Shown: one piece after another, positions 1 to 64,000 of the stretch
How positions within the stretch are numbered: the first letter of the stretch is position 1
Layout of the letters: the number at the start of each line of letters is the position of its first letter
Assembly: GCA_010093995.1 (NCBI GenBank)
Contig: ML992510.1
Span: 689,272-753,271, forward strand
Reading direction: 5' to 3'
Length of the DNA stretch: 64,000 nucleotides
From: Elsinoe ampelina
Taxonomy: Eukaryota
Notes under the pieces: generated by a model
What the model saw: the letters and a program-made list of their open reading frames with translations, nothing else
The model's database searches: none
Told to the model about the DNA's origin: nothing
Program-made: the position numbers and the translations under genes

Positions 1-631
1 GCTTAATAGTCTTCTAGGGATTAATAAGGTTCTATATCTTAGTGTTTAAAGCTCTTATCTTAATAATATATAGCTAGCTAGCCTATTTAGCTAATGTAGC
101 AAGAATAATAGGTATTCTGGCTATTAAGGTGTTAGTATCTATAGTTGTTTATCCCTTTATTAACACCTAAATCCTGTAATTGTAATTAAGGCAGTACTTA
201 ATAGATTCTAATACTTAAAAAGTAAGATAGTAGAGAATTAACTAATAAATAGAGTAGCTAAGTAACTAAGTAATATACTTGTGTAGGGGTAGTTATACCG
301 GGCTTATAACTATTAACTTGTGTAGGGGAGGAAAAAGAATTAATTACTGCCTAATCTACTAAACTAAGGTAGATTGTAACTATATAAATACTTAACCTAA
401 CAAACTAAAAGATAGCTAAATCAAAAGAACTCCTTAATAGCAACAGATTAAGACAATAACCATTTAATTTGATTATGAATTAGTAGAGTAGTGGATAAGT
501 GTTCAGTTCCACCAGGGGATAAACTGAATCAGGGTCCTTCTTGGCGCTCCAGCTTATACCTCGGTTGACAGCGTGCCTGCATTTATTAATTCCGCTAACC
601 CCGCGGAGTGCTGAACGCGGTGTTGGCAACA
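1..631 (-). mobile_element. 5' end of a RIP-mutated Ty1/Copia element running off the left edge; LTR ~311-631
   Basis: AT/TpA-rich. On the minus strand GTTATAAGCCCGG (310-298) resembles the RIP form of the Copia PBS GTTATGAGCCC and abuts TATTAAC at 311 (RIP of TGTT..). The putative LTR ends GGCAACA at 631. Confidence 0.6.
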
Positions 632-777
632 GCAGGGCATCGGTTTCTTGATGATATTGTATTATTTTGGTCGACTATCTACTCTTACCTGTTGGCATGA
701 AGTATTAATTCCACTTCACCAAGCCTCCTGCGGGTCCGTAGACACGTGATATCCTTGCCTTGATCCTCTACCATTCC

Positions 778-3700
778 TCATGCCTGCATCACGCTCGACA
801 AAGCCATTTTGCCTTCTTCACTCAACCTTTCCTGCACAAACTTTCCAACTCTGCCACTGGTCTCGGAATCTTTGCCTCGAAGGTACTGGCCAACCCAGAC
901 CTTCACGTCTTGCACCTCTGGGAATGGATCCTTGGCGGTAGTCTTGCAAGTGTTGAGAGCAGTAAATCCAACACCAAATCCGACGTCCTCTACATCCTTG
1001 TCCTCAATGACATTCGCATCGTCCGCGGTAGGTGGCAGTGGAGGGTTGATCAAAAGCTTCAAAAGTGCCTCGCACGTCAACGCCCAACCTTTCTTGCCGT
1101 ACCGCTCCACGAAAGCTTCGCTCGTGGCCAGAGTATGGGTCAAGCTGACCACTGCCGTTTTTCGATCGTATGGCCTGGATAGCTTCTGAGTCTCTGGAAG
1201 AATGATGCCGGTATATATCGGAGTAAAGACGTTCTGCTGAATCTGATCCGTAATGCTGATGAACAAGTCCGCTCCGAGACCTTTGTCGTCTCTCGCAGAG
1301 AAGAAGTGGTAGAACCGGACAAATCGAATTGTGAAAGTCTCGGTCTTCGAATTCGACAACCGGGTGAGCATGATCTCCAGCATCGGTTTGAAATATTGTT
1401 GTAGCGCTGAGACGGGAAGGCTGCCGACCACGGTTTCGAGCAGATCGAAACCCAGTGACTCATTCGCTTTTGACGACACCAGCTTCTGGAAGATGATGAG
1501 AATTTGTTCGAGCTGATTGTTGGCAACAATTTGTTGAGCACCGCGAGGTATGATGGCAGTCAGTAGGCGTACAAGTGCTGGTATATTACCTCGCGAGTTG
1601 TAGAGATCAAGTGTGAGGACGGGCGGGAGTAGGGACAGATAGTATTCGGATAGCTCGCCAGATGGGTTGGCCTCCAGCAGAGCGGCGAAAAGTTGAAAGA
1701 CGTAGGGTTGAAATTCTTGCACATCCGTCTGCAGAATCTCGGCGAAGGGGTCGTAAAGAGCTTGCTCGAGGTGTGAAGATTGGGTAGGTGCGGCGAATCG
1801 TACCAAAGCACCTAAACTTTCAAAGTGGAAGTAGTAGAAGCGAGGATTGCTGGGATTGTGACGAATGACTTTTGTGATGTTGACCAGATTCTTCAAGACC
1901 ATGTCGAGATTCTGCACGACACCATCGCGAATGACGATCAAGACCCTCATCACTGCTTTCATGAGGAATTCATTTTCTTGAATCTTCTCTGGCTTGACAT
2001 CTTTCGTGATAAGAAGGAAAAGATGCTGGAGGAGCTCACGAGACAAAGGTGTGACGGTCTCGCGGCTGATGTATGGTTGGCGGTTGTCGTCAGTCATATA
2101 CAGGACGCGCTCAACAGCGATGGCAGCGTAGGTGTAGACCACGTAGTTTGATGAGCTCAAGTGATTAACGAGGAGTGGGAAGGCAGCTTGCCATTGCTCC
2201 TTGGTCAATTGGCTTCGGAAAATGTAAAGGTATTTGATGGCGTCGACTTTGAGCAGAGGGTGAGCGGACTCGGTGGTGAGATCAGTCGCAATGTTGTTCT
2301 GGAAAAAGTCCAAGATGTTGACTTGAGGGTTGGTTGCGGTGACACCTCTTACGCTAGTGACAGTGCCTTTAGCAGCTATCGAGGAGAAGAGATAGACCGC
2401 TGTATCCTTGGCTTTCCAGTTATTAGCAGGATCCTTTGCGCCTTCTGCAACGTAATGATTGATGTATTGTGTGACGACTTCTGTCGTCAAGTTTTCGAAT
2501 TGCTCCATCAATGCTCGCAGGAAGTCTGTGGCTGCTCGCCGTCTCGTGTCGCTGTCGGAACCTTCGAGATCTCTCCGGATGTATTCGATCGGCTCGTCCT
2601 CGAAAAGCTCGACGTCCGATTCTCTCAAAGACAGATTCGGCAGAACCACGTTTTCTACCACTTGCCCGAGGACTTCCTTATTGTTGAAGACCTCCGCATG
2701 CTGCTTGATCTTCGCCACAGATGTCAAGAATTGTAGCGCCTTGCTGACCAAGATGTCGTATTTTGTCTCTGAACCAATGGTGGTCAAAAGCTGCCACGAA
2801 CTCTGGATGAACTGGCTCAAATGCGGCCCGAAGACATCCTCGTACTTTTGTGTGTACAACTGGAGTGCTTCGAATATGCCCGCTTTCACAAATTCCAGGG
2901 AGCCAGATTCCGAGTCGTCGTCCGTTTGTAAGAAGGCATTGCTGTAGTTCAAATACTTGAGAAAGAGGCCGCTTATGGCTCCGAGGTTCTCCTCGAACAC
3001 CGGTGGTAGATCTTGACATGAGAGATCATAGAACAGTTTCATCATCAGGCTGAGTGTGGTAAAGTTTGCTTGTAACGCCTCTTTCTGTCCTTCCGACTGT
3101 GTGATAGCTTGATCTACATTTTGTAGCAGGGTGAGAAACGGCGTGCTGAACTTGCTGAGTACATGATTGATCTCCGTGAAGAGTGCGTCGGATCGGAAAA
3201 GAGGTCGCCATCGCCGGAAGATGGAATGCGCAACCTGTAGGACTCCATTGTTCACGGTCGGGTTGTCGGCGGTGAGTCGCGAGACAAGATCCTGCCTTTG
3301 TCAGTGTTTCCAATGCTAGCCAGCCCATGATGTTGCCATGCTCACGTCAACAAGCGTATCCCATCTCTCCCAGAAGTCGCTGTCCGCAATGACACTGATA
3401 GCCTCTCCAAGTTGTGTCTGAAGCGAAGGTGGCACAGCGATCATCAGCCCTATCAGCTCTTTCTTGATCGAATCGACCTCGTTTGCCGGAAGTTTGTAGT
3501 TGCCATCTTCATCCTATCATTGATCAGGCAACTTTTCTTCGTGGTATTTGCTCTAATACTCACTGTCCAATTCCGCCGAATGAAGTTCTTGAAGAAAAGC
3601 GCGCTCGCAAGTCTGGTCGTTTGAGGGTATGTGTTTGAGGCGACAATCTGAAGGAGGACAAGTGAGAAACCTTGTGCACTCTCTTCTTGCTTAATTGCTT

Positions 3701-3829
3701 GCTCGGCTGTGTCGTCCGTCAGTGAAACCTCATACTGCGATATCCAATGCTCTCACCTTGCTTGTTTTGGCGGGGATCCAAGCTGGCTTCCAGCAAGCCA
3801 GCTGTTTTGGCGATATCTGCCTGCGCCAT
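778..3829 (-). CDS. CSE1: Importin-alpha re-exporter / exportin-2
   Basis: Exons 3829-3757, 3706-3564, 3513-3346, 3291-778; GT-AG introns of 50, 50 and 54 nt. Motifs CQDLPPVFEE, ELFEDEPIEYIRRDLEGSDSDTRRRAATDF, ENEFLMK, NPSNPRFYYFHFE. Confidence 0.96.
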
Positions 3830-6800
3830 GCTAGCACTGACTTTCACTATGCATGGGAATATGTGTGATGAGAGTGTGACAAAGTGCCGCGACGCTAATG
3901 AGACAAGTCCGGTGACGAAACGAAATGTTTTGTTCGTTACGCGCAAAGCTCATGTTCACATGAGTTTCGAAAGAATCACAGCTCCAAGTCGGCCTCGGGT
4001 GCGTCCGCTCCGATCGCCACAAGCGAGGAATGATCGACTGGTTTCGCGGGGTCAAAAATATATCAACCTGTCAGGGATGATGATTGCGTGCATGTGGCAC
4101 AGTCAAGGTTTGACAATTGCGACTTCATCTCATGAGTGCTGTCTGCCAATCTTGGTCAGGACTGCCACAATCATAAGAAACGTACGCGAGAACATTCATA
4201 GATGGGCGTGCTTGTGCCAGCGTGGCAGCACTCATTCATTCTTGGGCCAGCCGTACGTCTCTATACATCGACAATTGACATGGGTCGATGACATCTCTCC
4301 GTTCGATGTCACAAGCGTCGAAGGATCTCGCTTGAGAAGAAGGATGAGGATGTTGGACCTTGCCAACGCTTCTCTGCTCACTTTGCGAGATAGCATTCAC
4401 GTGCTGCCACAAACTCGACAACTGATCGTCTCCGACTCCTTTGACCTTCGATCTATCATAAAAGTAGAGCTCTCGTCACATAGTTCGATGTCACCGTGAT
4501 CTCACAAGACCAGGAAGACGTTTTCTTAGTACTGTACTGTAATCACAAAGCGAAGATTGTAAACAGCCAAGCAGGAAGTGCACTCTTGTCCATTTCGTTT
4601 GATTCCTATCATCCTGCAGAATCCCATACTCACCCAAACGAAGCCCACCTCTTGTTCCCGTTTAAAATTGGCCATCAGAGCGGGAAAGACACTTCAGATC
4701 AACAACACCATCCGGGGGGACATGAAGGGAGTCAAAATGTGGAGGTGCAGATCTCGTTCATGGTTCGTGAGTGTTTTGAAACATGTTGACTGTCACGCAG
4801 CGTGCGTGTCCACCAACCACCAGCGGTGAGCAACCTACATGGAATGAAAGTCGAAGAAAGAGCCATGAAACCGACCGTGCAATTCGCATGCAGCAGGAAT
4901 TGTTTGTTTTTGTCATGCTTGTGATACATTTGCCTCTTGGCCTTGTGTCTCGGCACGTGCGAGGCTGCACTTGCAATGCAAATAGGAGGATCTGAGGGAA
5001 AGCAACTTTTGCCCGGACCATGACGATTCGTACAACGGCGTCAGGGCTAGGTGTTTCGCTCGTGGCAGTAAACGTCGTCTACCAGGCTATACAAACGGTT
5101 TGACTGTTTGCGTGCCAGAACGGTCATGCGTCATCCAGGAACTTCGCTGCTGTATTGGATCTGGACAGGTGAGAGAGGAGACGTAGGCGCTGCCTTGGCC
5201 AATGGTGCTGCGAAGATGCACAAAATTGAATGTTGTGTTGTCGGTGAGGGTGTTTGGCTGCAGGAGGAGTGGTGATTGTTTCACAAGCGACCGGGACCCA
5301 TCATCCAATGGCGAGCTTTAATCCAGGGCAAAGTTGACAGACTTGCAAAGATGTCCGAAGTGCAGCTTGCTCTAATCTCCTTACTTCCGTGCTGTCTGAA
5401 CTCCAAATTGCAGTAAAATCATGAAGAAACTAAATTAGATCAGCTCGTCGTATAGTAATTCCTTCTGTCAGTAAATAGAAGGTGAATGGACGCTTCTTGA
5501 GTCGTGGAGATTTCGCAAATATGGGAGGAGCCACGACCTGCAAACTGTGTTCTGCTCGTATGTGCCCAGACCACAAGGTCACCCCACCCCGCAGCGCCAT
5601 CCTCCTTTGGACTAGTGTACCCTTGCCGAGCCTTTACAAGCGAGAGCCTGACTCCTGGCGGAAATTGCATTAGGAGACATCCATCGGACATGTCCAGAGG
5701 TAGCATTCATCAATGCTGAACAACCCTCATTCTCGCTCAATTTGTGGCTGGTCGTTGGATAGAAGAGGAGATGAGTGTGTCATCCCCTACCTCCAACAGG
5801 ATTCTGTCGGCGCCTATTGATGGTCAATATGTATTGTGATGACTTACGTGTGATCTCGATGCGCAAGACTTTTCGATATGGAGATCTACAGTACCTGAAC
5901 AAGGATGTCAAGCCTGATGATGGCACTGCGGATAGGTGAGGGAAAAGAAACCCAGAATCTTGGGATATGCGAGGTCGATCCGCACGGTGCAAGGTACGTC
6001 TCTTGGCCGAAAGTCCAAATGCGGTTACGATCAGCCGCGGCCGATGGGAAAAACGCTTGTATCCGACCAGGCCGCACAGCCAGTGGGTGCCGTACCTGTC
6101 TGTTCCTGGCTAGCCATATTAGGGGCCCACACGTTTTTCTCTGTTGTTCTGGAGCCTGCACATCGTTCTTGTGGGGATGCCCAGTCTTCAAGGTCGGTTC
6201 GTGTCTCCTTTGTCGCTGCTGATGGTCCCCACTCGCCTCGCACCCCTAATCTTACATGCTTTTTGCCGCCTGATTGCCTTCGGGTTGCCTCCCATCCACT
6301 GTCCAAACATGTTACCAGATGACTTGCGACAAGACATTCTTTGCAGTTGCCATGGCGAGTACATCCAGCTGGAAGCAAGGAGAAGGAGCCTAGATTGTGT
6401 CAAACCGGACAATGCAGTGCGGGGCGGGTGGTGAAGAATGCACGAGATGTCAGATGTGCTGTCCTGGTGTCCCCCCTCATGCCGAAGCTGGCTGTAGCAG
6501 AGCACAACGTCCAGAGAGGCGGTCCGGGAATGTTGTTGTCGTGTAGAATTCGCCACCCCTGCGGTCGGGTCGTGGTCGTTGCCAGGTCCAGGTTGTGACC
6601 GTGATACCCTGAGTTAATCAATCTGCGCCATTGTCCAGTGCGGCCGAGATATTATTCCGTAATCATTGTCGGCATTCGACTGCGTATTGTGGAGACGAAG
6701 AGTCTGCAGGGCATGCCACTGACGCAGCGACGAGTCCCTCGCAATCTGCCTCTCCCCACCGTTTTTGTCAACGTTTGTCGAGGCGTGTTTCAAGCCAGGC

Positions 6801-7109
6801 CCGAATCTTTCCTCCCTCGTGGCTTTGCGCTAGTCCTGCAAGTCTCCCCGGGTGCCTCCCGCTTGTGTTCATCCTGTCCGCATCTCCATAAAAGCAAATC
6901 GTCACGGTCGCAGTCCACACTCCTTCACCACACGCATACATCCTCTACACGTTGACGTGTTCCTCTCTTTCTTCACTCCTTGCTCAGTCACTCTTTTCGC
7001 GGCCTTGTGCTTGCATCCACTCATTCCAAACGATCCAACAGCGCCCAGTCGCCAACACACCACCCTCCTTCACGTCACTCCTTTTGTGAAGAAACAACCT
7101 ACCCTTTCC

Positions 7110-7430
7110 GTAAGTGAATTGAGACTCCAGGTGCCGTGTCTTGTTCTTCACAGCTTGTGAGAGCAAACCTCTGCCCTACAAAACCGTTACGGCTTCGAAT
7201 CGTTGGAGAATCGATAAAGACCCGCCTGTCCCGACTCGTCCTCGTCACGATAGAGGCAACGGCTTCCAGCTCTGTCAGTCTGTCTCGATAAGCCAAAACG
7301 GTTCTAGGACGACGACTCTCTTTTCGACTGAGACCAGACCGGTCAACCTTGTTCTTTCAGATATAACTCTTACAGCGCCTCCCGGTTGAGGCTCTCTTTC
7401 CAGCGACCGCTCACTGACACTCTCTGTCAG
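7110..7430 (+). other. Probable 5'-UTR intron of the CAP gene
   Basis: GTAAGT donor at 7110; CTGAC branch, pyrimidine tract and CAG ending at 7430, 81 nt before the ATG; CT-rich leader upstream. Confidence 0.55.
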
Positions 7431-7511
7431 GCACATTCTTTGACAGGATCTGGTATCCCCGACAGTCCTTCTGAACCGGTATCAGACACTCGAAAAGAAC
7501 AACTGATCAAC

Positions 7512-9182
7512 ATGCGTTCCTCGGTCCTCTTCACCGCGGCCTTTGCTGCTGTCGCCCTTGCTTCCCCTGCCTTCGACAAGCGTGGTGAGGTCGTCGTGAC
7601 CGATGCCGAAGTCGTCTATGTCACAGAGGTCGTGACCGTCACCGAAGGTCAGCCCGCACCCACTGCCGAGCCGACCTACACCAAGACGGCCTACGGTGGA
7701 TGGCGCAAGAAGGGTCGCAAGGGCCGCAAGACTGGTGGCTACGGCAGCGCTCCTGCGCCTGTCCCCACCGAGCCTGCACCAGTGCCGTCCTCCGCTGAGG
7801 TTCCCGCCCCGGCTCCCTCCACCTACGAGCCCGCTCCTCAGCCAGAGCCAACCACCGAGGCTCCTGCCCTAGCTCCCACCTCGTACGAGCAGCCTGCCCC
7901 TGCACCAACCTCATACGAACAGCCGGCACCCGCTCCTTCCACCACCGAGGCCGCGCCACCACCAGCCTACACTCCGGTAAGCAGCGATCAACAGGCACCA
8001 CTGCACATCCAAACCGAAATGATCCTCTCCGATGCACCAGCACAAGCACTCTCCGTCCCAGCACCTGCACCTGCACCTCAATCATCCATCCTGCACCGTC
8101 TCCTCCCCTTCCCCCTCTCCGTCTTCGGCTTCTCTGCACCCGACTGCCACAGCTCTGAGGAAGAGGTCCATCTCCACAAGCGTGGCACAAAGGTGCAGAC
8201 GAAGAAGAAGGTCGCGAAGACCAACAAGAAGCAGAAGAAGAAGAAGGCCTCCACCACCAAGAAGGCAAATGCCAAAGCCACAAAAGCCCCCTCCACCCCT
8301 GCCACCTCCAAAGACACATCCAAAGACACCACCTCTCAGAGCACCGCATCCTCTACCACTGCCACTGCATCCAAAGACACAGCTACTAAAACTTCCTCCA
8401 AGCCAGCTTCGGGTAAGGCCACCACATATCAACAGGCCGTCCTCAACCACCACAACTACCACCGCGCCAACCACTCTGCACCTGACATTGCGTGGTCTCA
8501 GTCTCTCGCCGATACAGCATTGAAGATCGCCAAGACATGCGTGTATGAGCACAACACTGAGATGGATGGTGGCGGTTATGGGTATGTCTCGTCCTTCCCC
8601 CCTTTTCCCCCACACTTTCTCCCCAACTCCACCACCTCCCCTCGCTTTCCCAATCATTCATATGTGCTCAAACTGACGACTTGTATCCAAAATATCGCAG
8701 CTGGCATTGTTGCCGGAAAGATATCTACAATTTTAAGCGACATGTTCTATAATGGTGAGGTCGAAGCATATGGTGGTGTGTATGGCCAGAACCCTTCCAT
8801 GACCAACTTTGGAACTTGGGGGTAAGTTTCGATATTCATCCGAGATGCTCCGAGACAGCGCTGACGACCCCTCTGCCACTTCTCGCAGATGGTTTGGAAG
8901 AGCACCACCGAAGTAGGCTGCGCGACATACGACTGTGGCTCTTCGGCGACTGGCGTCCTCAAGAACTACGGCGGAATCTTCACTGTTTGCAATTACAACC
9001 CTGCAGGTCAGCCGATCCTCCAGCTCTAATCCCGCAGAAAATGCTGACGATGAAATGCAGGCAATTACCAGGGTCAGTACGACACACAAGTCGGACAGTG
9101 CCTCAACCAGCCAACCATTGACGGTACCTATAACGTGGACGTTGCAGCCATCCAGGCGGACGCCGAGGCTCGATTCCAGTAA
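7512..9182 (+). CDS. Secreted CAP/SCP (PR-1/Pry-like) protein with Pro/Thr-rich linker
   Basis: Signal peptide MRSSVLFTAAFAAVALA and FDKR Kex2-like site; PAPAPTSYEQ repeats; CAP motifs HHNYHRANH, GQNIA, GHFSQMVWKSTTEVGCA, FTVCNYNPAGN. Proposed introns 7977-8402 (optional), 8582-8686 (ends AT), 8822-8875 (ends TG), 9007-9060; stop TAA 9180-9182. Confidence 0.88.
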
Positions 9183-10922
9183 ACGGGTCCCCTCACGCCA
9201 GGGCTCCACCAGGTCGACTTGAGGCTTCAGTACTTATGGTCGACTTTTTCCTTTCGTTCCGGTAGGGAGGTCGTGGGACTTGCTCGATGCGTTCCAAGTA
9301 GCCGAGTCCAGTAATGGGCCGAGGTCTGCAGGATGAGGCATCCGTTCTTCGATCATCCTCCGGTCTTTTTCTTTCTCTCTGTGGATACTTGCATGACTTG
9401 ACGTCAATGCGGAAGCGAAGCAATGTGGGACTGAAATGCTTCGCAGGTCATGCGATATAGGGAAATGGAAATAACTTCTCAGAATGCTCTAGTGCCAGTG
9501 CAATCGATGTCGATGATGAGGCCGTTTTATAAATGCGATTGAATGCGCCGACATAGCCACCGGGCATTGCTTGTGTAGCTGTTTCGAGATGTGTTTGGGT
9601 GGAAGGGTCGTGTAGCAAGTCGACGGGTAAGAGGTGGGGAAGGGCAGCCACCATACAGGCTGCATGTGGCAAAGACGAGCTGAGAAGATGACAAACACGC
9701 AGGCAGGACAGACTATAGTTTTGTACATTCAACGAGGACTCAGCTCTACTGATTAGTCCAACAATGAATCTGCAGGTGGCACAAAATTGCAGTTCAGCTG
9801 AGCCGCAATGAATCCACTTCAGATCCCTGCTCGACCAGTCGTGTTGCTCACTCAAGCGCCCGGCCCAATCAACTACGCCGCTGTGCTCAATGGTATTTAT
9901 CCTGGACGTATGAATAGTCGCGGGACCGGTGACGGACTGGTCGTCGTTCCGGTCATTGTTGGTCATCGTAAGAGGCTACCACATTCGGTGATTTAGCTGC
10001 GCAAGCGGACTGCGACGTTGGAAGGCTGCTGGTAGGATTGGCACATATATTTTCTGATATTGCCTGACATGAGGCCTGACATGAGGATTGCACGGTAGCA
10101 GACTGCCCAGTCAAAGAAATGCCAAATCTGCGGATTTTTCACGACAAAAGGATCTCTACAAACGTAGTGTTGATTTCGCAGGAGTATCGTTGACGCCCTG
10201 ATCATGCCTGACTTGAAAGCCTTTCCCGAGAAGCCCCAAGGCCAGCGATTGGACTTGGCAAGTTACACAGAAGTCCACGGATTTCAACGACATGTTCCAC
10301 AGAGCTATATTCCTGGCACGGGACACATCTATCAAATACATTGTAGCGACACTCCGATACATTGTCGGCAGAATCTATTACTACCAGGCACGGCAACGTT
10401 CTTTCAATAATTGCTTTTGCCCTGTTTGCCAAGATGGACGGCGCCCATTTGTATCATGTTGAGCCTAGGGACGCTGCCAATCTACAAGTTCATGCGGCGC
10501 GGTTCGTCGCTTTATGGGCATATTCTCCACCTGCTGCAACCATAGGATCTCCGGGCTGTGAGTAGTAGACAGGTTAACAACAAGTAATCTGACCATGAAG
10601 AATGATACACAGTCTTCATTATCCACTTCGCACCTCAGTCACGATGGCAGACATCTCATCAGGGCCCAAACAATGGTTCCGCTTAGCGCTGCATCTTCGG
10701 GTCGACCAATCACGTCTGATCTGCGGCCCTAGACCAGGGTATTGCAGATGAAGACCCAAGACGATGGTTTCAACCAGACCTGCAGCCATGCGGCGCAGTT
10801 TGGCGCAGAAAACTGCGCGCTGCGTTTTGTTGAAGAGCTGCAGCCCGCCCTGCGCCATGTGATGGCTTTTGCATAGCAGACTCGACGACGTGCAGACCCT
10901 CAGGTCGAGGTATACGGGAGGC

Positions 10923-13900
10923 ATGTCCCGACATCATGGGCTGTCATCCGACAAAGAGGTCGTGGAAGCCCGTGTACACCTAATCGCACAACCCTCGGAC
11001 GAAAAGGAACTTTTCGATCCTTCAGTGCACATCACCAGCATTGCTCCTTCACTGGATGACCGATCAGGACGACCGCCTTCAGCAGACGACAAGCAAGTTC
11101 TTGACACTTCGAAACAGCTTCGGGAGACGCTCTGGACACCTCTGTTCTTACGACGTCCAACAACATTTGCATTCGTCGCCTGCGCGTTGATCATTTTGGC
11201 CGTCGCGGAGGTGCTGAATGCGCGATCGAACAAGGACAATGGGCTAGTCTGGGCAAAACCGAATTTGCACTACCTATGGACCTTTGGTCCCACCGCAGTG
11301 CTTACTATCCTGGCCGCACTATGGAACCAGGTCGATTATCAGGTCCGGAGGAATGCGCCGTTCGTGAAGATGTCCCAGGCCAAGCTCCTGGCTCATGAAT
11401 CTGTGCTTCTGGACTATCTCTCACCATGGGACCCCCAAGCTTTGGTGACAGGGATTAACAGGAAGGACTGGCAAGTCTCTCTCAGCGTGCTGGCATCGCT
11501 CTCCCTTCGCCTGCTGATTGTCCTGTCAACTGGACTATTCGCACTTCGCTATCCCTCCGTTCGTGGATCGACAGCACTCCTTCAAGCAGACCGCTTCGAC
11601 TTTGCAAGGACGGCTCGGAACCCCAGCGACCCGGGAAAGCTAACTTCGGACGGGTTGAGCCCTGCGATCTTCAACGTTACCTACAATGATGGAACGGACA
11701 GTCATTATGCTGCACAAAGCTTTAGGTTGGCAGCAGGGACTATCGGGACGAATGCAACATTGACGGCTAACGTTGATGTTGTGTCCGCGGATTTGATATG
11801 CGAGCAAGCTGATTGGACATATACGAATCGCTCGTTTCAATACGTCGGTACGCTTAACGATGCGCCTGTTGATGTGGACATCTGGACGGATACGTATGCG
11901 CTGTCCGAGTATAGGATGAAGCTCACCACACCGGCATCGATCCCTTTCGATGACTGGGACATGTCCAAAGTTCCAATTGTCAGCAGCAACGCCGGCCCTG
12001 GTTGGCTGACGGACCATGCATTTGTAAACGCCACTTGCGAGAACAAAAAGTCGAACTCGAATCAGCCCTGCTATCTCATCGCGCTTGTACTTTCCGATTT
12101 CTACAATGAAACAGTCCCGAGTAACCTCGGTGGAGGACAGGGCTTCAAGCAAACTTCGACTGTCACCGAGCAATTGACCCGAGACCCAAACTTGCCTCAA
12201 GCGACAAACTCTGTGCTCATCGGACGGCAAGTCTTTCAGACTCCGGACAGTGGTGGTCAGTGGTTCACTGGGGATAATGTCTACATCCGACAAATGACTG
12301 CTTTCTTGTGCCAACCCAAAGTCACATATGCTCGGGCCGAAGTCAGCACTGCTGCTGGACAATCCTCCACCACTGGGGGCATCAATATCACTCGGATTTT
12401 GGAAGAGATTCCGACCACTTCTGTGGGCCTGTCCGCTTGGGAATATGCTGAGAAGGTCCGGACCGCCGCTCTTTCGGATGGCTTACTCACGACGTCGTTT
12501 CGTCTCACCAACTTCTTCGCTCTGATGGACCTCGTCGCCCGGAGGGGTTCATACCAGGACTACATGGATCCTGCGATCTTATCAAATACAGCTCGAGATG
12601 TATTCCGTAGAATATCCGCGCAGTATGCCAAGCAGGAGCTCACCGAGCCCGCAGAGACCACAATCGAAGGTCAGATGATCGACGTGGGGCCACGACTCAC
12701 CGTTGAGGCCTTGACTCTACGGCTCATGGATGGCTTCTTGATAGTGTTCGCGTTATGCGCGCTGGGTATCTGCTTATTCTTCGTCTTTCCCGGCCTGCCC
12801 CGCGACTTCAGCTCGATAGGATCACTGGCATTACTGCTCAGTCGCAGTCCAGATCTTGCACGTATCTGCTCTGGATTAGGCTCTGTCCGACTGAAGCACC
12901 TTGGTACTTGGATGCATGGTTACCGATTCTCCACCAGCTTTACGCGCGATACCACTTCTCGTATATATCAGATCAAGGCTGAGCTGGATCCGTCGGTCCC
13001 GGAACAAGACTCGCCGCCCCTTGCACAACAGGAACTGAAATGGTGGCGACCTGCAATGTTCGGACGGCCGCTACGAGTACTCACCGTTCTTGTGCCGTTA
13101 ATCTTAGTAGCATGCCTCGAATATGGACATCGCTACTCGGATCGACACACAGGCTATGGCATCGTTCCCCAAGGAGGATACCTTAAGTATGCTTGGACGT
13201 TCGCCCCAGCCATTGTCATGGTAGCCACTGCATCCACCTTCTCTGTACTCGACTTCAGCACACGTACGTTCCAGCCGTATCATGCACTTTCTGGAGCCCG
13301 GAAGGCATCTGCCAAGGATCTGGTGGAGACGCCATTTGGATACTTCGCGGCGTTCTCTCTTGGACGGTCTCTACTGCGTCGTCAATGGGCTCTGAGTGCT
13401 ACTTCGTTGGCGATCTGTATCGCACCCTTCTTGACCATCGTTGTCAGTGGTCTCTTACAAGCAGAGAACATCGGCATTGGTCAAGGAAGAGCTGCCACCA
13501 TACATCAAACTTTCCTTCCGGACAACATCAATAACTATGATAACAACGTGGATTCTAGCCAGGGTATAGTGCCTATGATAGTGTATGAGAATGTCTCTTA
13601 TCCGGCTCTGACGTTTAACAACCTGGTCTTTCCCAACTTCACTCTCGAGACCAACGCTTCAACCCCACAGACATCCCGCTTTGAGGTCAACATCCCTGCA
13701 GCAGCGATGGAGTCTGAGTGCAAAGTCATCGAACCGAAGATTCTTTCATGGACTACCAGACCGCCAACACAGGGACTCAACAGTACTGAATGGACAGTTG
13801 ACGGGCGAATTGACCTCTCGTCGTATGGAAGCTGCAGTCAAGTCAACAGAACCTCGGGACAGAACACCACTACAACCACCTTACCATTCAATGTGCAAGA

Positions 13901-14798
13901 GAGTCTCTCCAGCTACGTTTCAAAGCCGGCCGCAGAATCTACCTTCGGCAGCAGAGTGACTGCTAACTTTGCCAACACCACCTGCAATGGCCAACGAGTC
14001 GGCTATCTGTACGCTTTAATGCGCCTCAAAGCCAGCACAATTCAAGATGTGGTTATCATCAACTGCAAGCCAAGAATCGACATCGTCAGCGCAAATGCAA
14101 CAGGCAGGTCATCCGATTACCAGATCAGTGACGCAACCATCCTGGACGACCCGTCTTCTCCGAGACGCACATTCACCACTCATTACTCACAATTCAACTC
14201 TGCAAAGCTGCCATGCCCCGGCAACCCTCCCTTCCAGACCTCGCTCGGCTGTGCAACTCAAGCCCTGTTAGCCTACGCCGGGCTGAACGAAGCAGCTTTA
14301 TTCCAACCCACCAACGCCACAGCACTCGCCACCGCCTTCACCAATCTCCTGAACATCATTTACGCAATGCGCTTCACTTACTGGCAACGCGCCTCCACGG
14401 AACAGCCACCATCAAGAGGCGTCTTCTTCCCCGCAACCACAAGGCTACAAGCCTCCATCCTCGACCAGACTGAATACAGGGTAGTGCAAAGCCTGATCTC
14501 GACTCGCATCCTCCAAGCGCTGCTAGGGACCATGTCGCTGTGCGCACTCATCGCCTGGGCCGGTACACGCTCGAAGAAGGTCCTGACGAAGAACCCGCAG
14601 AGTATCGCGGCTGTGGCGTCGTTGCTGGTGGACGCGGATATGTTGAGGGATATACCGCCTGGCGCGGAGTTTATGGATGATAAAGAGTTGAAGAGGAACG
14701 GTGTCTTTGAGGGTGGGTTTTATAGTATCGGGTGGTGGGGAGATGACAGGGGGAGGAGGTTTGGCATTGATGTCGGGCAGGCGGAGAAGCCGACGTAA
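10923..14798 (+). CDS. DUF3433-family large multi-pass membrane protein (intronless, ~1290 aa)
   Basis: Long ORF with two DUF3433-like units (LWTFGPTAVLTILAALWNQVDYQVRRNAPF..LLDY; YAWTFAPAIV..LDFSTRTFQPYHAL), N-glycosylation-rich loops, and C-terminal NPQSIAAVASLL..GWW..RFGIDV. Confidence 0.85.
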   Translation: MSRHHGLSSDKEVVEARVHLIAQPSDEKELFDPSVHITSIAPSLDDRSGRPPSADDKQVLDTSKQLRETLWTPLFLRRPTTFAFVACALIILAVAEVLNARSNKDNGLVWAKPNLHYLWTFGPTAVLTILAALWNQVDYQVRRNAPFVKMSQAKLLAHESVLLDYLSPWDPQALVTGINRKDWQVSLSVLASLSLRLLIVLSTGLFALRYPSVRGSTALLQADRFDFARTARNPSDPGKLTSDGLSPAIFNVTYNDGTDSHYAAQSFRLAAGTIGTNATLTANVDVVSADLICEQADWTYTNRSFQYVGTLNDAPVDVDIWTDTYALSEYRMKLTTPASIPFDDWDMSKVPIVSSNAGPGWLTDHAFVNATCENKKSNSNQPCYLIALVLSDFYNETVPSNLGGGQGFKQTSTVTEQLTRDPNLPQATNSVLIGRQVFQTPDSGGQWFTGDNVYIRQMTAFLCQPKVTYARAEVSTAAGQSSTTGGINITRILEEIPTTSVGLSAWEYAEKVRTAALSDGLLTTSFRLTNFFALMDLVARRGSYQDYMDPAILSNTARDVFRRISAQYAKQELTEPAETTIEGQMIDVGPRLTVEALTLRLMDGFLIVFALCALGICLFFVFPGLPRDFSSIGSLALLLSRSPDLARICSGLGSVRLKHLGTWMHGYRFSTSFTRDTTSRIYQIKAELDPSVPEQDSPPLAQQELKWWRPAMFGRPLRVLTVLVPLILVACLEYGHRYSDRHTGYGIVPQGGYLKYAWTFAPAIVMVATASTFSVLDFSTRTFQPYHALSGARKASAKDLVETPFGYFAAFSLGRSLLRRQWALSATSLAICIAPFLTIVVSGLLQAENIGIGQGRAATIHQTFLPDNINNYDNNVDSSQGIVPMIVYENVSYPALTFNNLVFPNFTLETNASTPQTSRFEVNIPAAAMESECKVIEPKILSWTTRPPTQGLNSTEWTVDGRIDLSSYGSCSQVNRTSGQNTTTTTLPFNVQESLSSYVSKPAAESTFGSRVTANFANTTCNGQRVGYLYALMRLKASTIQDVVIINCKPRIDIVSANATGRSSDYQISDATILDDPSSPRRTFTTHYSQFNSAKLPCPGNPPFQTSLGCATQALLAYAGLNEAALFQPTNATALATAFTNLLNIIYAMRFTYWQRASTEQPPSRGVFFPATTRLQASILDQTEYRVVQSLISTRILQALLGTMSLCALIAWAGTRSKKVLTKNPQSIAAVASLLVDADMLRDIPPGAEFMDDKELKRNGVFEGGFYSIGWWGDDRGRRFGIDVGQAEKPT

Positions 14799-15139
14799 TT
14801 GAATGAGGAAGAGAAGGACGAGTAGGTACGCATGATAGATACCCAAGCTTAATCTCAACGACTATTACTTGATGCATACACAGAATCATTATTCACAGGG
14901 CAATACCACAGTCACAGTGTCTGTGTTCAAAATATGAGGCAAGGAAATGGTCATCAATTTTAGAAGTACAGAATGTTGATCAAGAAAACCACCCAGCCCC
15001 CCATCCTCCCGAACTCCTCGCTCCTATTGGGACATCAGTACATGCCAGACGAATCAGAGCTAATCATACTTACTACCAGAAACAACGTCGCCACGCCCCC
15101 AACCGCCCGACCCAGTCCAGCCCTGGTAGTATCTCCGCT

Positions 15140-16476
15140 TTCTTACAGCAAATTAGTCTAGGTCGATCACAATCCTGACACAGCAGCACATACACTCTAC
15201 ACCCATGAAGACATCATCATCTAGCCAGACAAGTCAGCTACACTTCTACCATGAGGCAGCATCACAAGGGTCCGACTGACCGGACGCAGCAGCGCTGTCC
15301 TCTCCAGTATTCTCGGTCACTTGATATCGTCAGTACTGAATGACATTGTGGTGAAGTTGTATCTACCGGGACCAGCGGCCGGACCGGCGGGGGGTGGATC
15401 TGCTACAGAATTAGCGGCGTCCAAGCATGGCACAAGATGATCCTACCAGCGACCGCTTGACCAGCAGTGTTGGCTGCTAGCTCTGTCAGTATCATCTTCG
15501 AGTGATGACGGATCGGCGATGCTAACGAGGGTCGGCTGGAGAAAAGTCAGTCTTGAGACGACATGCGAGACGAAAGAGATGTGTGAAAGAGTGATGGGAT
15601 GCTCACCGGCTTGACCTTGCTGGTCATTTGGACCAGGAGGAGGGTTGGCTACAACTATTAGAATGGTACTCGAACCGCGTCGGGCTAGAGATGCGAACCA
15701 CCACGACCACCGCGGCCGCCACCACGACCACCACCGCCACGACCACCGCGGGAAGCGCCACCACCGCGCGCACCACCACGACCAGCAGCAACACCGGCCG
15801 CGCGGCCGGTAGCGTTGCCCCAGATTGGGCAGTCGCTGATGTTGTGGTGGTGGGAGTGACACCCACGACCACCCCGACCGCGACAGTACAGACGACGACC
15901 GCCCCCACGGCCACCGCAACGTCCCACCCCAGCACCTGCACCAAGTCAGCTCCCACACACCTACCAGACCACAACGACGAACCACCACGAACGCCACCGG
16001 CACCCACCACGACCGCACCGCCGCGAACACCACGAGCACCTGGTATTTATCAGCCTCTTGATCCTACTAGAACCATCATGTACGAACCGCCACGACCCCC
16101 TGGTAGTTATCAGCCCCTTGATCCTACCAGAACTATCATGTACAGACCACCACGACCACCGCGCCCACCTCCACCACCACCAGGACCGCCAGGATTGTCT
16201 GATATGAAGTGAGTCTTGTTCTGTGTCCGATAGTTGCTGTACTAACTGCCGAAAGCCCTTGCCAAAGCAGCAGCCAGAGCAGCAGGATCTTGCTCCGTGT
16301 TGCCGATCTGTCAACCGTTAGTGTACAGTCTTGTTGTGAAGTGTTAGATGGAAGAGAATGCCTCGCTGGAGAAGAAATTAATGCCATACCCATGTGTAAA
16401 GCACTGACCACAATTTCCAGGCTATCGGTACCAGTCTGCTGACAATCAGTGATCAGGACTCCCCAGAACTCACCAT
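15140..16476 (-). CDS. Cryptic micro-exon gene: ~210-aa RGG-rich protein with CCHC-like knuckle (putative RNA-binding)
   Basis: Exons 16476-16474(?), 16435-16409(?), 16307-16247, 16198-16148, 16099-16088, 16039-15983, 15935-15699, 15648-15607, 15535-15527, 15476-15447, 15402-15367, 15319-15281, 15220-15194, 15141-15140. Introns are GT-AG with branch-like motifs and splice into one open frame ending ..SDDDVFMGVE*. The 5' end is uncertain. Confidence 0.75.
16028..16159. repeat. ~60-bp tandem repeat (48-nt intron + 12-nt exon unit of the RGG gene)
   Basis: Near-identical units: tggtatttatcagcctcttgatcctactagaaccatcatgtacgaac and tggtagttatcagccccttgatcctaccagaactatcatgtacagac. Confidence 0.9.
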
Positions 16477-17932
16477 CAATCATTCGACAACACGTCGCAA
16501 CAATAGTCACGGTTAAAATTTGATCCCACTTCAAGAGCCTCTTTTGATCTGGTGTACCTTGCTGTCCTCTCTATACCCGAACTCTTCTGTAAATTCGCGC
16601 TCTCGCCACAAAAGCGTCCCGCTCTGGATCGAATGAATCGAGCGAAACGGGTCCAGAGGTAAGCAGTCCACAGCCAAGATACCGATACCTCATCAAGTCT
16701 TTAATCTGATCCGCAATTGCAAGCACCTTTCTGTCGGAGCCGTCGACTACTCCTGCGCAAAGACCCGCCAAATTCTCGGCAGCAGGGATGACGACGAATC
16801 CCATATCGAAGGCACAGCTCAACTCAATCAGTGCCACAACATTGCATCGTCATCGACATCGCTCGCTGTGAGCCTTTCCGTATCCAATTGTCAGAGGCGA
16901 AGAAACATGCCATCGCTATCAAAGCCATGGATTCAACGATTGTCTCTGCATCAGATCCCGCGCCAGCAGTATCATCTCCGCTTTAATGAGAGGGTGGAGT
17001 AAACCCTGACCTAAAGGAACACCTCACTTGCCCGCGTATCCGCGCATAGACCGTCTTCAATTCCTCGTCATCAATACACCAGGGTCAAAATCGGAAATCG
17101 AGCCTATCGCTCATCACCTTTAGCTTGTCGACAACGAGGTGGTATACTCACTTATCACAACATACTTATCCTAGCATAGAGCATGAGAAGCTTGCCATCA
17201 TATACGATCAAGAACAAAGGTGTCACGGCAGCTCATTCATGCAATTGCAATTGGAGGATGTGGCTGGTGATCCACTTGAGAAGATTGTTGTCGGCATTTG
17301 TCATTCTTCCCTGCGACCAAGTCAGCACAATCTTCAACTGCTTCACATACCCAAAGTTGGAGAATTGAACAGTGGTGTGATCATCCGCTGCTTGTGTCGT
17401 GCCTTGGCGGTCTCCACACCTCAAGATCTTTCGGGTAGACGCGATGCGAATGGTTCTTGTTGGGTCTGTGACGGAAGTGCTATATGGCGAGCACGAAGCG
17501 AGGATTGGCATGCGGATATTGTACAGGTGTTCAGTGCCGTTTATTAGGCGTGCAGCGGATAGGATTACGGGAATGTTGTGGAATGTTGTTGTTCAAGCGA
17601 AGAGGACGATTAATCTGAAGCATGTCGCACGAGTATTGTACTTTTTTGGTATCGACGAAAGCATTGAGTGTTTGAGCCGTGGAGCTGATGGCATGAAGGC
17701 TTGTCGCCACCACTTTTCCGAAGCGTTGATGCTCAAACCCAATTATGAGTCAAGCGCAAAGCCGATCTTATCGAACGCCGCACCGAAAGCAGTCAGGTGA
17801 TGTAGAAAAGCTGAACCACAGGCCGATCCGAAAGCTGAACCTCTGCCTGTCGACGTGTGTCGATTCGCAGTCTTCGCCAACCCGCGTGTCCACCAAGCCG
17901 TTTGTCCTCGGACCTGTATGTCAGTATCCCTA

Positions 17933-18931
17933 CTAACGACGAGCATACCTATCCTCTCCGTAATCGCCGCCACCACCGCCGCCAGCACTGCGGGCGGGAG
18001 CAGCTCCAGCGTCGGGGTAAGCAGCTGCATCTCTTGGAGGACGATCGTAGCTACCACCACGGCGATCGTAGTCACGACCACCTCCACGTCCTCCGTAATC
18101 GTCACGGCCTCCTCCGCGTCCGCCATAGTCGTCACGATCGCGTCGTCCACCACCATAGCCGCGGTCATCGTAGCGGTCACGGTAGCCTCCACGGTCGTCG
18201 TAGCGGTCGCGGTAGCTGCCACGATCGCGGTAGTCATCACGACGTCCACCATAGCCGCGGCGGTCATCACCGTAGCGATCGCCACCGCCGAAACGTCCAC
18301 CACCACGACGGTCGTCTATTGTAGTCAGTCAAGTGGCCAGCTTTTGTAGTGTATAAGTACTCACCCCTCTTGGGTGGGCCGAAATATTTTCCTGGGGTTG
18401 GGTTGCGGGGCTTGCCACGACGAGCCTTCTCAATGCTCAGTGTACGGCCTTCGATGACCTCGCCGTTCAATCCGTTCTTTGCTGCGTCGGCCTGATCGGC
18501 AGTGACCATCTTGACGAATCCGAAGCCACGAGACTCGCGAGTGTGGGGGTCGCGCATGATGCTGCAGCTCTCGACATCGCCGTACTTTTCGAAGAGGCGC
18601 TGGATGTCAGTCTCGACGAGACGAGGATGGATTCCGGTGCAGAAAAGGTTGCTGCCTTCGTTGGGAGCATCTGCGTCTTCTTCGCGGTTCGCAGGGGGGG
18701 CAGATGGCCTGCCGAGTCATTAGTCTCGGGTCCAAACAATCACAATCGCATTATTTACCTGTCATCGGCAGCGTCGCGAATGCGAGCGTCGCCATCACGG
18801 TCAGCGCGCGGCGAACGCGAGCGATCACGAGAATAGGCGGCATCGTCTGGAAAAAGTCAGATCCTTGTCATAGTGCGGCGGAAGCTTTTAAACGTACCCT
18901 CGTAGCCGCGCTGGTCGTTCTCGTACTCCAT
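17933..18931 (-). CDS. Single-RRM Tra2/SR-like RNA-binding protein with RD/RGGY low-complexity tail
   Basis: Exons 18931-18898, 18846-18759, 18708-18365, 18315-17933. RSRSP motif, RNP2-like NLFCTGI, RNP1 RGFGFVKM, PTPGKYFGP, and DRYG/DDYRG repeats. Confidence 0.9.
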
Positions 18932-19565
18932 GATGATTTTTGAGAGAGTCAGGCAGATGTGAGAGATGTGGAATCAAGAATTGAGTGTTTGTTGGGAGAG
19001 GAATGGAAGGAGAAGGTTGTCGAAGAGCGTTGCGTACGAAAGCAGACGAAAGGAGCTGCCGTTCAGCGCACGGACCAATGTTGGGCTACTTCTAGAAGAG
19101 TTTGTACTGTTTGCAGTCGTAAGAGTCACAACTTGTGTCCACTCTCATCATCACCAGACTTCTGTAAGTATATCTTCACCTCATGCTGCACATGTCCATT
19201 GAAATCTTAAATATGTCATCGCGTGAAGCCAAAGGCGATCTGGCCAACACTGATACGGCTTCTTACCCTTTCTGACCGAGCTTATCACGTACTAAACAAA
19301 CTGACATAGACGTAGTGCCTTCTGTCGTAGGTGATTCGCAGATAGGACTTCTTTCTTACGCTTCGCAGAGGTATTTTCATACTCACCGGGCAGCTGGCAG
19401 CGACCACAGAACACACGACCTGTTGCACGTACCTGCGAAGGACGGCCCTCACCTCTTTCCATCTGGTATTACCCTGGATCGTGGCAAGACTGTCAGTCGC
19501 GCCCTTTCAAGAAGATCACCTACTCTAATCATTCGAGCTGGCAGTCTTAGTCTGCTGTTGGTAGG

Positions 19566-20726
19566 ATGGTGAGCAACACTGGCGCACACGAGGCCGACGA
19601 TGCAATGGACTTTCTTCAGAACCTGGTCGAAGTCGCTGCATCTGCCGCAGCTGCTCCAGCTGCTTCCACAGCGATCACGACTGCAGAATCACCAAACACA
19701 TGGATCCCGCGCGGTAATAACAAGAGGACAAAGATATCCAAGCCTACAACTGCAGCTAGTCTGCATTCACCGCCCAAAGCCGTACGAACACCGTCAGCGC
19801 TGTTTCGCCCTGCAAAACAGGTCAAGAAGCAGACACGGCCTTCTTTGGCCAGCCTTTATTCTGAGTTGCAGCTTACGCCGGAGAACTTTGTTGCCTGCAT
19901 GGATGCTGCGAAGGTCTTTATGCTAGATCCAGCCTACCCAGAGCGCAGGAATTGCATCGGATCTCGGACCAAGGGAGACAATGTAAACATGAAGCTAGAA
20001 TTGACCAAGCTTACGACACGATTTCTGGACGAGGGATCAGGGAGTCGGTTCTTCGGTCCAGATTCAGATCCACCTGGCGATCCGAACGGGACATTCGCTC
20101 AAGTCATCGTCTCGGGGTCTACAGACCAGTCTGCATCCGTGCAGTCACAAGATTCAGCAGAACATCACACACAAGACGGCGGTACAATTCAGCGAGACTT
20201 TGTGTGGCCTTCCGACAAGGATGAGATTGTCAAACGCTGCATAAAACTGTTGAGGAAGGTTGCCAGCAACGAGAAACAGCGAGTGTATGCACTAGAGAGT
20301 CGCAGACCAGCTCGCAATGCTACAGGAACATCTGTCAACAATGGTAAGGATAGCGCATCAAAGACGCCACCCACGACCGAAAACATCACAATCCGAATTT
20401 TCCCTAGATCATCAGGCAGTGCAGGTGAAGTCGTGTCGAAGGAGGTCAATGAGATCGCAGCGGTATGGGCTGTGGTGGTAAAGACCTGCTCGGAGCAAGA
20501 GCGGGTTTCGGATGGGGCAACAGACCCTTCACTCGATCAGTGCGAGAAAATAAGCGGTCAGGTGCATGTCCAGACGTCGGACGGGTTGCGTATGGTCGAC
20601 GATGAGGCGAGCTGCATGGAGGCTGTGGAGATGGTGTTGAACACGCCCTGGCTGGAAAGGATTGTGAGGGTCGTGGTCAGGGATCCTGCTGCCCCCAAGC
20701 TGGACCATTCCCAGGAGTCGGAGTAG
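19566..20726 (+). CDS. Hypothetical protein (386 aa; true start may be the downstream MDFLQ)
   Basis: Long ORF with a globular-looking core (ELQLTPENFVACMDAAKVFMLDPAYPERRNCIG..LLRKVASNEKQRVYALESR); no family assigned. Confidence 0.7.
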   Translation: MVSNTGAHEADDAMDFLQNLVEVAASAAAAPAASTAITTAESPNTWIPRGNNKRTKISKPTTAASLHSPPKAVRTPSALFRPAKQVKKQTRPSLASLYSELQLTPENFVACMDAAKVFMLDPAYPERRNCIGSRTKGDNVNMKLELTKLTTRFLDEGSGSRFFGPDSDPPGDPNGTFAQVIVSGSTDQSASVQSQDSAEHHTQDGGTIQRDFVWPSDKDEIVKRCIKLLRKVASNEKQRVYALESRRPARNATGTSVNNGKDSASKTPPTTENITIRIFPRSSGSAGEVVSKEVNEIAAVWAVVVKTCSEQERVSDGATDPSLDQCEKISGQVHVQTSDGLRMVDDEASCMEAVEMVLNTPWLERIVRVVVRDPAAPKLDHSQESE

Positions 20727-20841
20727 GCGTCGAACACCATGTGAGGACATCCGCGATCACGCTACGCGAGGGCATCACGAGGGACCTCGGACAGGGCAAG
20801 GCGCGACCTGTTGAACGGCTCGTCTCATTCTATCCTCGTCT

Positions 20842-21288
20842 TTACTCCTCGGTGTAATTCGAGAGTCTGCAGACATTAGGTAGACCCAATAGGAACAAGA
20901 CAAGTACTTACTCTATCAGGTTCCCATCCGGATCCCTCATGTACACACTCCTCAATTGGCCCCGAGCCCCCGTCCTTGTGACAACCTGACCTCCTTCCAA
21001 GATCTCGATGCCCTCTCGTTTGAGCTTCCCCAGCACCTCATCCACATTGGTCGATACAATGAAGCACAAGTCTGCCGTGCCAGGTTTCGCCAGCGTGGCT
21101 TTCGGCTCAAATTCTGCTCCTGCTTGATGTAGATTGATCTTCTGGGTGCCAAATTTGAGAGCATTACGGCCTTCTCCAAAAGGCTCGTGTTCCATGCCCA
21201 ACGAAGTGTAGAAGGCAATGGTGTCTGGTATGGATTTGCAGGTGAGGACTACGTGGTCGATGGACTGGACTTGGGCGATGGGAGACAT
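20842..21288 (-). CDS. VOC/glyoxalase-domain protein (GLOD5-like)
   Basis: IDHVVLT, FGTQKINLH, PGTADLCF, RTGARGQLRSVYMRDPDGNLIE|LSNY; intron 20867-20911. Confidence 0.92.
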
Positions 21289-21752
21289 ATTGATCAGATA
21301 TACGTCTTTGGCGCAAGTGGAGAAGTGACGACAATTGATGGTTAGAAGAGGAACGAAGATGGTCGTTGAGGAGGAGGAAGTGGGGTAGTCGTGGGCTGGC
21401 ATTACGCTTATTGGACTATGTCACCGTGCCAGACAGACTTACTTGACATTCAGAGGTCGGTTACTGGCCTTCTTCACTGAAGGATCAGTGAAACGATATG
21501 CAATTTGCTCATGGAGAAGTGTTACTTACAAACGGACATAACCATTGGAGCATGAGAAGTGCAAGGCATGTGGCGGTTTCAGTCGCTGACGTCAGCGTCT
21601 GGAAGTCGTTCGAAGGACAAACATCCATGGATGTAGAGTGATTACACATCATCTATGCGACCATGTCTCCAACTACGTTTGTACTATAGCATTCCCTTCC
21701 TTGTCATTAATTTCACTGCGTTCTAGCGTCATTTCTTCTTCGCATCCTCGAC

Positions 21753-22841
21753 ATGGCAGACTCGACGCAGCCAGATCCTTGCGCAACACCCATCGTGGCT
21801 GACGAACACCACTCAGACAGCGCAGAGGCAGACTTGCCTCAATCAGAAGATCTGATATCTCTCACAATCCATTACCACAAAGAGCCCATAACCCTCTCAC
21901 TACCTTCCACTTCTACAATCGCCGACCTCTCCGCCCTCATCACCATCGACTTCGACATTCCCCCAACCTCTCAGAAGCTCCTCATCTCCCCCAAGCCTGG
22001 CCTCCTCCGTCCACCCTTCAAAGACCCTAATTTGCTCCTCTCGACTCTCACGACCCAAAAGATCACACTGCTAGGTACACCGACCTCTTCCGTCGAAGCT
22101 CTCAACACTACCCTCTCCACGATCCGATCACGCGCTCAAGCACGTGCCTCCGCTCTACGTGAAGCTCGCAAGGTCCAACCGACCAAGTACCGCGACCCGA
22201 AACAAGCTCAAGACGAGGCGCGCTATACCTTCCATTCGATTCGACCTCTCCCATACCTGCCCAACCCCGAGAAGTCCCAGAGGTTCCTCGAGCGTCTAGC
22301 CAACGATCCCGGCATCAAGGCTTCGATGCGCAAGCACAAGTTCTCAGTTGGGCTCTTGACGGAGATGAATCCTGCGGAACATACAACGCACGAAAGCAAG
22401 ACGCTAGGACTGAATCGGAATGCTGGCGAGGTGATCGAGCTCCGGCTCAGGACGGACGACTATGATGGTTACAGAGATTACAAGGTCATTCGCAAGACGC
22501 TATGCCACGAGCTGGCGCATAATGTACATGGTCCGCACGATCGCAAGTTCTGGGACTTGTTCAACGTGATCGAGGGGGAAGTCAGCAGGGGTGATTGGAC
22601 ACGAGGAGGGAAGAGTGTGGGGGAGGAGGAGTTCAGTCGACCAGGTGATGAGATTGGGGAGGATGAGATTGATGGTGGAGGTTGGGAAGGGGGGAGTTAC
22701 GTATTGGGCAAGGGTGAAGGATCGGTGCAAGAGGGGTTGAGTAGGAGGGAGATTCTGGCAAAGGCGGCGGAGGAGAGGATGAAGCGGTTGGGCAAACAGG
22801 GCGGGGAAGGTGAAGGAGAGGCGAGTGGAAGTGGTCGTTGA
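21753..22841 (+). CDS. UBL + WLM zinc metalloprotease (Wss1-like family)
   Basis: Ubiquitin-like N-terminal region (IPPTSQKLL), LGLNRNAGEVIELRLRTD, HExxH motif HELAHNVHGPH, C-terminal RREILAKAAEER (VIM-like). Confidence 0.9.
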   Translation: MADSTQPDPCATPIVADEHHSDSAEADLPQSEDLISLTIHYHKEPITLSLPSTSTIADLSALITIDFDIPPTSQKLLISPKPGLLRPPFKDPNLLLSTLTTQKITLLGTPTSSVEALNTTLSTIRSRAQARASALREARKVQPTKYRDPKQAQDEARYTFHSIRPLPYLPNPEKSQRFLERLANDPGIKASMRKHKFSVGLLTEMNPAEHTTHESKTLGLNRNAGEVIELRLRTDDYDGYRDYKVIRKTLCHELAHNVHGPHDRKFWDLFNVIEGEVSRGDWTRGGKSVGEEEFSRPGDEIGEDEIDGGGWEGGSYVLGKGEGSVQEGLSRREILAKAAEERMKRLGKQGGEGEGEASGSGR

Positions 22842-23134
22842 GATTACCACAAAGACCGAATTCTTGTACCGAATTCTTGTCCAAACCACAATGCTCGCTG
22901 CCGCCGCCATACCATCTCTCTAGCAACAAGATAGCAGGAGACCCCTCCGCTAGAACCAGGATTCCCAGTCCGGTTTTACGATGACCGTGACGGCACGTGA
23001 ATGCATGAGTGGAGCAGAGCCTCCAAGTCATCGAGTAAACGAGACGGGTGACAGCCGATGAAGGGATCCGGTCGTGCCTTTCGTGCACGACAGCAGTATG
23101 TAAAACGCAACATGTACAACCACCTATACACTAT

Positions 23135-24271
23135 CTACCTCCTCTCCCACTCCCCCTCCCTCCCATTCACCGTCCAAGTCCTCGTAACCACCACCTCCAC
23201 CTTCTCCCTCGGACCCTCCTCCAAATCCTCCATCTCCAACACCTCCTTCATAGAACTACTCGTACTCGCCGAATCACTCCCCTTATGCCCCGACTTGCGA
23301 CTCGCATACCCGACACTCCTGCCACTCTTCCCCGTCCCCTTGCCAAACGCACTCTCCCCCTCCGACCCCGCCGCCTTACTCCCCCCAAACGACCCCTTGA
23401 CCCTCTCAGAGACAGACTGAAACAACGGCCTCAACGTAATCAAACTCGCAGCGGTAATACTAACCCCGGCCTCGACATTACTCCACAACCCCAACAACAC
23501 CCCAGCAATCCTAATGTCCCCCAACGGCAACTGCACGGCGACACGCACACAACTCGCCACGCCCCCAACACACCCGAAGAGAACCAACACAATCGCACTC
23601 GCCTTTGTCGAAGCGGCCATTTTCGCCCCCCAAACGACATTGACCGCCAAGCCCGCGAAAAGCGCGTCCGTGAGGGCGTTGACGACGGACCAAGCGACGG
23701 AGAAGCGGACGAAAGATTCCTGGACGGGACACCAGTCGGAGCCCGTCCGGAAGGGGGTGGTTTTCTGGGACTGGACCATGATGCCGCACGAGGCGACGGT
23801 GAAGACGAGGTAGGCGGTTCCCAGGGCGGTGGTCAGGGCGGTGGAGGCGAGGATGAGGAGGCGTTGGGGGCGGAACAGGGGCGGGGTGAAGAGTTTGAGG
23901 AAGTAGAAGGCGAGGGAGAGTTTGACGAGGATCATGGTGAGGGAGTAGGCTGCGTTGGAGAAGCGGATGATTTGGACGAGCCGGGTGATGGGCATGTTGA
24001 GGTGGCCTGTGCGGACGAAGAGGGTTTCTGAGTGGATGCAGATGTAGGTGAGGATGCAGGTGGTGAGCCAGGCGAGCCAGGCGAGGAGCATGGCTGTGTC
24101 GTCGTGGGAGAAGGTGTGGGTGAGATTGAGGCGGACGTGGAGGCGGAGGAGGACGGTGATGGTGGAGATGGCGAGGAGGATGGAGGTTAGGGTGGTGATG
24201 GTGGTGAAGTAGAAGAGGAGGCCGGATTCGACGTCTTTGGCCGAGGCGGGGAGGGCCATGGGGGAGGACAT
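23135..24271 (-). CDS. PTH11-like (fungal rhodopsin-domain) integral membrane protein without CFEM
   Basis: About 7 hydrophobic helices; VLLRLHVR..DDTAMLLAW, LVKLSLAFYFLKLF, WSVVNALTD, WSNVEAGVSITAASLITLRPLF. Start placed at MSSPMALP. Confidence 0.87.
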   Translation of the reverse strand: MSSPMALPASAKDVESGLLFYFTTITTLTSILLAISTITVLLRLHVRLNLTHTFSHDDTAMLLAWLAWLTTCILTYICIHSETLFVRTGHLNMPITRLVQIIRFSNAAYSLTMILVKLSLAFYFLKLFTPPLFRPQRLLILASTALTTALGTAYLVFTVASCGIMVQSQKTTPFRTGSDWCPVQESFVRFSVAWSVVNALTDALFAGLAVNVVWGAKMAASTKASAIVLVLFGCVGGVASCVRVAVQLPLGDIRIAGVLLGLWSNVEAGVSITAASLITLRPLFQSVSERVKGSFGGSKAAGSEGESAFGKGTGKSGRSVGYASRKSGHKGSDSASTSSSMKEVLEMEDLEEGPREKVEVVVTRTWTVNGREGEWERR

Positions 24272-25439
24272 GATGGGTTTGGGGGGACTACGGGTGTAGT
24301 CTTGGTGGGTTGACAGGTAACGATAAATGGACGAGGGAAAGAGAGAAAGGGGAGTGATATAATATGGACAGAACAGGGACAGAGGGGAGGAGAAGAACTT
24401 ACGTGGTGCCTGGATCAGCTCGCAAGGACGAGGTGGATCCATGTCGTGTAACAGGGGAAGTACAAAGTGACAGGTGCTAGTATGTTTGCCTCTCTGCGAG
24501 AAGACTGGAATGTAGTGAAAGAAGAAGCAAAAGTCAAGCATTGGGCGGAAACCGTTTGATCTGCAAGGATCCTTGGGACTTGGATGGGAGATAACGTGTG
24601 CAGGACAAAGAGGTTATGCAGGCGAATGGCAGATGGATCCGGGTCTGCGGGGCTCAAAGTTGACAGGCGAGGTGAGGCGAGAGGGGACTTTGCAGGTGAT
24701 AGATCAACGGCTGGATATGGTCCGAGCATGTCGTGCATTAGTTGGTGGTAGTGGAGGATGGTCTTCTGGTTGTACGGATGGTATTCCGGGTCTGGGTCAT
24801 TCGCACTTGCATGTCGGGCCATCTCTGGTTTACATCGGAAGTGGCATGACTTGTCAAGCTGAGAAATTGTATCTCAGATGACATACCCGATCCGATGAGA
24901 TCTGAGGAAGAAAGAGAGAGATGTCGAGGTAGAGGTAGAGGTCAGGGGTTGAAGTGGGTCCCTGATTTTTCGGGTCTGGGCCTCTGTCGATCTTCAATCC
25001 GCGTGAGACGTTCCGTTTGTTCATGCTCATGCTACTTGAAAGTGACAAGGTGTGGGAGCCATGCTGTTTGACAGCTGTCAAGCAAGATACACAGTCACAA
25101 CTGGAGCACATGATGACTAGCGGGGTCCTGTACCACCGAGCTGTCAATGCAACAAAGTTTGCTCTCTTTCCGTACCCACGCTATCATGGACATGTAGCAC
25201 CTGTGCTACCGCCCTTCGGCTTCGAGCATGCTCCCCTCATGAGTGTACAAGTCATTTCCTTTGTGACATCGCTGAAGAGACCGCATGTGCAAGCTAAACT
25301 CGGATAGGCTTATGCATGAAGCTGTGGGGGACGGATGCAGTCTTGACAGGGAGAGATTATTCCGTCCACGAGGCATGGAACCGCTTCCGCCAATGAAATT
25401 GTCCTCTATTGGTAGTCGTCACATAAGCTGCCTACATGA

Positions 25440-27475
25440 TCATTTCCGCTTCTTTGCGCCGGCACCCGTGGAAGCACTAGTCGTCTTCGCCTCGGCCTCT
25501 TTGGCTGCATCCGACTTCTCATCCGCGCCTGGTGGTGCTGCAAGTGGCTTGGTAGTCTTTTTCTCTTCGGGCTCCTCGTCATCACCACCTCCACCAAACT
25601 CGTTGACACGTTTATAGTCGACCTAGACTTGTTTAGCTTGTGTCGTGATGATCTCACCTGGATACTTCTTACCCTGTATTTCCAACTCTGATAGAGGTAG
25701 ATGAAGAAGATAATGTCATCCCGGAAAACAGATAGCCTATAAAGCCAAGGCATCTTGATTGTAAATGCAAAAAGATCGTCGATAAAGGTGTTGAGGAACT
25801 TGTACATCATTGCCTTGCCTGGCATGTGAGCAACAGATTGTAGTCGATAGTTGATGTAGAGAGCCGGGCACATAAGCAAGAAGCCGTATGCATAGACGGA
25901 ACCAACCAGAACCTGGATGACATACGAGTACCAAGACTTGTGGCTTTCATAGTACAAGCTGTAGATAGCGTACGCGACAAGCAGAGGTACTCCAGCGATG
26001 TAAAGGTACTTGAAAGCAATCTGGTCGTACTCTTCAGTCTGCTTCTCCGTCTCCGAGAGTTTGTGCTTGTCTTCGAACGTGACTCGATATGGGATAAGGC
26101 TACCAGGTGCGGACTCTCTCACGCGGACGTTGACAGTCTTGGTAATTTTCCAAGCTTCGACAAGAATGCCCATGCCCTGTGAGGCAAGGATCATCCAGGA
26201 TGTGTTTTCGTTCTGATCCAGAAGGTAAAGGAAGATGATAGTCTGCATGATCACGTTGGCAAGGATTGTGCGGAACGAGGTTCCGACATTATCCTTCTTC
26301 TTCCTCCAATGGCTGACATCATTCTTGAAGGCAAGCATCTCGAAGATCATGTGAAGGACCGATACGATCGCCGTCGTGCCGAGCAGGTAGATCGAAGTGT
26401 CGAGCAAAGTCTCCTTGATCAATTCCATCTCACTGCCATCACCACCGCCAGGTGTTGACTCGCCGAGCGCATTCTTCCTAGCAGTCTCCTTCATGCCCTC
26501 GTCCATGGTGGACATCAAGTTGAACTTCCAATTGGCCAGGTTGTTGAGCTGCACATTCATCGACAGCTCCTTGACCGTCTCATTGAGTATCGTCATCTGG
26601 CTCTTGAGCTGCCAGAAAGTATTCATGTAGAGCACGGGGTAGTACCATCCATTTTGTCCAGTCTGATCTCTCGCTCCTGTCGCCTCGAGTTGCACAAACT
26701 GACGTGTAGCAGGGTGCATAGTAGGATACTTGAGTGACCCAGTGTCCGGAATGAAGGCTGCGGTGAAGTTGGGATGATAGTAGTTGGCCACTGTCGGTCC
26801 CTTTTGTGCCGGCTCTTGCTCAGCGATGTCGGACTCATTCTTGCCCGCCAACAGGTTCTTGACCTTCTTCTCCTTCTTCTTAAGCAAATGCTGTGTCAAA
26901 GGTCGCGTCATTCTATACGCTTTGCTCGGATCGTAGCCTGCTTCCGTCGGGTCGAGGATGGCACCGCTTTGCGCAACGTAGATGTGTGCCCAGAGTGTAC
27001 CATTGTTCTGGACTTCTTTTGGAACCTTGAAAGTGATCGATGCATCCCGCTTGTCCTTGTAATCACCGTAACGGAAACCCTTCTCGCGGAGTACTAACGA
27101 CTCGGCTGGCATGTTCTTGAGCGAGGGCATGACCACTGATGGCGAAATGTACATGCTCACGTCAAGGGTGACATTTGACGGCCAAATGGGATTGATGGTC
27201 TGCGGGATGGCGCTGTAGGAAGTGCCAACAGATGGTGGTTGGGCGGCTCTGAATTCAGTAGTGGCCGTCGAGTTATTCTGTGCTGGTTGCGGCATGAATT
27301 GCTTCATGGCGAATTGTATGAAGAACCAGATGCCGACCATCTGGACGACAGATCGGAGCGTGGACTGGACATGTTAGCGACGACAAGGTGATCTCCGGGA
27401 TAAATTTGGACTGACCTGCCATCCTGTCTGTGGCTCATCTTGCTGCCCTGGAGCTTGACGCTGACCTTCAGGCAT
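25440..27475 (-). CDS. CLPTM1: CLPTM1-family membrane protein (putative ER lipid scramblase)
   Basis: Exons 27475-27416, 27364-25673, 25622-25440. VQNNGTLWAH, FEMLAFKNDVSHW, LYINYRLQSVAHMP, YKFLNTFIDDLFAF, YRVDYKRVNEFG; ends KKRK. Confidence 0.93.
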
Positions 27476-28167
27476 GATTGCGGTGTAGGTAATACCTTTG
27501 TCGCGGTGATGGCAAGAAAGTCGGAGCCTCGAGCAGAGGAATCCTTCCACATGCGAACCCTCGAATCGGGAGCTCGGTCGGAGATAGACCGGCCCGATTC
27601 CCCGACTGCTTTTATAGAGGCTTCCCCAATGCGGAAGTCACCGCGGGCTTGTTCGAGTCAGACACAAGGTACCTATGGATGGCCATGACGGTGACAAGAT
27701 GCAGTCACCTCAATGACAAGAAATGCGACTGCAACTGTGATTTCACAAGCACTGCCAAACGTATCTGCTTGCCTCATGTGCCAAATTTCAAAGTGCCTCA
27801 ATCGCAAGAATGTGATTCTTGGCGTTAGTGTCTGAAGTTGCCTGACCAAAGTTCGATGTCACAAGCCACTCACAGCGTGACGTGCCACCGCCTGCGAACA
27901 CAAGCAACCACGCTTCCCCTCCACGACTAATTCACCTACATCCCTATAATCTCAACCACCTGTCGCTCATCCTTATCCGCTCACTGCCCAACTTCAAGTA
28001 CAAAACCAGCATATACCAGCGCTCGCGAATCACACTGAGACACGGCTTATCACGCCGGAAGCGGACCCGCCTGCTCTATCAACACAACCAGGCAGTGAGC
28101 CTACACTCCACGTCTACCGTCTCCAACACCAGAACATTCGGGCAGATGCTCAGGAGACAGCGCCGAC

Positions 28168-30394
28168 ATGTTTTCTGAATGTGAGTCCATCCGCAGGACG
28201 GTCGCCTTGCTCGCGTGACAGGACTGATTTGCTTGCAGATGCGTCCCGCTTTCTGGCGCAGTCACAGAGCCGGCTGTCGCTCACACCACAAGAGAACACA
28301 GAGAGATCTAGGAACCCATTAGACCGCCGGCGTGCGCCCAGCGCTTCCCGATATGTACAACGATCAAACCTGGTCAATCCGTACCAGCAACAATCGGGGA
28401 GTTACATGTCCCGCTTCCCCTTCTCCGGTCGTAGAACACAAGAGCAGAGCGCACCGCTGTTTAGCAGCCAACATTTCGACCCAGAAGCAGACGATGAAGA
28501 GCAGCATGAGAGGGACATGGCAGACTTTCTGGCGCTTAGAGAGTCCAGAAGGAATTTCGGTCCCAGTCATTTGACCGAGTCATCCGAGATGGACGAAGAA
28601 CGGAGAGCGACTGGGGAAGATGAACCGATAGAGTCGATAGACCTCAGAGCCCGCCCACCGAGGGAGTCCCGGATACGTCTGGGAGAGTCTGTTCGCCAAG
28701 CAGGCAAAGGAAAGAGTCGGCTTGTGGACGTCAATCTGGACTCTACGATACGAGAGAGCGCAGAATACTTTGATGCGGCAGCCTCGGAAATGGACGACAG
28801 ACCACCGACGTATTCGCATCTATCGAAGACTCCGGGAAGCATCGCTGGCCGACCGTCGCTTATGCCGAAAGAGACTGACGAGGAAGCACAACGATTAAGA
28901 CCGTCACCACCGAGCCCGGATCAGGAAGATGTACCGCATACCGTCATACTCCCTGCCCCACGACCGCCGCAACATGATGTCTTCTGGGCGCATCTCTACA
29001 AGATCTCGCTATTTGCCATGTTTGCGACATTTGTCCTTGTGTGGTTTCACACATCGCCACCGACGTCAAAGCGGCCACTGGGAGACACAATCTACTCGGC
29101 GTTGACAGGGTCGATACATCTACTATTATGGGATACCGTGATCACAGTAGTGGTAGCGATGATCTGGCTGGCTCTTCTGCGAGAGTATGTTCGGGCGCTG
29201 GTCTTCCTTATGCTGGTTGCAGTCCCCGTGATTCTCTTCTCCTTCTCGCTATACCCCTTCATCTCGTCCTTCAAGGGCTCGTGGGGTGGAGACAGTGTTC
29301 AAGATCGAGCCATGCGATGGCTATCCTTCATCCCGGCCATCACCGGATGCGTCTGGGTCTACTCGGTCTACAAAGGCCGACACTCGCTCGGCAAGGCCAT
29401 ATCTATCCTTGAATTCGCCTGCCGCATTGTAACCGCATCACCAGCCCTCATCCTCCTCGGCTTCGCCACCCTCACAGTCGTAGTCTGCTTCACCTGGGTC
29501 TGGCTCGGTATGTTCACCCGCGTCTTCCTCTCCGGCCACTTCAGCAAGCTCAAAACCTTCATCCTCGACATCTCGTCCTGGTGGCTCGGCCTCTACTTCA
29601 TTCTCATCTACCTCTGGACCCTCGGCGTCATCGCCGGCATTCAACGCTCCACCACCGCCGCTACCGTCTCCCAATGGTACTTCCACCGGCTCTCCACCCC
29701 CGCCCCGTCAAGCAACGAAGTCGTCACCGCCTCCCTCCAACACGCCACCGGCCCCATGCTAGGGTCAATCTGCCTCTCCACCTTCCTCAGCCTCCTCATC
29801 CGTCTTCCCCTCATCATCCTCCCCCGCCGCCTCGCCAGCATCGTCACCCTCTTCTTCTACTCCCTCGTCCCCACATCGCTCGCGGCTCTCACGAACCCTC
29901 TCACACTCACCTACGCAGCGATCCACTCCCAACCCCTCTCCATCTCCGCTCGCGGTCTGTCCCAGCTGCACTTTGTCTCCCGCACTACGCCGTCAACTAC
30001 GCTCTCGCCAGGCGCTTTCCGCGCTGAAAACGGATCGAGTCTCATCCCTTACCGTCTCGCGAAGTTGCTGCTCCACGCCACGCGGTTTGTGATGAGTTTC
30101 GCCCTCGGTTTCGCGGGGTGGGTGAGCACGGCGCATAGCTTGTCGGTTGCGGGGCAGAAGAATGGGAGCGGGGGCGGCGGGGCGGGGTTCAAGGGGTCGT
30201 TGTATGGGTATCTGGTTGGATTAATTGCGGCGAGTATTGGTTGGGCTGTGTTGGGGGCTATCGAGGGCGTCATTGGGGGCGTCGTGGACGCGGCGGTGGT
30301 TTGTTGGGCGAGTGAGACGGGAGGGAGGGGTGGTGGGGGGGAGGCGAGGTATTGTCGTGAGGCCGGGGAGTTATTTGGGGAGGGGGATATTTGA
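28168..30394 (+). CDS. Choline transporter-like (CTL/SLC44/PNS1 family) membrane protein
   Basis: Exon 28168-28180 and intron 28181-28238 give MFSEYASRFLAQSQSRL; about 10 TM helices; QRSTTAATVSQWYF, GSICLS, LTYAAIH. Confidence 0.88.
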
Positions 30395-30945
30395 TTGGTT
30401 CCCGATGGGAGGCCGCGGAGACGTGGTTGTGGAAAGGGACGAGAAGGGGAGGAGGGACAGAGGAATGGTTTAGGGTTGTGGGTCCTGGGGACGAGGGGGG
30501 AGTGAGGAGATGGATACGGAGATGGAGAGCGATCTACGTGCGAAACGATACAGTCATTGGCGTCTGGTAATGGGATACTAAGGGCTGCATGGCATGGACA
30601 GTGCGGCTGCACTGGACTGGGGCGTTTGGGGAGGTAGCTAGATATCCCTCTTTTGAACTCGAGATGATTCCGTCATTTATCGCGTGCCTGGTCTCCTCCC
30701 ATAAACCCAGCATCTCGCGAGGCTGCACCAGGACAGGCTTCTATTTGTCTAGTACACACGTCCCTCCGGCTCTATCATACATGGCCGCCCTTCGCCAGGT
30801 GCGGCAACGTCATCAAAACGTACCCTGTTTACACTCTCGTCCCGCCAGGTCCATATCCCCAGCCCACGATCGATGAGCCTTGTCTGCCGGGATCCATGTC
30901 CGATCTGTCGACGCATGTCCTGTCCTACCAGCTCGTGAACCCTGT

Positions 30946-33192
30946 CTACATCCCGCCAGTCTCCCCTCTATACTCCCCCCTCCCACTCCCCTCGTCTGTG
31001 CCCCACTCGAACCAACCCCCAGCCGACATCCCCGTTCCACTACGAGATACCCCTCCCCTTCCTCCCACTGCTACTCCCCCGGCCCCTATCACCCCTCCCC
31101 TGACCCCCGTCACCTCTCCCCCTGCTCCTACCCCTGCCGCACCAACACTCACCCCTCCAACCCCCATCAGCCCCCCTCCGATCCCAAGTACCACTGAGCT
31201 CCCGAGCAAGACGTCCAGCCCTGCTTCTCTCTCTCCCGCCTCTCTTCCTGCTTCTTCCCCTGCCACTGTCCCAAACTGGGTCCTACCAGCCTCAGCCCTC
31301 CGCCACAAGCCACGAGCGACGCTGTCACCTCTTCTCAGTTCTTCGATGAGGGACGTCACGCGGAGGAGTTCCGTGTCGTTGTTCCCTTGGCTTCCGGCGT
31401 GGACGGTGCTACCGGCTTGAGGATCGCTGGTGGTGGGATGGGAGGGAGCGGTGGTATGGGAGGGGTCGGTGGTCTGGGAGGGGTCGGGGCCAGGGACGGT
31501 ACCGGGCCCTTCCCATTCTGTCACTACCACGTGGTTGTATGGTTCCGAAAGGGCCTTTTTGAGGGAGTCGTCGATCAGGATGGTGTTGTGGGGGCCGTAC
31601 TTGGAGGTGAAAGGGAGGGGGCCAGGCGGTGGGGGAGGTGCAGAGTTGGATGATGGTGGGGGTGGGGGTGCGAAGGGTGGTGCTGGGTTGAAGAAGCTCG
31701 GCGGAAAAGCAGGATTGAAGTGCCCTGGTACAGGAGCTGGAGTGAAGAAGGGACTGCTCGTCAGGGGTTGCTGGTAGTTCTGGCTGCCGTGGCTCGGCGG
31801 CTGGACTGCGCCAGAGGGGCAGGTCTGGTAGTAAGGAGGCTGGTTCTGGTAGTTTTGGCCACCATATAAGCTCTGAAGATATGTGGCAGACGGATCTTGG
31901 TATGTTGAGTAGCCATGCTGACCGTGAGTGTAACCAGTTCCATAGGTCTGCTGGTAGGAGTCCTGGGACGTAGCAGCAGGCTGAGTTGCCGTCTGCGCTG
32001 CGTACCTGTTGAACACATTGGCTGAGACCTCGTCGCCGTTGAGGTGTGCCCAGACCTTCGTCAACTCCTTATAAGTCTGGACGTAATCCTTGAAATTGTT
32101 GCCCAGATTCATATCCTCCCTCGTCCAGACCATTTTCAGCTTAGCAGCTTGCTCCTTGGTCATGATCTTGGGCAGAACCGCCAGGAAATTACTTCTGGTC
32201 ATGCTGGTCCAAATCGCCACATCATGTTCGCGGAAAAGGTATGTGAGAAACTCCCTGAGATGTGGACGTGGTGTGATCGATCTCAGCTGCTTACGAAATC
32301 CAAGTGTGCCGTTCACATCCAGGATGACGAGGAGCCTTTGTGGCTCGCAAGGTATGGGTGGAGATGAAGAGCAGTATGAGAGGTATTCGGTGGAAGGCTT
32401 TGGGATGGCCATCTTTTCTGCCGGTGGAGGACGACCTGGTCCACGAGGACTGAAAATTGGTTTCGATTTTGTGGGCTTGGTGGGAGCCTTTGTCTCCGTA
32501 GATACTGCGGTTGCACTCGGAGAGGCTTTCTTCTTCTTCGGTTTCTTGGTCTGAGTCTTCTCAGGAGGCGCGGTATCGTTGATGGATAGCCGTGCAAGCT
32601 GATCCGAGGGATCTCCCAGGTGAGAATCCTTTGCGAGAGGTGTCGCCACTTGACCCACTTCTGCCACTCCTGGATCGTCTGGTTTAACAGCAGGAGCTGT
32701 GGGCTGATTCGATGTCGCCTTTCTAGCGACGGCCTTGGAACGGGTGTTATATTTGTGCGATGATGCGATTGCAGGAACAGAGGTGGTCGTGGGTTGAGGT
32801 GCAGTAGATGTTGCCTCGAGTGATTTCGAGTGTGATGTGGATTTCGTCGGGTTCGCCTTCAGCCGCGGCTCTTTGAACGAGGTCTCTGGTGTGGTGGCGC
32901 TCGAAGCTGCTGTCGCCAAAAGCTGGTCGAAGGGATTGACATAGGTGAATCTTGCCGGGGGTTGCATGTTGGCGGGTGGTAGTGTTGGTATCGAACGAGT
33001 ATAGTCCTGATCGGAAGCAGACTTGGTCTTTGTCTTCTTGTGCTTCTGCTTCTTCTTCTCGCTCTTCTGTTGCTGATGCGGCGCATCACCTGGATTTCTC
33101 AAGTCCACGCCGTCTGTCGTCCCCCCCTTTGCGAGAGTCCGCGCGTTGATAGGGATGGACGAGACGTCCCCGCTACAGTCATCCATAGCCAT
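30946..33192 (-). CDS. NIF/FCP1-homology HAD phosphatase-like protein with low-complexity extensions
   Basis: LLVILDVNGTL, RPHLREFL, VAIWTS, YKELTKVW, NTILIDDS..KA...PYNH. Start uncertain (MAMDD at 33192). Confidence 0.8.
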   Translation of the reverse strand: MAMDDCSGDVSSIPINARTLAKGGTTDGVDLRNPGDAPHQQQKSEKKKQKHKKTKTKSASDQDYTRSIPTLPPANMQPPARFTYVNPFDQLLATAASSATTPETSFKEPRLKANPTKSTSHSKSLEATSTAPQPTTTSVPAIASSHKYNTRSKAVARKATSNQPTAPAVKPDDPGVAEVGQVATPLAKDSHLGDPSDQLARLSINDTAPPEKTQTKKPKKKKASPSATAVSTETKAPTKPTKSKPIFSPRGPGRPPPAEKMAIPKPSTEYLSYCSSSPPIPCEPQRLLVILDVNGTLGFRKQLRSITPRPHLREFLTYLFREHDVAIWTSMTRSNFLAVLPKIMTKEQAAKLKMVWTREDMNLGNNFKDYVQTYKELTKVWAHLNGDEVSANVFNRYAAQTATQPAATSQDSYQQTYGTGYTHGQHGYSTYQDPSATYLQSLYGGQNYQNQPPYYQTCPSGAVQPPSHGSQNYQQPLTSSPFFTPAPVPGHFNPAFPPSFFNPAPPFAPPPPPSSNSAPPPPPGPLPFTSKYGPHNTILIDDSLKKALSEPYNHVVVTEWEGPGTVPGPDPSQTTDPSHTTAPSHPTTSDPQAGSTVHAGSQGNNDTELLRVTSLIEELRRGDSVARGLWRRAEAGRTQFGTVAGEEAGREAGEREAGLDVLLGSSVVLGIGGGLMGVGGVSVGAAGVGAGGEVTGVRGGVIGAGGVAVGGRGGVSRSGTGMSAGGWFEWGTDEGSGRGEYRGETGGM

Positions 33193-33788
33193 CAGAACTG
33201 AGTTGAATCGAGTTCGGCACGTGAATGATGTGTGTGTCAAGTATAAAGAGAGCTTTCTGGCAAGATATCTTTGAGTCCAAAGGTCTCTCACATACCGGTC
33301 AAGCAATGAATTGTAGACCTGCCTGATGCTTCGATATAGCCAAACACTTGATCCATACTTGATAAATCTTCTACCTTCATTCACGAAATTGGGACGGCAA
33401 GCAGCGTCGCACAATAAGCAAACATGTGCGTGGCAAAAGTCATCAGAAAAATACGTGTATGCCAAGAGTTTCACTTCAGCTGCATCGATCATTACGCCCT
33501 CTTGCGCAATTATCCTTGAGCGCTGTCAGCGATTGTGGGGCATTAAATTTCCAATGCTAATGTGCAGGGGAGATCGTATCCTCTCATTGATGCTTTTGTA
33601 ATACTACACGCCCGCTATACCCACACCAACATCCAGAGAAAGCTCCACCAGTGACGAGTAACGAAAGTCGTAGATCGTGGCCTTCCCATGAACCTCGTAG
33701 ATCCGCTTGCGTGTTTTATGTCGTGACCGCCCATGCCGCATCTCCATCGCTTGTAGTATATAACGACGCTCAAAATGCCGCAATAAGA

Positions 33789-35796
33789 TCAGATGCTAGT
33801 TTGCTGACCCCCGGGAGGAGCGAATCCGCCCCTACCCCGACCAGCATAACCACGATTGCCACCCCTGAAGCCGCGGCCTCGGTACCCACCCCGCCCGCGG
33901 AAAGCGCTACTTTCGCCAAAGGTCTCCATGTTTCGCTTCCTCTCTTCAGTCCTGAACTCGCTGCCGCCAAGTCTCTTTCCATCCTGCTCCGCTGCTTGAC
34001 GATCCTTCAGTTCGCTGCTGAGATTGTCGAAGAAGCTCGAGCCCTTGTCGTACTTCTTTGTGTTTGCACCTGGTATGACAACATCACCGTCATCGTGCTT
34101 CGCAGCGCCATTTGTGCCGTTCGCGCCGTTCGCGCCATCAGTGGTCTCATCGGGTGTGCCCACAGGTGATCCAGTGGCGATTGCTTCCTTGACCAGATCC
34201 TGCTTGTTGAACTTGGCATTCGAAGATTCGAAGTCAAAGTCGGAAGACGGCACTTCGATACCATGACGAGGAGCACCGCCACCTCGGCGCGGTCCACGAC
34301 CACCGCGAGGAGCACCAACTCCGCGCTGACCGCCACGACCCCGCGAATCGGATGTACTGAGATTGCTGATCTTTTGCGCCAGTGACTCTGCCGTCTCGCC
34401 GGTCGGTCCAGGAGGCTTGCCCTGACCTTGAACGGGTCCCAATTTGGCCATGGCTGCTGCGACCGCTGCCGCAGCTGCTTGGGTAGCATTCTGGGTAGAC
34501 TGTGAAGCTCCAGGCTGCTGCGTCGGAGCTGCCGATTTCGGCGCTTGCACGTTCTGCCTCGAAGCCAAGGGTACGGCCACCTTACTGTTGCGAGGCGCTG
34601 ATTGGCTCTTGGCCTTAGGCTCCGTTGGCACATTTGTCTCGGGTTTAGTTTCTTTCGGAAGTGGTGGTGCACTTGGGTCGGTGGCACCAGGCGCAGGAGT
34701 GGCTGACAGTTCGGTAGGCTTAGATTCTGTAGGAAGTGGTGGTGGCTGTGCGCCCTGCCCTTGGCTTGGGGTTGGTTGCTTGGGACCAGGTCGCTGATTT
34801 TCCTGCAGAGGACTGGGACCGCTGGGAGGTATCTGCTGACCTTGCTGTTGCTGGAAGTTGCCTGGCCCACCCGGTCCGCCAGGTGGACCTTGAGGGAAAC
34901 CATGACCGGGAGGAGGATACCAGCCAGGTGGAGGGGGTCCATTGGGACCTCCAAAATTCGGACCGGGGCCTGGGCCATAGCCTGGTACTGCGCCAGGCGC
35001 GCCAGGGAATCCATGTGGTCCACCTGGAGGTGCGAATCGTGATTGTTGTTGTGGGTAACCGCCATATGGGGAGAAGCTCTGCGGAGGGGGTGGACCGCGC
35101 CATTGCTGGCCGGGGCCTTGTGGAGGCCCTTGAGGAGGACCTTGAGGGGGGCCTTGCTGTTGTGGAGGGCGAGCAGACTACAATGCATTAGCTTCGAGCG
35201 TTGAAAGCTATATGAGCGAGATGGTAATTGGAGTGCTAGTCAGAAGGAAGGCAACGGAAGTGTCCACATGGTTTTGCGCTCTCGGATAGACAATAATGAT
35301 TTACATCCGGAATATTTCATCATTCGAAAAGGGAATCTGCGAGATCGGGAGGTTGACTTACACCGAGAATCGCAGGGTCATTCGGCATCTGAGGTTGCTT
35401 GCTCTCCTGGGGTTGTTCGATGATCGTGAGGTCCTTCACATCGCTCCCCCTGAAGACAATGTATTCGTAGATCTGGTCGGATGGTGCTATCTCTTCAGCC
35501 GGGTTCCCCCTTCTGCCTTCAGTGCCGAAGGACTTGACATTCTCGAGCGCGACTGTGGAGTTCTCGGAGTTGATTTCGTGAAGGGTCCCGACATATCTGG
35601 TCCAACGTCAGTATTGTGTCGCGACTGCATATGACTTGTCTATGGCTTACTTGATGTCGCTTTTGGAGATGAGGGATATGCGCGCGCTGCAAAGTGTTAG
35701 TCGTGTCCTGATCTGATTGTTCCAGATAGAGCTCGTCGCCAAGGGAGCATTGGAGCTCGCGCGATCGCCCTAGACGTACCCTATGAATTCGGACAT
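33789..35796 (-). CDS. SCD6: Scd6/Lsm14/Sum2 translational repressor (P-body protein)
   Basis: Exons 35796-35780, 35686-35651, 35596-35362, 35177-33789. Lsm domain (ISLISKSDIKYVGTL..SFGTEGR..YIVFRGSDVKDL), DFDF, FFD and TFG boxes, RGG tail. Confidence 0.96.
35236..35328 (-). ncRNA. snR52: Intronic box C/D snoRNA, predicted guide for 18S Am420 (snR52-like)
   Basis: Lies in the 184-nt SCD6 intron 3. Box C ATGATGA (35323-35317), box D CTGA (35243-35240), preceded by TGCCTTCCTT, complementary to conserved 18S AAGGAAGGCA; the +5 rule points to yeast-numbered A420. Confidence 0.75.
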
Positions 35797-35937
35797 GGTT
35801 GTGGTGAAGGAGGTAGAGATATGAGGGTCGGAGGTGAAGCGAGGTTGGAGATGGAGTTTCTAAAATTCGGCCGGCTTGGTGAAGCAGGAGCTCCAGCAAG
35901 CAGACACCGCTTAGTCAGCAATGCTCCACTACTCAGC

Positions 35938-36079
35938 TGTTGTAACTGGCAAATCGGATCGAGAGACGTGTGTTTTATTCAGAGAGTTATAATAACCGAT
36001 TTATCTACTGTGCGTACGCTGACTTATTAGTACTAGTTCTTTAGTACTAGAGAAGCTATACTAGCCTTCTATTATAATA
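35938..36079 (-). mobile_element. 3' LTR (~142 bp) of the outer minus-strand element
   Basis: Starts TGTTGTAAC and ends ATTATAATA (RIP form of the inverted repeat GTTACAACA), followed by CTCCCTCT, a reverse-complement polypurine tract. Confidence 0.65.
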
Positions 36080-36341
36080 CTCCCTCTCTAGTATAGATTA
36101 TTAAAGCTAGAGAACTGTTCTATTATATATAAGTAAAGTAATTAGCTTATTACTTTATCTTTTTATAATTACTTATAATTATTAGTATTAGCTAATTATT
36201 AGTAAGAATTTACTATTAGTTTAGCTTATAATTACTAGTAATAATAGTAACTAGTAATAATAGCTAGGCAGCTATTATTTATATAAATAGACTAGCTTAT
36301 AAGTCTTAATTAAAGAGATATAAGTATCTAACTAGCCTCTT

Positions 36342-39300
36342 TGCTAAGAATATAGCTCTCTCTAGATAGTTAGGCCCGAAGGTTATATAACTACAGGTTA
36401 TATAATGCTAAGTCCTAGGGATTTATAGCTATTCTTTCCTTCGGTAGATAGACTCCTTAATTAATTAACTCGTCTATTACCTAACTAGTGTGCGGATTAG
36501 TTCCATATAATACACCACCCCTAAACGTGCCTTCCGCTTAACAGGTTATAAGCCTAGAGCTTATAGTACAAGTATAGGATTGTATATATAGTAGTTGGCC
36601 CACTGCTTAAACAAAACGGAAGCGGAATTACAATATCCCTACCGCCTTATAGTTAACTATCTAGATACCTTTAGTAAGCCTAGTAGACTGTACTATAAGT
36701 CGTAAAAGATTGTACTACTTAGGACAATAAGTAGGAATAGCACTTCTATTTAGCACAGGTTTAACTCCTATAATTATTCCACTATAGCTGCTATTTATTA
36801 GCTAGATTAACTAAACATATTCGATTTATTAACTTCCTCTAAGGCCTAGCTAGCCTTATAGACAACTATTAACTAGAGGTCATTAACTAAACTTGACCTT
36901 TATCTATTTATTTAATTCTCTTCTCCTTAGAGAACTTAATTCCTAACTATAGAAGATTAGTTCTTATCTTTAAGAAGACTAGTTGTTAAGCTTAATAGAC
37001 TTAACTAGAGAGAATAGTTCTACTAGATAGAAATATACCTTATAAGTAAGGATACCTTCTAGACTATTCGTAGTTAGACTACCCCTTTAGTAACACTATT
37101 ATCCAATAACACCTCTAGCTCCTTTTTAGTCCTACCTATTAAGTTAAAGGACTAGCAAAAGGCTAATGTAACTACTAAGTACTAGGTTGTCTAGTGTATC
37201 TTATAAGATAACAAAGAGTTGCTATATAAAGAAGAGCTTATATTAGAATATTAGAGATTGCTTAAGTCTAAGTATAAAACAAACCTTAAGGCAAGCGTAA
37301 GGGAGCTAGTTATCTAATTTGTAAACTATAAGATAGATAAGCAGGACACTATTAATAAAGCTTAGTCCTACCTTACTAGCCTAGGAAGACAGATCGCTAT
37401 TGTCTACCTAGACAAGGGTTATTAGAGGGTAGTAGAGAGATTGTAGTAGCTTCTCTCTTCTCTTCCTAATAACTATAGGTTTATAAGGTAAGCAATTAAA
37501 GTAAGGGGATTAACTAACATAGATAAGGTCCTCCTTATTCTTAAGGAGGAAGAGAGACGCCTTAGCAAGCATAAGATTGCTATGTTTGCTAGGGGGAGAC
37601 CAAATTAAGGACCTAGTAGAAGTATAAGCTATATATATATCCTCTGCTTATAGGTTAGTTACACCGTAACTAGATGCCCTTAACTTTAAAGAGTATAGAG
37701 GTATATTTAGCCTTCCTATAGAATTACTAAGAGCCTACTAAGGAGGAGAAGATCTCTATTAGCTTCTAATAATCTAGTTACCCTTATTAGGCATCTCACT
37801 AAGAAGGTTAATAGACTAGAAGCAGCATCTAAGTTAAAGAAAGGTAAAGCCTTTACTACTACTAAAGGCCGGTCCGAACCTTCCTCTCTAATCTTAACTC
37901 TACTACCTAAAGTTCTGTTAGGTAAAGAGGAACTTAAGACTATAGGCTCTATATTAGAGGTATAAGGTAAGCTTCTACATTATTAGTAGATACTTAACTC
38001 TAGAGCATCTAACTATATAATAGACAAGCTAACCCTCTTTAGGGGCTTATTAAGCAAGATACGCACTTAATAGATCTAGGTTAGAGGGGGTTACCTTTGG
38101 TTATAGTTAATAGGAACCGCTGTTATTAAGACTAAGAAGAGAGATAAGATAAAGGTATAGGCTCTTTATGTACCTAATCTTAGTGTTAATTTAGTCTCCT
38201 ATTATAAGCTATATACAGATTTAGGAGTTTCTAGAGTTCTTAATTTAAATTCTTTTCTTGTTCTTAATTTATAAAAGCAGCTACTACTTAAAGCTAAAAT
38301 TCGAGGGGGGGTATATATTATCTAATTCCTCTTTAAGTAGTTAGCTAATTAAAAGCCGCATTCTAGATCTAAGCCCGGCTTAATTCTAGATTTAGCCAAT
38401 TAGGACATAGTATTCCTTACTACTTAGCCAGTAATTATATTATACACTAAGTATGTATATCTAACCTAGAATAAGTAACATAAGGATCTTATTAATTTAA
38501 GACCCGATAACTCTAATATAGAGTACTAACTCTAGTATAGAAGATTTGCTTACCTTAGAGTTAAGAAGCTTAGGGATCTTTATAAGGTTATAACCCTTAA
38601 GAAGCTTATTAATTTAAACTATAATTTGTTAATCCTATGTAAGGTCTGTTCCTTAACAAAGATAAGGAATAGAAGAGGCAAAACTTTATAGAGAAGACTA
38701 GAGGTTCTTTAGCTTGTTTATACTAACATCTATAGCCTAATTAAAGCAAGTAGGGAAGGATTTAAATACTTCCTAGAGCTTGTAGATAGCTATTTAAGGA
38801 TAATATAGATTATACTACTTAAGACAAGAGATAAAGCCCTATAGAGGCTTATTAAGTGAAAGCTAAGGGTTAAGAAGGAAAGTAATGCCAAAGTTAAGGT
38901 TACTAGATTAGACAATGCTAGTAAGCTTAATAAGATCCTAAAGCAGTAGGAGCGCTAAGAAGGCATCTATTATACAACTACTAAGCTATATAATTTAATC
39001 TAGAATAGACTAGTAGAGAAAGGCATTTAAACCTTAGAGAATAGTATAAGAGCAATGCTTAAGGACTTAAAGATGCTAAATAAGTTCTAGCCTAAAGCAG
39101 TTTAGGCAGATGTATATCTAAGGAACAGGATAGTAACTAGACCTATGATTAATAATAAGTAAGTTACACTAATTAAGGCCTACATAGGCATTAAGCTATT
39201 AGTTAATTATATTAGAGTCTAGGGCTACAAGGTATACACCTATATAAACCTAAAGTCCCTTCCTATACATAGAAGAAAAGATAAGCTTATAGATAGAAGG

Positions 39301-42300
39301 AGAGTAGGAGTATTTCTTAGCTATATAGATAGAACTAACAGGATATATAAGATATAGGTACCTAATAGGAAGGCAGTAATTATATCACTAAATATTAAGT
39401 TCTCTAAATTTAAGAAAGGTAGGAATATTAATCTTAGTATTAAGATTAGCACTACGAGCAATTAAGCACTAGTTAGGAGACTAATTAGTAGACTAACCTA
39501 GATCCGAGCCCGGCTTAATCCTAAGGTAGACTAATTAGATTAGCCTATTTAGTAAGAAGCGCCTATAGGGAGAATCTTCTTACATATCGAGATCCTAAGG
39601 GTTAACCCTATTAACCTTACAGAATTCTAACGTAGAGAAGAGCTAATAGTTTAATCTATATTACCTAATTATGCAGGTTAATCACTTAAGAGATTAAGAG
39701 ATAAAGAGTCTAATAATAAAGAGCCTAAGGTAAAGCATTATAGAGCATTTATTGCTAAGTGTATTAATTAGCAAGATAAGGTTAATAAGATTACTATAAC
39801 AGCCTCTATTAAGTAATATGTCCTAATTCTAAGAGACTACTATAAGGCTGTTACTAATCTAGTTTAGGGAGGTAAGTAGCAGGAAGTAATTAATATAGAG
39901 CTTAATACTCTAGGATTAAATAACACATAGGAAGAGGTTGTCCCTCTAAAAGAATTAAACTTAGTAACATCTAAGTAGGTCTTTAATGTTAAGTACAACA
40001 CGGATAGCTCTATTAAGAAGTTTAAGGCTAGACTTATTACTAGAGGCTTCTTATAGAAGTATAGCATTAACTATAAAGACATATTTATACTAATAGTTAG
40101 AGTAGATACACTAAGACTATTCTTTACTATTGTATATATACTTAACCTTAAATGTCATTAGGTGGATGTTAATAATACCTTTACAGAATTATTCCTTAGG
40201 GAAGTAATTTATATAAGGCTACTACCTAGACTTAAGGTCTAACCTAGCATTGCCTTCCGCATTCTTAGGAGCTTGTATAGACTTAAGCAAGCTGCTAGAG
40301 ATTAGAATTAGCACTACATCTCTAAGCTTTTAAAGCTAGGCTTTACTTAGAGCGAAGTAGACCTCTATCTTCTTATATACTATAATAAGAAGATTATTCT
40401 CTTAGTTTATGTTAATAACATACCATTTACAGCATAAAGCAAAGAGAACATCTAGTAGTTTAAGCAAGAGCTTAGTAGAATCTTCAAGATTAAGAATCTT
40501 AGTAAGGTTAGCAAAGTTCTTAGGGTTAAGGTTATAAGAGACAGATAATAAGGAACCTTAAGGCTTAACTAGACCTACTATGTAGATAATGTGCTATAGA
40601 GGCTTAATATAACCTCTAATAAGGCTACTCTAACAAAGTAGCTAATAGACAATAAGCTTCCTTAGAGAGCTTAGACTAAAGATATAAGGTTTAGTAGAAC
40701 TAAGTACTTATATGCTATTAGAAGCTAGATATACCTTAGTACCCTAATAAGACTAGACACTACCTTTGCCTTAGGAAGGCTTAGTTAGTTCATAGCAGAT
40801 CTAATAGACAGCTATACTATTAAGATAAAGAAGATGTTAAGATATATTAGATTAACTAAAGATCTTAGTATAGTGTTTAGGAGGAATAGTAACAAGACTC
40901 TTAAGGGATATTCTAATTCAGACTATGCCTTAGATAAGACAGACAGAGTCTCNNNNNNNNNNAATTAGATTAGCCTATTTAGTAAGAAGCGCCTATAGGG
41001 AGAATCTTCTTACATATCGAGATCCTAAGGGTTAACCCTGTTAACCTTATAGAATTCTAACGTAGAGAAGAGCTAATAGTTTAATCTATATTACCTAATT
41101 ATGTAGGTTAATCACTTAAGAGATTAAGAGATAAAGAGTCTAATAATAAAGAGCCTAAGGTAAAGCATTATAGAGCATTTATTGCTAAGTGTATTAATTA
41201 GCAAGATAAGGTTAATAAGATTACTATAACAGCCTCTATTAAGTAATATGTCCTAATTCTAAGAGACTACTATAAGGCTATTACTAATCTAGTTTAGGGA
41301 GGTAAGTAGCAGGAAGTAATTAATATAGAGCTTAATACTCTAGGATTAAATAACACATAGGAAGAGGTTGTCCCTCTAAAAGAATTAAACTTAGTAACAT
41401 CTAAGTAGGTCTTTAATGTTAAGTACAACACGGATAGCTCTATTAAGAAGTTTAAGGCTAGACTTATTACTAGAGGCTTCTTATAGAAGTATAGCATTAA
41501 CTATAAAGACATATTTATACTAATAGTTAGAGTAGATACACTAAGACTATTCTTTACTATTGTATATATACTTAACCTTAAATGTCATTAGGTGGATGTT
41601 AATAATACCTTTACAGAATTATTCCTTAGGGAAGTAATTTATATAAGGCTACTACCTAGACTTAAGGTCTAACCTAGCATTGCCTTCCGCATTCTTAGGA
41701 GCTTGTATAGACTTAAGCAAGCTGCTAGAGATTAGAATTAGCACTACATCTCTAAGCTTTTAAAGCTAGGCTTTACTTAGAGCGAAGTAGACCCCTATCT
41801 TCTTATACACTATAACAAGAAGATTATTCTCTTAGTTTATGTTAATAACATACCATTTACAGCATAAAGCAAAGAGAACATCTAGTAGTTTAAGCAAGAG
41901 CTTAGTAGAATCTTCAAGATTAAGAATCTTAGTAAGGTTAGCAAAGTTCTTAGGGTTAAGGTTATAAGAGACAGATAATAAGGAACCTTAAGGCTTAACT
42001 AGACCTACTATGTAGATAATGTGCTATAGAGGCTTAATATAACCTCTAATAAGGCTACTCTAACAAAGTAGCTAATAGACAATAAGCTTCCTTAGAGAGC
42101 TTAGACTAAAGATATAAGGTTTAGTAGAACTAAGTACTTATATGCTATTAGAAGCTAGATATACCTTAGTACCCTAATAAGACTAGACACTACCTTTGCC
42201 TTAGGAAGGCTTAGTTAGTTCATAGCAGATCTAATAGACAGCTATACTATTAAGATAAAGAAGATGTTAAGATATATTAGATTAACTAAAGATCTTAGTA

Positions 42301-43090
42301 TAGTGTTTAGGAGGAATAGTAACAAGACTCTTAAGGGATATTCTAATTCAGACTATGCCTTAGATAAGACAGACAGAGTCTCTATTCTTAGATACGTCTT
42401 TATACTTGTAGGTAGTTCTATTAGCTAGATAAGTAGGAAGCAGAAGTCTGTTTTAACCTCTACTATAGAGGCTAAATATATAGCAATATACTCTTATATA
42501 AAGAGATTACAGTTCCTATCTTAGTTACTAAGAGACATAGGCTGTTATAAGATGGTTAGTTAATTACCTTAGAAGCTAACTATAAAGGAGTCTTAGAAAG
42601 CAATAATAAGATTACCCTTTACTACTAAGATCAATAGTAATAACTAGGCGGCTCTTTTACTTATAAAGGAGCTATATACTTATAAAAGGGCAAAACACAT
42701 TAATGTTGCTTACTACTACGTTAGGAGGCTATAGAGGGACTAGAGGATATAGGTTAAGTTTATAAGGACAGTAGACATAGTAGCTAATAGGTTAACTAAG
42801 CCATTACAAGGTTAGAACTTTACAAGGTTTGTAAAGCAACTTAGCTTATTATTAACCTAATAGCTTATCTACAGGAGCTAAGTAGGAGTGCTAAGAATAT
42901 AGCTCTCTCTAGATAGTTAGGCCCGAAGGTCATATAACTACAGGTCATGTAATGCTAAGTCCTAGGGATTTATAGCTGTTCTTTCCTTCGGTAGATAGAC
43001 TCCTTAATTAATTAACTCGTCTATCACCTAACTAGTGTGCGGATTGGTTCTATACAATATACCACCCCTAAACGTGCCTTCTGCTTAACA
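36342..43090 (+). mobile_element. Full-length RIP-inactivated Ty1/Copia retrotransposon (Copia-1)
   Basis: 202-bp TG..CA LTRs 36342-36543 and 42889-43090; TSD CTCTT on both sides; PBS GGTTATAAGCC; PPT AAGTAGGAG. Integrase-RT-RNase H order with de-RIPped KFKARL, LYGLKQAAR, VYVDDI, GYSDSDYA, RAKHIDV, ADGLTKPL. Confidence 0.95.
39533..42382. repeat. 1420-bp direct duplication flanking a 10-N gap (probable assembly artefact)
   Basis: 39533-40952 is repeated at 40963-42382 with only a few transition differences; Ns at 40953-40962. Confidence 0.85.
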
Positions 43091-45779
43091 CTCTTTATAA
43101 TTTCTTCTTTCTTTATTATACTTATAGTAGTAGCCTTTTCTTTTATATAATACTTTTACCTTCTTACTATACTATATTAATAATACTTATAATATAAGTA
43201 CTATAGTATAGTAATAGCTAGGTATTAGTAGTATTACTACTAGTACTAGTACTCTAAGTAGTCTACTAGGTAGTAGAGGTAGTAGTAAGAAGAGAAATTC
43301 TCTATTAAGGTTACCTAGTACTTCTAATATTAATTATAATACTACTATAAGACTAATTACTTGTCTTAATACTCTTAGTAAGTAGCTATAAAGTATTAAT
43401 AGTATAAGCTAACATTAATAGCCTAATTAACTTAGACTTTAACTTAATAGTTAGCCAACATAATCTAGAATACTCTCCTTAGGCTTAGAATAATTAGTTA
43501 TTATAACTATACTAACTTATATCCTATCTAGAGGTCTATAGTAGTCTAGGCCTTTAGTACCTATAGTATATACCTAGTAGTTACTAATCCTATTCTAGTT
43601 AAGGATCTAACTAAGTAAGTTAACCTTACTAGATCTACTAACTACTCTACTACTTTAATAGCTTCTAGTACTACTAGTAGAGTAGTCTACTATAGTACTA
43701 ATCGCTATACTAAGTATTAGAGATCTAACCCTAGTAATGATTAGAGTAAGGGTAAGGGTAGTAAGTTTAGTAAGTATATTACTTTACCTAGTTAGCTTAA
43801 TAAGGCCTATACTTACTATACTTATAGTAACTAATATACCAGATATTCCTTAGCTAACTATATTCTAACTCTAAGGCCTATTAGCTCTCTTAAACCTATA
43901 AGGACCTTAAGTAGCTTAAGGGTTATTACCTAGCCTATTCTATATAGTCTAATATACCTACTAATAGAGCTTCTAAAGTCTATCTCTTTTAGTAGTACTT
44001 TACCTTAGAGGTTCTTACTAAAGGTCTATATACTAGAGGTATTATTAGGTATAGTTAATACTTTAATAACTTATACTAACTCTTACTACTTTATAGTAGT
44101 CCCTATAAACTTTATAGATCCTACTAACCTAACTACTACTAAGGTTTATAACTTAGCTACTATAGTAATAAACTATATAGTAGAGCTTATAAGAATTATA
44201 GCTACTAGCTACCCTAGTTAGCTTTCTCCTATTTATACCTTTATACTAGGCCTAGTACTAATAAGGTATAGTAGGTCTAGATCTAATACTTCTATAAGGT
44301 CTACTAGTAGTAATAAGGAAAGAAGTTCTTCTTCTATAAAGAAGTAATTTAAGGTAGGAGATAGGTAAGAGTTATTAAAGGTAGTAATAGTACTAAGTAG
44401 TAGATATAGCTTAAGTATAAGTAGCTAGTAATAGAGTTATAATAGCTTTTTCCTTTCTCTCTTCTTAATAATAAAGTAATTTACTTTAAACTTTAGATAA
44501 ATAAGATAGCTTAATAAGTAGTAGTAGTATAGATAATATACTTAAAATAATAATATATATAAGTATATAGTATAGATATATACTAAGTAATTAGCCTTTA
44601 CTAATTAATTAAGAATCTTATTAAGAGACTTAGGCTTTATAAGTATATTAGCTAATTACTAAGTTATATTAATATACTTAAGCTTAATTACTCTAAGTTT
44701 ATACTACTCTCTATAGTAGTAATTCCTTAGATTAATATACTTAGATCTCCTTAAGTTAGTATAATCTCTTATAAGTTTAATAGCTAATTTATTATTAATA
44801 AAGACTATAGTTAGACTAAGGTAGATATTAGTAAGTAGCCTAAGTTTAATAATAAAGTTTCTTAACTAATTAATCTCTCTATAGGTCTTAGTAAAGGCAA
44901 GGTATTTAGCCTTAGTACTTAATAACATAATAATCTTCTATAGCCTTAACTTCTAAATAACTAGTATACTAAGTATATAAATAATAGTACTAGATATAGA
45001 TCTTATAGTTAATCTATCTCTAGTAAAGTCTAAGTTAGAGTAAGCTTTAATTATATTAGCTAATAGTCTATTAGTCTTCCTAAAGGTAAGGCCCTTTATA
45101 ATAGTCTTATTAATATACCTCTAGATCTATTTAGCTATAACTATATAAGCTATAGTTAGATTCTAAAGGAACCTAGCTAAGTAATTAGTAGTATAGCTAA
45201 TATTAGGCCTTATATTATTAGCTAGATATTATAATTTACTAATAATTCTATTAAATATCTTATAGTACTAAGTATTAACTTAGCTATTAGTTAGTTTATA
45301 GAGTTAATTAATAAGATACTTTATAGTTCTTACTTAGTAAAGATTATAGCCTTTAAGCTTCTCCTTTAAGTAGTATAATTACTTAATCTTAATTAAATCC
45401 TTAGTTCTATAAAGTTAAATACTAAGGAAGAGGTTTAAGTTTATAATCTTTATTAGAAACTTAAGATAAAGATCTTTAACTAGCTTATCTATATACTTCT
45501 ACCTAGTAGTAATAATCCTAAAGTTATTAACATACACAAGAACTATATAATACTTATTAATAAAGAGATAGGCATTACTATAGAATCTAATAAAACTAAG
45601 TAATAGAAGTACCTTAACTATAGCATTATACTAGAGGACAGTAGCTTACTTAAGCCTATATAAGCCCTTTATAAGAACAATAAGCTTGTTCTATTTACTA
45701 GGAATTAGTATACCTTCTAGGTAGGAGATATAGTTCTTAATATTAATATCTAGTCTAAGGAATATAGTAACTATATTAG

Positions 45780-48229
45780 TGTTACGAACCGTCTAAACAT
45801 AGTCTACGCTAGTAGTCTAAGCTAAGCTAAGAACGAGGTAGTTCTACTTCTATAGTAGTATAGCACTAAGGTAAGAGTCGGAGAAGATATGTCTTATAGA
45901 TAATAAAGTACAATTAGATAGTATTATAAAGGGCAGCCTTAGTAATACTAGTATTTACTATCTAGATAAGGTTAACTACGGTACTTATATAAGGTAAGGA
46001 CTGTTCCTATATACGTATACTTTAACCCGCGTACTCTATGTACTCTATATGCTCTATAGCGAGAGTTATAATAAGTATAGAGCGCTTAGCTATTCCTAAC
46101 CTACGCGCTCTATAGCTTTAGGAGTAGAGCCGCTAGAGAAGATAGAGAACTAGGTAAATATCGGGCTAGGTTATATAATAACCTTAGTAGTTTAATTAGT
46201 TCTAACGTCTCTACGTTCTAGCTATTCTACTAGTTTATAACATTACTCTCCTTCTTTAGTCGAGTTGTTCTAACGAGTAAGTATTCTTCCTTGTTTCTAT
46301 ATACTATATACTAACTATGCCTTCTAGTCGACAAAGGCGCGGTAAATCTAGTATATCTATATAAAAGAATCTCTTAGAGTTTATTAAACTATTCGGAACT
46401 AATATACTATAGGCTTATTCTTGTTACAAATCGAAGAGGCTAGACTATAAGGTCTATATTCGGTCGGGTATCTATAGCTAGTATATCGTAAGTAACTACT
46501 TAAGTTATAATATTTAGGTAATAAAATTGAAATAGTAGCGCTTATAGTCTAAGTATATCCGTTTACGAAAGGAGTTAATTATAGTAGAGGCTACTAGAAA
46601 AGAGGCTAAAGAGGCTTATAAAAAGGTAAAAGAGGCTTATTAGAGAGCTATAGGTAATAAGCTTTAGCTCCGTAAAGGGATATAAAAGTTAGAGGATAAG
46701 GCGGAGAAAGTAATCTCTCTAGAGAAGACTTATATTTAAGTCTTAGAGTAGGAGAAAGTACTATTGTTAGTAGATCCTGTCCTACTATAGAACTAGTAAT
46801 TATTTATACCTAACTCCGATTAGAGTTCTTTATTTAGTAACGATTAAGGTGCTTCTATTATTTAAGCGATCTTCCTTAGGTATTCTCGTTTTTGTTTAGT
46901 ATTAGAAGTACTAGGTCTATCTAGTTAGTTTACTTAGGATAGGTTCTTAATCTAGTAATCTAGAATTACCTACGAGGTAAGGTACTTCTCTAGTTCCTAT
47001 ATTACTTCGCTATACTAATGTCTCTTCTAGTAAATAAGATAGTAGCGTTTTCCTTTTATAAGTTTATAATGTAAAACTCTTTCTATCTTATACTATAGCT
47101 CCTATGTTTCTTTATCTAGTTCGATAGGTCTAGGTATAGTATTCTATAGTACTCTCTCTAGTAGTAATATATAAAAGACTAGATAGATCCTTATATGTCT
47201 TAGTAGTTCTAGTTTATATACGTTCTTATTTTTCTTTTCTAGGATTTTAAAAGGTCCTAGCTTAGTATAGTCTAGTTTCTTACTTAGTCTTTTAGTTTTA
47301 ATATTCTTACTAAGGAGATAAACTTTCTCTCTCTCCCTTAGAATTAGTCCTATAATTCTTTTATAGTTAGTAAACTCTACTATTCTTTATAATATAAACG
47401 CTATATTATAGTATAGCTAGTTATATAGTTTCTTAATGTTAGCTACTAGTATATTAGTATCCTTAGATATTAGCTTAATTCTAAGTATATTATAGTATAG
47501 ATCTAGGTATATTCTATAGTTTACGTAGAATAGTGAAATTCTATTTACTAACTTTCTATTATTAATAGCAAGCTTTACGAGCGGTAATAGTGTTACCTAT
47601 AAGTCTTACTTATAGTTTAGGTAGTATCGTAGGTACTACTCTAGTACTTAATTTACTTACTTAGTTTGTCCGTCCGTTTATAGATAAAAGGAGGTTAATA
47701 GCTTATGTTTAACTCCTAATAGATCTACGAATAACTACTAGAACTATAATATAAATAGTTTGTCTCTATTAGTAATTAAATCTCGTAGTACTCTATGTTA
47801 TAAAACGATTATCTAGAGGAAGGCGAAGGCTATATCCTTAGTAGTTACTATTATCTTATATAGTATAAAGTAGTAATACTTCGTAAACCTATCTACTAGG
47901 ACTAGAATACTATTATACTTTATACCTATAAGAGGTTCTTCTAATAGTAGTAGAGGTCCTATAAAGTCTATTATAACTAATTACTATCGTTTGTCTAGTA
48001 GTAGTAAGGGTTATAGTAGGCTATATAGTTTATATCGAGAGTATTTAGACTTATAGTATATATCGTATATAGCGATATACGTCTTAATATTATTTCTAAG
48101 TCCTTTCTAGAGGTAGTTTTATATAATAAGTTTAATAGTATTATCGATCCTGCTATGTCCCGCCGTTAGGTTATTATAGTGTATTTAAATAACTTCTTTC
48201 TTCTATTCTTATATAAGCTCCTAGGTAAG
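45780..48229 (-). mobile_element. 3' part of Ty3/Gypsy chromovirus (family A, copy 1)
   Basis: 463-bp LTR 45780-46242, reverse PPT ttactctccttcttt, chromodomain relic (~46960-47080), integrase. Colinear with 48841-51290 and cut off at 48229. Confidence 0.9.
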
Positions 48230-48626
48230 TATAATAGGAACTATAAACTTACAACTAGCGGATAGATGTTAGAGATACGTTGCTCTAGCTACAATTCTAT
48301 ACAGTATATATAGTAGTAGTTCCTAACCTTCTATAGAGAGATTAGAAATTTGTCGTTGTATTTATATAGTGTATACTTCTCCTCTATCGCTTCTCTATCT
48401 TAGAGATATCGTATCTACTCTATCTAGATACTCTATTACAATTTAAATTCCTTCTAAAACTATAGTTAAGATAGCCTAGGTCGATAGTCTTAACGTAGTT
48501 AGCTTAATAAAGAACCGACGGATTATTCGCTATAGACGCTATATCTACTAGCTCGGTAGAAGCTACCTAATTAGAACTTATCCTCTCTAATATATCTAAG
48601 AAGGAGCTACGTACTACCTAAGAAGA

Positions 48627-51600
48627 TATTAAAGCCTTATATTAAAGCTATATATGTCGTAATATAGAGAACATCTATCTAACTAAATAGTCTATTAGTA
48701 GTAGAACTAATTACTATTAAGTTTAAGGCATAAGCGCTATATAAGATAAGTAGGTACGTTACGTAAGCGGGACTAGCCGCTACTAAGTACTACTCTAATA
48801 CTAGGCCCTTGTAATTGCCTCCTCCTTTAGGAGAGCTATCTATTACAAACTGTCTAAACATAGCCTACGCTAGTAGTCTAAGCTAAGCTAGGAACGAGGT
48901 AGTTCTACTTCTATAGTAGTATAGCACTAAGGTAAGAGTCGGAGAAGGTATGTCTTATAGATAATAAAGTATAATTAGATAGTATTACAAAGGCTAGCCT
49001 TAGTAATACTAGTATTTGCTATCTAGATAAGGTTAACTATAGTACTTACATAAGGTAAGGACTGTTCCTATATATATGTATTCTCTATTACGTTCTCTAT
49101 ATACTCTATATACTCCGTAGCGAGAGTCGGGGGCAATATAGAGTATACGTTTGCTAGTAACCTACGTGCTCTATAGTTTTAGGAGTAAAGCTACTAGAGA
49201 AGATAGAGAACTAGGTAAATGTCGGGCTAGGTTACGTAATAATCTTAGTAGCTTAATTAGTCCTAACGTCTCTATATTCTAGCTATTCTACTAGTTTGTA
49301 ATATTACCTTTCTTCTTTAATCGAGTTATTCTAACGAGTAAGTATTCTTTCTTATTCTTACACGCTATATACTAAATATGCCTCCTAGTTATCGAAGGCA
49401 TAGCAAATTTAGTATATCTATATAAAAGAATCTCTTAGAGTTTATCGAACTATTCGGAACTAATATACTATAGGCTTATTCTTATTACAAATCGAAGAGG
49501 CTAGACTATAAGGTCTATGTTCGGTTAGGTATCTATAGCTAGTATATTATAAGTAACTACTCGAGTTATAATATTTAAGTAACAAAATCAAAATAGTAGT
49601 GTCTTTAGTCTAAGTATATTTATTTACGAAAGGAATTAGTTATAGCTAAGGCTACTAGAAGGGAAGCTAAAGAAGCTTATAAAAAGGCAAAAGAGGCTTA
49701 TTAAAGAGCTATAGGTAATAAGCTTCGCCTATACGAAGAGATATAAAAGTTAGAGAATAAGGTAGAGGAAGTAATCTCTCTAGAAGAGACTCGTATTTAA
49801 GTCTTAGAGTAGGAGGAAATACTATTATTAGTAGATCCTGTCCTACTATAGAACTAGTAGTTATTTATGCCTGACTCTAATTAGAGTTCCTTACTTAGCA
49901 ACGATTAAGGTGCTTCTATTAGTTAAGTAATCTTCCTTAGGCATTCTCGTTTTTGTTTAGTATTTAGAGTACTAGGTCTGTCTAGTTAGTTTACTTAGGA
50001 TAGGTTCTTGATCTAGTAATCTAGAATTACTTATAAGGTAAGGTACTCCTCTAGTTCCTATATTACTTCGCTATACTAATGTCTCTTCTAGTAAATAAGA
50101 TAGTAGCGTTTTTCTTTTATAAGTTTATAACGTAAAACCCTTTCTATCTTATACTATAGCTCCTATGTTTCTTTCTCTAGTTTAATAGGTCTAGGTATAG
50201 TATTCTATAGTACTTTCTCTAGTAGTAATATATAAAAGACTAGATAGATCCTTATATGTCTTAGTAGTTCTAGTTTATATACGTTCTTATTTTTCTTTTC
50301 TAGGATCTTAAAGGGTCCTAGTTTAGTGTAGTTAAGTTTCTTACTTAGTTATTTCGTTTTAATGTTTTTACTAAGAAGGTAAACTTTCTCTCCCTCCTAT
50401 AGAATTAGTCCTATAATTCTCTTCCGGTTAGTAAACTCTACTATTCTTTATAATATAAATACTATATTATAGTATAGCTAGTCGTGTAGTTTCTTAATGT
50501 TAGCTACTAGTATATTAGCATCCTTAGATACTAGCTTAATTCTAAGTATGTCGTAGTATAGATCTAGGTATATTCTATAGTTTATATAGAATAGTAAAAT
50601 TCTATTTGCTAACTTTCTATTATTAATAGCAAGCTCTACGAGCAGTAATAGCGTCACCTATAAGTCTTACTTATAGTTTAGGTAGCATTATAGGTACTAC
50701 TCTAGTACTTAATTTACCTATTTAGTTTATCCGTCTATTTATAGGTAAAAGAAGGTTAATAGCTTATATTTAACTCCTAGTAGGTCTATAAATGATTACT
50801 AGAATTATAACGTAAATAGCTTATCTCTATTAGTTATTAGGTCTTATAGTACTCCGTGTTATAAAATAATTATTTAGAGGAAGGTAAAGGCTATATCCTC
50901 GGTAGTTACTATTGTCTTATATAGGACAAAGTAGTAATACTTCGTAAACCTATCTACTAGGACTAGAATACTATTATACTTTACACCTATAAGAGGTTCT
51001 TCTAATAGTAGTAGAGGTCCTATAAAGTCTATCGTAACTAATTACTATAGTTTGTCTAGTAGTAGCAAGGGTTATAGTAGGCTATATAGTCTATGTCAAG
51101 AGTGCTTAGACTTGTAGCATGTATTGTAGGTAGCAATATACGTCTTAACATCGTTTCGGAGTTCTTTCTAGAGGTAGTTTCGTATAATAAGTTTAATAGT
51201 CTTATTAATTCTACTATGTCCCGCTATTAAGTTATTATAGTATATTTAAATAACTTCTTTCTTCTGTTCTTACGTAAGCTTCTAGGTAAAGCTATATAAC
51301 TACTCTACCTTCGGGTACTTATAGACTAGAGCGCTGTCTTGCTACTTTAGTATAGAGGCCTCTATTATTGTTATGTTTTTTAAGTAATCTAGCTAGCGGC
51401 TAAGAGCGTCTACTTCGCCGTTCTTTAATCCCTTAACATAGTAGATCTAGAAGTTATAGCTTATAAGTGTTTCTAACTATCGAACCTATTGTCTATTAAG
51501 AACCTTAGTTATTGTCTAATATAGAAGGTTCTTATAGTTAGTATAGACTTATATAGGTAAGATTATTCTTTCTAGGTATACTCTCTATCTGCGGAACGCT

Positions 51601-54600
51601 TCTATAATTGCAAGTAATTCCTTGTTATATATATCATAGTTAAGTTTAGGTCTAGTTATTTTTTATAAGTAGTATATAATTAAGTAGCGTTGTCCTTCTA
51701 CGCCCTTCTACGCTAGATACGCTTCTATCGTAAAGTCCGAGGCATTTATTTCTAGTAGTACTTATTAGTCTAGGTCGAAGAGTACTAGAATAGGTACTAT
51801 TATAAGTCTAAGCTTTAGCTTCTTAAAGGCCTACTTATACCTCTTGTTAAAGATAAAGCTAGTTTCCTTTTTCGTAAGGTTAGATATTAGTGTAGCTACC
51901 TTAGAGAATCCTTTAATAAACTTATAGTAGTAGTTAAAGAACTCTAGTAGCGCTTAAACCTCCTTAACCGTTATAGGTTCTAGCTAGTTATTTACTAACT
52001 TAATCTTCTTTAGATTAGGTCTAATACTATTAGTAGATATAACATAGTTTAGAAATTATATCTTATATTTATAGAACTTATACTTAAAGAGTTTTACTAG
52101 TAGGTCTTTTTCTTTTAGTTTTTATAGTACTTTATAAATATGTCCTACATGTTTATTATACGTCTTTAAGAAGATAATAATATTATCTAAATATACTAAG
52201 ACAAAATTGTTAAGGTATTCTTATAAAGTATTATTAATTAACTCTTAGAAGGTTATAGGAGTATTAGTTAACCTAAAGGGCATAACAAGGTACTTATATA
52301 GACTCTATTACGTCCTAAAAGCTGTCTTCTACTTCTTACTCTCCTTTATTTGTACTTAATAATAGGCGTCCCTAATATTAATTACGGTAAACTATTTAGC
52401 TCTAAGTAGTTAGTCTTAAAGTTTGTTAATCCTTAGTAGAGGATAGTAATTCTTCCTAGTAAGTATATTAAGTTTCCGGTAATTAATGTATATTTATAAT
52501 ATTCTATTCTTTTTTAGTGTAAAAAGCACTCTATATATAATAGGTAATTTTAATAGTCGTATAAATCCTTTAAGTAAGTACTTATCGATGTAGTTCTTAA
52601 GGACATTCTTCTCTTATTTCAATAGTAGTATAAGACCTTAATAGTGTATTAGGGATTTATCTTCTTTAAAAGGTATTTTATAATTCTATAGTTTATATTA
52701 GGGTAAGGCTATAATGCCTTTTCTTTCTTTAAATAAGTCCTCAAAGTCTTTATATTTCGGCGGAAGTGCTTAATTACTTACGCTAGTAATAGCTCTAACT
52801 ATTAGTTATACCTATACTATTCTTATAGTTAGTATCTGCGGAGCTAATTATGCTCCCTACGTCCTATAATTACACTTAGGGAATTTAAGTGTTTCTTTAA
52901 TCTAGTCTACGTCTAGATTATGTTATTAAAGCTAGTCTATGCTAAGTACTATTTTGTACTATATATTAACTATATTAATTAATCGTTTTTCTATGTATGT
53001 TTCGATTTAGATTATAACGTTTCGTAGTTCCTAAGTAACTTTCCTATTCTTCTCTATAGGAGTTCTATTCGCTATAGTAAGTAGGTAAGGTAACTCCTTC
53101 TAGTATTAATAAGGTTTAAGCTAATTAGTAACTGTTATAGAGACGTAGCTACGGTTAGCTCCTAAATCTATTATTACTCTTACCTTACTCTCTTATATTT
53201 TAACTTCTAGTATAAAGTAGTTTAACGTATAGATCTTTATTATATTAAGGCTTTAGCTAGTATTATTGTCTTGCCTTATTAGGCGACAACTAGCTAGTTT
53301 TTTGTTATTATAGCTCCTTAGATAAGTAGCTAATCCCTTCCTATACGTATCTACTATTAGTACTATATCTATTAGGCAAGTCGTGTTTTATCGCTATTTA
53401 ATATAGTAAGGTAAACTTCTAGCGCCTAAGTCCCTTAGTAACTATAAAGTCCAATAATTCCCTACTAGTTATACTAAGTAGTGTTATACACCTATATAGG
53501 TATAACTATTTCTTCTAGGTATAGCTAGGCGTTAGTATTAAAGACAAAAACAAGTTATATAGATTTATCTTATTACGTCCTATTCTAGTAGTAGGTGTAT
53601 ATTATTATATAATTCCTCTATATCTCTATAAGGTATGCTTTAAGTTGTTTGCCTAATAGTAGTACGTCGTTGTTATTATTGTTAGATAAGTCCTTATCTA
53701 TATTATTATATCGTAGTTGTTCGGTGTATCCTTTATTATATTTCTCTTTGTTGCTACTGCCTCTAGTATAGTTATAGTTAGTAAGGCTATACCGAGTATA
53801 TTCTTTTACTTAGCTATAGGGAATAGTACTATCTATCTCGATTACTAAGAAGTCTGTAGTGTATTTAAGACTAATAGTATCTTCTCTAAGCACATCGTAT
53901 AAGTAGATAGTATAGTACTATTTATAATCTAGATTTGTATATTTCTAGAGCGATATATAATACGCCTTTCCTTATAGTTCGCTATAAGGGCTAAAGGTAA
54001 GGCTACTATATTATTACATAGCACTTACGTTCTAATACTTTGTCTTGATAATTGTATATTAGTAATTGTCGCTAACTACCTTCTAAGGTTAGTTAATGTT
54101 ACTACTAATTATAGGGAGCCTTTCTAGGTTAAGCCCCTAGTCTAGCTATTTTATTAGTTACCTACGCTTAGATAGCTTATATAGGAACTAACTAGATCCC
54201 TACTTGTCTAATAAGTAAATATAATAAGAGTTATTATAATATACTATCTATAATAGCGTCGCGTATTAGCTTTATTGTTTGCTATTAGTTATAGAGATAT
54301 TAAGCGTAATATCCGGAGAGAATTCTATTACCTCTTAAGTTATTATAGACCTCTTCTATGTTTCCTTACCTACGCTAAAGGTCGTTAGGTCTTCTATAGT
54401 AGTGTTAGCCTTTTTTTCTACTAGCCTAGCAACTATTATATGTAATTTATCGGCTAGCGCCCCTTGTCGGCAGTCCCTAGCCTAATACCTAGGTCTTTTA
54501 TACTTAAAATATAAGTTATCTCGTCTATACTTCTCTCTCTCTTTTCTACTAAGGAACTTTCCTCTACAACTATAGCCTTATACCTATAAGAGGTAGCCTT

Positions 54601-57600
54601 CGTATATAGCATTAAGTTCTATAGAGTCTCTATAGTTTCGAGAGGAACGTATATATCTAGTGTTTGCCTTATATCCCCTACGATGTTCTATATGTTGTTT
54701 ATAAAGTCTGTTATCAATAGCAATTATAGTGTCTACTAGTTCCTAAAGGCTATTAGGCAGCTCGGGTATTATTTAGTCTTTAACTAAGTCGCTTAGTCCT
54801 TAATAGAATACTAAGTGTTTAGCACTATCGTCCTAGTCTAGGTATATTACGAGTTATTAGAACTAGGAATAGTACTAGGCTATAGACCTACGTTGTTATA
54901 ATTGTTAGATCTTCGTTATAGCGACGCGTTCCTTGTTAGATACGTTAAAGACTTACTTAATCTTTGCCTAGAAGATACTAAAGCTCTTAAAGATAGCCTT
55001 TGTATCTAGGCCTAGTTATTTATCTAGGTAGCTACTTATATAAGGCTCGAACTACCCGAAGGTAGCGCCCTTAAGGTGTATCTCGGCATAGAGGACCTTT
55101 ATTACGTCGTTACTATACTTATCTTCCTCTAGGGCAAAGAAAGCTTTAAGTTAAACAAGGAAGCGCCTTAAGTAGGCGCGGTCCCTATAGAAGAGTTCTA
55201 CCTCTAACTTAGGCCTACTCCGTCCTTCTATACTAAAAGACCTTCTATGTTTGCCCGAGGTTAAACTAGTAGTAGACATGTCGTTAATAGTAAGCTTTCC
55301 TAGCTTGCTAGCGATCAAAGATACTAATAGTAACTTAGAGCAAGAGTTACTTATTAACCTCGTAGCGTACTATACTATAGTAAGGGTAGTTAAAATGTTA
55401 CGAACCGTCTAAATATAGCCTACGCTAGTAGTCTAAGCTAAGCTAGGAACAAGGTAGTTCTACTTCTATAGTAGTATAGCACTAAGGTAAGAGTCAAAGA
55501 AGGTATATCTTATAGATAATAAAGTACAATTAGATAGTATTATAAAGGCTAGCCTTAGTAATACTAGTGTTCGCTATCTAGACAAGGTTAACTATAGTAC
55601 TTATATAAGGTAAGGACTATTCCTATATATATATGTTCTCTATTGTGTTCTCTATGTGCTCTATATACTTTATAGCGAGAGTTAGAGGCAATATAGAGTA
55701 TACGTCCGCTAGTAACCTACGTGCTCTATAGTTTTAGAGGTAGAGCTACTAGAGAAGATAGAGAACTAGGTAAACATCGGGCTAAGTTACGTAATAATCT
55801 CGGTAGCTTAATTAGTCCTAACGTCTCTATATTCTAGCTATCCTACTAGTTCGTAACACTATCCTTAGCTCTTAACTAGAAGTGTATAATATATAGCGCC
55901 TTCTAGAGGTAATATAGGCTTAAGGTAGTTAAGGTATTTATACGAAAGTCTTATATATATCTCGTATACTACTTAGTAGTAGTAATCCTAGGGATCTAGT
56001 TTCTATAGGGGCGTTTATCTAGTCGCTATAGTGCTAAAGCTAATCGGTAGCGACAATATTACTTTTCTTAGAATTTCTAGTAGTATTATAGGAGACGCGC
56101 GCCTTATACTAGTAGCTATAATAAAGATATAGTATACTAGAGGTTAGTCTATATAATCTTATTGTTCTTCCTTATATTCTTCTTTTCTACCTAAAACATA
56201 TCTATATTTTGTTAACCTTTTACTATATAAGTATACTACCTATAACTATTATATTATTTAACTCTAGGCCCCCCGTAGCTAACATTTATAGCGTAAGGTC
56301 TACTAGCGCCTAGGGAGCTATTACTGCTAGCGCTAACTCTATAACTCTCTTACTTCCTAAAGAGAAGGCTAATACCTATACTAGGTACGCTAATAGCGTT
56401 ACCGAGGGTAAGCTAATAGAGCTCTTATAAGAGACATAACTAATTCGTAGTAGGTCGTATCTATACTAGAGGTAACTTTAGTGTCTTCTTCTATTATAAG
56501 TATAAATACTACGCCTATAGTAAGCACGTATATAAGCCGCTTCTATCTATTCTATATAATATATATATTAACGCCTTTAATATAGTTACTAAGCTTAAGG
56601 CTCTCGACTAGGCTAGTATTACTATAGCTAAGAAGTATATATATGCTATAGCCTATAAGAATATTCCCGAGGTTAAGAAGTTTAAGACTATACTTAAGGT
56701 ATACTATACTAATAAGAATAAGGTTGTCGGCGAGGTCTTAACTCCTTATATAAGGCCTATAGGAGGCTTACCTAGTAGTGTTACGCTCGAGTGTAAGAAG
56801 GTTAAGAAGCTATAGAAGATTAGGCATAGCCTCTATAGCTTAATTACTATTAGTAAGGAGGTAAGTTAGACTATACTCTATATACGTTATAAATATAGCT
56901 AATAGGTTTAGATAGTATATAACTCCGGTAGTTCTACTACCGAAATTAACTATATTATAGCTAGTAGGTAGCTTATAGCCCCGGTAGCACCCGTAGAGAA
57001 GAATCTTAGTATAGAGGTAGACAAGGAGGATAGTAAGGACAAGTAGGCGTATATAAGCTAGGTGTACATTCTTAGCGCTATATCTATAATAAGGCCTTAC
57101 GTAGAGCATAATAGAGTATAGAGTTTAGGTTAATACCTATAATAGTAGCGTAAGTGTAGCGCTTTATTAAAATATATTTCCCTAGGTAAGGAGTCTACTC
57201 TTTACTCTATTTATATGTTTATATAATCTGTCTACTTATATGCTTTATAATCCGCGCCTTTAGTAACCTTTCTTAGCTACTCTTAGCTACAACTCGTATA
57301 TAGTAATTAGCTCTCTTATATTTACGTAATTCTCTTTAGGTTCCTAGCTATTAAACTTAATAGGCTAGTCCTTCTACTTTACTAAGTAGAATACCTTACT
57401 CTTTATAGTTCTCTTACCTAGGATCTTCTCTACTATCTACTTATCTACTTTGTTAGCGAGAGATATACTCTCTTCTAGCTTCTCGCTAGCTCTACCTATC
57501 TATAGTTTAAGAAGAGATATATAAAAGACATTATAGATGCAATAATAACTTAGTAAAGCTAGGCGATACGCCTACGATCTAATTATATTAAGTATACGAA

Positions 57601-60600
57601 ATAGGCTAAGGAATTATAGTTCTATCTTCTTCTTTAGTATAGGTAGCTATAAGTTCTTAGCTAAGAGTAGTACTAAGTTACCTACGCTATATACCCTTAG
57701 CGTATACTTCCTATTATAGTACTTAGCCTAGTAGGTAGAAGCCTCTTTCTATTGCTCTACTAGCTTCGTATATATGTCTTGTAAGTGTTATACTAACTCC
57801 GCTACTACTAGTACTCTTCTCTCTAAAGTTTTATCCCGAGACTTAATAGCTATTACCTCTAACTCTAGGTAGTAGCTATATATTATTTAGAAGAGGCTTA
57901 TACGTAGCGTAGTATAAATGCTATTATTACTTACAAATTCTACTTATAATAGATATTTAGCCTAGTCGTTCTATAGCTCTATATAGTAGCACCTTAGGTA
58001 CTATTCTAATATCTAGTTTTACTACTTAGTTTAACTATCTATCTACGGGTAAAAGGCTATACTAAGCCTACGCTTTATATGCGTTTTATAACAGAATTTA
58101 CTCTAGAACTAGCTAGTAAAGACCGATCCTTAATTACTTACTATTCCTCTTAGAACACTATAATAGTAAATAACATAGTTACGTAGGATCTCTACTAGCT
58201 CTATAGATATACACTTCTTAGTAGTAGAGATATATAGTAACATCTTAGTGTAATAGTCTATAATTACTAGTACTATATTATAGACGCTACTACCTTACTT
58301 ACTTAGTAGTAGATTAGTAATAAAATCTATTATAATTTCTTACTATAGGCGGTCTAGTATTAGTAGCGTACGTAGCTTACTATAGGCGTAATAGTAGCGC
58401 GCCTTATACTTCTAGTAAACTTAGTATAACTATACGTAGTTATTAATGTCTTTTCTTATAGTTGCCTAGAAGTACTTTTATAAGAGAAGTTTAAGCGTCT
58501 TATCCTTACTAAAGTAACTAGCCTATTCGCTATTATAGTATATATATAGTACCTACGCCTTAAGTGCGCTATTATTTAGAATAACTAGTAACTCTTTATA
58601 GAAGAGAAGATTATCTTATATATTCTATAGCGCTCTACTCTTGTCTCTACTACTCCCCGCTTACGAATATAGCTTTATAAACTTAGGGTCTTATCCTTAT
58701 AGTAGCTCTACTACTAATATTAGGTTAGTAGATAGATCTTTAAAGAGATTCTCTCTCGTAGTTACTATAACTATAACTCGCTAGGTCGTTATAAGCCCCT
58801 AGGAGTTCTTAGAAGAGAAGTCGCTACTATATAGCGTATAGGCAGCCTAGGCCTATTCTAGGGCAGCCTCGTATATAGTGTAGATATGTCTAATAAGCGA
58901 GGTAGCTTCCTTAACATCGGTAGTTTAGTCCTATATACGAAGCTTATTCTAAAGGGTAGAAAGGAGATATAATACCTCTTACTCTTCTACTACGTAGTTA
59001 GAGTGCCTCGAGGGTATATTAGCTAGGTTCCTTATACCTAGCTAATACTCTATTATAAAGTTAAAAGTAGTAAGGAAGGTAGCCTAGTAAGCTTATTAGC
59101 TATTTAGCTATTTTAGCTTTATAAATCCTCGGAGATTATTATAGTTAGTAAGTACTTAAATTATATATATAGCACCTTCGAGGTAGTATTACTATTGCTT
59201 AAATACATATATAATTACTAATAACTCTTAGTTGTATGTCTCGTAGTTATACTCTACTAGGATAAACTTCCTTAACTAAAAGGCTATAGGGTACTAAGTA
59301 CTATTAAATAGTTAGGACAGAATTGCTACTACTATAAACTTTAATATATCGCTTTTAATATATAAGGGTAGCGTAGGATCGTAGTAGCGGAGGATAGAGG
59401 CACGTATAAATATGTCTCTAATGTCCTTAAATGTCTACTATTTACTTATGCCCTATACGAAAGAGCTATACTTATAACTTTTAACTAAGCCTTTAAGGAG
59501 GCTAAAGAGGAGAGTAATAATCTTAGAGTAATACTATATAAAGTAGCAGTAGAAATTTATAAAGCTAGTAAACTACTAGACTTTATAATAACTCTTCGGC
59601 CTTAGTTAATCCTTAATTGTAGTTACTCTACTTAGATCTATTAAGACGCCTATAGTAGAGATAATATAGCTAAGGAATTCTATCTCCTTAGTAAAGAATT
59701 TATATTTCTTAAGGCTAGTATATAAAGTAAACTTCTATAGCCTCGCTAGGATCTTATATATATAATATATATAGTTCTCTCTTAAGTTACTATAGATAAG
59801 AATATTATTAAGGTAGACGATATAGATAGTATTAACTAGTCTACCTAGCGCTTTATTAATACACGCTTAGAAGGTAGCTAGGGCGTTAGTTAATCTAAAA
59901 GGTATAACTAAATACTTAAAATAGCTATAGTACGTATAGAATGTAGTTTTCTACTTATCGCTACGCTTAATAGAGATCCTATAGTAGGTATTTTTTAGAT
60001 CTAACTTCGAGAACTACTAGGCTTACTTAAGCTAATTAAGTATCTCGCTAATAAGTAGAAGTAGGTAGTAATTCTTAATAGTTACCTCGTTTAAGCCTTA
60101 ATAATCTATATATAAGCCTAGACTACTATCTTTCTTAGGCACGAATAGGATAGAAATACTTACCTCGCTTATAGAGTGCCTAATTTACCTATTTAATTAA
60201 GTAGTCTCGAGATAGTCCTTAAGCACCTTAAGCTCCTTAACTAAGAGATTATATAAGGGCTAGAATAAAGGCCTCTTACCTAGCTCTAGCTTAATTACAT
60301 ACTCTACGCCTAGTAGGCGTAGTAGATTTATAATATCCTTATAGATAAAGACGTTAAAGAACTCTACGAACTTTAATAGTAGAGCTAGGTCGCCTATAGC
60401 GTAAGTGTAGTCCTTAGATAGAGTCTATACTATAGCGTATATTCTCGGCTTATTCTTAAGGTCCTTTATAAAGTCTTCTAGTTCGCATAAGTAAACTATA
60501 TATAAGAAGTAGCTATATAACTAGTTATCTATAGCGCTATCTATAATTATATACTATCTTCTCCGCTATAGGCGCTCTAAAATAACTAGAGGGCCTAGTC

Positions 60601-62339
60601 CTAAGTCTATAGCGTAGAAGAGGCCGATTGTCTCTCTAAGGTTACTATAGAAGTCTACTAGACGTACGTAAAGCTAGTATATACCGTAGTAGAATCCGGC
60701 TTACTCTATAAAGGAGAAGATACTTAAATACTAAGTATGCTTAACTCTTAGCAGATTATAACGAAGAGTAAATACCTAAGATATAAGATTAACTTCTATA
60801 TAATTGTCTATAAGAAATATATAGTCTTCGTGCCCTATAGGTACTATAATAGCGCTGTAATAGGGTAGCGATAGATAAGCGTTAATTAGAAGAGAGAAAG
60901 GGCTTAGTTATACTCTTTAGCTAAGCCCTTAGAGTTTCCTAACTTAGAGTTATTAGACTTATCTACAGTAGTAACCTTATATACTACCTAAGACTCGCTA
61001 TTCTTCTATAGGTGCTTCGACCTATACTTTAGCTTAATATAACTAGTTTTACTATAACTATAGTACTTAGCGTCTCTCTTCTACTTATCGGAGGAACTTC
61101 TCTAACTACTAAACTATTTAATAGGTAGGTTAGTAGCTTCGCGCTTATAGTAAGCTTAAGAGCTACTACTGGACTAGTAGTAGTATTCTCCTCGGGGGCT
61201 ACTACGACTACTATACTTATATAGGTAGTTACTTTTATCTTCTCGTATAGTACGCTTACTACTAGTATAGTCTATAGACTCGATACGTAAGTCTAAAGAG
61301 ACTAACTTCTAGCGTATAGCTAGAATAGTATAGTGTTTAATAATAGTAGTACGTAGCGTAGGCTATAGCTTAGTAAGGAGATAGTATACTCTCTACTCTT
61401 TAGAGTAGAGAGCTAGTTACTCCTCGAGGGTAGCGAGTTCCGAGGCGAAGGCCTAGATAGATTAGCCCTTACGTTATTAGGCTCCCTTATATATAAGAGT
61501 TATATGCACTTTATAATTAATAGAGTTATTAACTATGTCCTATATAAACTAGCAAAATTACTCCTACGTGTAGCTCTCTAGGCTATCTACGTAGTAGTAG
61601 TAATACTATATCTTATCTAGCTCGCTAGCGAGGAATATAACTCTATATAGTACCTTCTACTAATTAGTAGAGTAAGCCTTAAGAGCTAGAGTAAAGATAA
61701 CCTCGAGATTCTTTAGGAAGAATCTTACCTCTTTAAGTATCTTACCCTAATAGGGATAAGGTTCCCTTAGTTAAGGTTATCTAGAGGATAGTCTTATAAA
61801 TAGTCTACCGCTACTATATATGCTCTATATACTAGCGTTACTTACTATAGGCTTAGTAGAAGTACGCGAGCTACGGTCGAAGCCTCCTTAGTAGTATCCT
61901 ACATTACATATATAGTGTATTTACTTAATCTCTTCCTTAAGGCTCTAAGCCTTAAGCTCTAGCTCTAAATACTTACGCTTAGTATATAGGCGTAGTAGCT
62001 ACTCTATAAGGGTCTCTTCTTTCTCTAGGGGAGTCTACTTAATAGAGTCTATTTCTATAACATTAATAACGTAAGGTACTAGCGCCTTACTAATAGAGTT
62101 CTAGTTATCTATAGGGTCTAATAGATTACGACTATAGGGGAGTAATTAGAACTATTAAAGCCTTATATTAAAGCTATATATGTTATAATATAAAGAACGC
62201 CTATCTAACTAAATAGTTCGTTAGTAGTAGAACTAATTACTATTAAGTTTAAGGCGTAAGTGCTATATAAGATAAGTAGGTACGTTACGTAAGTAAGACT
62301 AGCCGCTACTAAGTGCCGCCCTAATACTAGGCCCTTATA
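48627..62339 (-). mobile_element. Full-length RIP-inactivated Ty3/Gypsy chromovirus (family B)
   Basis: 187-bp LTRs 48627-48813 and 62153-62339; TSD GAAGA; reverse PPT gcctcctccttt. RT VYLDDI (~59800-59820), RNase H, integrase, chromodomain VEKILGKR..FYLVKW..NSWEP (~57325-57445). Confidence 0.92.
48841..55858 (-). mobile_element. Full-length RIP-inactivated Ty3/Gypsy chromovirus (family A, copy 2)
   Basis: 463-bp LTRs 48841-49303 and 55396-55858; TSD CTATC. Protease IDSGA (~53155-53180), RT VYLDDI (~52180-52197), RNase H DASDF (~51735) and DALSR (~51400), integrase, chromodomain (~50030-50140). Confidence 0.93.
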
Positions 62340-64000
62340 GAAGAGCTAGCTTAACTCTACTAGAATAGAGAGTATATAGAGATCTAGAGGGCCCTTATAA
62401 TTAAGTGCGAAGAACCCCTTTAGAAGAGGACCTATATCGATATATAGGAATAGTAAGAGAAGTCTAATAATAATAATTAGTTATACTAAGATAGTATCTC
62501 TCGAGGAACCTCTAATCTAGATATCTCTCTAGAGATACTTTCTCTTTAGATTAACCTTAAGAAAGTATAAAAGCTAGAGGTACTAGAGAAACTAAAGAGA
62601 TATATATACCTCGCCGACGTAAAGGCGTTTATCTAATCGTGCTATACTATCTTTAGGGTCTATAAGTATATCTATCTTACTAGTAGAGATCGAGTCTAGT
62701 TTATAGCTAGCTATCTAGATAGATCCCTTACTATAATATAGAAGAGCTATATTAACAACGTAGAACCTTAGGCTAAGAACTAGAGCTACTTTTAAGAATA
62801 GATTAAAGATTGTATTATAGACAAGAGTAACTAAGCTCTAAAATATACCTAACTATTCTATAATAGCGCTTAGAGGTCGAACTAATTAGTTGCTAAGTTT
62901 GCCTAATACCTCGAAGAGTACGCTAAGGAAATTAGTAATATTACTATAGATAAGGCTTAGTTTATAAGCTACCTTATTAACGGCGTAAAGCCTACGTATT
63001 AATAGAGCTATATAGCGCTCTAAGACTCTCTAAGGGGTAAAGACAAGGCTATCTCCTACTTTACTTATATTAAGAGTGTATTTAGGAGCTAAGCTATCTC
63101 CGAGACGATATATATCTCTTACTACTTCGTAGATAAGCTAAAGAGAGGCAACTAGAAATTCTAGAATAACAAAAATAAGAAAAAAAAGAAAGTTTAAAGA
63201 CCTTACGTCTAGGGTTAATATAACTCTAATACTCTATTACCTCGACCTCTTAGAGGTAAAGTACTATAGGTGTAGGTAACCTAGCTATATCTACCCTAAC
63301 TACCCTTATAACAAGATAAAAAACTAAATACTCTAGCTATAGATCTTGCCTCCGTATAGCTAGGAGTATCTAAAGGAGGTCCGCTACTAAGCTAACTAAG
63401 GATAGACATTTACCTTAGTTAGGAAGGTAGAGCTCTATCTACTAATTACGTAGCTATGTCTCTTATAGATTTAGAGGCTAATATTTATTTTATTAACTAC
63501 TATTACGTAAAGGAGAAAGAAGTTTACCTATGTACTAATAGTATAACGAGAGTAAAGTCCCTTAACTAGTATAAGATACACTTATATAGATACTACTATC
63601 TTATAGTAGAAGCTACTAACTACTATAGCGTTATAAAGGAAGTTTAATAGCACTTCGAGTCGGTAGAGATAAAGAGATATAACTTAGTACTAGGCTAGAT
63701 ATAGCTCTTTAGTATTAACCTAAACATCGATTAGTAAAGCTAGAGGTAGAGACATTACTCTACTAGCGTTAATATAACGCTCCTAATAGCGGAAGAATTT
63801 GCTAAGGAAATGTTAGAGTAGCTATAGTGCTATATAGTTTTCTTAAATATAATCTATAAAGATAATGCTTTAACGTTATAAAGTAGACTCCTAAGCTAGC
63901 TCTATAACTTCTTAGATATATTCGATAATAAGGAAGCTATTACTATACTCTCTCTAGCGCTATATAACTACTTAATCGAACTTATTAAAGGGAAGTAACC

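What the first reader, a model, noticed from the sequence alone, without database searches (positions are those of the whole stretch)
8582..8875. Two consecutive introns in the CAP domain need non-AG acceptors (GT-AT and GT-TG)
Seen: intron 8582-8686 has GTATGT and a CTGAC branch but ends TTGTAT, exactly where splicing gives GGYG|QNIAAG. Intron 8822-8875 has GTAAGT and GCTGAC but ends CTCTG, exactly where splicing gives WG|HFSQMVW with the conserved CAP1 His. The next AGs (8700, 8888) frameshift into stops. Retaining the first intron adds 35 aa in frame; retaining the second terminates at TAA. The rest of the gene looks intact and intron 9007-9060 is canonical. Inference: two hits confined to acceptor dinucleotides are unlikely as random decay, suggesting branch-point-distance-driven non-canonical 3' splice-site use that could gate production of functional protein.
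Basis: partly seen in the sequence, partly recalled or inferred. Interest (0 to 1): 0.85.

Follow-up and report, generated by a model that had tools for sequence, protein, structure and literature searches.

The report
Two fungal introns spliced without AG
In a highly expressed secreted CAP (PR-1-like) gene of the grapevine fungus Elsinoe ampelina, two neighbouring introns are removed in real transcripts at ends reading AT and TG instead of the near-universal AG, a rare natural exception to the splicing rule.

Summary
The gene (CDS 7512-9182, + strand) is a secreted CAP/PR-1-like protein. It is 100% identical to an NCBI protein named Elsinoe ampelina.

cDNA-like contigs of three runs from three studies carry the joints 8581/8687 (GT..AT, unambiguous) and 8821/8876 (GT..TG). 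The same contigs carry the canonical joint 9006/9061. A 35-kb DNA contig matches the window with 0 differences, though it may come from the window's own source sample.

The observed mRNA encodes 343 aa that align without gaps to 18 homologues. It scores best against the family profile, at 391.6 bits. The AG acceptors give truncations of 231 and 268 aa.

Both non-AG sites lie 10-11 nt behind the CTGAC branch A and 13-14 nt before an AG. Their sequences, UAU and CUG, fall in the HAU and BG classes that yeast uses when Prp18 is missing (PMC10711555).

The branch-distance mechanism and the "gating" idea remain untested. GT-AT and GT-TG introns are known at about 0.02% each in a curated fungal annotation, so this is a new member of a known kind. 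The public gene model is wrong by 177 residues.

The parts
7512..9182 (+). Coding span of the CAP/PR-1-like gene (ATG 7512, TAA 9180-9182). It has 5 exons and the mature product is 343 aa.
   Evidence: Transcript contigs run from about 7431 to 9431-9484.
7512..7976 (+). Exon 1: N-terminal hydrophobic leader (signal-peptide-like by eye) followed by a Pro/Ala-rich region.
   Evidence: The N-terminus is conserved in the Elsinoe/Sphaceloma models P0020, P0021, P0002 and P0004.
7977..8402 (+). Intron 0: GT..AG, 426 nt, phase 0. Its length is divisible by 3 and it has no in-frame stop. Public models keep it as coding.
   Evidence: Joint 7975/8402 (cut +1) in X3 and X4, shorter side only 29 letters. 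Retention contigs have depth 18.2 against 5120.7 for the joint in X3.
8403..8581 (+). Exon 2: start of the CAP domain, ending ...DGGGYG.
8582..8686 (+). Intron 1: GT..AT, 105 nt, phase 2. Donor GTATGT 8582-8587; branch CTGAC 8673-8677 (A 8676); last bases AT 8685-8686, 10 nt behind the branch A.
   Evidence: Joint 8581/8687 with no positional ambiguity (both = 0) in X3, X4 and X5. Sequence.
8687..8821 (+). Exon 3 (QNIAAG...FGTWG). Its first 14 bases, 8687-8700, end in the unused CAG (AG 8699-8700).
8822..8875 (+). Intron 2: GT..TG, 54 nt, phase 2. Donor GTAAGT 8822-8827; branch CTGAC 8861-8865 (A 8864); last bases TG 8874-8875, 11 nt behind the branch A.
   Evidence: Joint reported as 8820/8875 with one shared letter. 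This reads as either 8821-8874 (GG..CT) or 8822-8875 (GT..TG), and neither ends in AG. Seen in X3, X4 and X5. The NCBI model P0001 also uses this joint.
8876..9006 (+). Exon 4 (HFSQMVWKSTTEVGC...CNYNPAG). Its first 13 bases, 8876-8888, end in the unused CAG (AG 8887-8888).
9007..9060 (+). Intron 3: canonical GT..AG, 54 nt, phase 1. Branch CTGAC has its A at 9047, 13 nt before the end.
   Evidence: Joint 9001/9056 (cut +5) in X3, X4 and X5.
9061..9182 (+). Exon 5 with the stop codon.

Best explanation
Introns 8582-8686 and 8822-8875 are ordinary U2-type spliceosomal introns in every respect except their last two bases. Exon ligation takes place at UAU| (GT..AT) and CUG| (GT..TG) rather than at YAG|. 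The resulting mRNA is the assembled, abundant form and encodes a complete secreted CAP/PR-1-like protein of 343 aa.

Shown: the joints, the intact reading frame, and the fit to the family.

Inferred mechanism: after the first catalytic step, the site docked for ligation is the one lying at the preferred short distance from the branch adenosine (10-11 nt). A terminal U or a terminal G preceded by a non-A base can still make the non-Watson-Crick contact with the intron's first G. These are the HAU and BG classes of tolerated non-consensus sites described in yeast. The CAG 13-14 nt further on may help early 3' end recognition, as proposed for human TG-AG tandems, but it is not the ligation site.
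For: (1): contigs of X3 (depth 13284.9), X4 (496.2) and X5 (124.2), from three studies, each carry 8581/8687, 8820-1/8875-6 and 9001/9056 in one record. A canonical + strand GT..AG joint therefore sits on the same molecule as the two non-AG joints. Microhomology at the joints is 0 and 1 letters.

(2): both introns have consensus donors (GTATGT, GTAAGT) and CTGAC branches.

(3): the spliced product aligns without a gap at either junction to 18 of 18 homologues (P0002-P0019). The 35-aa insertion is seen only in the public model P0001.

(4): against a profile of 17 homologues the observed isoform scores 391.6 bits in one stretch. Intron 1 retained scores 355.6 bits in two stretches. The AG acceptors score 196.1 and 280.1 bits and are truncated.

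(5): the X1 DNA contig has 0 differences. X3 has 0 differences over all its laid pieces, including 485 nt across intron 0, so a strain with AG at just these two places is unlikely.

(6) Passages read in PMC10711555: BG and HAU are the most frequent non-canonical 3' sites used by yeast lacking Prp18. They lie mostly within 20 nt upstream of the annotated AG and close to the branch point. CUG is among the sites validated there.

(7) Abstract and section 12 of PMC2374985: human TG 3' sites function only with an AG within 28 nt.

(8) Table 1 of PMC11590231: 22 GT-TG and 18 GT-AT beside 89,855 GT-AG introns in a curated fungal annotation.
Against: No raw reads were seen, only contigs. Contigs cannot give isoform ratios and they drop rare variants.

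The intron sequences of the strains behind X3-X5 were not seen, because no contig covers introns 1 or 2 in those runs. AG in those strains is therefore not formally excluded.

X1 may be the window's own source, so the DNA check is not independent.

The branch points are inferred from motif only.

RNA folding gave no significant structure hiding the downstream AGs (z -1.89 and -1.15).

The upstream pyrimidine tract that the yeast study links to non-AG use is weak for intron 1 (CUUGU between branch and 3' end).

Why two such introns sit side by side is unexplained. At roughly 0.02% each this is not expected by independent chance.
Confidence: 0.85

Rival explanations
1. Strain difference or consensus error. 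The strains that gave the RNA have AG at both acceptors, and the window's strain (or its assembly) carries AT and TG, making its copy a young pseudogene.
For: The introns were not seen in X3-X5. X4 and X5 do differ from the window at a few places: T>C at 7504 and 7870 in X4, and an extra C behind 9188 in X4 and X5. X1 may be the same data as the assembly.
Against: X3 shows 0 differences in all 9 laid pieces, including intron 0. This rival therefore needs two differences that both fall exactly on acceptor dinucleotides. An independently assembled contig of X1 at depth 172 is identical to the window. The NCBI model of E. fawcettii lacks exactly 8 residues right behind junction 1, as expected if that species also has an acceptor there that a gene finder cannot use.
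Confidence: 0.05
2. Artefact of reverse transcription (template switching) or of contig assembly, not splicing.
For: Non-canonical joints in RNA-seq are often such artefacts. PMC7072748 mentions reverse-transcription artefacts (passage).
Against: There is no repeat at the borders (0 and 1 shared letters). The same joints appear in three studies and carry the full depth of the gene. The removed pieces start with consensus donors and hold CTGAC branches. The product restores two family signature motifs exactly.
Confidence: 0.02
3. Regulated gate. Splicing toggles between the productive non-AG sites and the frameshifting AGs 13-14 nt downstream, and the latter products are degraded, so the ratio sets protein output.
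For: The AGs are in normal range of the branch (24 nt). In humans, TG sites occur only as alternatives to a nearby AG, with tissue-specific ratios (PMC2374985 abstract). Frameshifted products would carry early stops and could escape assembly.
Against: No AG joint appears in any of the 3 RNA-like runs (table 5 lists 4 joints only). The productive form is very abundant.
Confidence: 0.12
4. Non-spliceosomal removal, of the IRE1/HAC1 type or the tRNA-endonuclease type.
For: The termini are non-AG.
Against: Both pieces have spliceosomal donors and branch motifs at the usual spacing, and sit among canonical introns of like size. No significant local structure was found. I did not search for IRE1 loop motifs.
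Confidence: 0.01

Closest known systems
BG and HAU non-consensus 3' splice sites used by S. cerevisiae spliceosomes lacking Prp18 (Roy et al. 2023, PMC10711555; abstract and passages read)
   Same: The sequence classes match: CUG is BG and UAU is HAU. The sites lie close to the branch point and within 20 nt upstream of a YAG. The yeast study proposes that the contact of the last base with the intron's first G is retained.
   Different: Here the sites are the main, productive sites of a natural gene in a presumably wild-type fungus. In yeast they are low-level errors unmasked by a mutation. Any dependence on Prp18 in this fungus is unknown.
TG-AG 3' splice site tandems in human genes (Szafranski et al. 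2007, PMC2374985; abstract and section 12 read)
   Same: Intron 2 ends in TG, has an AG 13 nt downstream (within their 28-nt limit), and has a pyrimidine at -3.
   Different: In humans TG is never the sole site and AG>TG mutants switch to a neighbouring AG.
GT-TG and GT-AT introns counted in the curated annotation of Ganoderma lingzhi (PMC11590231, Table 1 passage read)
   Same: The terminal dinucleotide pairs are the same, in a fungus, in curated gene models.
   Different: That paper gives census counts only (22 and 18 beside 89,855 GT-AG), in a basidiomycete. In the passages I read, nothing is said on branch distance, on nearby AGs, or on two such introns in one gene.
CAP / PR-1-like secreted proteins of fungi (Pfam PF00188)
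   Same: Pfam matches on both sides of the introns. 38 invariant family columns are listed in the alignment of 17 homologues, and the spliced product aligns to the family without gaps at either junction.
   Different: There is a long Pro-rich N-terminal extension. The gene structure has introns directly in front of two signature motifs, and these introns are absent in 80 of 80 more distant relatives.

Membership tests
U2-type spliceosomal intron | 5' end GT with extended consensus (GTRNGT in fungi; recalled) | tested here: met
   GTATGT at 8582 and GTAAGT at 8822.
U2-type spliceosomal intron | Branch motif CTRAY a short distance before the 3' end | tested here: met
   CTGAC with its A at 8676 and 8864, 10 and 11 nt before the intron ends. 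This rests on the motif only; no lariat data.
U2-type spliceosomal intron | 3' terminal AG | tested here: not met
   Intron 1 ends AT. Intron 2 ends TG (or CT in the other reading of the joint).
U2-type spliceosomal intron | Precise removal from mature RNA | tested here: met
   Joints found in contigs of 3 of 3 RNA-like runs.
U12-type AT-AC intron | 5' ATATCC and 3' AC with a TCCTTAAC-like branch (recalled) | tested here: not met
   The 5' ends are GT. The reverse complement of GT..AT would read AT..AC, but the same contigs carry + strand GT..AG joints and the minus-strand ends do not fit.
TG-AG tandem 3' splice sites (PMC2374985) | TG used as the acceptor with an AG within 28 nt | tested here: met
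   TG at 8874-8875 and AG at 8887-8888.
TG-AG tandem 3' splice sites (PMC2374985) | TG is only an alternative; the AG form co-exists | tested here: inconclusive
   No AG joint was found in 3 runs, but contigs drop rare forms.
BG/HAU non-consensus 3' sites (PMC10711555) | Last three bases BG or HAU, upstream of and within 20 nt of a YAG, near the branch | tested here: met
   CUG and UAU lie 13 and 14 nt before a CAG and 11 and 10 nt from the branch A.
BG/HAU non-consensus 3' sites (PMC10711555) | Use rises when Prp18 is absent; strong upstream poly(U) | not testable with these tools
   No genome or mutant data were available. The tract is CCCCUCU for intron 2 and only CUUGU for intron 1.
CAP / PR-1 superfamily (PF00188) | Match to the Pfam model above its cut-off | tested here: met
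   28.3 and 30.1 bits against a cut-off of 21.1, for the pieces before and after the introns.
CAP / PR-1 superfamily (PF00188) | Signature motifs intact in the product (HNxxR, GQNI, GHFSQxVW, CNY; motif names recalled) | tested here: met
   All are present and aligned in the spliced product. They are lost or shifted with the AG acceptors.

The most novel reading that the evidence does not exclude
In Elsinoe (Myriangiales) the second-step spliceosome may place the 3' splice site mainly by its distance from the branch adenosine and accept HAU or BG there even when a YAG lies a dozen bases further on. Non-AG acceptors would then be a conserved, lineage-wide feature. Two hints point this way: the 8-residue gap right behind junction 1 in the E. 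fawcettii model, and an ORF of another fungus that breaks off at the same place. Many gene models of these fungi would be wrong in the same way as this one. The nearby AG would serve early recognition only and could provide a regulated, decay-coupled switch.
Probability: 0.2. Interest if true: 0.85.

Novelty: new member of a known kind. Interest (0 to 1): 0.62.

Why it matters
Natural introns whose main ligation site is not AG are very rare. In humans, TG sites occur only beside a used AG. In yeast, non-AG sites surface mainly when a fidelity factor is removed.

A highly expressed gene with two such introns side by side, each with an unused in-range CAG, is a ready-made natural substrate. It can be used to ask how the spliceosome chooses the 3' splice site: by distance from the branch, by tolerated base contacts, or by the role of a nearby AG.

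Practically, gene finders that insist on AG mis-model such genes. The public protein for this locus carries 177 residues that the transcripts do not encode. The E. fawcettii orthologue model lacks part of a signature motif.

The protein is an abundant secreted CAP-family member of a grapevine pathogen, so a correct sequence matters for any functional work on it.

Tried and rejected
- Whole genome: none is held for this window. No genome-wide census of junctions was possible, and no check of splicing-factor genes.
- Run search: no RNA holder is listed on record. The RNA nature of X3-X5 follows only from their spliced contigs.
- Earlier findings of this scan: nothing on this genome, these words or this sequence.
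- Regex census of donor + branch + first AG in the window: 38 candidates against 41.6 in shuffles. It is uninformative for the species' usual branch-to-AG distance, so I dropped it.
- RNA folding of the branch-to-AG stretches and of whole introns: z-scores from -0.30 to -1.89. In intron 2 the CUG and the downstream CAG pair with each other in the best fold, but 25 of 200 shuffles fold as well. I do not use this as evidence.
- Similarity between the four introns, testing the duplicated or 'introner' idea: none. The best pair was reached by 21 of 300 shuffles.
- Metagenome scan for relatives' DNA: 205 confirmed loci, of which 80 were kept. All are 37-64% identical to the query P0004, and none is an Elsinoe orthologue. 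None of the 80 has an intron at either junction. One of the two search patterns spans junction 1 and so favours intron-less copies. Many short contigs may be transcripts.
- Third protein search for short E. ampelina products from alternative isoforms: none near 100% identity among 82 hits.
- Antisense AT-AC reading, IRE1-type removal, RNA editing of the acceptor (no known editing type turns AT or TG into AG) and template switching were considered and rejected on the grounds given under the rivals.
- Print: I found no description of this gene's splicing or of non-AG introns in Elsinoe, or in the passages of PMC8295512. Subscription papers on the E. ampelina genome and transcriptome cited there were not seen. 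Supplements were not opened.

Full report
**What is there.** The finding lies in a five-exon gene on the + strand. The ATG is at 7512 and the TAA at 9180-9182. Pfam places the CAP family (PF00188) on the translated stretches on either side of the two introns, at 28.3 and 30.1 bits against a cut-off of 21.1. A protein search returns a 520-aa NCBI entry, P0001, named 'CAP domain-containing protein [Elsinoe ampelina]'. It is 100% identical to the query, so the window is from that grapevine pathogen or a near-identical strain. Relatives carry names such as 'PR-1-like protein' and 'Repressed by EFG1 protein 1'.

**The observation.**
- Intron 1 runs 8582-8686. It starts GTATGT, has CTGAC with the branch A at 8676, and ends ...TTGTAT.
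- Intron 2 runs 8822-8875. It starts GTAAGT, has GCTGAC with the branch A at 8864, and ends ...CTCTG.
- The next AGs end at 8700 and 8888.

A script that builds each isoform from the window gave these products:

| Isoform | Product |
|---|---|
| Proposed joints (8581/8687, 8821/8876) | 343 aa |
| AG acceptor at 8700 | 231 aa |
| AG acceptor at 8888 | 268 aa |
| Intron 1 retained | 378 aa (35 added in frame) |
| Intron 2 retained | 260 aa (stops at TAA 8823-8825) |

**The decisive test.** The run search listed 24 runs, and none is on record as RNA. I laid four of them on 7300-9500.

X1 is DNA and may be the window's own source. It gives one 35-kb contig with 0 differences. An independent assembly of reads at depth 172 therefore reads AT and TG at these places. 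That argues against an assembler slip, but it is not independent of the sample.

X3, X4 and X5 come from three studies. Each holds one contig (840, 804 and 871 letters) that runs from 8402 to beyond 9400 and skips three pieces:
- 8582-8686. The ends are GT..AT and no letter is shared at the joint, so the position is unambiguous.
- 54 bases, reported as 8821-8874 with one shared letter. This is equally 8822-8875, which reads GT..TG. Neither reading ends in AG.
- 9007-9060, GT..AG.

A canonical + strand intron is removed from the same molecules, so these are spliced + strand transcripts. They are not antisense RNAs or genomic DNA. Their depths are 13284.9, 496.2 and 124.2, and the intron bins hold no extra depth. 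Table 5 of that call lists four joints in all, and none uses 8700 or 8888. Contigs cannot show rare forms, so 'sole site' is not proven.

**Fit of the product.** The spliced product aligns to 18 of 18 homologues without a gap at either junction. It reconstitutes ...GGGYG-QNIAAG... and ...WG-HFSQ(I/M)VW.... Against a profile built from 17 homologues (alignment A1), the isoforms score as follows:
- Observed isoform: 391.6 bits in a single stretch.
- Intron 1 retained: 355.6 bits, split in two stretches.
- Public model: 335.7 bits, split in three stretches.
- AG acceptor at 8700: 196.1 bits.
- AG acceptor at 8888: 280.1 bits.

**The public model.** An isoform built by removing only introns 2 and 3 is letter for letter P0001. 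The deposited annotation therefore already contains the GT..TG intron. It keeps intron 1 (35 aa) and a further 426-nt intron (142 aa) as coding. That makes 177 residues that the transcripts do not encode.

**Is it a strain effect or an artefact?** X3 has 0 differences in all nine laid pieces, including 485 bases across intron 0. X4 differs at 7504 and 7870, and X4 and X5 carry an extra C behind 9188, so at least two genotypes give the same joints. For the strain rival, the only differences between X3 and the window would have to be the two acceptor dinucleotides. I rate this at about 5%. Template switching is unlikely for four reasons:
- There is no repeat at the borders.
- The same joints appear in three studies.
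- They carry the full depth of the gene.
- The removed pieces bear consensus donor and branch motifs.

**Relatives.** No close relative's DNA could be reached. A metagenome scan gave 205 confirmed loci, of which 80 were kept. They are 37-64% identical to the query P0004. In 80 of 80, one tblastn stretch in one frame crosses both junction residues. The regex check found the junction-2 motif uninterrupted in every locus where it was found at all. Introns 1 and 2 are therefore absent from all the more distant relatives seen. Two caveats apply: one search pattern spans junction 1, and short contigs may be transcripts. About ten loci break at or near residue 304, so intron 3 seems older.

Among annotated Elsinoe-group proteins, E. 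australis (P0021), Sphaceloma murrayae (P0002) and Myriangium duriaei (P0005) are continuous at both junctions. The E. fawcettii model (P0020) lacks exactly the 8 residues that follow junction 1. A transcript-derived relative (P0004) has them. This is what a gene finder would produce if an intron there ended in something other than AG and the next in-frame AG lay 24 nt downstream. It is a hint, not a test. A further hint comes from P0049, an ORF called on a 124.5-kb genomic contig of another fungus. It runs through ...DGGGYG and stops 11 codons later, as if an intron started at the same place.

**How it most likely works.** The two non-AG ends lie 10 and 11 nt behind the presumed branch A. The two canonical introns of this gene end 13 and 13 nt behind theirs, and the unused AGs lie 24 and 24 nt away (the intron 0 branch was read by eye as TACTAAA).

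The last three bases are UAU and CUG. In yeast lacking Prp18, the non-consensus sites most often activated are HAU and BG. They lie mostly within 20 nt upstream of the normal AG and close to the branch. A terminal U or G is proposed to keep a contact with the intron's first G (PMC10711555, abstract and passages).

In human genes, TG works as a 3' site only when an AG lies within 28 nt. This was read as AG-dependent early recognition followed by a later choice of TG (PMC2374985, abstract and section 12).

The anatomy here fits both pictures. I therefore propose early definition of the 3' region, possibly helped by the nearby CAG, followed by ligation at the branch-proximal tolerated site. None of this was tested. 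Folding gave no significant structure that would hide the AGs.

**What is known, and novelty.** A curated annotation of Ganoderma lingzhi counts 22 GT-TG and 18 GT-AT introns beside 89,855 GT-AG (PMC11590231, Table 1 passage). A survey across kingdoms concludes that the 3' site is more flexible than the 5' site (PMC7072748, conclusion passage). The kind is therefore known, and this is a new, well-supported member.

What stands out is two such introns side by side in one abundant transcript, each with an unused CAG 13-14 nt downstream. At roughly 0.02% per intron, two neighbours are not expected by independent chance, and I have no explanation for the pairing. The introns are not similar to each other. 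I found nothing in print on this gene or on non-AG introns in Elsinoe. The subscription genome and transcriptome papers, and all supplements, were not seen.

**Surroundings.** The gene sits in a gene-rich stretch of 1-36 kb at 44-61% GC (2-kb windows). Neighbours include a Cse1/CAS exportin on the minus strand (778-3300) and a DUF3433 protein (10863-14798). Further on are glyoxalase, WLM, fungal rhodopsin-domain, CLPTM1, choline-transporter-like, NIF phosphatase and FDF-domain genes. From 36 kb to the end the window is AT-rich, at 26-35% GC.

**Verdict.** Interest is 0.62.

Noticed in passing
window 7977-8402 (+): Intron 0 is 426 nt (divisible by 3), phase 0 and free of in-frame stops. Transcripts remove it: joint depth is 5120.7 against 18.2 for the retention contig in X3. 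The NCBI models of E. ampelina, E. fawcettii, E. australis and S. murrayae keep the homologous stretch as coding. So does Dothideomycetidae sp. 11243 (P0016, 407 aa), whereas the transcript-derived P0015 (314 aa) lacks it. The translated stretch shares motifs across species (…QAPL…, …PDCH…, a dibasic KR, …TKTSSKP). It may be an exitron-like alternative region, or only a conserved intron that gene finders read through. The other two frames are also fairly open here.
   Followed up: partly
window 7512-9182 (+); protein P0001: The public 520-aa protein equals the window's gene with introns 0 and 1 retained. The transcripts support 343 aa.
   Followed up: yes
protein P0020 (E. fawcettii model), aligned to window junction 8581/8687: The model lacks exactly 8 residues (the QNIAAG.. 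motif) right behind junction 1, while a transcript-derived relative (P0004) has them. This suggests an intron there with an acceptor the gene finder could not use.
   Followed up: partly
protein P0049 (ORF on a 124.5-kb genomic contig of an unnamed fungus): The ORF runs through ...DGGGYG and stops 11 codons later, as if an intron began at the same place as intron 1. Its DNA could not be read.
   Followed up: no
window 7977-8402, 8582-8686, 8822-8875, 9007-9060: All four introns have lengths divisible by 3 (426, 105, 54, 54). Three of the four are followed by CCA, and both non-AG introns are phase 2 inside a Gly codon (GG|..|C).
   Followed up: no
window 7504, 7870, 9188: Strain differences appear in the transcript contigs: T>C at 7504 and 7870 in X4, and an extra C behind 9188 in X4 and X5. 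X3 has none.
   Followed up: no
window 8215-8246: Short contigs of X4 and X5 (depth 385.9 and 167.5) match only this AAG-rich stretch inside intron 0 and run on into unlike sequence. This is probably a low-complexity match to another transcript.
   Followed up: no
window 36001-64000: A sharp switch to AT-rich DNA (26-35% GC against 44-61% before it), with a run of 10 N at 40953-40962. It looks like a repeat-derived, gene-poor compartment next to the gene-rich part. Not analysed.
   Followed up: no
loci L010, L012, L033, L048, L049, L054, L055, L060, L073, L074: In these related genomic contigs the protein match breaks at or near residue 304 (the place of intron 3). In L048, L049, L054 and L055 it resumes in another frame. 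Intron 3 therefore seems shared with more distant relatives, while introns 1 and 2 are not.
   Followed up: partly

Follow-up and report, generated by a model that had tools for sequence, protein, structure and literature searches.

We report a minus-strand gene of Elsinoe ampelina that is probably genuine and protein-coding, that extends from about position 16804 to 14942 or below in the 64,000-nucleotide stretch of contig ML992510.1 analysed here (the window), and whose deposited protein model is wrong at the micro-exons. In our best model the coding sequence is interrupted by 13 introns, two of phase 0 followed by 11 of phase 1, and specifies 284 amino acids; one further intron lies after the stop codon, in the 3' UTR. 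The modelled transcript has about 14 short introns of 44-141 nt within less than 1.9 kb, a load of some 7 per kb of gene. The 11 phase-1 introns span 47-71 nt and the exons between them measure 51, 12, 57, 237, 42, 9, 30, 33, 39 and 27 nt. Nine of these symmetric exons are of 57 nt or less and make up 300 of the 852 coding nucleotides (~35% of the CDS), with the 237-nt exon and a 228-nt exon carrying most of the remainder. An RNA-supported 9-nt exon together with 11 consecutive phase-1 introns is an extreme architecture for filamentous ascomycetes, and the neighbouring genes that were checked have 0 to 3 introns.

A preliminary description, made from the letters of the DNA alone, had placed a micro-exon gene with 11 introns at 15140..16476. 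All 11 of its minus-strand intervals begin with GT and end with AG, its exon lengths (51, 12, 57, 237, 42, 9, 30, 36, 39 and 27 nt) are correct on the DNA and are all multiples of three, and its exons, once joined, leave one frame free of stops, as claimed. The span is too short at both ends, with two phase-0 introns and the 228-nt exon of the deposited model lying upstream and a spliced intron at 15024-15073 lying downstream. Its remark that the neighbouring genes have few introns also holds, since the RRM gene upstream has three spliced introns and the DUF3433 gene downstream is an intron-free open reading frame of 1311 codons.

The evidence for splicing comes from contigs of four public runs, X1 to X4, which were taken as transcript-derived because they are without GT..AG introns; no record classes X2 as RNA, and it may share a project with the genome. 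In the RRM neighbour these runs show splicing of all three introns, two of them in all four runs (from two studies) and the third in three runs. Within the gene, all joints derive from two short contigs of a single run, X2, which yield eight joints, every one of them GT..AG on the minus strand and both flanks of the 9-nt exon included. Read in the direction of transcription, these joints begin downstream of the largest symmetric exon (237 nt, 15699..15935), which encodes 78 whole codons (peptide P0001) and is covered by contigs of X1, X2 and X3. They remove intron 5 (50 nt, 15649..15698; joint 15648|15699) and, after a 42-nt exon (15607-15648), intron 6 (71 nt, 15536..15606; joint 15535|15607). 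The 9-nt micro-exon at 15527..15535 follows and is joined on its other side across intron 7 (50 nt, 15477..15526; joint 15476|15527); this exon is real. Beyond it lie a 30-nt exon (15447-15476), intron 8 (15400..15446; joint 15399|15447), a 33-nt exon (15367-15399), intron 9 (47 nt, 15320..15366; joint 15319|15367), a 39-nt exon (15281-15319), intron 10 (60 nt, 15221..15280; joint 15220|15281), a 27-nt exon (15194-15220) and intron 11 (52 nt, 15142..15193), whose joint, 15141|15194, is unambiguous. Intron 11 splits the stop codon, so that a TAA is assembled by splicing across the last phase-1 intron from the T at 15194 and the AA at 15141-15140. The eighth joint, recorded as 15022|15073 with the cut shifted by +1, removes intron 12 (50 nt, GTAAGT..TAG, 15024..15073) from the 3' UTR; this intron was missing from the preliminary description. 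The last exon (14942..15023) is given as far as the contig goes, X2 contig 7 covering 14942-15022.

Six of the 11 introns first proposed are thereby matched to the nucleotide (15142-15193, 15221-15280, 15320-15366, 15477-15526, 15536-15606 and 15649-15698). The seventh, proposed at 15403-15446, is spliced, but not at that acceptor: intron 8 has a tandem acceptor, TAG-CAG, of which the distal CAG is used, so the exon is joined 3 nt further on, at 15400, the intron is of 47 nt rather than 44, and the exon is of 33 nt rather than 36, which is still a multiple of three. Contigs of X2 to X4 with depths of 47-55, which touch only 15701-15734 and have long flanks unlike this locus, were set aside as coming from another glycine-arginine gene.

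Intron 4 (47 nt, GTTCGT..CTGAC..CAG, 15936..15982) is both spliced and unspliced in the contigs. An X1 contig that ends at 15936 carries a 14-letter overhang matching 15984-15997, a match that is unique in the window; in X2 contig 8, which stops exactly at 15982, the intron is retained. Further upstream, past a 57-nt exon (15983-16039), intron 3 (16040-16087), the 12-nt exon (16088-16099) and intron 2 (16100-16147) are placed by their splice signals; no contig covers 16040-16122, which leaves these three features with no evidence either way from the contigs. Intron 1, the first of phase 1 (48 nt, GTTAGT..ACTCAC..CAG, 16199..16246), is used by the deposited model and has no joint among the contigs listed, and X1 contig 3 (16123-16308) crosses it unspliced and runs into 16100-16147. 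The same contig ends at 16308, the acceptor of intron B (101 nt, phase 0, GTCAGT..CTAAC..CAG, 16308..16408), which is given by the deposited model and by its signals and is separated from intron 1 by a 61-nt exon (16247-16307). A 27-nt exon (16409-16435) then leads to intron A (141 nt, phase 0, 16436..16576), which has a weak donor, GTATAG, and comes from the deposited model only; an X1 contig (16390-18315) is colinear with the genome across it. The first coding exon would be 16577..16804 (228 nt, 76 codons), which one X1 contig covers unbroken and which corresponds to residues 1-76 of the deposited protein. Coverage by X2 to X4 is absent on 16004-17506 and that by X1 on 15002-15669. Because the 5' introns are without junction support and two X1 contigs are colinear with the genome here, the 5' third of the gene, its start codon included, rests on splice signals and the deposited prediction, and the start would lie at the ATG 16804-16802. 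Several out-of-frame ATGs stand directly upstream of this codon, and an alternative in-frame ATG, 16483-16481, would apply if intron A stays in. A candidate mini-intron of 35-38 nt (GTGAGT at 16472 to the CAG at 16438 or 16435) was rejected, as when read by eye it disrupts the frame from either ATG.

The X1 coverage also raises the question of whether the region could be a spliced read-through extension of the transcript of the RRM gene upstream, for one X1 contig runs from that gene (18783) to 16390, past the ATG at 16804, and is broken only by the RRM introns. We regard this as highly improbable. The contigs of the RRM gene end at 17770, 17642 and 17618 in X2, X3 and X4, yet X2 still has the spliced 3' part of the gene described here; the RRM frame stops at about 17933; and a contig that spans two genes does not prove a single molecule.

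The locus is not hidden, nor was it missed by annotation, as had been claimed: a hypothetical protein of Elsinoe ampelina, P0002 (277 amino acids), is deposited for it and is 100% identical to our model across the 237-nt exon. The P0002 model goes astray exactly at the micro-exons. It is without the 12-, 9-, 30- and 33-nt exons, and three more of its junctions disagree with the contigs. At the 5' end it joins 16147 to 16040, so bypassing the 12-nt exon; at intron 4 it uses a different donor, giving an intron of only ~29 nt; at intron 5 it takes an acceptor 6 nt upstream; and it retains intron 11, so that 13 intron-encoded residues replace the stop. Micro-exons are commonly missed by gene predictors, and the locus is a clear example of a public fungal gene model made wrong by them, with four exons absent, three junctions misplaced and a false C-terminus. 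Such errors propagate into protein databases. None of the papers returned by our literature searches on the Elsinoe ampelina genome and its introns deals with this gene, and the one found with the locus-tag prefix names another gene. Visual inspection shows no basic n-region at the deposited N-terminus and a hydrophobic stretch interrupted by Glu/Asn; a signal peptide is not apparent, the start codon being itself uncertain.

The splice signals of the region are dense and regular. A branch-site A in the context CT[AG]A[CT] lies 9-13 nt from the 3' end in 10 of the 11 phase-1 introns, the exception being 16199-16246, which has ACTCAC only. A strict intron motif, defined as GTNNG[TC] and CTRAY followed by AG over 44-75 nt, occurs from 12 donor sites on the minus strand of 15020-16600, against a background of 0.56 per kb (both strands, first 36 kb of the window); this is the densest 1.6 kb for the motif within those 36 kb, and 500 shuffles of the region gave a mean of 0.71 and a maximum of 6. 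The cluster of intron motifs is far beyond chance. Every intron comes with a complete set of donor, branch site and acceptor and is probably recognised singly, by intron definition, so that tiny exons should pose no problem and the default product would contain all exons.

The spliced frame encodes a product of ~284 amino acids in three parts: a non-repetitive N-terminal region of 105 residues, a glycine-arginine segment with 13 RGG, 17 RG and a net charge of +20, and an acidic tail rich in Pro/Ala/Asp with a net charge of -10. RGG repeats are thus found in the spliced frame of the 3n micro-exons and disorder is predicted, in agreement with the RGG-rich disordered protein first proposed. A tri-RGG consists of three RGG with 0-4 residues between them, and the segment qualifies, several of its runs having only 0-1 residues between RGGs. 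The 237-nt exon encodes RGG repeats together with a degenerate Cys/His motif, C-x7-C-x4-H-x4-C; the zf-CCHC zinc knuckle is spaced C-x2-C-x4-H-x4-C, and an assignment of P0001 to this Pfam family was rejected on the differing spacing and the lack of a Pfam match. No Pfam family was found for P0002 at E values up to 10 or for P0001 up to 0.01. The single-sequence AF2 model of P0002 has a mean pLDDT of 34.6 and the Atlas model a pLDDT of 0.36, while ESM Atlas feature matches (<=0.78) and TM scores (<=0.36) gave no leads.

Homology searches returned the protein itself and little else. A phmmer search of P0002 against 1.84e9 representative proteins found only itself and one low-complexity match, P0003 (153 amino acids, E 1.3e-4), which was discarded as a relative since the match is RGG low complexity and its BLASTP E value is 18. 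Residues 1-106 found only themselves in a set of 5.8e9 proteins, and the 237-nt exon peptide, in a weak search against longer proteins, found only P0002 among the 8000 candidates scored. A metagenome scan with the first-exon peptide gave one locus, L001, among 598 pattern matches. It is a 266-residue open reading frame on a bacterial contig, which we take to resemble a class I methyltransferase; beyond 10 consecutive identical residues, which contain the 8-residue search pattern, it has little in common with the peptide, and with phmmer and Pfam seeing no relation it was dismissed as a chance match selected by the seed. The protein is accordingly best described as a predicted disordered orphan with no confident fold, and since no homologue was found, no conservation backs either coding or function.

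These results bear on a second reading, that the transcript is spliced without giving a functional protein, the locus being young or decaying (a taxon-restricted proto-gene or a non-coding RNA) and its 3n exons a relic of duplication in a triplet repeat. In its favour are the failure to find a homologue, both among the 1.84e9 representatives and, for the N-terminal part, among 5.8e9 proteins, the lack of a domain or fold, a splice-made stop that precedes a 3'-UTR intron, the unspliced 5' part in X1, and an A-poor composition that keeps frames open fairly easily. The RGG frame has no stops in 598 nt, where the other two frames have 2 and 4, and it stays open in 51 of 5000 shuffles (any frame in 180 of 5000), so that, in a sequence this poor in A, the open frame is only modestly out of the ordinary; before splicing, every frame of the stretch holds 10-16 stops. 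We nevertheless hold the reading to be unlikely. All ten internal exons are multiples of three (p 1.7e-5 if lengths are uniform modulo 3), and six of them lie in the non-repetitive C-terminal part, beyond the reach of triplet periodicity. The RGG frame is the only fully open one, and its commonest codons for the two residues are GGT for Gly (44 of 72) and CGT for Arg (13 of 31). Fourteen well-formed introns are also many for a recent locus.

Part of the phase pattern can be traced to its source. A 60-nt tandem duplication at 16028-16160 (2.2 copies, 84% matches, no indels) has a unit consisting of a 48-nt intron and a 12-nt exon and holds introns 2 and 3, which are the sole similar pair among the 14 introns; this duplicated unit shows how part of the pattern arose. 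The uniform phase as a whole may have come from tandem duplication of such units, each an intron plus a 3n exon, in a triplet-periodic low-complexity coding array, where frame-neutral units alone would survive. A duplication origin is directly shown for the one unit only; the other introns are unlike each other. The C-terminal exons have weak mutual similarity, with 60, 125 and 258 of 2000 shuffles attaining their local alignment scores, and for them an origin by module duplication is at best suggestive. Intronisation of coding repeats was considered at intron 4, where 15957-16040 has a 36-nt period (74%), and rejected as too weak in G/T-rich sequence. The 60-nt unit is of wider interest as a case of intron multiplication by tandem duplication caught in the act within a coding repeat, and bears on intron gain and on the origin of symmetric exons.

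Symmetric exons invite the idea, put forward in the preliminary description, of a gene like the schistosome MEGs, whose micro-exons are skipped combinatorially to give proteins that differ in their RGG dose and tails. All internal exons being multiples of three, any skip would stay in frame; through the duplicated unit the donor at 16147 could also be joined to a second acceptor, at 16040, with loss of the 12-nt exon; introns 8 and 5 have in-frame tandem acceptors, spaced by 3 nt and 6 nt respectively; and the P0002 model omits exactly four of the smallest exons (12, 9, 30 and 33 nt), in frame, and would be a skipped isoform if built from transcripts. However, the habit of predictors of missing micro-exons explains the deposited model more simply, and the 12-nt exon alters the RGG count by only 1 in 13. 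None of the 3' micro-exons is left out of either X2 contig that crosses them, and the joints listed for the four runs include no exon-skipping one, though assembled contigs lose rare variants. The strong individual signals and introns of 44-71 nt form an intron-definition layout, and passages of PMC12861292 and PMC6142364 describe exon skipping as rare in fungi and intron retention as prevailing over it. Combinatorial skipping with a tunable RGG dose, as first claimed, thus finds no support in the joints, and we judge it quite unlikely. The sole variation observed is intron retention, 15936-15982 being spliced in one contig and retained in another.

Under the EJC-type rule, an mRNA is an NMD target when an intron has been spliced out more than ~50 nt beyond its stop. 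Here the stop codon has its last nucleotide at 15140 and is followed 66 nt downstream by the next joint, 15074|15023; the splice-made stop and spliced 3'-UTR intron would together give the mRNA the layout of an NMD target. Such a combination is odd in a productive mRNA. A more elaborate proposal, that this is a cassette gene of the ascomycete's own making in a lineage-restricted locus, with duplicated modules, in-frame RGG variants (made by optional use of the 12-nt GRGG exon and of the 9-, 30- and 33-nt exons, the very ones that the deposited model omits, and by NAGNAG shifts) and decay of the remainder through intron retention and the 3'-UTR intron, strikes us as distinctly improbable; if true, it would bring the principle of the schistosome MEGs or of elastin to fungi for the first time, under intron definition.

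Comparison with the schistosome MEGs bears out the exon symmetry of the analogy first drawn, and not its intron lengths or sequence family, with no skipping observed and no signal peptide apparent. Passages of PMC10526429 give the schistosome genes short exons of 6-81 bp, mostly multiples of three, with which automatic annotation struggles, introns of 100 to almost 5000 bp, and a conserved N-terminal signal peptide with a secreted product; disorder of the products is described in a passage of PMC10399815, and protein variation through differential exon use is given by the title of DeMarco et al. 2010 as cited in PMC11121469. The gene described here likewise has micro-exons of 51, 12, 57, 42, 9, 30, 33, 39 and 27 nt, all multiples of three, and a product predicted to be disordered, but its introns are of 44-141 nt, exons of 237 and 228 nt are also present, and the host is a fungus and not a flatworm. 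No relation to MEG proteins appeared in the phmmer search of P0002 against the 1.84e9 representatives.

Vertebrate elastin, and the 1-1 symmetric module exons of animal extracellular proteins, have uniform phase-1 borders, long introns, exon definition and documented skipping. The gene shares with them a codon split identically at the exon borders, a repetitive low-complexity protein and exons interchangeable in frame; it differs in its fungal-size introns and in that skipping is documented there and not here. Elsinoe ampelina is an ascomycete, a grapevine-scab fungus. A parallel among filamentous ascomycetes is Xlr2 of Trichoderma virens, which according to passages of PMC11121469 has one functional microexon, none having been described earlier in filamentous fungi, where microexons are little characterised; Xlr2 has a single regulated microexon in a transcription factor, whereas here a run of them occurs in an orphan gene. 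Fungal microexons are, according to that source, barely described. The gene is a curiosity of gene architecture; since the protein is an orphan of putative function, its biological importance is limited short of evidence for diverse isoforms or a phenotype.

Introner-like elements are near-identical introns in unrelated genes. The idea of intron multiplication, and the fungal class, are common to them and to this gene, but here the tandem pair alone is alike and no intron copies occur elsewhere in the 64-kb window. Their recent gain by multiplication in Dothideomycetes is described in passages of PMC4457414.

With RGG/GAR-box proteins, finally, the product has in common clustered RGG/RG repeats in a glycine-rich disordered segment, and differs from them in having no RRM, LSm, KH or other RNA-binding domain beside the repeats. 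On the basis of the motif class it may be an RNA- or RNP-associated, arginine-methylatable protein of the condensate type; as RGG is a motif class and not a homologous family, it does no more than suggest this function. No DNA similarity was found to the tail of the neighbouring RRM gene. Proteins of the Scd6/LSM14 type and of the RRM-RGG type are both encoded within the window.

On the minus strand between 15140 and 16476, the preliminary description had placed 11 phase-1 introns whose intervening exons are all multiples of three nucleotides and join into one open frame, and this observation is essentially right. At the level of sequence inspection, all 11 introns start with GT and end with AG, the exons they separate are 51, 12, 57, 237, 42, 9, 30, 36, 39 and 27 nt long, and the joined exons give a single stop-free frame, which is the glycine-arginine frame quoted there. 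A CT[AG]A[CT] branch motif, with the branch A lying 9-13 nt from the 3' end, is found in 10 of the 11; intron 16199-16246 has only ACTCAC in its place. A strict intron pattern identifies 12 donor sites on the minus strand of 15020-16600, the densest such cluster in the gene-rich 36 kb, where the background is 0.56 per kb on both strands, and shuffling of this region (n=500) gives a mean of 0.71 sites and a maximum of 6.

Evidence of splicing comes from the assembled contigs of four public sequencing runs (X1-X4), which carry one organism label, come from two studies and are none of them recorded as RNA; since the contigs lack GT..AG introns, they derive from spliced molecules. The upstream neighbour, a minus-strand RRM gene at 17933-18991 whose product matches Pfam RRM_1 (E 9.5e-19) and has a tail rich in Arg, Gly, Asp and Tyr, has introns 18316-18364 and 18708-18757 spliced in all four runs (joints 18315/18365 and 18707/18758) and 18847-18897 spliced in three (18846/18898). 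Among the contig pieces listed, the joints within the RGG gene all come from two short contigs of one run, X2: 15648/15699, 15535/15607, 15476/15527, 15399/15447, 15319/15367, 15220/15281 and 15141/15194. Six of the proposed introns are thereby exact to the base. The eighth phase-1 intron, proposed as 15403-15446, uses an acceptor 3 nt beyond the proposed one, within a TAG-CAG tandem, so that the following exon is 33 nt and not 36. The 9-nt exon is flanked on both sides by joints. A further X2 joint, 15022/15073 (cut +1), corresponds to an intron at 15024-15073 (GTAAGT..TAG) that had not been listed previously. Splicing of the fourth phase-1 intron, 15936-15982, is indicated by an X1 contig that stops at 15936 and continues in a 14-letter overhang, whose single match in the window, 15984-15997, is the start of the exon upstream of this intron; the same intron is retained in one X2 contig. 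For the three 5' phase-1 introns (16199-16246, 16100-16147 and 16040-16087) no joint occurs among the contig pieces listed, and X1 contig 16123-16308 follows the genome unbroken through the first and into the second. Two contigs end exactly on splice sites, X2 contig 8 at 15982, the first base of the retained intron, and X1 contig 3 at 16308, the acceptor of intron 16308-16408; each of these ends may be fortuitous, a graph break at which spliced and unspliced forms diverge, or a splicing intermediate.

The gene is real, and the expectation that annotation had missed it was wrong: a search with the peptide of the 237-nt exon (15699-15935) found one protein, 100% identical, the deposited 277-aa 'hypothetical protein BDZ85DRAFT_251219 [Elsinoe ampelina]'. 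It is, rather, mis-annotated because of its micro-exons. Mapped onto the minus strand of the window, the deposited model starts at ATG 16804 with a first exon of 228 nt, has two upstream introns (16436-16576 and 16308-16408) and agrees with the preliminary description at 16199-16246. It then loses the 12-nt exon, splicing 16147 directly to 16040; reads 18 nt of the fourth intron as coding, leaving an implausible intron of ~29 nt; places the acceptor of the fifth 6 nt upstream; loses the 9-, 30- and 33-nt exons in a jump from 15607 to 15320; and retains the eleventh, so that the protein, instead of stopping at the splice-made TAA, ends in 13 intron-read residues. The contigs conflict with this model at the fifth acceptor, the 15607 to 15320 jump and the retained intron, and weakly at the fourth intron. 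A literature search under the species with introns, or the locus-tag prefix, found nothing on the gene (supplements lay outside its scope).

Our best model joins the 5' part of the deposited model to the junctions that the RNA supports; its coding sequence has 284 codons and 13 introns, the first two in phase 0 and the next 11 in phase 1. Its TAA stop arises only when the last phase-1 intron is spliced out, which brings T (15194) next to AA (15141-15140), and the donor of the 3'-UTR intron lies 66 nt downstream of this stop. The start at ATG 16804 is uncertain: the donor of intron 16436-16576 (GTATAG) is poor and an X1 contig reads through the intron, and with the intron retained the next ATG in frame would be 16483. 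Glycine makes up 25% of the protein, alanine 14% and arginine 11%; RGG occurs 13 times, and the net charge runs from -1 (first 105 residues) through +20 (RGG segment) to -10 (Pro/Ala/Asp-rich tail). The large exon encodes a zinc-knuckle-like C-x7-C-x4-H-x4-C motif, with an over-long first spacer, that matched no profile in a Pfam search.

Several tests bear on coding status. All 10 internal exons are divisible by 3 (p = 1.7e-5 for uniform lengths mod 3, or 5e-5 when a duplicated unit is counted once). Over 598 nt of spliced sequence the RGG frame contains 0 stops, against 2 and 4 in the alternative frames, and without splicing every frame contains 10-16; openness alone is only moderately unusual because the sequence is A-poor, shuffles being open in the given frame in 51/5000 cases and in any frame in 180/5000. 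GGT is the commonest codon for Gly (44/72) and CGT for Arg (13/31). The deposited protein, in a phmmer search of 1.84 billion representatives, matched only itself and one RGG-only sequence, a word-seeded search with residues 1-106 returned only the self-match, and no fold is given by AlphaFold2 (pLDDT 34.6) or the ESM Atlas model (pLDDT 0.36). From the coding tests, together with this lack of homologues and predicted fold, we hold the product to be a lineage-restricted, predicted-disordered RGG protein; that the locus is a non-functional proto-gene or a decaying gene is a live rival to this reading. The sole metagenome 'relative' of the first exon, on contig L001 (2145-2945), is a bacterial frame that resembles a SAM-dependent methyltransferase and has a 10-residue identical run in common with the fungal N-terminus; we judge it a chance match picked by the search pattern.

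Duplication as a source of the uniform phase is directly shown at one point of the array. At 16028-16160, Tandem Repeats Finder detects a repeat of 60 nt (2.2 copies, 84% matches, no indels), each unit being a complete 48-nt intron plus a 12-nt exon, so that here the array grew by duplication of intron-plus-exon modules 3n long. Growth of this kind necessarily gives introns of one phase and exons that are symmetric. The second and third phase-1 introns are the sole similar pair among the 14 introns, and within the 64-kb window no intron of the gene has a copy elsewhere, of the kind that introner-like elements would leave. Of four introns in the RGG part, three split a glycine codon as G/GN and the other, the fifth phase-1 intron, splits G/CC (Ala); three of the four have GTTCG[TC] donors and the remaining one has GTCTGT. 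These features are compatible with common descent, although the rest of the sequence of these introns is no longer alignable. Between-module similarity among the six C-terminal micro-exons is too weak to account for their uniform phase.

Introns of 44-71 nt, each with its own donor, branch and acceptor, fit intron definition, under which exon size is irrelevant and the usual variation is intron retention or small acceptor shifts. Variation of this kind is seen at the fourth intron (retention) and suggested at the fifth and eighth (acceptor shifts). The proposed combinatorial splicing is unsupported, and no exon skipping is seen in the contig pieces listed for the gene. By the rule concerning introns downstream of a stop, we infer that the splice-made stop and spliced 3'-UTR intron have the layout of an NMD substrate.

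The suggested analogy with schistosome MEGs holds in part: exon size, exon symmetry and difficulty of annotation are alike (PMC10526429), whereas intron length and sequence family differ, the RGG protein has no apparent signal peptide and skipping is unseen. Symmetric micro-exon architecture is already known; here it occurs in a fungus, with short introns. Elastin-type genes have a uniform phase-1 cassette layout, and are the nearer formal analogue. In filamentous fungi, functional microexons were undescribed before 2024 and are little characterised, according to PMC11121469; a single gene with an RNA-supported run of them thus stands out, though the principle is not new.

The downstream neighbour, a DUF3433 gene at 10863-14798 on the plus strand, is convergent with the RGG gene and consists of an uninterrupted 1311-codon frame in which DUF3433 is matched twice (E 2.9e-38). 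Since an X1 contig extends to 14859, no more than ~80 nt separate the 3' ends of this gene and the RGG gene. Upstream, the X1 contig of the RRM gene runs ~1.5 kb beyond the stop codon to 16390, and those of X2-X4 end at 17618-17770. The X1 contig covers, unspliced, a well-formed intron-like element between the RRM and RGG genes (17310-17348, minus strand; GTATGT..GCTGAC..CAG), and none of the surrounding open frames matches a Pfam family. A second RGG protein gene lies at 33789-35610 (minus), with C-terminal RGG/RG repeats in open frames and what we take to be an LSm14/Scd6-like N-terminus and an FDF-type motif; 47 nt of it (34294-34340) share 83% identity with RGG-coding sequence in the micro-exon gene. 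Over the remaining 28 kb (36000-64000) GC falls from 50-60% to 26-35%, presumably an AT-rich block of the type that repeat-induced point mutation produces in ascomycetes, and the sole run of N in the window (40953-40962) lies inside it.
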